A DNA stretch of 31,879 nt from Clostridia bacterium (GCA_017397205.1 JAFQJX010000041.1:1-31879); one strand, 5' to 3'; shown: positions 1-31,879, counted from the stretch's first letter. Translations and numbers: made by a program. The notes: generated by a model not told the origin, from the letters alone.

Positions 1-289
1 CACAATAGTGCATCCAAAACTGAAAAAGCAGCAAAACAGGGTGCTTTCAGACGTCTGTCTGTTCGTACAGGCGGCAACACAAGAGATGCGGCGACAAAAA
101 AGCAGCTGCAAAAGAAGCGGCAGCAAGAGAAACAACCGCAAGGCAAGCCAAGACGGGGCAGGGCGCCTCAAAATCTCCTTGTTTTTTTGCGGCTTGTCTT
201 GATTTTTTCATATTTTTTTGGTATTTTATTATTAATAGAAAATATCGTGTGTAGAATTACCATATTTTACCACTATGCAGGAGGCAGAC

Positions 290-1168
290 ATGAGCAAATT
301 ATCAGGACTTGGCAGAGGGCTTGGCGTCCTCTTTGACGACAACGCGCACGAAGCAGGCGACGAGGGCGGTACCAAGCTTCACTCCATACGCGTGGCGATG
401 ATTGAGCCGAACAGGAATCAGCCCCGTCAGCATTTTGACGAGGAGGCGCTGGCGCAGCTTGCCGCGTCCATTTCCGCACACGGACTGCTTCAGCCCATTC
501 TGGTGCGCCCCCTGCCAAACGACCGCTATCAGATTGTGGCAGGTGAGCGCCGTTGGCGCGCCTCCCGTATGGCAGGGCTGACGGAAATCCCCGCCATTGT
601 CCTTCGGGAGGGAGAAAAGGAAACCGCCGAGATTTCCCTCATTGAAAACATTCAGCGTGAGGACCTGAATCCCCTTGAGGAGGCGATGGCATACCGCGCC
701 CTGATGGACGGCTTTGGGCTGACGCAGGAGCGCCTTGCAGAGCGCGTTGGAAAGAGCCGCCCTGCGATTGCAAACGCCCTGCGCCTTCTGGACCTGCCCG
801 AGGAGCTTCTGCCCCTGGTCAAGGACGGAGCCCTGTCGGCAGGGCACGCACGTGCGCTCCTCGGCTGCAAGGACCGTGCCGTGATGGTGAAGCTGGGACA
901 GCTTGCCGCCATCGGCGGACTTTCCGTGCGTGAGCTTGAAAAAGAGGTCAAGCGCGCCAACCGCCCCGTAAGGGAAGCAGGTGAAAAGCCCTATCGCGTG
1001 GACTACGCCGCCGACCTTGCCTCCCGCATGATGACGCATCTCGGGCGCCGCGTGGCAATCTCCGACCGCGGTCCTCAAAAGACCGTGACGCTGTATTACG
1101 AGGACAACGAGGACCTGGAAATCCTCTTGACCCAGCTTTGCGGCGCAGATTTCCTGGACCAGATTTAA
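290..1168 (+). CDS. parB: ParB/Spo0J chromosome partitioning protein
   Basis: ParB motifs PNRNQPRQHF, HGLLQPILVR, YQIVAGERRWRAS, ENIQREDLNPLEEA; HTH KSRPAIANALRLL; SAGHARALL. Start moved to ATG 290 because AGGAGG at 279-284 precedes it. Confidence 0.95.
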   Translation: MSKLSGLGRGLGVLFDDNAHEAGDEGGTKLHSIRVAMIEPNRNQPRQHFDEEALAQLAASISAHGLLQPILVRPLPNDRYQIVAGERRWRASRMAGLTEIPAIVLREGEKETAEISLIENIQREDLNPLEEAMAYRALMDGFGLTQERLAERVGKSRPAIANALRLLDLPEELLPLVKDGALSAGHARALLGCKDRAVMVKLGQLAAIGGLSVRELEKEVKRANRPVREAGEKPYRVDYAADLASRMMTHLGRRVAISDRGPQKTVTLYYEDNEDLEILLTQLCGADFLDQI

Positions 1169-1345
1169 TAGGCAAGGCCACCCTGCCAAGCGCCGCTTCC
1201 CGCGCTCCCTGCTGCCGAGGGCAGCACGGGGTGGAGCCGCCTGGCGTGTGCGTTTTGCGATTTGCCCGAGGCGGAGCCCCCTTGTTGTTGCATTCGCACA
1301 ACGTCTGAAGGGCCGCCCTCCGCCCCACGTCAAAAGGAGATACTT

Positions 1346-2029
1346 ATGACACGACCCCTATTTTTGCTTTCGGGCTATTGGAAGGAGCTGTTTGTTGTGA
1401 ACGGGAGCGAGGAGGGCACTCTCCTCTCGCTTCTTCCCGTTATGATCACCGCCGTCTGCATCGGCGTCATGCTGGCAGGGATCTGGTTTACCCTGACGCG
1501 CGCGCTTGAGAGCTATTTTCTTTCGCACCTTGTAAGCGCCCCCGCGACGGAGCAGGGCACAACCCTTACTGAGATGGGGCTTGACCCCACCTCCAAAAAA
1601 GCCAGACTGCTGCTCTGGCTCTTGCGCCGCCCCTCCTGCTCACTTTACCGATTTATTTCGCACACCGAAAAGGTCCGCCACGACGAGGAGCTGTCCCGTC
1701 TTGCAGAGGGCACGTCGCCTGTCGCCACCGAGAAAGCACAAGAGAGCGGCGACGGAGATTCTTGCGAAGCACAGGACACCGCGCAGGACGTGCGGGCGCT
1801 CAAGCGCGCACGTCGCAGAGCGTTCCGCGAGGGCGCCCGTGGCTACACGCTGTCCCCCGACACCCGTTATTTTCTGCTTCCGGGCGAGATTGACCGCGCA
1901 CAGCAAAGAGCCAAGGACTTCGGCTCCTCCTCGTGGATGTCGCTCATCTATACGCTGCTCTTTTCCGCAGGCGTCTGGTTTGCGTTGCTGAACGTGCTGG
2001 ACCGTCTGGTTGCATTTTTCGTAGGGTAA
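1346..2029 (+). CDS. Hypothetical membrane protein (N- and C-terminal hydrophobic segments)
   Basis: AAAGGAGA RBS at 1333-1340 then ATG 1346. Hydrophobic stretches LLPVMITAVCIGVMLAGIWF and LIYTLLFSAGVWFALL. Stop is 1 nt before the next start. Confidence 0.75.
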   Translation: MTRPLFLLSGYWKELFVVNGSEEGTLLSLLPVMITAVCIGVMLAGIWFTLTRALESYFLSHLVSAPATEQGTTLTEMGLDPTSKKARLLLWLLRRPSCSLYRFISHTEKVRHDEELSRLAEGTSPVATEKAQESGDGDSCEAQDTAQDVRALKRARRRAFREGARGYTLSPDTRYFLLPGEIDRAQQRAKDFGSSSWMSLIYTLLFSAGVWFALLNVLDRLVAFFVG

Positions 2030-2030
2030 T

Positions 2031-2654
2031 ATGGCAATACTGTATTTTGAAGCATGCGCCGCCGCACCCTATCTTGACGGCGCCAAGCGCGATCTGTTTA
2101 CAAGCCGCCTGCCCGAGGCAAGGCGGGCAAGAATTTCCTCCCCCCGACGTGAGGAGCGCCGCGCCCTCCGCGCGGCGGCTGAACGCGCGTTCCAGCGCGC
2201 CGCAAGGCGCGCGGGCGTGGACTATTTTTCCCTTGCCGTGGCATATACTGATTTGGGCAAGCCCTATGTTGAGGGGAGGCCCGACCTTGCCGTTTCCTTT
2301 TCCTACAGCGACGGCTATGCCTGTGCCCTGCTTGCCGTAGCGGAGGAGGGAGGCGCCTTGCAGGTGGGCGTGGATATGGAGCGCGACCTGCCGAACGAGC
2401 ACCGCGACGCGCTGGCGGAGCGCTATTTCTCCCCCGAGCGGCTTGCCGAATACCGCGCGGCGGACGCCGCCGAACAAAACGAAACCTTTCTGCGCCTTTG
2501 GGTGCAGACGGAGGCGGCAGTCAAGCTGACGGGACAGGGGCTGCAGGCGTGTCGGACGGACGCCACCGCGCCCTACGGAGCGACCCTGCGGCACACCCTT
2601 GACGGCGCCCAGTTTTTTGTGGCACTCGCCGCAAGTGAGCCGTTTTCGCTCTGA
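2031..2654 (+). CDS. Sfp-type 4'-phosphopantetheinyl transferase family protein
   Basis: Motifs GKPY, VGVDME and FLRLWxxxEAAVKLTGQGL match the PPTase superfamily. Confidence 0.8.
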   Translation: MAILYFEACAAAPYLDGAKRDLFTSRLPEARRARISSPRREERRALRAAAERAFQRAARRAGVDYFSLAVAYTDLGKPYVEGRPDLAVSFSYSDGYACALLAVAEEGGALQVGVDMERDLPNEHRDALAERYFSPERLAEYRAADAAEQNETFLRLWVQTEAAVKLTGQGLQACRTDATAPYGATLRHTLDGAQFFVALAASEPFSL

Positions 2655-2659
2655 GCCCC

Positions 2660-2688
2660 TTGCAATATAAAAAAGAATATGCTACAAT
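2660..2688 (+). promoter_or_regulatory. Sigma-A type promoter
   Basis: TTGCAA (2660-2665), 17 bp spacer, TG-extended TACAAT (2683-2688). Confidence 0.7.
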
Positions 2689-2720
2689 ACTCTTGTAAAA
2701 ACCCGAAAGGAGTGTACCTG

Positions 2721-3182
2721 ATGAAGCTGTTTAAAAATCTGTTCACCCTGGCAACCCTTGCCGCAGTCGTTCCCTATAAGGTGACCGCAACCCCCGTCAG
2801 CGAGGAGGAGGGCGCCGCAAAGGATATTACCGTAGAATCCCTGACCTACCGCGTGGACGTGCTCCACAAGGAGGAGGGCAAGGACGGCGAGGTGAAAATC
2901 ACCGTTCCCGCCGAGGGCATTAAGCGCGTGATTGCATTCGTGCGCGGCAAGATTCCCGTAGTAAAGGAAGCCGCCGTACAGGTTAAGGACAAGGCAATCG
3001 CCCTCAAGGATAAGGCCGTTGAGTGCAAGGACAAGGTCGTCTCCCGCTTCCGCCGCGAGGAGGAGGCAGAGGAGGTACCCGAGGAGGAAATCACCGTTGA
3101 GGTGGTCGTCACCCCCGAGGAAACTGCCACCGAGACCGCCCCCGCCAAGAGAAAGTCCACCCGCAAAAAGACGACGGAGTAA
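2721..3182 (+). CDS. Hypothetical protein with heptad K-D-K-A repeats, acidic region and basic tail
   Basis: GAAAGGAG RBS before ATG 2721; flanked by a promoter and a terminator. Confidence 0.75.
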   Translation: MKLFKNLFTLATLAAVVPYKVTATPVSEEEGAAKDITVESLTYRVDVLHKEEGKDGEVKITVPAEGIKRVIAFVRGKIPVVKEAAVQVKDKAIALKDKAVECKDKVVSRFRREEEAEEVPEEEITVEVVVTPEETATETAPAKRKSTRKKTTE

Positions 3183-3194
3183 TCCGAATGCAAA

Positions 3195-3228
3195 GCAAAA
3201 GAGCAAGCCGTGCGGCTTGCTCTTTTGC
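3195..3228 (+). terminator. Intrinsic terminator
   Basis: GCAAAAGAGCAAGCC-gtgc-GGCTTGCTCTTTTGC inverted repeat just after the stop at 3182. Confidence 0.85.
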
Positions 3229-3308
3229 CGTTTGGCTGAATTGCGACGTTTGCTGGCGTTCACCCCCACGCCTTTTCTTTTCTCACGCACCGTACAGAAA
3301 CTCGCCGT

Positions 3309-3385
3309 TCGTGGAACTCCACGAGAGAACAAAGCTTGCAGTTCCTATAATAATTTCGTGGAACACCGATAAGGAATTCCACGAA
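3309..3385. promoter_or_regulatory. Operator-like inverted repeats around a TATAAT box, upstream of the XRE gene
   Basis: TCGTGGA-ac-TCCACGA (3309-3324), TATAAT (3346-3351), TTCGTGGAA (3355-3363) paired with TTCCACGAA (3377-3385). Confidence 0.55.
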
Positions 3386-3396
3386 GGAGTGTGGAT

Positions 3397-3639
3397 ATGG
3401 ACATCAACAGCGCCATTATAAAAAGGATTGAAGAAATCTGCGAGGAAAAGAAAATCAACGTTTGTGAAGCCGCGCTCGGCGGCGGAAAATCTCCGTCGGC
3501 GATCTACGATCTGTTGAAAGGCAGAACGAAATGCCCTAAGGTTTCAACCGTCAAGGCGTTTTGTCAGGGCGCGGGCATCACCCTGTCGGAGTTCTTCGAT
3601 AAAGAATATTTTAATGATTTCGAAGACGGAACCGTATAA
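3397..3639 (+). CDS. Small XRE-family helix-turn-helix transcriptional regulator
   Basis: RIEEICEEKKI...SPSAIYDLLKGRTKCPKVSTVKAFCQGAGITLSEFF is a typical clostridial XRE pattern; GAAGGAG RBS at 3383-3389. Confidence 0.85.
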   Translation: MDINSAIIKRIEEICEEKKINVCEAALGGGKSPSAIYDLLKGRTKCPKVSTVKAFCQGAGITLSEFFDKEYFNDFEDGTV

Positions 3640-3660
3640 TTGTTTTTGTGTTGCACAAGA

Positions 3661-3691
3661 AAAGAGCAGTCGCAACGGGCGACTGCTCTTT
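3661..3691. terminator. Bidirectional terminator between the convergent XRE and GNAT genes
   Basis: AAAGAGCAGTCGC-aacgg-GCGACTGCTCTTT. Confidence 0.85.
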
Positions 3692-3729
3692 CATTTTTTG
3701 CTTCACAAGTGCCCGTGGCTCCCCACGCA

Positions 3730-4263
3730 TTACGCGCCGGAGTTCATCACCTTTTGGAAGCGGAACATTTCGCTCGGCCCCTCCTGCGGGTCACTCTCCT
3801 CGTCCTTGTCATAGAAAAACTCAACGATGTGGAACCCACATTTGTTGACGTAGAAATGGATGTTTCTCTTTTCAAAATAGGGGGTCACCGTTTCCCAGAC
3901 CTTGGTCTTGGGATAAAGCGCCTCAAGCTCCAGCCATGCGCCGTAGCCAATTCCCTTGCTATGATAGGCGGGAGAAACAAAGAGGATTTCAAGCTCGTTG
4001 TGCTGTGCTTCGGGGTCAATCTTAACAATCACCCCGCCAACGTTCTCCCCCTCGCAGACAATTCGGTAGGTGTCGTTTTTGGGGTCGTCAATGCACCCCT
4101 CGATGGTTTTGCGGGAGATGATTTCCCCATCGTCATCCATGTGGTCATCCCGCATTCCAAACTCCTCAAGCGCCCCGTATTTGAATGCCCATTGGTTGTC
4201 AAGGATAAACTGCTCTCTGTCCTCGGGCAAAAGGCGGGTGAGCGTAACCTTTGTGTTTTTCAT
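3730..4263 (-). CDS. GNAT-family N-acetyltransferase
   Basis: Acetyl-CoA motif LFVSPAYHSKGIG; RNIHFYVNKCGF; AGGAGG RBS. Confidence 0.9.
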   Translation of the reverse strand: MKNTKVTLTRLLPEDREQFILDNQWAFKYGALEEFGMRDDHMDDDGEIISRKTIEGCIDDPKNDTYRIVCEGENVGGVIVKIDPEAQHNELEILFVSPAYHSKGIGYGAWLELEALYPKTKVWETVTPYFEKRNIHFYVNKCGFHIVEFFYDKDEESDPQEGPSEMFRFQKVMNSGA

Positions 4264-4274
4264 ATCTTCCTCCT

Positions 4275-4409
4275 AAAAAATATGCTCGGCATAACGCAAA
4301 AAAGCGTAATACCGAGCTCACTCGTCATCTTATCCGACAGGCGGCCTGCAAGCGTTTGCCTGCGATCCCCTACACTACGGTGTACTGTCCTCCGATGGCT
4401 TACGGTACT
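4275..4409 (-). promoter_or_regulatory. Structured 5' leader with a terminator hairpin before the GNAT RBS (candidate attenuator or riboswitch)
   Basis: Minus-strand helices TACAC/GTGTA, GCAGGC/GCTTGC and GACAG/CTGTC, then GCTCGGTATTACGC/GCGTTATGCCGAGC followed by ATATTTTTT. Confidence 0.5.
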
Positions 4410-4438
4410 ATGGTAACGCAAACGAGAGAAAAAGTCAA
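4410..4438 (-). promoter_or_regulatory. Sigma-A type promoter of the GNAT gene
   Basis: Minus strand TTGACT, 17 bp spacer, TACCAT. Confidence 0.7.
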
Positions 4439-4495
4439 GCAAAAGCGCAACAAAGAGCAAGAGTAAAAGGAAACAAATCCTTCTGTTCTTGCTCT

Positions 4496-4614
4496 TTTCT
4501 GCTTGTATAAGGGTTTGGGCGGAGCTGCTCTGCAGCTCGTGTCCATCTTTGTATTTGACCGGACAAATGCGATGCTCGCACTTAGCGGTTTTTTCATATT
4601 TTCCGCTAAGAACA
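4496..4614 (-). repeat. Dispersed intergenic repeat, copy A
   Basis: The reverse complement matches 31640-31741 in three blocks; the 35-nt core 4548-4582 has one mismatch. Confidence 0.85.
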
Positions 4615-4761
4615 GCACCCATTTGCGGCTGCTCTTTTGTTTTTTGTTTGCCCCTATGGGTGTTGCGCGCCCCCTTTTCTCGGCTTCCCGTGGGTTATAC
4701 GGGCGTTTTGCGGGGGGTTTTTAGGGGTTTTGCGGCTTCTCCTTGGGGAAACGCCTGTGCG

Positions 4762-6606
4762 TCAGGTGTCCAGCACGATGGGCAGGACCATGGGGCGGCG
4801 CTTGGTCTGGCGGTAAAAATACTTTTGCAGCTCCTCCCGCAGGGTGGTACGCAGGGCAGGGAGGTCGGGCGAGCGGCGGCGGATTTCCTTTTCCACGAGC
4901 CGCACCGTGAGTGCCTTGGCGCCCTCCATCAGCTTTTCTGCATCCTTATGGAATACGAAGCCCTTGGTGGTGATTTCGGGGGCGGAAACGATATATCCGT
5001 CATACGCGCTCACCGCGCAGGCAACCGTGACGATGCCGTCCTCCGCAAGATGCCTTCTCTCGCGCAGGACCACGCCGCCGACGTCGCCCACACCTGCGCC
5101 GTCAATGAACACCTGCCCCGCAGGGACGCTCTCTCCAAGATGCACGCCGCCGCGGTCCACCTCAACGACCTTGCCGTTTTCCGCAATCACGACGTTTGCC
5201 GAGGAGATTACCATCTGCTCCGCCAGCTCCTTGTGCGCGGCGAGGTGGCGGCTTTCCCCGTGAACGGGCATAAAGAATTTGGGTCTGACGAGCCCGAGCA
5301 TCAGCTTGAGCTCCTCCTGGCAGGCGTGCCCCGATACGTGCACCTCTGCCGTGCTGGTCTTGAATACACCCACGCCGTTTTTGGTCAGGGCGTTGATAAT
5401 CTTTCCGACGAGCTTTTCGTTGCCCGGAATGGGGTGCGAGGAAAGGACCACAAGGTCCTGTCCCGAGAGCTTGACCTTATCGTGCTCGCCGAATGCCATA
5501 CGGTACAAGGCGGACATGGGCTCGCCCTGGCTCCCCGTGGTAATCAGGCACAGCTGGGCGGGGCGGTATTTCTTCATTTCACCGATATCCACGAGCGTTC
5601 CCTCGGGCACGTGCATATAGCCAAGCTCGGTGGCGGCGCGCACGATATTGACCATGCTCCGCCCCATAATCACCACCTTACGGCGGTGGCGGACGGCGGC
5701 ATCAATAATCTGCTGCACGCGGTGGACGTTGGAGGAGAAGGTGGCGATGATGACCCGCTTTTCCTTATAATTTGAAAAAATGTATTCAATGGAGGAGCCC
5801 ACGGATTTTTCCGAGGGGGTGTACCCCGGGCGCTCCGCGTTGGTGGACTCGCCCATCATGAGAAGCACGCCCGCCTTACCGATTTCACCGATGCGGGTAA
5901 TGTCCATCATTTTTCCGTCAATGGGAGAGGTATCCAGCTTGAAATCTCCCGTATGGAACACCATTCCGACGGGGGTGCGGATTGCCAGCGCGCAGGCGTC
6001 GGGAATGGAATGATTGACGTGCACGAACTCCACGGAGAAGGCACCCAGCCGCACGGTATCTCCCGCGCGCACCACCTTGAGATTCGGCTTACTTGCAAAG
6101 TGGAACTCCTGGAGCTTGTTTTTGAGAATGCCTGCCGTCAGGGCGGTGCAGTAAACGGGAACGGGAAGCTCCTGCAGCACGTAGGGCAAGCCCCCGATAT
6201 GGTCCTCGTGCCCGTGGGTAATGACAATGCCGCGCACGCGGTCCAGGCGTGCCGTCAGGTACGAAATATCGGGAATGACAAGGTCAACCCCCAGCATATC
6301 CCCGTCGGGGAATGCCACGCCGCAGTCAATGAGCATGATATCGTCGCCGTACTCAAGGACCGTGAGATTCTTTCCGATTTCGCCCAATCCTCCAAGAGGA
6401 ATCACGCGAAGCGCGTGTGCGCCCCCCGCGTTCTTTTGTCCCTTGGACCTGTTGGAGGTGCCGCCCGTCGCCTTGCGCGCGGTGCCTGCGCCCGTCCTGT
6501 TCTTGGTCGCGGCGCCACTCGCCGCTCTTTGGTTGCTTGCGGCGCGGGAACGGTTGTAGCCCGTTCGTCCACCGCCGCCGTTGTTTTTGTTTTCAGCTTG
6601 CGTCAT
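4762..6606 (-). CDS. rnj: Ribonuclease J
   Basis: PLGGLGEIGKN, HGHEDHIG, DFKLD, GESTNAE, HVSGHA and PVHGE motifs; AAAGGAG RBS. Confidence 0.95.
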   Translation of the reverse strand: MTQAENKNNGGGGRTGYNRSRAASNQRAASGAATKNRTGAGTARKATGGTSNRSKGQKNAGGAHALRVIPLGGLGEIGKNLTVLEYGDDIMLIDCGVAFPDGDMLGVDLVIPDISYLTARLDRVRGIVITHGHEDHIGGLPYVLQELPVPVYCTALTAGILKNKLQEFHFASKPNLKVVRAGDTVRLGAFSVEFVHVNHSIPDACALAIRTPVGMVFHTGDFKLDTSPIDGKMMDITRIGEIGKAGVLLMMGESTNAERPGYTPSEKSVGSSIEYIFSNYKEKRVIIATFSSNVHRVQQIIDAAVRHRRKVVIMGRSMVNIVRAATELGYMHVPEGTLVDIGEMKKYRPAQLCLITTGSQGEPMSALYRMAFGEHDKVKLSGQDLVVLSSHPIPGNEKLVGKIINALTKNGVGVFKTSTAEVHVSGHACQEELKLMLGLVRPKFFMPVHGESRHLAAHKELAEQMVISSANVVIAENGKVVEVDRGGVHLGESVPAGQVFIDGAGVGDVGGVVLRERRHLAEDGIVTVACAVSAYDGYIVSAPEITTKGFVFHKDAEKLMEGAKALTVRLVEKEIRRRSPDLPALRTTLREELQKYFYRQTKRRPMVLPIVLDT

Positions 6607-6624
6607 AAGCGCTCCTTTTCTGCC

Positions 6625-6909
6625 TCACAGGAGGCACAGCATGGTGATGACGGCGCCTGTCAGGGCGCCTGCTACGTAGAGCAATCCGTCAAGGAGGAGC
6701 CGCGGATTGCTTTTTGTTGTTTCCCCGTCCGCCACTTGCGTCGGGGTCTGCCCCTCGCGCGACAGCAGGCGGTTTGCCTCCTCCACCATCGTGGTGCGGG
6801 TGGGGGTCTGCCTTGCGGGCTGGGGCTTGACAATCAGGAATGCCTCCTCAAAGAGGGAGCTTTCCGGGGTTTTCAGATGAATGATTTGCTTTTGGGTGCC
6901 ACGGACCAT
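6625..6909 (-). CDS. Small hypothetical protein with a C-terminal transmembrane helix
   Basis: GAGGT RBS; C-terminal LLYVAGALTGAVITMLCLL; ends 18 nt before the rnj start. Confidence 0.7.
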   Translation of the reverse strand: MVRGTQKQIIHLKTPESSLFEEAFLIVKPQPARQTPTRTTMVEEANRLLSREGQTPTQVADGETTKSNPRLLLDGLLYVAGALTGAVITMLCLL

Positions 6910-7012
6910 AGGAATACCTCTTTCAAAAATGGATACTCCATTGTTTACCCGTGGGCAACCGTTTTATACAATACGTATGCACGCGCGTGCACAAACTTGT
7001 CCCCGATTTTTC

Positions 7013-7393
7013 TTAACCGAACAGACGGGCAAACAGCCCCTTGCGCCGCTTGGTGTTTCCCTCTTGCCCTGCCTCGGGTGCGGTGGGCGCCTGTTCCGTC
7101 GCCTCTGCCGTCCTGGGTGCGGTCTGCGCTTGCCGTTCGGGCGCCACCCTTGCGTCGGGTGTGGCGGCAGGCGCGGCAGGTGCGCCGTCAAGGGACAGGA
7201 CGGGGTCCAGAAGCGCGTCTACGCTGACGCCGAACAGGTCGCGCAGGGCGAGCAGGGTCATTGCCTCGGGATAGGACTCTCCCTTTTCCCATTTATAAAC
7301 GGATTGGCGCGAAACGCCAACCTTCTCCGCCAGGGCCGCCTGGGTATATCCGTGCTTTGCGCGGAGAAATACGAGCTTTTCGTGAAATTGCAT
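7013..7393 (-). CDS. XRE-family HTH protein with an Ala/Pro linker and an amphipathic C-terminal tail
   Basis: LRAKHGYTQAALAEKVGVSRQSVYKWEKGESYP is a classic XRE HTH; ends KRRKGLFARLFG. Confidence 0.85.
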   Translation of the reverse strand: MQFHEKLVFLRAKHGYTQAALAEKVGVSRQSVYKWEKGESYPEAMTLLALRDLFGVSVDALLDPVLSLDGAPAAPAATPDARVAPERQAQTAPRTAEATEQAPTAPEAGQEGNTKRRKGLFARLFG

Positions 7394-7450
7394 GGTGGCT
7401 CCCTTCGGTCTTTTTGAAACTGCTCTCTGTGTGTGACGTTGCTTGCTTTT

Positions 7451-8089
7451 TTAGCCGTGCGTGGGGAATTTGACGGCGGTACCCGATGCCAGCATCCAGG
7501 TATCCCCCTCCGGGACGAGGAGAACGTCCACCGTCACGTCCTTGGTCTGCCCCTCGCCACCCGAAACGGTTGCCGTCAGGGTGAGCCGCGCGCGCTCAGC
7601 GGATTTGCTGACTACCCGCAGGGAGTCAAGGTCATAGGTCACGGGGTCGGTTTTGATGGGCAAGCCGTTTGAATTGACCATCACGCAGACAAAATTGCCG
7701 TTTTTATCGTAGGAATCGTAGCAATAGGCGTAGCTACTGACTCCGTTGTCACCCACAACACTCTTGAAAATGGCGCTCCCCTCTATCTGCTGCACGTAGT
7801 CCTCGCTCCAGACGTCCTTCATATAGGAAAGGATATCCGCCACCTTGACAAAGCCAAGGAGGGAGAGCTCTGCGGCATCTGCGGGGTAATACACGCCGAC
7901 GTTGTCCCCCGTTTCGCAATAGGGAATGCCCTCCTCGTAAAACAGGCGGTTGACGGGGGCGGTCATGGGAATGAGCTCCCGCGCGCGTTCCAGAAGGACC
8001 TCGTCCGTCGGAGGAGGCGTCTCCTCGCCGCAGGAAACGAGCCCGAAAAGAAACAGGCACGCCAGGACAAGCGACAAAATTCGTTTCAT
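7451..8089 (-). CDS. Lipoprotein, possibly IseA-like (DL-endopeptidase inhibitor)
   Basis: Signal peptide MKRILSLVLACLFLFGLVS-C with lipobox. The IseA resemblance is a weak pattern impression only. Confidence 0.7.
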   Translation of the reverse strand: MKRILSLVLACLFLFGLVSCGEETPPPTDEVLLERARELIPMTAPVNRLFYEEGIPYCETGDNVGVYYPADAAELSLLGFVKVADILSYMKDVWSEDYVQQIEGSAIFKSVVGDNGVSSYAYCYDSYDKNGNFVCVMVNSNGLPIKTDPVTYDLDSLRVVSKSAERARLTLTATVSGGEGQTKDVTVDVLLVPEGDTWMLASGTAVKFPTHG

Positions 8090-8104
8090 TGTTCCTCACA
8101 ACAA

Positions 8105-8136
8105 CAAGGAGGAGCCGCAAAAGCGGCTTCTCCTTG
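8105..8136 (-). terminator. Terminator after gyrA
   Basis: Minus strand CAAGGAGAAGCCGC-tttt-GCGGCTCCTCCTTG followed by TTGTTG. Confidence 0.7.
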
Positions 8137-8141
8137 GATTT

Positions 8142-10709
8142 TTATTCTTCGGTTTCCGTGGGAGTGCCCGGCTCGTCAAAGGCGGAGCCCGTTTCGGTCA
8201 TGGCATCCCGTCTGCTTTCCTCGGCATCCGCAAGCACGCCTGCCTCTGCCTCCTCCTCAATCTTCTCCTCGCTTGGCAGGCAGGTGAAGTTGTAAATGAG
8301 GGCACCCTCCTTCAGGCGCATGACGATGACGCCCGTTGCGGTGCGGCTGTAGCAGTTCACTTGGCTAGCGGGGGTACGGATGATGGTGCCGTCGCTGGTG
8401 ATAATCATAATATCATCCTCCTCGCTGACGGTGGCGACGGAGGCAAGCTTGCCCGTCTTGTCGGAGATATTCTGACAGCAGACACCCTTACCGCCGCGGT
8501 GCAGCATGGTGCGGAACTCCTCAAAGTCCGTCCGCTTGCCGTAGCCCTTTTCGGTCATGGTGAGCAGCTTCTTGGTATCGTCTACCACGGCAACGCCGAT
8601 GACGAAATCCCCCTCGCGCAGGGTGATGGCACGGACGCCGCGGGCGGTGCGGCCCATAGAGCGCGCCTGCGCCTCCTCAAAACGGACCGCCATACCCTCG
8701 TGGGTGGCAATCAAGAGCTCGCAGTCACCCGTGGTGTGGCGCACGTACAGAAGCTCGTCGCCCTCGTCCAGCGTGAGCGCGCGCTTGCCGTTCTTCCTCT
8801 GGTACTCGTACTCGGTGAGCAGGGTACGCTTGATGACACCCTGACGGGTCACCATGGTGAGATATTCGCCCTCGCGGAACTCGTCCACCGTAATGACGGC
8901 GGTGAGCTTCTCACCCTCTGCAAGCTCCAGAATATTGACGATATTGGTTCCCTTGGCGTTTCTGCCCGCCTCGGGAATGCGATACACCTTACGGGTATAC
9001 ACCTTTCCGTGGTTGGTGAACATCATCAGCAGAGAATGGCTGTTGCAGACCAGCATATTCTCAACGAAGTCCTCCTCCTTGGTGGTCATACCGATAATGC
9101 CCTTGCCGCCGCGATGCTGGGCGGTGTAGGTATCTGCCCGCTGGCGCTTGATATAGCCGCTGTGCGTCATGGTGATGACGCAGGTATGGCGCTCAATCAG
9201 ATCCTCAATATCAATATCGTCCGCTGCCTCCACGATTTCCGTGCGGCGCTCGTCGCCGAAGCGGTCGCGAATGACAGTCAATTCGTCCTTGATAATCTGC
9301 TTGATTTTGTTCTCGTCTGCAAGGATTGCCTCAAGATTTTCCACCGTTTCGCACAGCTTGGCAAGGCGCTCCTCCACCTTCTGCCGCTCCATGCCGGACA
9401 GGCGGCCCAGCGTCATTTCCACGATTGCCTGTGCCTGTGCATCCGTCAGGGCAAAGCGCGCCATGAGCGCCTCCTTTGCCGCAGGAATGGACTCGGATTT
9501 CTTGATGGTTTCAATGACCTCGTCAATGTGGTCAATGGCAATCTTATAGCCCTCGTAAATGTGCATCTCGCGCAGCGCCTTTTCCAAATCAAAGCGCGTG
9601 CGGTTTTCAATGACGCTCATCTGGTGAGCAATATAGTGGTCAAGAATGTCTGCAAGCGGCAGCACCTTGGGCTCTCCGCCGACGAGCGCCAGCATATTGA
9701 TGGCGCAGGTGTCCTGAAGCTGGGTGTACTTATACAGCTGGTTGAGAATAATCTCTCCGCTGACGTCGCGGCGGTATTCCACCACGATTCTCATGCCCGC
9801 TCTGCCCGATTCGTCGCGCAGGCCCGTGATGCCGTCAATCTTCTTATCCTTGACCAGGTCCGCCATGCTGGTAATCAGCATACTCTTGTTGACCATGTAG
9901 GGGATTTCGGTAATGATAATGCGGTGCTTGTCCTCCTCAATCTCCGCCTTGGCACGCACGTACACGCGGCCACGCCCCGTGGTATAGGCGTTATACAACC
10001 CCGCGGAGCCGTAAATAATGCCCTTTGTGGGGAAATCGGGACCCTTGATGTACTGCATCAGCTCGGGCACGGAGCATTCGGGATTGTCCATGCGGTAGAT
10101 GGTGCCGTCAATGACCTCGCACAGGTTATGGGGAGGGATATTCGTCGCCATACCGACGGCAATCCCCACGCTTCCGTTGACGAGAATGTTGGGGAAGCGG
10201 GAGGGAAGCACGGTCGGCTCGTCACGGGTATTGTCAAAGTTACGGGTCATTTCCACCACGTTCTTTTCAATATCCCGCATCATTTCGTCTGCCAGCCGCG
10301 ACAGGCGCGCCTCGGTATAACGGTAGGCGGCGGCGCCGTCACCGTCCACGTTACCGAAGTTACCGTGACCCTCAACGAGAGGGCCGCGCAGCGAGAAGGG
10401 CTGTGCCAGACGGACCATAGGCTGGTAGACGGCGGCATCACCGTGCGGATGGTACCGACCCAGCACGTTACCTACGGTCGTCGCCGATTTACGGAAGGGC
10501 TTATCGTAGGTGAGATGGTCCTCGTACATAGCGTAGAGAATTCTTCTCTGACCCGGCTTCATGCCGTCCCTGACGTCGGGCAGGGCGCGGCTGGTAATGA
10601 CGGACATGGAATATTCAATAAAGGAGGTTTTTACCTCGTTTTCCATGACGCGGTTTTCTATTTTCTGCTGTTCAATCAGCTCTTCCAGAGACAGTTTCTT
10701 ATCTTCCAT
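8142..10709 (-). CDS. gyrA: DNA gyrase subunit A
   Basis: ALPDVRDGMKP, YHPHGD, catalytic YRYTE, GyrA-box QHRGGKG and acidic tail. Start set at ATG 10709 behind TAAGGA. Confidence 0.97.
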   Translation of the reverse strand: MEDKKLSLEELIEQQKIENRVMENEVKTSFIEYSMSVITSRALPDVRDGMKPGQRRILYAMYEDHLTYDKPFRKSATTVGNVLGRYHPHGDAAVYQPMVRLAQPFSLRGPLVEGHGNFGNVDGDGAAAYRYTEARLSRLADEMMRDIEKNVVEMTRNFDNTRDEPTVLPSRFPNILVNGSVGIAVGMATNIPPHNLCEVIDGTIYRMDNPECSVPELMQYIKGPDFPTKGIIYGSAGLYNAYTTGRGRVYVRAKAEIEEDKHRIIITEIPYMVNKSMLITSMADLVKDKKIDGITGLRDESGRAGMRIVVEYRRDVSGEIILNQLYKYTQLQDTCAINMLALVGGEPKVLPLADILDHYIAHQMSVIENRTRFDLEKALREMHIYEGYKIAIDHIDEVIETIKKSESIPAAKEALMARFALTDAQAQAIVEMTLGRLSGMERQKVEERLAKLCETVENLEAILADENKIKQIIKDELTVIRDRFGDERRTEIVEAADDIDIEDLIERHTCVITMTHSGYIKRQRADTYTAQHRGGKGIIGMTTKEEDFVENMLVCNSHSLLMMFTNHGKVYTRKVYRIPEAGRNAKGTNIVNILELAEGEKLTAVITVDEFREGEYLTMVTRQGVIKRTLLTEYEYQRKNGKRALTLDEGDELLYVRHTTGDCELLIATHEGMAVRFEEAQARSMGRTARGVRAITLREGDFVIGVAVVDDTKKLLTMTEKGYGKRTDFEEFRTMLHRGGKGVCCQNISDKTGKLASVATVSEEDDIMIITSDGTIIRTPASQVNCYSRTATGVIVMRLKEGALIYNFTCLPSEEKIEEEAEAGVLADAEESRRDAMTETGSAFDEPGTPTETEE

Positions 10710-10723
10710 CGTCTTTGTCCTTA

Positions 10724-12667
<1,944 letters not shown>

Positions 12668-12928
12668 TTATTCCTCCAAGTCACCTATGGGTGCATTTAC
12701 TCTTGTTTTCAGCCCCTGCGTTGAGATGCGGGACAGCTTAATCTCTCCCCCCTCCAAAAGGAGAAAGGAACGCGGTAAATCCGTGTCATAATAGGTTACG
12801 TTTCCCTTTTTTTGCTCGCGTGAAAGAAAATCCCTGCCCGCAGAGGAAAGCGAAACGCTGTCCAAATCAAAAATACCGATGATATTCTTTTTCTTAACCG
12901 TCTGTCCGTTCCCGATGTGTAAAAACAT
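12668..12928 (-). CDS. remB: RemB/YaaB (DUF370-like) protein
   Basis: MFLHIG...IIGIFDLD...PRSFLL...SRISTQGLKTR; conserved position between recF and gyrB; GGAGG RBS. Confidence 0.85.
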   Translation of the reverse strand: MFLHIGNGQTVKKKNIIGIFDLDSVSLSSAGRDFLSREQKKGNVTYYDTDLPRSFLLLEGGEIKLSRISTQGLKTRVNAPIGDLEE

Positions 12929-14006
12929 AGCTTCCTCCGTCGACGGATATTTTGTGATACCCCCTGTCCTCCTCAAGGGCTTCGCAGGAGGTGAGTATCA
13001 GCTGCTTTTCCTTCATTTCACGTAACACAAACTGTCGCCGCCCCTCGTCCAGCTCGCTGAGCACGTCGTCAAAGAGAAAGACGGGATATTCCCCTGTCAG
13101 GGCGTGGCTGTATTCTCCCTCTGCCAGCTTGATGGCATGCACGGAGGAGCGCTGCTGCCCCTGAGATGCAAACTGTCTTGCGGAAACGCCGTTGATTTTA
13201 ATTTCAAGGTCATCCCTGTGAATCCCGAAAAGAGAGCATCCGGCTGCCGTTTCCCGCGGCAGATTTTGCGAAAATATCCGCCTGTATGCCTCTTTGATTT
13301 CCGTTTCACACTCTCCCGTGACGTCCGCCACGTAGGAAAGTGAAAGACGTTCCCTGTCCGAGGAGATTTCCTTCATCAGCTCCTCAGCAAAGGGGGACAG
13401 ACCCTCTACGTATTTTTTTCGTCTTAAATAAATCGCCGTCGCAACCTCTGCCATTTTTTCACCCCAGGCAAGCAGCTCGTTCTGGTCAACGTAGCCGCCC
13501 TTCTGGGCAGTTTTCAAAAGATAGTTGCGATTTTCTAAAATTTTGTTGTACTCCGTACAAAAATAGAGATAGCTTTTGTCGCTCTGAGAAATAGCAACGT
13601 TGAGTAGCTCCCGCCGTCCGTCGGGACCCGCCTTGATAATTTGCAGATGCTCGGGGTGAAACAGCACCGCGCGGAAGCTTCCGATCATATCGCTGAGCTT
13701 GGAAAGCCGCACGCCGTTGCGGTGTCTTGTTCTCGTGCCCTCCGTCAGTTCATAGGAAAGCGTCTGGTCCCGCCCGTCGCCGTGATAGGAAATGCCAATG
13801 GAAAAGCCGTTTTCTCCAAAGCGCACCATATCGGCATCCTTGGCGGCGCGAAAGCTTTTTCCGCGCGCAAAGTAATAAATTCCCTCAAGGGCGTTGGTTT
13901 TTCCCTGTGCGTTTTTGCCGCTGAGGACGTTGACGCCAGGATAAAAATCTATCTCGCAGCTCTCTATATTGCGGAAATTTTCTGCCCGAAAGCGCTTGAT
14001 GTACAT
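12894..14006 (-). CDS. recF: DNA replication and repair protein RecF
   Basis: Walker A GKNAQGKTN, signature SQGQQRS and Walker B LFDDVLSELD; start coupled to the dnaN stop (TGATG). Confidence 0.95.
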   Translation of the reverse strand: MYIKRFRAENFRNIESCEIDFYPGVNVLSGKNAQGKTNALEGIYYFARGKSFRAAKDADMVRFGENGFSIGISYHGDGRDQTLSYELTEGTRTRHRNGVRLSKLSDMIGSFRAVLFHPEHLQIIKAGPDGRRELLNVAISQSDKSYLYFCTEYNKILENRNYLLKTAQKGGYVDQNELLAWGEKMAEVATAIYLRRKKYVEGLSPFAEELMKEISSDRERLSLSYVADVTGECETEIKEAYRRIFSQNLPRETAAGCSLFGIHRDDLEIKINGVSARQFASQGQQRSSVHAIKLAEGEYSHALTGEYPVFLFDDVLSELDEGRRQFVLREMKEKQLILTSCEALEEDRGYHKISVDGGSYVFTHRERTDG

Positions 14007-15151
14007 CAGCTCATGCGTACGGGAAGCAGCATATAGAAGGAGTGTTCGCCCTCCTTCTCCTCTGCGGGAACAACCGTCATTGCCTGATTGACGCTCTTAA
14101 GACCGAGGCGCAGCGTATCTGCCTCGCAGGCGCGCACGTTGTTGATCAGGTAGCGGCAGTTAAAGCCGATTGAAATCTCCTCTCCCTCGTGCTGACAGGG
14201 CATTTCGTCGTATACTCTGCCGCTGGAGGAGGTGGAAATCAGCATCAGCTTGCCGTTTGAGATTTCAATTTTTACGTAGTTGCGGCCGCTGACCTGTCCC
14301 TTTTCGTCTGCCACGAGCAGGGCTCTTTCAAGCCCGGAAATCAGGCGGTCTCTTTCCAGGGTGACGAAAATCGTCTGATCCTTGGGCTTGGTTCTTTCAT
14401 AATCAAAATACTCTCCGTCAATCAGACGAGTAAAGAAAATCAGCCCCTCGGTTTTGAGAATGGCGTGCTTTCTTGCAAGATACAGCTTGACAGTTTCCTT
14501 TTTATCGGCAAGCAGCTTGACAATTTCATTCAGAGCATGTCCCGGCAGAATAAAGGAGAAGTTTTCCTCCTCAATTTCACCAACGCTCTTGATTTCACAC
14601 TCCATGGTGCACTCGGAAAGAGAATAGGCGTCGCAGGAAACGAGCTTGATCTGATTCTGACGAATGCAGAAATAGGCACCGCAGAGGTTGGGGCGGCTTT
14701 CGTTGTCGGAGACGCTGTGAAGCACTCTTACAATCATGGAGCGCAGCTTCTCTGCCTCAATTTCAAAGCCCTTGTCGCCCGACAGTTCGGGAAGCCCGGG
14801 GAAATCGGCACCGCCGATGGCATACATGGTGAAGTTCGAGGTTTCGCAGCTGATTTTCACGGACAGCTTCTGGTCCACCTCCAGCGTAATCTCGCCGTTG
14901 TCCATGACCTTGATAATCTGCATCAGGCGCTGTGCGTTGATAATATAGCTGCCACCCTCTACCACCTCGGTTGCCTCAAAGACGGTACGGGTGCCCTTAT
15001 TCATATCGTAGGTGGAGAAGCGCACGGTGTTCCCACCCATGGTTTCTATCAGCACACCCTCCAGGGAGGTAATGGTATTCTTATTGGAAACGGTGCCCAT
15101 CACAGGATACAGGTTTTCAAGGAGCTCTTGCTTTGTAAATACAATTTTCAT
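14006..15151 (-). CDS. dnaN: DNA polymerase III beta sliding clamp
   Basis: About 380 aa; RLIDGEYFDY, IGFNCRYL, C-terminal YMLLPVR; downstream of dnaA. Confidence 0.95.
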   Translation of the reverse strand: MKIVFTKQELLENLYPVMGTVSNKNTITSLEGVLIETMGGNTVRFSTYDMNKGTRTVFEATEVVEGGSYIINAQRLMQIIKVMDNGEITLEVDQKLSVKISCETSNFTMYAIGGADFPGLPELSGDKGFEIEAEKLRSMIVRVLHSVSDNESRPNLCGAYFCIRQNQIKLVSCDAYSLSECTMECEIKSVGEIEEENFSFILPGHALNEIVKLLADKKETVKLYLARKHAILKTEGLIFFTRLIDGEYFDYERTKPKDQTIFVTLERDRLISGLERALLVADEKGQVSGRNYVKIEISNGKLMLISTSSSGRVYDEMPCQHEGEEISIGFNCRYLINNVRACEADTLRLGLKSVNQAMTVVPAEEKEGEHSFYMLLPVRMS

Positions 15152-15410
15152 TTGTTCGTTCCTTTCGGCGGCAAAAAATTATGATTGATTTGTTTTTATA
15201 GTAGGTAGTAGCAGTAGTAGAGCGGTGTCAATATGTGCAAAACTTGCGGTGATGCCGTTTTCCTCGGCTTTTCGCTGACGGAAAAAGAAAAATAGGCGCT
15301 GTCAGTATTCTGTTTGTAGTGACAAAACGAAGCTGTCGCAAAAATGAACGGAGTTATTGACAAAGGAATTGACTGTCAAATTGACAGGTTTTTGACAGGG
15401 TTTTTTTGTC
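15152..15410. other. Chromosomal replication origin oriC (dnaA-dnaN intergenic region)
   Basis: AT-rich tract 15172-15200, DnaA-trio run TAG TAG G TAG TAG CAG TAG TAG (15199-15220), GC spacer AGCGG, tandem boxes at 15226-15242 and further TGACA-core boxes to 15397. Confidence 0.88.
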
Positions 15411-16826
15411 TTACGCCTGTTTTTTTATCTTGGCGGTCAGGGTATCCACGTCACGCCTCGTGTCCTCGTTCTTTTCCATCATTTCCTCAATTTTATTGTT
15501 GGCAGAAATGACGTTTGCGTGGTTACAGCCAAAGAGAGAGCCGATATACGAGAGGGAAAAGTCCGTCAGGGTGCGGAGCAGATACATACAAACGTGCCTT
15601 GCATACACGACGCTTGCCTGTCTGCGGCTTCCCTTAATGGTATCCACGGGCACGTCAAAGTACAGGGAAACCTCGCGGAAAATGCGGTCCGCCACGAAGG
15701 TTGTTTCTTCATTTTGGGACTGCACGTCCAAAAGCGCCTTTTTGACGCTGTCCAGCGTGACGGGGGTTTTCGTCAGAAGATGCATGGCGCTCAGCTTTCT
15801 GAGAGCCCCCTCAATGGTGCGGATATTGTTTTTGATTTTCTTTGCGATATAGGTAATGATTTCAGGGGAGAGCTCCATTCCCATTTTCTCCGCCTTATGC
15901 TTGATAATGGCGGCGCGAAGCTCGGGCGTCGGGGGTTGGATATCCGCAATCAGACCCCATTCAAAGCGGGTACGCAGGCGGTCCGTCAGATTTTTGATTT
16001 CATAGGGAGGACGGTCGCTTGTCAGAATGATTTGCTTCTGATTTTCGTACATGGCGTTGAAGGTGTTGAAAAACTCCTCCTGAATGGCGTTTTTGCCGGC
16101 AATAAAATGGATATCGTCAATCAGAAGCACGTCCGCGCTGCGGTATTTCTGGCGGAACTCCGCCGTGGAGTTGCGCGAAACGCTTTCAATCAGCTCGTTT
16201 CCAAAATCCTCGCCGCGCACGTAGACGATTCTTGCATCGGGGGTGCGGACCTTGATTTCATTGGTAACGGCGTACAGGAGATGCGTTTTTCCAAGGCCGC
16301 TGGGTCCGTAAATAAACAGGGGGTTATATTTTTCCTCCAGCGGGTCGGTCAGAATTTCCTCGTCCGTCGTAAAGGACTGTGCAACGGCAAGGCAGGCGGC
16401 GTGAGCAAAGCGGTTGCTGTCGCCGACGACGAAATTATCAAAGGTATATCCCGCAACGGGCTCCTTTCTTTCAAGCAGCTCCGTCAGGCGCTCCTTTTCC
16501 TCTCTGTCGCGCCGCTCCTCCTCCTCCTCAACAGGGTCGGGAAGTGCCGCCGCCTCACGGCGAAGCTGCTCCATATCCACGTCGCGCACGGAAATTTCAA
16601 CCTGAACGGCAAACCCGAGGACCTCACGGAAGGCAGAGGAAAGGGAATCCATATGATGCGTCAGCAGCACGTTTTTCTTGAACGCATTGACGGTGGAAAC
16701 GGTGACGGTGCTGTCCTTGATTTCCTCAATCTGAAGCTCGCTAAACCACAAATTAAAAACGGTTTTTGAAAATTGACCGTCCAGAATTGCAAGCACCGCG
16801 GCTTCAATATCCTTGTAAACTTCCAT
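15411..16826 (-). CDS. dnaA: Chromosomal replication initiator DnaA
   Basis: YTFDNFVVGDSN, YNPLFIYGPSGLGKTHL (Walker A), LLIDDIHF (Walker B), RLRTRFEWGL, NIRTIEGAL. Domain IV is atypical. Confidence 0.97.
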   Translation of the reverse strand: MEVYKDIEAAVLAILDGQFSKTVFNLWFSELQIEEIKDSTVTVSTVNAFKKNVLLTHHMDSLSSAFREVLGFAVQVEISVRDVDMEQLRREAAALPDPVEEEEERRDREEKERLTELLERKEPVAGYTFDNFVVGDSNRFAHAACLAVAQSFTTDEEILTDPLEEKYNPLFIYGPSGLGKTHLLYAVTNEIKVRTPDARIVYVRGEDFGNELIESVSRNSTAEFRQKYRSADVLLIDDIHFIAGKNAIQEEFFNTFNAMYENQKQIILTSDRPPYEIKNLTDRLRTRFEWGLIADIQPPTPELRAAIIKHKAEKMGMELSPEIITYIAKKIKNNIRTIEGALRKLSAMHLLTKTPVTLDSVKKALLDVQSQNEETTFVADRIFREVSLYFDVPVDTIKGSRRQASVVYARHVCMYLLRTLTDFSLSYIGSLFGCNHANVISANNKIEEMMEKNEDTRRDVDTLTAKIKKQA

Positions 16827-16867
16827 GTGTTCATCCTTTCACGTCGGATTTGTACAAAACCTATATT

Positions 16868-16896
16868 ATTTTACTATAATAATAGTTATAAATCAA
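16868..16896 (-). promoter_or_regulatory. Sigma-A type promoter of dnaA
   Basis: Minus strand TTGATT, 17 bp spacer, TAAAAT. Confidence 0.6.
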
Positions 16897-17028
16897 TCAC
16901 ACACACGCGCGAGATAATAATTATTAACAATATATTTACATTTTAAAAGGAAAAAACAACAAAAAAAGACCTGTTCGGTGCATAAAAAACGCCCCCGAAA
17001 GAGATAACTGTAAAAAAAGGAGCACGGT

Positions 17029-17469
17029 ATGGATAAACAAACGTACGGGGCGCTCGTCAAGCGCCGCGCGGCAAGGACGCGGGTTACCTCCAACTGCCTG
17101 CACGCATTTTTGTGCGGCGGAGCAATCTGCGCCGCAGGACAGCTGCTGACGGAGCTGTATCTGTTTCTCGGCATGGCACAAAGGGATGCCTCCACCACAA
17201 CGACCATTACCCTGATTTTTGTTGCCGCCTCTCTGACGGGCATCGGCGTCTTTGACCGCATTGCCCGCTTTGCGGGGGCAGGGACCCTGCTTCCCGTGAC
17301 GGGATTTGCCAACGCCGTGGTTTCCCCCGCGATTGACAACAAAAGCGAGGGGCTCGTCGTCGGGGTAGGGGCAAAAATCTTTACTGTGGCAGGGCCCGTA
17401 TTGCTGTTTGCAACGCTTTCGGGGGTTGTGTGGGGGGTTATTTACTATGTTATTTCACTTTTTGCGTGA
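17029..17469 (+). CDS. spoVAC: Stage V sporulation protein AC
   Basis: AFLCGGAIC, FAGAGTLLPVTGFANAVVSPA, EGLVVGVGAKIFTVAGPV. Confidence 0.93.
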   Translation: MDKQTYGALVKRRAARTRVTSNCLHAFLCGGAICAAGQLLTELYLFLGMAQRDASTTTTITLIFVAASLTGIGVFDRIARFAGAGTLLPVTGFANAVVSPAIDNKSEGLVVGVGAKIFTVAGPVLLFATLSGVVWGVIYYVISLFA

Positions 17470-17477
17470 GGCAAGGG

Positions 17478-18488
17478 ATGCAGACGGTATTTGAATTCAA
17501 AGAGAAAATAGAGGTGTTTTCCTGGGCGTCAGCCGTGGGAAAATCGGAGCATGACGGTCCCCTCGGGCGCCTGTTTGATTTCTGGGACGAAACGGACCGA
17601 TTCGGAAAAAACACCTGGGAGCTGGCAGAGAGTGAGTTGTCTCACGCCGTCCTTGCGCTTGCGCTCAAGCGGGCAGGGCTTTCGCACCGCGAGGTGGCGT
17701 TTTTGTTCTCGGGGGACCTGCAAAATCAATGCGTGGCGTCCTCTGCGGCGCACGTAGAGGAGGAGATTCCCTTTCTTGGAATATACGGCGCCTGCTCCAC
17801 CTGTACGGAGGGGCTTCTGCTTTCGGCGGTGATGCTGAATGCAGCGGAGGAGCCGCTTGTCGGCGCCGCCGTCACCACCTCGCACAACAGCGCGGCGGAA
17901 CGGCAGTTCCGCACCCCGATTGAATACGGCGGACAAAGAAGCCCCACGGCACAGTGGACGGCAACGGCAGGCGGTGCCTTTCTTCTTAGGAGAGGGGAAC
18001 AACATCCCCACATTGTCAGGGCGATGCCCGGTATTATGGTGGACGGAGGGATCAAGGATGCCTCCAATATGGGTGCGGCAATGGCGCCTGCCGCCGCCGC
18101 AAGCATTCTGTCCTACCTCCGTCTGACGGGCACCGCCCCCGCCGATTACGACGCCATCGTGACGGGGGACCTCGGGCGGGAGGGCTCCGCCCTGCTTGAA
18201 ATGCTGCTGCGGGAAAAGGGCGTTTTTCTTGGCGACAGGCACAGGGACTGCGGCAATATGATGTATGACCCCAAGAAAAGCGACTGTCACGCGGGCGGCT
18301 CGGGCTGTGGCTGCAGCGCCGCCGTGCTGGCGGGGCATTTTCTGCCGTGCCTCGCGGAGGGAGAGTATCGGCGTATTTTGTTTTTGTCAACGGGGGCGCT
18401 TATGAGCCCCGCCTCCATTCAGCAGGGAGGCAGCATTATCGGGGTCGCGCCCGTCATTGAGCTTGTGGGAGGAAATGGAAATGGGTGA
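17478..18488 (+). CDS. spoVAD: Stage V sporulation protein AD (dipicolinate-binding)
   Basis: GKSEHDGPLG, GDLQNQC, GIYGACST, ERQFRTPIEYGGQRSPTAQWT, MGAAMAPAA, TGDLG, GGSGCGCSA, TGALMSP. Confidence 0.95.
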   Translation: MQTVFEFKEKIEVFSWASAVGKSEHDGPLGRLFDFWDETDRFGKNTWELAESELSHAVLALALKRAGLSHREVAFLFSGDLQNQCVASSAAHVEEEIPFLGIYGACSTCTEGLLLSAVMLNAAEEPLVGAAVTTSHNSAAERQFRTPIEYGGQRSPTAQWTATAGGAFLLRRGEQHPHIVRAMPGIMVDGGIKDASNMGAAMAPAAAASILSYLRLTGTAPADYDAIVTGDLGREGSALLEMLLREKGVFLGDRHRDCGNMMYDPKKSDCHAGGSGCGCSAAVLAGHFLPCLAEGEYRRILFLSTGALMSPASIQQGGSIIGVAPVIELVGGNGNG

Positions 18489-18858
18489 GCTTTTGCTTCA
18501 TACGGTGCGTGCCTTTCTTGTCGGCGGTGCGCTTTGCATCTGCGCGCAGCTGCTGATCGACCTGACCGCCCTGACCCCCGCGCGCATTCTCGTGGTGTTC
18601 GAGGTGGCTGGGGTGGCGCTGGGGGCGCTCGGTATCTTTGAACCGCTTCTTGAATTTGCGGGGGCGGGCGTCGGCGTTCCTTTGCTTGGCTTTGGCGGTG
18701 TCATTGCCAGGGGCGTGCGCGAGGCGGTGGACGAGCAGGGGCTGCTCGGGGTCATGACGGGGCCGCTTTCTGCCGCGGCGGGCGGTACCACCGCCGCGCT
18801 GGTGTTTGGGTATCTCGTGTGCCTCCTCTTCCGTGCCAAGCCAAAGTCGCAAACCTGA
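18481..18858 (+). CDS. spoVAE: Stage V sporulation protein AE (SpoVAEb type)
   Basis: AFLVGGALC, LTALTPARILV, FAGAGVGVPLLGFG; overlaps the spoVAD stop; GGAGG RBS. Confidence 0.9.
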   Translation: MGELLLHTVRAFLVGGALCICAQLLIDLTALTPARILVVFEVAGVALGALGIFEPLLEFAGAGVGVPLLGFGGVIARGVREAVDEQGLLGVMTGPLSAAAGGTTAALVFGYLVCLLFRAKPKSQT

Positions 18859-18864
18859 AAAAAG

Positions 18865-18956
18865 AAAAGAGAGAACAAATCGGTTGTGTCCGAAATGCTC
18901 TCTCTTTTGTTAGTGAAGTTTTTGCTACGCACAAGTGAAGCTACTGCGCAGTGAAG
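18865..18956 (+). repeat. Terminator-like hairpin shared with 31739-31786, followed by a short GTGAAG-linked repeat shared with 20803-20853
   Basis: AAAGAGAGAACAAATCGGT...CCGAAATG..CTCTCTTTT occurs at both sites; GTGAAG occurs at 18913, 18935 and 18951. Confidence 0.75.
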
Positions 18957-19144
18957 CTCGTGTGCTCCGTTAAGGAAGCACGCAATTTTAAAAAATAGCA
19001 AAACCCCTATAAAACCAGGCGCCGCGCTGCCTGGCGGCGCACAAAAGCCCGTGGGATTTGTGTTTTGTGACTTCAGTATACGGGGGGCATGTTTTTGATT
19101 TCTTTTTGAAATGTTTGCGTTTTGTTAATCCTGAAAAAGAAAAA

Positions 19145-19175
19145 CGCCCTCTCGCCACCAAAAAGCGAGAGGGCG
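19145..19175 (-). terminator. Terminator of the DUF2752 gene
   Basis: CGCCCTCTCGC / GCGAGAGGGCG stem followed on the minus strand by TTTTCTTTTT. Confidence 0.85.
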
Positions 19176-19183
19176 CTTGTTTT

Positions 19184-19648
19184 TTAAGGTGAAAGGAAAA
19201 GGCGGAGCAGGGCGGTGAGGTCGCCTAAGGGGTCGTAGCCCACCGTGTAGGCAAGGACGTTGCGCACGATGCAAAATACAACTGCCGCGGCAGGGGCAAG
19301 GAGGGAAATCCACCAGGGGGAAAGACGCAGAATGGCAGGGCGCCGCCTGATACAGGCAAGCAGGACCGTGCCGTCATACCACACGAGGGTCAGAATGCCG
19401 ACGAACAGGGCGGGGTACAGCACGAGGGCGTCCCACAGCCGCCCCTGTGCAAGAGCGAGCACGGCGCGGGTGCCGCCGCACCCGGGGCAATAGACGTGCA
19501 GGGTGTCCCGCAGATAGCACGCGCCAAGGCGAAGTGCTCCCCAGCCGCGGCTGACCTGCTCCAGGAGCAAAAACAAAAGAAAGAAAAGGAGAAGGGACAA
19601 ATTGATAAGCAGCGCCACCCTTGCGGCGCGACGAAGCGGACGGGTCAC
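19184..19648 (-). CDS. DUF2752-domain membrane protein
   Basis: YCPGCGGTRA motif with flanking transmembrane segments; GTG start 6 nt after AAGGAG. Confidence 0.8.
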   Translation of the reverse strand: MTRPLRRAARVALLINLSLLLFFLLFLLLEQVSRGWGALRLGACYLRDTLHVYCPGCGGTRAVLALAQGRLWDALVLYPALFVGILTLVWYDGTVLLACIRRRPAILRLSPWWISLLAPAAAVVFCIVRNVLAYTVGYDPLGDLTALLRLFLSP

Positions 19649-19672
19649 GGCAGTCTCCTTTCTTTTTCCTTT

Positions 19673-19735
19673 ATTGTACCACAAAAACAAAAATCGGGCA
19701 AGACGGTTGCAATTTCCGCAAAAAACAGGTACAAT
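19673..19735. promoter_or_regulatory. Back-to-back sigma-A type promoters
   Basis: Plus strand: TTGCAA (19707-19712), 17 bp, TACAAT (19730-19735). Minus strand: TTGCCC (19696-19701), 17 bp, TG-extended TACAAT (19673-19678). Confidence 0.7.
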
Positions 19736-19764
19736 AAAGAAAAAGGAAGAAAAGGAGCAATACC

Positions 19765-20328
19765 ATGACAGACAACGAACAGTTTGACCCCTTCCGCTCG
19801 GGCGAGGAGGAACAGCCCCGGGGTGGGCAAGCACCCAACCCCGACACGGGATACGGCTCCTTCGGCAGAGGCGCGCAGGGCGAGGAGCCCCCGCATAGCG
19901 AGGACGGTCGCGGACAGACGCAGGGCAGCTTTTACGGCCCCGAATATTTTGGCGGCGCCTATCAGCCGTGGGGCGGCGCACCCACACCCGCACCCGTTCC
20001 GCCGAAAACAAACGGCTTTGCAATCGCCTCCCTTTCCTGCGGCATTGCCTCCCTTGTGATTTGCTGCGCGTTTTCGGGCGCCATCAGCTTGGTGCTCGGC
20101 ATTCTCGGCATCGTCTTTGCAGGGGTGTCGCGGCGCGGCGAGCCCATGACGGGAATGGCAAAGGCGGGCATGATTTGCGGCATTGTTGCCCTCGTGTTTT
20201 CCGTGATTGCCATCCTGCTCAGCACGGTGTTCTATGCGGCGCTTGAGGAGCTGATTGGGGAGATGGAGAACGGCTACGGCGAGTATGCCGCGCGCGTGCT
20301 CTCCCAGTTCAAGGGCTGGCTGAAATAA
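19765..20328 (+). CDS. DUF4190-domain membrane protein with a Pro/Gly/Tyr-rich N-terminus
   Basis: NGFAIASLSCGIASL...LVLGILGIVFA...GMAKAGMICGIV; AAGGAG RBS. Confidence 0.8.
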   Translation: MTDNEQFDPFRSGEEEQPRGGQAPNPDTGYGSFGRGAQGEEPPHSEDGRGQTQGSFYGPEYFGGAYQPWGGAPTPAPVPPKTNGFAIASLSCGIASLVICCAFSGAISLVLGILGIVFAGVSRRGEPMTGMAKAGMICGIVALVFSVIAILLSTVFYAALEELIGEMENGYGEYAARVLSQFKGWLK

Positions 20329-20340
20329 CAAAGTGAAAAC

Positions 20341-20368
20341 AAAGAGCAGACGGTGGCGTCTGCTCTTT
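20341..20368. terminator. Bidirectional terminator
   Basis: AAAGAGCAGACG-gtgg-CGTCTGCTCTTT with A/T tracts on both sides. Confidence 0.85.
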
Positions 20369-20393
20369 TTCTTTTGTCAAGGCGAAGCCGCGT

Positions 20394-20555
20394 TTACGGG
20401 GCGTCCTGCTCTCTTTGCGCGCTCCTTTTTCTGAAAAACAGCAGGCGGGCAACGCGGCTCTGCTTATCACGCACGGGGGGAGAGAAAATGCTGACGAGCA
20501 GCGCCTTCATTTCACGGTCGGTGTATCTTTTTTCACAGCAAGCGGTTTGTTTCAT
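20394..20555 (-). CDS. Unannotated 53-aa small protein (MKQTACCEKRYTDREMKALLVSIFSPPVRDKQSRVARLLFFRKRSAQREQDAP)
   Basis: AAGGAGGT Shine-Dalgarno 8 nt before ATG; ends just before the bidirectional terminator. Too short for the supplied ORF track. Confidence 0.55.
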   Translation of the reverse strand: MKQTACCEKRYTDREMKALLVSIFSPPVRDKQSRVARLLFFRKRSAQREQDAP

Positions 20556-20620
20556 GCCTTTGTACCTCCTTTTTACACTCTTATCTTAACAAAGGAGAGG
20601 TACGATAAAACGGACCGAGA

Positions 20621-20925
20621 ATATGCACCTGCGGTGCGAGATATAACCGCCTACGGCGGCGTGATATGGCGGCATACGCCGCGTGATATGCACCTGCGGT
20701 GCGTGATATGCCAACTGCGTTGGCGTGATATAGCCCTTCGGGCGTGCAGCACTCGCGGAGCGAGATATGCACCTGCGGCGCGTGGTATTCGTGCTACGCA
20801 CGGTGAAGTTTTTGCTGACGCAAAAGTGAAGTTTGTGCTTCGCACAAGTGAAGTCCGTCTGCGACGGATGAAGTCCACCTGCGGTGATAGAAGCGACTTG
20901 TGCGATGAAGTCCTGCGGAGCAGGA
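20621..20925. repeat. Tandem array of about 14 short hairpins joined by G(T/A)GATAT or (G)TGAAG linkers
   Basis: Examples: GCACC-TGC-GGTGC, CCGCC-TAC-GGCGG, GCCAAC-TGC-GTTGGC, GCCC-TTC-GGGC, TTGTGC-TTC-GCACAA, TCCGTC-TGC-GACGGA. Confidence 0.9.
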
Positions 20926-20963
20926 TGGCGCGGCTGGCGCCGCGTGAATACGGGGGCAAGGCG

Positions 20964-21003
20964 AAAGAAAAGGAGTACGAACGCACCGTACTCCTTTTTC
21001 TTT
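20964..21003. terminator. Terminator after alaS (bidirectional type)
   Basis: AAAGAAAAGGAGTACG-aacgcac-CGTACTCCTTTTTCTTT. Confidence 0.85.
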
Positions 21004-21009
21004 GGGAAA

Positions 21010-23634
21010 TTATTTGTTAAGAAGAATCTCTACCAGGGCAAGCGCTTCAGGCACCTTGGAGGTATCCTGACCGCCCGACATGGCAAAGTCGGGTCTGCCG
21101 CCGCCTCTGCCGCCCGTGACGGCAGAAACCTCGCGCAGAATATTTCCTGCGTGTGCGCCAAGCTTGACTGCCTCCGCGCCACAGCAGGCAACGAAGTTCA
21201 GCTTGCCCTCGCTTTGCAGGGCAAAGACGGCAACGACGTTCGGGAAGCGGTCTTTGAGCGAATCGCACAGGGCGCGTGCCCCGTCGGGCCGCATTTCAAG
21301 GGATGCCGTGAGCAGGCGGTAGGCGCCGCACTCCCGCATCTGGGAGAGAAGCCCCTCCAGCTTTGCCTGAGACAGGGCGGCGTTGGCACGGTCCACCTCA
21401 CGGTGTGCCTCCTTGATTTCCTCCTCCACCGCCTTGGCGCGGCGGGGCAGGTCGAGGACGTTTGCCGCCTTCAGGGTACGGGCGGTTTCGGTGAGAAGCG
21501 CCTCCTTTTCACAAAGAAGCCCCAGCACGTTGAGACCCGTCACACCCTCTACGCGGCGGACGCCTGCCGCCACGGAGGTTTCGCTGACAATCTTGAACAG
21601 TCCGATATTTCCCGTGCTTGCAACGTGGGTACCGCCGCAGAACTCAATGGAATAGTCCCCCATCTGTACTACGCGGACGGTATCGCCGTACTTTTCGTCA
21701 AAGAGCATCATAGCGCCCATCTTACGGGCGGAGTCAATATCGGTGACGGTGGTGGTGCAGGCGTATGCGGCGAGGATTTCGCGGTTGACCTCCTCCTCCA
21801 CCCGTGCAAGCTCCTCAGCCGTCAGGGCGGCAAAGTGGGTAAAGTCAAAGCGCACGCGCGCCTCGTCTACGTAGGAGCCCGCCTGCTCCACGTGCGTGCC
21901 AAGCACGCGGCGGAGCGCCGCCTGAAGCAGGTGGCAGGCAGAGTGGTTGCGGCGAATGGCGTCACGGCGGGCGCCGTCAACGGTTAGCGTCAGGGTATCT
22001 CCTACCTTGACGGCTCCGTCCGTCACGCGGCACAGGTGCAGATAGACACCGTCGGACTTTTTGGTGTCGGTGATTTCCAGCGAGGTGCCGTCGCCCTCGG
22101 CGACGCCTGTGTCACCTACCTGACCGCCGCCCTCGCCGTAAAAGACGGTGCGGTCAAAAATCAGGGTGCAATCGCCCTCGCTTACGGTGTCCGCGGCGCC
22201 CTCCTCGGTCAGAATGGCGAGCACGGTTGCCTCGCAGGCGGTGGCGTCGTAGCCCAGGAACTCCGTTTTCGCAAGCGCGGACAGAGAGCTGTCGCGGTCG
22301 TCTGCCCAGCCGCTGATATTGCCGCGTGCGGCACGCGCACGGGTGCGCTGCTCCTCCATGAGGGCGCGGAAGGCGCTCTCGTCTACGGAAAGCCCTGCCT
22401 CCTCCGCCATTTCACGGGAGAGGTCAAAGGGGAAGCCGTAGGTATCGTACAGGCGGAAGACGTCGGCGGCGGCAAGTGCCCCCTCGCCTTTCTCCTTTGC
22501 GGCGCTGACAAGGTCCGTCAGCATGGAAATGCCCGCGTCAATCGTGGCATCAAAGCGCTCCTCCTCAAGGGAAAGCACCTTGAGAATGTAGTCCTGCTTT
22601 TCGGCAAGCTCGGGATAGGCGTCCTTGCTTTCGCCGATGGCAACGAGGCAGACGTCCGTCATAAAGCGGTGGGAGATGCCCAGCAGCTTTCCGTGGCGGC
22701 AGGCGCGGCGGATGATGCGGCGAAGCACGTAGCCACGCCCCTCGTTAGAGGGAATGACGCCGTCGCAAATCATAAAGGTGGCGCTGCGGATATGGTCGGT
22801 AATGACGCGGATGGAAACGTCGTCGTCCGCCCGCTCTCCGTAGGACTTGCCTGCGATTTCACAGACGGTGTCCAGGATTTTGCGGATGCTGTCCACCTCG
22901 AACATATTGTCCACACCCTGCAGCACACAGGCAAGGCGCTCCAGCCCCATGCCCGTGTCAATGTTCTTTTGGGCAAGCTCGGTGTAGCCGCCCTTTCCGT
23001 CGCTGTCAAACTGGCTGAACACGTTGTTCCAGATTTCCATAAAGCGGTCGCAGTCACAGCCGGGGCGGCAATCGGGGGAGCCGCAGCCGTACTTTTCACC
23101 GCGGTCAAAGTAGATTTCGGAGCAGGGACCGCAGGGACCCGTGCCGTGCTCCCAGAAGTTGTCCGCCTTGCCAAGTCGGGTAATGCGCTCGGCAGGAACG
23201 CCAATCACCTCGTTCCACAGGCGGTACGCCTCGTCGTCCTCCTCGTAAACGGAGGGCCAGAGCAGCTCGGCGGGAATGTCCAGCCACTCGGGGGAGTGCA
23301 GGAACTCCCACGCCCACGGAATTGCCTGGTCCTTGAAATAGTCGCCAAAGGAGAAGTTGCCCAGCATCTCAAAGAAGGAGCCGTGACGGGCGGTGTGTCC
23401 CACGCGCTCGAGGTCCGGGGTGCGGATGCACTTCTGACAGGTGGTCACGCGGTTGCGGGGAGGGGGTACCTCTCCCGTAAAGAACTTTTTCATGGGAGCC
23501 ATTCCCGAGTTGATGAGCAACAGGGATTTGTCCCCGCGCGGCACCAGAGAAAAGCTCGGCAGGCGCAGGTGGCCCTTGCTTTCAAAGAAAGAGAGATATT
23601 TTTCACGCAGGTCATTAAGACTTGTCCACTTCAT
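21010..23634 (-). CDS. alaS: Alanine--tRNA ligase
   Basis: QKCIRTPD, FFEMLGNFSFGDYFK, IDTGMGLER, editing HSACHLL and EFCGGTHV, C-terminal GGRGGGRPDFAMSGG. Start at ATG 23634 after GGAGG. Confidence 0.97.
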   Translation of the reverse strand: MKWTSLNDLREKYLSFFESKGHLRLPSFSLVPRGDKSLLLINSGMAPMKKFFTGEVPPPRNRVTTCQKCIRTPDLERVGHTARHGSFFEMLGNFSFGDYFKDQAIPWAWEFLHSPEWLDIPAELLWPSVYEEDDEAYRLWNEVIGVPAERITRLGKADNFWEHGTGPCGPCSEIYFDRGEKYGCGSPDCRPGCDCDRFMEIWNNVFSQFDSDGKGGYTELAQKNIDTGMGLERLACVLQGVDNMFEVDSIRKILDTVCEIAGKSYGERADDDVSIRVITDHIRSATFMICDGVIPSNEGRGYVLRRIIRRACRHGKLLGISHRFMTDVCLVAIGESKDAYPELAEKQDYILKVLSLEEERFDATIDAGISMLTDLVSAAKEKGEGALAAADVFRLYDTYGFPFDLSREMAEEAGLSVDESAFRALMEEQRTRARAARGNISGWADDRDSSLSALAKTEFLGYDATACEATVLAILTEEGAADTVSEGDCTLIFDRTVFYGEGGGQVGDTGVAEGDGTSLEITDTKKSDGVYLHLCRVTDGAVKVGDTLTLTVDGARRDAIRRNHSACHLLQAALRRVLGTHVEQAGSYVDEARVRFDFTHFAALTAEELARVEEEVNREILAAYACTTTVTDIDSARKMGAMMLFDEKYGDTVRVVQMGDYSIEFCGGTHVASTGNIGLFKIVSETSVAAGVRRVEGVTGLNVLGLLCEKEALLTETARTLKAANVLDLPRRAKAVEEEIKEAHREVDRANAALSQAKLEGLLSQMRECGAYRLLTASLEMRPDGARALCDSLKDRFPNVVAVFALQSEGKLNFVACCGAEAVKLGAHAGNILREVSAVTGGRGGGRPDFAMSGGQDTSKVPEALALVEILLNK

Positions 23635-23681
23635 TGGTTGTTTCCTCCGTGGGTCATGCATTTACTGAATTAACAGGGGAT

Positions 23682-23710
23682 ATTGTATCACGCGCGAGTG
23701 CGCTTGTCAA
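23682..23710 (-). promoter_or_regulatory. Sigma-A promoter of alaS
   Basis: Minus strand TTGACA, 17 bp spacer, TG-extended TACAAT. Confidence 0.85.
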
Positions 23711-23723
23711 GGGAAAGGTGCCC

Positions 23724-26700
23724 CTATGGGGCAGGCGGCTCGTCGGGGACCTCGTAGCAAAGTCCGCTCTGAAGCGCATACAGGTACGTGTGGGTGGGCC
23801 TTTTTCCGAAAATCAGCTCGGCCGCCAGCGCATAGTAGCGCAGCTGGGTGCCGTGGCGCCCCACCAGCTTGCGGGCGGCAAGCTGCGGACTTTCCAGCTC
23901 CTCTCGGGTCAGACGGTCGGTTTTGTAATCCACCAGAATGAGCTCACCCTCCTCGGTTTCTATCAGGGCGTCAATGACACCCTGGACGAACAGGTTTTCT
24001 CCCTCCAGCGCCGCGCGGCGCGCAGGGTCCTCGGTAAACAGGGCTGCCGGCAGGTAGGTGTTGAAGCGGAATTCACGCCGCACGAGGCGGGCGCCCAGCA
24101 GGTCGGACAGCAGGGAGGAGGCACGGAAGATCCGAAGCTCCTCGCGGCGAATCAGGCGCACCGTTTCGGGGGAGAGAAACTTTTCTCTTTCCAGGCGCGC
24201 AAGCTCCTCCTCCACACCCCGCTCGGCAAGTGCCCCAAAGTCGCAGAACTGCAAAAACAGGTGGGTTGCAATTCCTCGGTCGGTGGGCGCGGGGGGCTGT
24301 GCCCCTGCATACGCCTCGGGCATACGCCGCCATTTTTCGGGGCGGTCTCCGTCCTCCCCGTCGGGCGGTGCAAGGGGCACCGCCTCCTCCTCCGTGCCGT
24401 CCAGCAGGGCGGGGTAGACCTTGGAAACGGAAAGCTTTTTGGGAAGCCCCGCAAGATGGGCAAAGGGATAGCGGAAGTCAAGGCGGCGCCGCAAAAGCGC
24501 CTCCTGCGCTCTTATTTCCTCGTCGGTGGGCGCCGATCGTCCTGCGTCCTCTGCGACGTCCTCCACGGGGGAGGGCTCGGGGTTGACGAGCAGTGTGGCA
24601 ACGGAGGGGTCGTCCCCGAGTGCCGCAAGCACCCACGCCATATAAGATGGCAGGCGCAAAAACGCATAGCGGTCCTTGTGGGCACGCGCCGCCTCCACGC
24701 GCTCAAGGAGCGAGGAAACGTAGGAGCGGCGGGCAACGGAGCCCGTCACGTACAGGCGCTCCTGCGCGCGCGTCAGCGCAACGTAAAGCAGGCGCATTTC
24801 CTCCTGCCTGTCCGCATCCGTAACGGCTCTTTCCGCAAGCCGTCTGACGGGGTTTTCCGCAATCGCGGAGCTCCCCTCCTCGCGCAGGCGGAGGGCAAGC
24901 CCCAGCTTGCCGTCACAAAGCAGGGTGGCAGAGAGGTCGGCGCTTGAAAACGGCGCGCCGCAGCCGCACACGAACACGACGGGGTATTCCAGACCCTTGG
25001 AGCCGTGAACGGTGGAAATCACCACGCGGTCGGCGGCATCTCCGCCCTTGGGGGGAGAGAAGGTGGCTCCGCTTTCAATCTGGGAGTTGATAAAGCGAAT
25101 AAAGCGATACAGCCTCTCGCCCGAGGCGGCGCCGTAGTTGCGCGCGTAGTGATAGAGAAGCTTGAGGTTTGCTTCGCCTCCTCCTCCGTCCGCTCCTGCG
25201 ATGCTCATCAGGGGCGTTTCGGCAAAGAGAAGCCGCAAAAGCTTGTCAGGGCTCTCGGTGCGTGCCACCTCACGGAAGCGCGCGAGCTGACAAAGGAACG
25301 CCGTGCCGCGCGAAAAATCGGGGTGTGCCTCGCAATACAGCACGAGCGCGTCGTAAAGGGAGGGTGCCTCGGGGGAGGCGCGGCGCACGAGCGTCAGGTC
25401 ATCGGAGGAAAAGCCGTACAAGGGCGAACAAAGAACGGCGGACAGGGGGATATCCTGCAGGGGGTTGTCCACCGTGTTGAGAAGCGCCAGCGCAAGCAGC
25501 ACCTCGGGGCAGCTGAAGAAGTCGGTATCCTTTGGCTTGCAGCTGTCAATTCCAAGACGGGCAAGCGCCTCGCGGTAGGGGGCGTATTTGGAGTTGGCGC
25601 TCCGCATGAGAATGGCAATATCCCCCGGGTGGAGGGGCGTGCCGTCGCGGCGGGTGCCGTTTCTGAGCAGGTCTGCAATCTGCGAGGCGACCCACGCCAC
25701 CTCGGGCGTGACGGTGTCGTCCTCGTCCTCCTCGCCGTCGGGGGAGTCACCCTCCAGCGCCGCCTCCAGTGCCTGCATATCCCGCTCGTAAAGATCCTTT
25801 GCGCGGGGCAGCTCCTCGGGGGTGGCGGGGGTATCCTTGTGCTCCCGTCCAAACAGCGCAACGACGGGTGTAAAGGCGGGGGGAAGCCCCTCCTCCGACC
25901 TGCTTGCGCGCAGGTTGTCGGCGTCCTCGCGGTAGCCGATGGAATCGCCCGCGGCACCGAACACGGTGGAGAACACGCGGTTGATAAAGCCAATCACCGC
26001 CCTGTCCGAGCGGAAATTATAGCTCATAAAATGGCACACGCAGGGGTGGTCCTCCTCGCCGAGAGGCGGGAAGGCGCGCCGCAGGGCGGCAAAAATATCC
26101 GGCTCCGCATGGCGGAAGCGGTAAATGGATTGCTTGATATCTCCAACGAGGAAGCGGGCGCGCTCTCCGCTGATTGCCTCAAACACGGCGTGCTGAAGCG
26201 GATTGACGTCCTGGTATTCGTCCACGCAGACGGCGTCGTACTCCTGCGCCAGCGCATGGGCAACCTCCGTCCGCTCCCCGTTTTGCAGGAGCAGGGAATA
26301 GGTCAGGCGGTTGACGGTTGCAAAATCGTAAGAGGCGCGCGCGTGGCACGCATCAAGAAAGCGCCCCTCAAAGCAGGAGAGCAGCCGCCACAGCACCAGG
26401 CACTCCTCGCCCAGCCGACGGAGAAGCGTTGCCCACGCCGCCTCGTCATAGTAGAACAGGGGGCGGATGCGCTTGGCGAGGTCCTCGCGGAGGGAGGAGC
26501 AGGTTGCCTTGACCGCTTCCAGCAGGGGCGCGCTTTCCTCGCTGTGCTTCTTGCCCGGCTTGAGCGTGGGAAAGGAGGTTTCCGCCAGCGCCGAGAGGTG
26601 CGGATAGGAGCGGACGGGGCTTGCAAGGTCGCGCGCGAAATTCACGTACGTCCCCAACGCGTCAAGATAAGCGGCGGGCAGGTCCGCGTCGCCGCGCAGG

Positions 26701-27437
26701 GCGTCCAGGAGGGGCGAAAGCCGCGCCTCGTAATGGGAGCCGAAGCCGCGCAGCTCGTCAAGGAGGAGCCCGCCCCACTTGGTATCAAGGAGCGGACGGG
26801 CGCTGTCGGACAGGTATTCGTCCGCCCAGCGCTTCAGGGCATCCACGCCCTCGGTGAGGGATTCCAGCTTTTTCGTCAACTCGTGGAGCAGCTCGGGCAG
26901 AGTGCTCTCCTGCCGCACGCCTACGAGATGATAGGAAAGGCGGCAGAACTCCTCGGCACTAACGCCCGGCACAAGGCCCGCGTACCCCTCGGCGACAAGG
27001 TCGGAAAGAAGGGACAGGCGGAGCAGATTTGCCTCCTGCTCGTCCAGAATACGGAAGCCCTCGGAAACGCCTGCCTCCGCCGCAAAGCGACGCAGGATTC
27101 CGATGCAGAAGGAATCAATGGTGGAAATGCTTGCCGTCGGCAGCAGGCGCAGCTGGCTGGCAAGAAATTCGTCGTCGGGGCTTGCAAGAACGGCATCTCC
27201 CAGCGCCGCGCCAATGCGCGCACGCAGCTCTGCCGCCGCGCTCCGCGTAAAGGTGACGGCGAGAATGCGGGAGAGGGGGATTCGCCTTGCAGGGTCCGTC
27301 AGGGATTCAATAATGCGCTGGGTCAGCACCGCCGTTTTACCAGACCCTGCGGCGGCGGAGAGCAGCATGGTGCAGTCGCGCCTTTCAATGGCAAGCGCCT
27401 GCTCGGGGGTCCAGCGTTTTTTGGTCGTTTCTGCCAT
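23724..27437 (-). CDS. addA: ATP-dependent helicase/nuclease subunit A
   Basis: 1237 aa; WTPEQ, SAAAGSGKT, VDEYQD, VGDIKQSIYRFR, SKGLEYP, EEMRLLYVALTRA; RecB-type nuclease QGVID...VDYKTD...QLRYY. Confidence 0.92.
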   Translation of the reverse strand: MAETTKKRWTPEQALAIERRDCTMLLSAAAGSGKTAVLTQRIIESLTDPARRIPLSRILAVTFTRSAAAELRARIGAALGDAVLASPDDEFLASQLRLLPTASISTIDSFCIGILRRFAAEAGVSEGFRILDEQEANLLRLSLLSDLVAEGYAGLVPGVSAEEFCRLSYHLVGVRQESTLPELLHELTKKLESLTEGVDALKRWADEYLSDSARPLLDTKWGGLLLDELRGFGSHYEARLSPLLDALRGDADLPAAYLDALGTYVNFARDLASPVRSYPHLSALAETSFPTLKPGKKHSEESAPLLEAVKATCSSLREDLAKRIRPLFYYDEAAWATLLRRLGEECLVLWRLLSCFEGRFLDACHARASYDFATVNRLTYSLLLQNGERTEVAHALAQEYDAVCVDEYQDVNPLQHAVFEAISGERARFLVGDIKQSIYRFRHAEPDIFAALRRAFPPLGEEDHPCVCHFMSYNFRSDRAVIGFINRVFSTVFGAAGDSIGYREDADNLRASRSEEGLPPAFTPVVALFGREHKDTPATPEELPRAKDLYERDMQALEAALEGDSPDGEEDEDDTVTPEVAWVASQIADLLRNGTRRDGTPLHPGDIAILMRSANSKYAPYREALARLGIDSCKPKDTDFFSCPEVLLALALLNTVDNPLQDIPLSAVLCSPLYGFSSDDLTLVRRASPEAPSLYDALVLYCEAHPDFSRGTAFLCQLARFREVARTESPDKLLRLLFAETPLMSIAGADGGGGEANLKLLYHYARNYGAASGERLYRFIRFINSQIESGATFSPPKGGDAADRVVISTVHGSKGLEYPVVFVCGCGAPFSSADLSATLLCDGKLGLALRLREEGSSAIAENPVRRLAERAVTDADRQEEMRLLYVALTRAQERLYVTGSVARRSYVSSLLERVEAARAHKDRYAFLRLPSYMAWVLAALGDDPSVATLLVNPEPSPVEDVAEDAGRSAPTDEEIRAQEALLRRRLDFRYPFAHLAGLPKKLSVSKVYPALLDGTEEEAVPLAPPDGEDGDRPEKWRRMPEAYAGAQPPAPTDRGIATHLFLQFCDFGALAERGVEEELARLEREKFLSPETVRLIRREELRIFRASSLLSDLLGARLVRREFRFNTYLPAALFTEDPARRAALEGENLFVQGVIDALIETEEGELILVDYKTDRLTREELESPQLAARKLVGRHGTQLRYYALAAELIFGKRPTHTYLYALQSGLCYEVPDEPPAP

Positions 27438-27529
27438 AGGGTCCTTTCTCGGGCGGGCGCCCGTTTGCTTCGTGATTTTTTACGCTTGCTGTTTGCAAGC
27501 CGTGCGCTACGGTTGCTTTTTTGGGTAGG

Positions 27530-28420
27530 TTACAAAACGAACAGCGTGACGGCGCGGACGGTGTCGGGGTCCTCCTCGGGGATTTCGCCAAGGGCGAAAA
27601 AGCCGTTTGCGTCCACAAGGCGCAGGCGCGTGCCGGCGGGGTAATTGATCTTCAGCTTTCTCCTTGCGAGGCGCTGACCGTGGCGCAACAGGCGCGCGTA
27701 AAACTCCTCCACCCGAACGGCGGGGAGGTGACGGAACAGATGCTCTACGGGAACGAGCAGGGAAAGGCGCTCCTCCTCGGTCATTGCCTCAAGCTCCGAT
27801 AGCGTATGCGCCTCGGCAAGGGAGAAGCCCGCCGCCTCGGCGCGGCAAAGGGACGTCATCACGCCGCCACAGCCAAGCGCGGCGCCGATATCGGCGCAAA
27901 GGGTGCGGATATAGGTGCCCTTGGAGCAGACCACGTCAAGCGTGTACTCCCCGCTATCCAGCGGTGTGACGTCCAGGCGGTATACTGTGATAGGACGCGG
28001 CTCGCGCGGCACCTCCTTGCCCTCGCGGGCGAGGTCCACCAGCTTTTTGCCGCCCACCTTGAGGGCGGAATACATAGGGGGCGTTTGCAGAAGCGCACCG
28101 ACGAAGCGGCGTGCAACCTCCACCACCTGCTCCGCGGTGGGAAGCGCGTCCGTTTGGGAAAGAACCGTGCCCGTGATATCCTCGGTGTCCGTCGTGATAC
28201 CCAGGCGCAGGGTGGCAATATAGTGCTTGTCCGCATCGGTCACAAAGGCGCTTGCCTTGACAGCGCGCCCGAGCAAAACGGGTAAAACCCCCGTCGCCAT
28301 GGGGTCCAGGGTGCCCGTGTGCCCTGCCTTTTCAAGCCCGTACAGCTTGCGGGCGCGGGCAACGGCGGTGTGGGAGGTCATTCCTCCCTCCTTGTGTAAA
28401 ATGAGAATTCCCGAAGGCAT
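27530..28420 (-). CDS. truB: tRNA pseudouridine(55) synthase TruB
   Basis: GHTGTLDPMATGVL, PPMYSALK, CSKGTYIRTL; AAAGGAG RBS before ATG 28420. Confidence 0.95.
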   Translation of the reverse strand: MPSGILILHKEGGMTSHTAVARARKLYGLEKAGHTGTLDPMATGVLPVLLGRAVKASAFVTDADKHYIATLRLGITTDTEDITGTVLSQTDALPTAEQVVEVARRFVGALLQTPPMYSALKVGGKKLVDLAREGKEVPREPRPITVYRLDVTPLDSGEYTLDVVCSKGTYIRTLCADIGAALGCGGVMTSLCRAEAAGFSLAEAHTLSELEAMTEEERLSLLVPVEHLFRHLPAVRVEEFYARLLRHGQRLARRKLKINYPAGTRLRLVDANGFFALGEIPEEDPDTVRAVTLFVL

Positions 28421-28457
28421 AGGGGGCTCCTTTCGTTTGCTTTGCTCCGTGCGGCTT

Positions 28458-28961
28458 CTACTTGTATTCGGTGACGGTGACGGCGGTGAGAACACCGTCC
28501 TCGGTGCGCGCCACGTAATAAGGCCTTGCTTCTCCTGCGCGGAAGCGCAGGGTGTATACGGCGTCACCGTGCGACAGGGTGGCAACGCGGTCGTCCCCCT
28601 CGCTCTCCACGCTCCGCACGCGCGCGGCGTCGGGAATGGAGAACAGGGAAACGGGAGAAAAGCCCTCGGGCAGCGCTTCAAGAGGAATGGCGGCGCCGCC
28701 GTACTGACAGCGCACCTCTCCCGCTTCGCGGAAAACGGTCAGCCCCGCGAGGGCATCGGGGGCGGTGTAGGTCAGGGTGAAGTCGCGCTCCGCGCCACCC
28801 TCCGCCAGCCAGAGCGTCGCGGTGCAGGGGACGCCTCCTCTTTCAAAGGAGAGGGACAGGGTCGCCTCCTCCCCCTGATAGGAAAGCAAGCTCTCTCCGC
28901 CGCCGCAGGCGGACAGGCACAAAAGGGAAAGGGCAACAAGACAGGCAGTCAACAGCTTCAT
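28458..28961 (-). CDS. Lipoprotein, possibly GerS/LolA-like
   Basis: MKLLTACLVALSLLCLSA-C lipobox; GGAGG RBS; sigma-E-type promoter upstream. The family assignment is inference. Confidence 0.7.
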   Translation of the reverse strand: MKLLTACLVALSLLCLSACGGGESLLSYQGEEATLSLSFERGGVPCTATLWLAEGGAERDFTLTYTAPDALAGLTVFREAGEVRCQYGGAAIPLEALPEGFSPVSLFSIPDAARVRSVESEGDDRVATLSHGDAVYTLRFRAGEARPYYVARTEDGVLTAVTVTEYK

Positions 28962-28982
28962 GGCGCATCCTCCGTTTTGGAA

Positions 28983-29011
28983 AATGTATGCCACGGGGTT
29001 GCCAAATATGC
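28983..29011 (-). promoter_or_regulatory. Sigma-E (mother-cell) type promoter
   Basis: Minus strand GCATATT, 14 bp spacer, CATACATT; fits the B. subtilis sigma-E consensus and spacing. Confidence 0.7.
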
Positions 29012-29133
29012 CCTGCGGTCGCGCGGGCGGTATATCACTTTATTTTAACACATTTACGGAGTGAAAGCAAGAGGCGCAAGGAGGCGAAAAAGGGCGGCTT
29101 TTGACGAGCAAAAAATGCCACCGCACGCCTCAA

Positions 29134-29166
29134 ACGACACCTTTCGCGCCCACCGTGTGCTATGCT
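29134..29166 (+). promoter_or_regulatory. Putative Spo0A-dependent spoIIE promoter
   Basis: ACGACA (partial 0A-box/-35-like), 21 bp spacer, TG-extended TATGCT. The long spacing resembles the B. subtilis spoIIE promoter. Confidence 0.4.
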
Positions 29167-29214
29167 CCCCTTGAAAAGGTGGCTTGTCCGTGCCACAACG
29201 CAAGGAGGATACAT

Positions 29215-31584
29215 ATGGAACAAACACCCAAGCAGAGGACAGAGAGCCGCGGGGCAGGGGTCAAGGGGGCGCTTGCCGCCCTTGCGGGGCGGCTGTCGGG
29301 CAGGGAAAGCGTGCCCTGGCTGCTCGCGGGCGCTTTTGGCGCCCTGTTTGCGGGGACACCGCTCTTGTGGGGGGCGTACCCCCTGGGGCTTGCCCTGCTT
29401 TGCGCCGCCGTGCAGGAAACGCCTGCCGTGTTCGTGGGGCTTTGCCTTGGCGCGGTTTTGCCGTGGGGCGGCGGCTTTGCCTACGTGGTGGTGTATATGG
29501 TGGCGCTTCTTGCACGCCTGCTTTTGTCTGTGCCGCCCGTCAGGGACAAGCTTCCCGTGCGGGGGGAGGGATACTTCGGAGAGCCCCTGCAGGCGCGCGT
29601 CGCCGTCTGCCTGCTCGTATCCCTCGCCGCCGCCGCGTATGAAATTGCCGTCAGCACCCTGACGCAGGAAACGCTTTTGTTCGGGATTGGAACGGTGGTG
29701 GGAAGCACGGTGTTGTGCCTTGTTTTCTGGGGTCTTTTCTCCCGTGGCATCACGGCGGACGATCTGCTCGGTCATGCAGGGGCAAGGCGCGAGGGAGTGC
29801 GGACGAAGGAGCGGCTTGCGCTGGAGGCAGGGGCGCTTGCCCTGCTTTTCTTTGGCGCGTATGGGCTCCGCGCGGCGGAGCTGTTCGGCATGAATCTGGG
29901 ATATCTGTTTTCCGCCGCCTGCTCCCTCTGGGTGGCGCGGCGCTTCGGTGCCCTGCGCGGCTGTGCCGCGGGGCTGGTAGTGGGGATGGCGGTGGACACG
30001 CTGTATTCCCCCGCCTTTGGCGTGCTGGGGCTTTTGTGCGGTGCACTCTGGCCGCTCGGCAGCTTTTATTCGCTTTGTATCGGTGCGGCATCGGGGATTG
30101 CGTGGTGCGCCTACGTCGGGGGGCTATCGGGCTTTCTTGGTGTGGCGCCTGAAATCACGGTTGCGGCGCTGCTGTCTGCACCCCTGATGCCGCGCCTGTA
30201 TTCCAGCGCGATTGCCGAGGAGGTGCGGCAGGACAGGCAGGCGGCAGAGGAGGCGGTGGAGGAATATACCGACACCTGCCGTGACAACACCGTGGAGCGC
30301 CTGGCAGGGGCACTTGACGGGCTGGGCGAGATGCTTGGCAGACAGGCGGATACCCCCGACGGGGAAAGCTGCTTCGCCCTGTGCGACGAAATCTGCACGC
30401 GCTATTGCGCCTCCTGCCCGGGCAGGGGCGGCTGCTGGGACAGCCGCGAGCGACCCGCCTCCGTTGCACTCGGTCTGATGGCGGCGCGGCTTGCCGCAGG
30501 ACAAACCTTTTCCGTCGGAGATATGCCCACTCCTCTCATCAGCTCCTGTGAGCGCCTGGAGGCGTTGCTCGGCGAGGTGCGGCTGGCGGGGGCACGGCTG
30601 TGGCGTGAAAAGGGGCATGGCGACGGCGGAGCCGCGAGGGGCTACCGACTGATGGCGGGCGCCATGCGCCGCGCATCAGAGCGACAGCGCGGAGAAACGG
30701 CGGCAAATCCGCAGGCCGCCAAGAAAATAAGGCACCTCCTTGCGGAAAAGGGACTGCGCCCCTCTGCCGTGCGCGTGCAGGGAAGACGGCGCACGCGCGT
30801 GGTGATTTCCTCGCCCGAGCTTGCCGGGAAAAAGGAGGCGCTTGACGCCCTCCACCCCGCGCTTGAGGGGGCGTGCGGCTGTCGCCTTTCCGCACCCGTA
30901 CACGAGGCGCAGGGAGGGATGACCGTTGCGCTGCTTGAGAGCGCTCCGCGCTATTTTCTGGACGTGGCGTTTGCGGCGGGGACGGCGGACGGGAGCGGCG
31001 TCAGCGGCGATACCCTGACGACCTTTTCTTCCCCCGACGGCTATTTTTACCTGCTCGTCAGCGACGGAATGGGGAGCGGCGCGCTTGCCGCGCGCACCTC
31101 GGGCACCTGTACCTTATATATGGAGCGCATGCTGGCGGCGGGCGCGGATACGGAGGCGAGCTTGCAGTTGCTCAACCATCTGCTGACGTCGCGGCGCGAG
31201 GAATGCTCGGCAACGCTGGACCTCTTGGAGTTTGACACCCTGCGCGGCGGTGCGGCGTTTCTCAAGAGCGGTGCGGCGGCATCCTATATCCGCCGCGAGG
31301 GGAACTTATTCCGCCTGCGCTCCCGTACGGTGCCTCTCGGAATTGTGGAGGAGGTGGATACGGAGCGGCTGGAGTTTGATACACAGGCGGGGGACGTTGT
31401 CGTCATGGTGACGGACGGCGTCAGCCAGACCTCCGAGGACGCGCCCTGGCTGATTGAGTTTTTGTCGGGGCCCCTGGGCGGAGATTTGCAGGGCGTTGCC
31501 AACGCCATTCTGACACGCGCAAAGGAGCAAAACGGCTCGCGCGACGATCTGACGGTGGTGGTTGCACGCGTACATTCTGCGTAG
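29215..31584 (+). CDS. spoIIE: Stage II sporulation protein E (membrane PP2C phosphatase)
   Basis: Multi-transmembrane N-terminus; CASCPGRGGCW central motif; PP2C motifs SGD, VSDGMGSG, ATLDL, KSGAA, VTDGV, DDLTV; AAGGAGG RBS before ATG 29215. Confidence 0.93.
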   Translation: MEQTPKQRTESRGAGVKGALAALAGRLSGRESVPWLLAGAFGALFAGTPLLWGAYPLGLALLCAAVQETPAVFVGLCLGAVLPWGGGFAYVVVYMVALLARLLLSVPPVRDKLPVRGEGYFGEPLQARVAVCLLVSLAAAAYEIAVSTLTQETLLFGIGTVVGSTVLCLVFWGLFSRGITADDLLGHAGARREGVRTKERLALEAGALALLFFGAYGLRAAELFGMNLGYLFSAACSLWVARRFGALRGCAAGLVVGMAVDTLYSPAFGVLGLLCGALWPLGSFYSLCIGAASGIAWCAYVGGLSGFLGVAPEITVAALLSAPLMPRLYSSAIAEEVRQDRQAAEEAVEEYTDTCRDNTVERLAGALDGLGEMLGRQADTPDGESCFALCDEICTRYCASCPGRGGCWDSRERPASVALGLMAARLAAGQTFSVGDMPTPLISSCERLEALLGEVRLAGARLWREKGHGDGGAARGYRLMAGAMRRASERQRGETAANPQAAKKIRHLLAEKGLRPSAVRVQGRRRTRVVISSPELAGKKEALDALHPALEGACGCRLSAPVHEAQGGMTVALLESAPRYFLDVAFAAGTADGSGVSGDTLTTFSSPDGYFYLLVSDGMGSGALAARTSGTCTLYMERMLAAGADTEASLQLLNHLLTSRREECSATLDLLEFDTLRGGAAFLKSGAAASYIRREGNLFRLRSRTVPLGIVEEVDTERLEFDTQAGDVVVMVTDGVSQTSEDAPWLIEFLSGPLGGDLQGVANAILTRAKEQNGSRDDLTVVVARVHSA

Positions 31585-31639
31585 CGGAGCATATTCCAAG
31601 GTTACATATAGTAAAAGGGACAGAGAGCGGATCGGCTGA

Positions 31640-31786
31640 TGTTCTTAGCGGAGAATTTGATAATTTTACTCAGTGCGAGCATCGCATTTGACCGGTCAAA
31701 TACAAATTGGGCTAAGCCCAAACCCTTATTACAAGCAGAAAGAGAGAACAAATCGGTCGGTAGCCGAAATGTCCTCTCTTTTTGTT
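31640..31786 (+). repeat. Dispersed intergenic repeat, copy B, plus terminal hairpin
   Basis: Matches the reverse complement of 4496-4614; contains the perfect palindrome ATTTGACCGGTCAAAT (31686-31701); 31739-31786 matches 18865-18911. Confidence 0.85.
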
Positions 31787-31879
31787 CGTGTATTATAGTT
31801 AAATGATAGGTATTCTCTTTTAACCCGATGCCAATTAACCTTTATTTTTCAACATAATTGCTTCTACGTGACGAACGGC

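Follow-up and report, generated by a model that had tools for sequence, protein, structure and literature searches.

TGACA-core DnaA boxes and an altered recognition helix in a clade of gut Clostridia: a candidate natural change in initiator specificity

DnaA and its box in described systems

The recognition helix of DnaA reads the 3' two-thirds of the DnaA box, and Arg399 (Escherichia coli numbering) reads its 5' third. Base-specific contacts have been assigned to R399, P423, D433, H434, T435 and H439, residues that are termed conserved among Firmicutes (PMC2533591, PMC7561715), and according to a review the boxes of studied origins lie within two mismatches of the classical 9-mer TTATCCACA and keep its CACA core (PMC4285127). 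In the basal unwinding system (BUS) of Bacillus subtilis, ATP-DnaA is loaded onto 3'-GAT-5' DnaA-trios from two co-oriented boxes, #6 and #7 (PMC10721633). Lineage-specific variants of the box have also been described. The Epsilonproteobacterial variant (TCATTCACA in Helicobacter pylori) has T at position 5 and has been ascribed to changes where helix 5 begins (PMC5043019). The Mycobacterium tuberculosis box TTGTCCACA deviates at position 3, and in Thermotoga maritima, with its 12-mer AAACCTACCACC, the box and most of the base-contact residues have both diverged. To our knowledge, published natural variants of the box are changed at positions 2, 3 or 5 or consist of the deep Thermotoga 12-mer, and our literature search found no description of TGACA-type DnaA boxes.

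The window analysed here, a stretch of 31,879 nucleotides, corresponds to contig C210 in a metagenome-assembled genome of 1.12 Mb (59% complete) from an uncultured, spore-forming lineage of gut Clostridia. Its DnaA has the same domain architecture and fold (rmsd 1.0-1.3 Å) as those of the E. coli domain IV complex with TTATCCACA (1J1V) and the B. subtilis BUS (8BTG), and it shares with these classical systems the minor-groove arginine, H434 and a 9-mer with 5' TTA and 3' ACA. It departs from them in that box positions 5-6 read TG and not CC, residues 432, 433 and 436 (and also 435) are replaced, and P423 and H439 are lost. The best structural match is M. tuberculosis DnaA (3PVP/3PVV; TM 0.94, rmsd 0.9 Å), which likewise has an FG-RDH loop one residue shorter (a one-glycine loop that is found throughout the genus of the window) and no His at position 439, where it has Tyr; unlike the window, however, it combines R-D-H-T-T with a CCACA core. 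T at position 5 is shared with the Epsilonproteobacteria, but there position 6 is still C and the D-H dyad is intact, whereas in the window position 6 and D433 have both changed. The divergence of Thermotoga is likewise natural, but it involves another box length and sequence in a deep lineage, whereas here the change falls within one genus in which close sisters keep the ancestral pair.

A Bacillus-type origin with TGACA-core boxes

The dnaA product scores above the cut-off for all three DnaA Pfam domains (Table 1) and has the make-up of a bacterial DnaA, with DnaA_N, an AAA+ domain III carrying Walker A (GPSGLGKTH, residues 174-182) and Walker B (LLIDDIHF, residues 234-241), and the Bac_DnaA_C helix-turn-helix. 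Retention of the ATPase motifs had been claimed in the original prediction, which was made from the sequence alone, and both motifs are indeed present. This is the sole DnaA gene of the assembly, with one PF08299 match genome-wide, a count that at 59% completeness leaves a second copy possible. The gene order is dnaA-dnaN-recF-gyrB, all on the minus strand, and both synteny and copy number are those of bacterial DnaA; spoVAC and spoVAD lie on the plus strand, divergent from this block. The cumulative GC skew has its minimum at ~14-15 kb in the window, the skew switch that accompanies a BUS-type oriC.

Read in the direction of dnaA, the spacer presents TTTTGCACA and ATATTGACA, which have one base in common, followed by CCGCT, the trios, the AT-rich tract and dnaN. 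The B. subtilis BUS, likewise situated between dnaA and dnaN, has the same layout, in which a pair of co-oriented boxes is followed by a GC cluster, three or more 3'-GAT-5' trios and an AT-rich tract. This spacer is the origin of the chromosome and belongs to the Bacillus type, and DnaA-dependent unwinding at its AT-rich tract is probable. Seven of the nine residues named as contacts to single-stranded trio DNA in B. subtilis (PMC10721633) are identical here, the other two being I193 (V in the window) and E223 (N). An AF2 model of domain IV (pLDDT 88) matches the DNA-bound structures 3PVP and 1J1V at TM 0.92-0.94 and 0.9-1.0 Å, and the fold is thus predicted to be unchanged. The intact BUS layout, trio contacts and domain IV fold suggest that the origin machinery is ordinary in all but its double-strand recognition.

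Table 1. Features of the dnaA-dnaN region; positions are counted from the first letter of the window.
Feature	Position	Strand	Remarks
dnaN	14006-15151	-	start at 15151
AT-rich tract (probable unwinding region), then dnaN ribosome-binding site	15152..15198	-	before dnaN start
DnaA-trios CTA CTA CTG CTA CTA, 1-nt slip, CTA CTA	15199-15220	-	five in phase plus two more
GC cluster CCGCT	15221-15225	-	between box-7 slot and trios
Candidate variant DnaA box ATATTGACA	15226-15234	-	box-7 slot; directly upstream of GC cluster and trios
TTTTGCACA	15234-15242	-	box-6 slot; matches relaxed classical TTWTNCACA; core not TGACA
Candidate variant DnaA box ATACTGACA	15300-15308	-	TGACA core
Candidate variant DnaA box GTAGTGACA	15316-15324	+	TGACA core
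Candidate variant DnaA box TTATTGACA	15354-15362	+	TGACA core
Candidate variant DnaA box AATTTGACA	15374-15382	-	inverted, overlaps AAATTGACA (pair spans 15374..15386)
Candidate variant DnaA box AAATTGACA	15378-15386	+	inverted, overlaps AATTTGACA
Candidate variant DnaA box TTTTTGACA	15389-15397	+	TGACA core
dnaA	15411..16826	-	471 aa; Pfam Bac_DnaA 212 bits, Bac_DnaA_C 69.5, DnaA_N 26
Start of recognition helix, CNHANVISA (C434-N435-H436-A437-N438-V-I-S441-A)	15501-15527	-	equivalent to E. coli R432-D433-H434-T435-T436-V-L-H439-A
R402 codon	15621..15623	-	E. coli R399, minor-groove basic-loop Arg; invariant in 30 aligned relatives
TTATTAACA	16921-16929	+	lone; ~95 bp upstream of dnaA

The original prediction held that TTATCCACA is missing from this origin and that seven TGACA-core 9-mers stand in its place, with C changed to G at box position 6. 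Indeed, neither CCACA nor CAACA occurs in the 259-bp spacer (15152-15410), and all seven 9-mers were recovered at the predicted positions and on the predicted strands. An exact TTATCCACA is found just once in the window, at 12501 within gyrB. The seven TGACA fall within 168 bp and form the densest 200-bp cluster of the 1.12-Mb assembly; their density in the spacer is 27 per kb, compared with 1.8 per kb genome-wide (15-fold), and none of 20000 shuffles gave seven TGACA. The change at position 6 holds for seven of the eight spacer sites, which lack the C of the classical CACA core, but not for TTTTGCACA, which keeps it. This eighth site, the only one to comply with the classical core, had been overlooked; it lies upstream of the last TGACA, at a distance of 3 nt. 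Relatives have TGACA in the box-6 slot, where the window has TTTTGCACA, and at the position orthologous to the box-7 slot the sister lineages have CCACA.

A related site had also been predicted upstream of dnaA, and TTATTAACA is found there; it may be a weak box. We further note that TAACA is the second commonest core in the origins of the clade, and that TTGTTAACAA stands at a similar place upstream of dnaA in some relatives only. No cluster of boxes was found upstream of dnaA in the lineages with the derived helix described below or in their sisters, only a conserved promoter-like motif. Over the whole genome we looked for an excess of the new 9-mer as a mark of DnaA titration sites, and no clear one emerged: the counts are very small, 12 for TTATTGACA (6.8 expected) and 5 for TTATCCACA (3.7 expected). 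The secondary TGACA clusters of the assembly gave no evidence of a re-coded regulon: one, at C44:4657-4832, precedes a gene for a MutS domain V and might just as well consist of promoters, and another, on C227, falls within a coding region.

Co-variation of recognition helix and box

The recognition helix begins with CNHANVISA exactly where it had been predicted, in the protein context SLSYIGSLFGCNHANVISA. Aligning the window DnaA to 1J1V, 3PVP and 8BTG places S426 at P423 of the E. coli protein, C434 at R432, N435 at D433, H436 at H434, A437 at T435, N438 at T436 and S441 at H439. The basic-loop arginine is kept, as had been stated, with R402 equivalent to R399. R399 and H434 are the only two of the six published base-contact residues that are retained, the remaining four being S, N, A and S; this loss of contact residues is a departure in the residues of specificity, not in family membership. 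All four replacements on which the original prediction had relied are present, but they are not equally informative about this clade. Two of them, P423S and H439S, are genus-wide, since the whole genus, CCACA users included, is already without P423 and H439, and T435A is confined to the window DnaA. The helix changes specific to the clade are R432C, D433N/Q/K/R and T436N. Residue 433 is variable within the clade (N, Q, K, R, T), and three single-base changes separate the ancestral from the derived helix (CGT GAT CAC TCC ACC versus TGT AAT CAC TCC AAC).

In the protein database, ~30 species-level DnaAs share 54-67% identity with the window DnaA, and these fall into two helix classes: a derived class, C-(N/Q/K/R)-H-(S/T/A)-N plus one S-T-H-S-N, and an ancestral class, R-D-H-(S/T/A)-T. 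The derived helix is retained among proteins of merely 54-67% overall identity. We compared 13 derived and 6 ancestral origins that belong to one DnaA clade with 100/100 support; dnaN lies immediately downstream of dnaA in these origins, save for an additional ORF in L124. The original prediction itself had proposed the check made here, namely whether canonical boxes accompany the same helix in relatives. CCACA is absent from all 13 derived origins, which total 73 TGACA and 24 TAACA, and TGACA is absent from the six R-D-H sisters, which total 23 CCACA and 6 TAACA. The predicted co-variation of protein and site is supported by these counts.

Box and helix co-vary at orthologous sites. At the trio-proximal pair, the box-6 and box-7 slots, the swap is one-for-one: derived origins read TGACA-nnn-TGACA-GC-CTACTA, and their sisters read CCACA-nnn-CCACA-GC-CTACTA. 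A logo of 48 clade sites (T/A, T/A, A in 43/48, C/T, T, G, A, C, A) shares its 9-mer register with TTATCCACA, including the 5' TTA/TTT third and 3' ACA, and the derived-helix origins almost always have T at position 5. In one subclade, 27 of the 40 columns within TGACA cores are invariant, versus 79 of 217 in the rest of the spacer. In the C-N-H-S-N subclade formed by L125 and L130, TAACA and TCACA are as frequent as TGACA.

A wider survey took in 104 origins from this genus and order, all with recognisable trios. CCACA occurs 1.9-3.2 times per origin and TGACA 0.1-0.5 times in the 69 origins with RDH(S/T/A)T, and the 12 origins with a derived helix have no CCACA and 3-8 TGACA. The eight RDY origins predominantly use CAACA, and those with RNH or KDH (ten origins) use CAACA, TAACA and AAACA. 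Throughout the genus there is variation at positions 5-6 (CC, CA, AA, TA, TG, CG), often inside one origin. For example, among R-D-H-A-T origins L043 has five TGACA, both trio-proximal slots included, and L045 mixes TGACA with CCACA. L132, with an M-H-H helix, has four TGACA, while L133, 89% identical and with the same helix, has CCACA and no TGACA. The boxes of L043, L045 and L132 suggest that TGACA can be read by other helices, and that replacement of D433 is not strictly required. We had considered the M-H-H family (f17) as a second independent replicate and rejected it, as TGACA use there does not follow the helix.

The history of the derived helix was addressed with a tree from which the last 75 residues were left out. 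The base of the clade is then a polytomy, the helix class must have changed two or more times, and the derived group is not one clade; an AU test likewise disfavours a single derived clade (p=0.017). The tree without the helix and the AU test together indicate that the history of the switch was not single and clean, and on the same grounds, the polytomy and the AU result against monophyly, we do not claim a single origin of the derived helix.

Competing readings and significance

We consider it likely that box preference in this clade has shifted from TTATCCACA to TTAYTGACA together with a matching change in the reading helix of DnaA. DnaA would bind the double-stranded boxes through domain IV, and the two co-oriented boxes by the GC cluster would load an ATP-DnaA oligomer onto the adjoining DnaA-trios, with the AT-rich tract opening. 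The binding preference of the clade DnaA would be for TTAYTGACA (loosely TTAYTRACA). R402 would still read the 5' TTA from the minor groove, and positions 5-6 would be read otherwise through the change of the first helix turn from R-D-H-(S/T)-T to C-(N/Q/K/R)-H-(S/T/A)-N. The residue-to-base assignments that we infer follow the general chemistry of donors and acceptors: Asp433, an acceptor, would suit the amino group of C or A, and the donors Asn, Gln, Lys and Arg would suit O6/N7 of G. The reading of Asp433 as an acceptor is consistent with RDH helices going with CCACA and CAACA interchangeably. As to the order of events, prior loss of P423 and H439, along with loose positions 5-6 in the genus, probably allowed a viable switch.

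It is unlikely, in our judgement, that specificity has instead relaxed and the boxes have drifted. A DnaA without P423 and H439 would then read TTA..ACA and be indifferent to positions 5-6, and the helix changes would be parallel and causally unlinked, or TG would be kept for a second factor or for DNA shape. The genus-wide mixing at positions 5-6 is what such indifference would look like, as are the tolerance of TGACA in RDHAT and MHH origins, the GCACA retained in the box-6 slot of the window and the blend of TAACA, TGACA and TCACA in L125 and L130. Indifference should, however, yield mixtures, yet not one CCACA is found in 13 of 13 derived origins and not one TGACA in the six sisters. The nearly fixed T at position 5 and the strong conservation of the derived helix also argue against it.

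We regard it as very improbable that the TGACA sites belong to Spo0A or another origin regulator, with DnaA recruited in some other way. The original prediction had remarked on a likeness to the Spo0A box, and the likeness is real: TTTGACA is one mismatch from TTCGACA, the complement of the 0A box TGTCGAA, and the complement of the new box shares the TGTC core. In the oriC of B. subtilis, 0A boxes overlap DnaA boxes, and Spo0A is encoded in four of the five clade genomes checked; we rejected its absence as an argument for this reason. The likeness is weak, however, since the central CG of TGTCGAA is found in none of the seven window sites and in essentially none of the 48 clade sites, whose consensus has the complement TGTCAGTAA. 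The sites have instead the 9-mer register, the TTA, the spacing and the position of DnaA boxes, and they sit exactly in slots 6 and 7, where the loading of DnaA onto the trios has to start (PMC10721633). The spacers offer no other candidates for DnaA boxes, and domain IV is intact and conserved.

That the sites are sigma-A -35 hexamers of promoters for dnaN or for antisense transcripts, or have clustered by chance, is barely credible: five of the seven window sites do read TTGACA, the -35 consensus, but a promoter has one such hexamer with a -10 element ~17 bp downstream, and here 170 bp contain seven sites on both strands, the usual form in relatives, CTGACA, departs from that consensus, the positions are orthologous to DnaA boxes, and chance is ruled out by the shuffle test.

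A broader form of the shifted-preference reading is possible, and we put it forward tentatively. The genus might hold a set of partly orthogonal pairs (RDH/CCACA, RDY/CAACA, RNH or KDH/TAACA or AAACA, and C-N-H-x-N/TGACA), with repeated toggling between CCACA and TGACA through the three single-base codon changes. This toggling may have been aided by the location of the helix codons, 100-300 bp from the boxes, the two being inherited or recombining as one cassette. Orthogonality of the initiator/box pairs is doubtful in at least one direction.

The TGACA boxes and the altered helix look like a natural shift in the specificity of an essential protein and its DNA site, a natural experiment in which an essential protein changes jointly with all of its essential sites. 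They provide a candidate residue-to-base rule, in which an acceptor at position 433 would go with C or A and a donor with G. The initiator/origin pairs are possibly orthogonal and may as such be of use in synthetic biology. Origin finders default to the canonical motif, with lineage-specific and user-defined motifs also on offer (PMC10225481), and a default box search mislabels origins such as these. If the genus does hold a set of distinct pairs, its natural variation would amount to a readable recognition code for the initiator.

Surroundings of dnaA

The GC-alternating motif, GATTGATTTATA and TATAAT-like element found upstream of dnaA in the window (see the table below) are also present 5' of dnaA in eight other loci (L003, L034, L036, L037 and L125-L128), and this arrangement is probably the dnaA promoter with a putative operator. 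No DnaA-box clusters were found 5' of dnaA in either the derived (C-(N/Q/K/R)-H-(S/T/A)-N) or the ancestral (R-D-H-(S/T/A)-T) helix class. Further out, the window and the basal relative L124 both have spoVAC-spoVAD running divergently from dnaA, whereas most relatives carry spoVAD and a gene of the SpoVAC/SpoVAEB family in the same direction as dnaA (window compared with L055-L058, L123 and L125-L128). This difference in orientation suggests an inversion adjoining the origin.

We further note that dnaA occurs twice in genome G094, in nearly identical form, once on contig C62 and once on C70 (loci L039 and L054), and that each copy has one in-frame TAG. Duplication during assembly, strain variation or recoding may account for this.

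Features in the window and related loci
Feature	Position	Description
GC-alternating motif, then GATTGATTTATA and TATAAT-like element	window 16880-16915	60-100 bp 5' of dnaA; conserved in derived-helix lineages
spoVAC-spoVAD	window 17029-18488	
Near-palindrome TTGACTGTCAAATTGACA	window 15367-15386	formed by overlapping inverted boxes
Extra ORF	L124 3049-3555	168 aa, between dnaA and dnaN
Six TGACA cores, two exact TTATTGACA	G000:C44:4657-4832 (L131 about 2060-2240)	AT-rich intergenic, 5' of MutS-domain-V protein gene

Origin spacers and a TGACA cluster on contig C44

Within the window's dnaA-dnaN spacer, the near-palindrome may accommodate a head-to-head DnaA pair. In the SCQ subclade (L003, L036, L037, L038 and L129), a GC-rich hairpin-like element (the CGGGGTTTTGCCCG region) is conserved mid-spacer and may be a dnaA terminator or an additional origin element. 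Downstream of dnaA in L021 and L023 (genomes G007 and G003), an insertion made up of a long tandem array of a roughly 110-bp repeat separates the gene from the box cluster. The extra ORF of L124 has no Pfam match; the interval there also includes more than 1 kb of spacer, and the canonical box cluster is located after the ORF. The TGACA cores on contig C44 could be a DnaA-box cluster or simply promoters.

Helix variants and box cores across the genus

Across the genus survey (loci L004-L118), H434Y (RDY) helices are accompanied by CAACA cores, and D433N or R432K (RNH, KDH) helices by CAACA, TAACA or AAACA. Co-variation of initiator and box is a wider pattern in the genus, with other helix variants paired with other cores.
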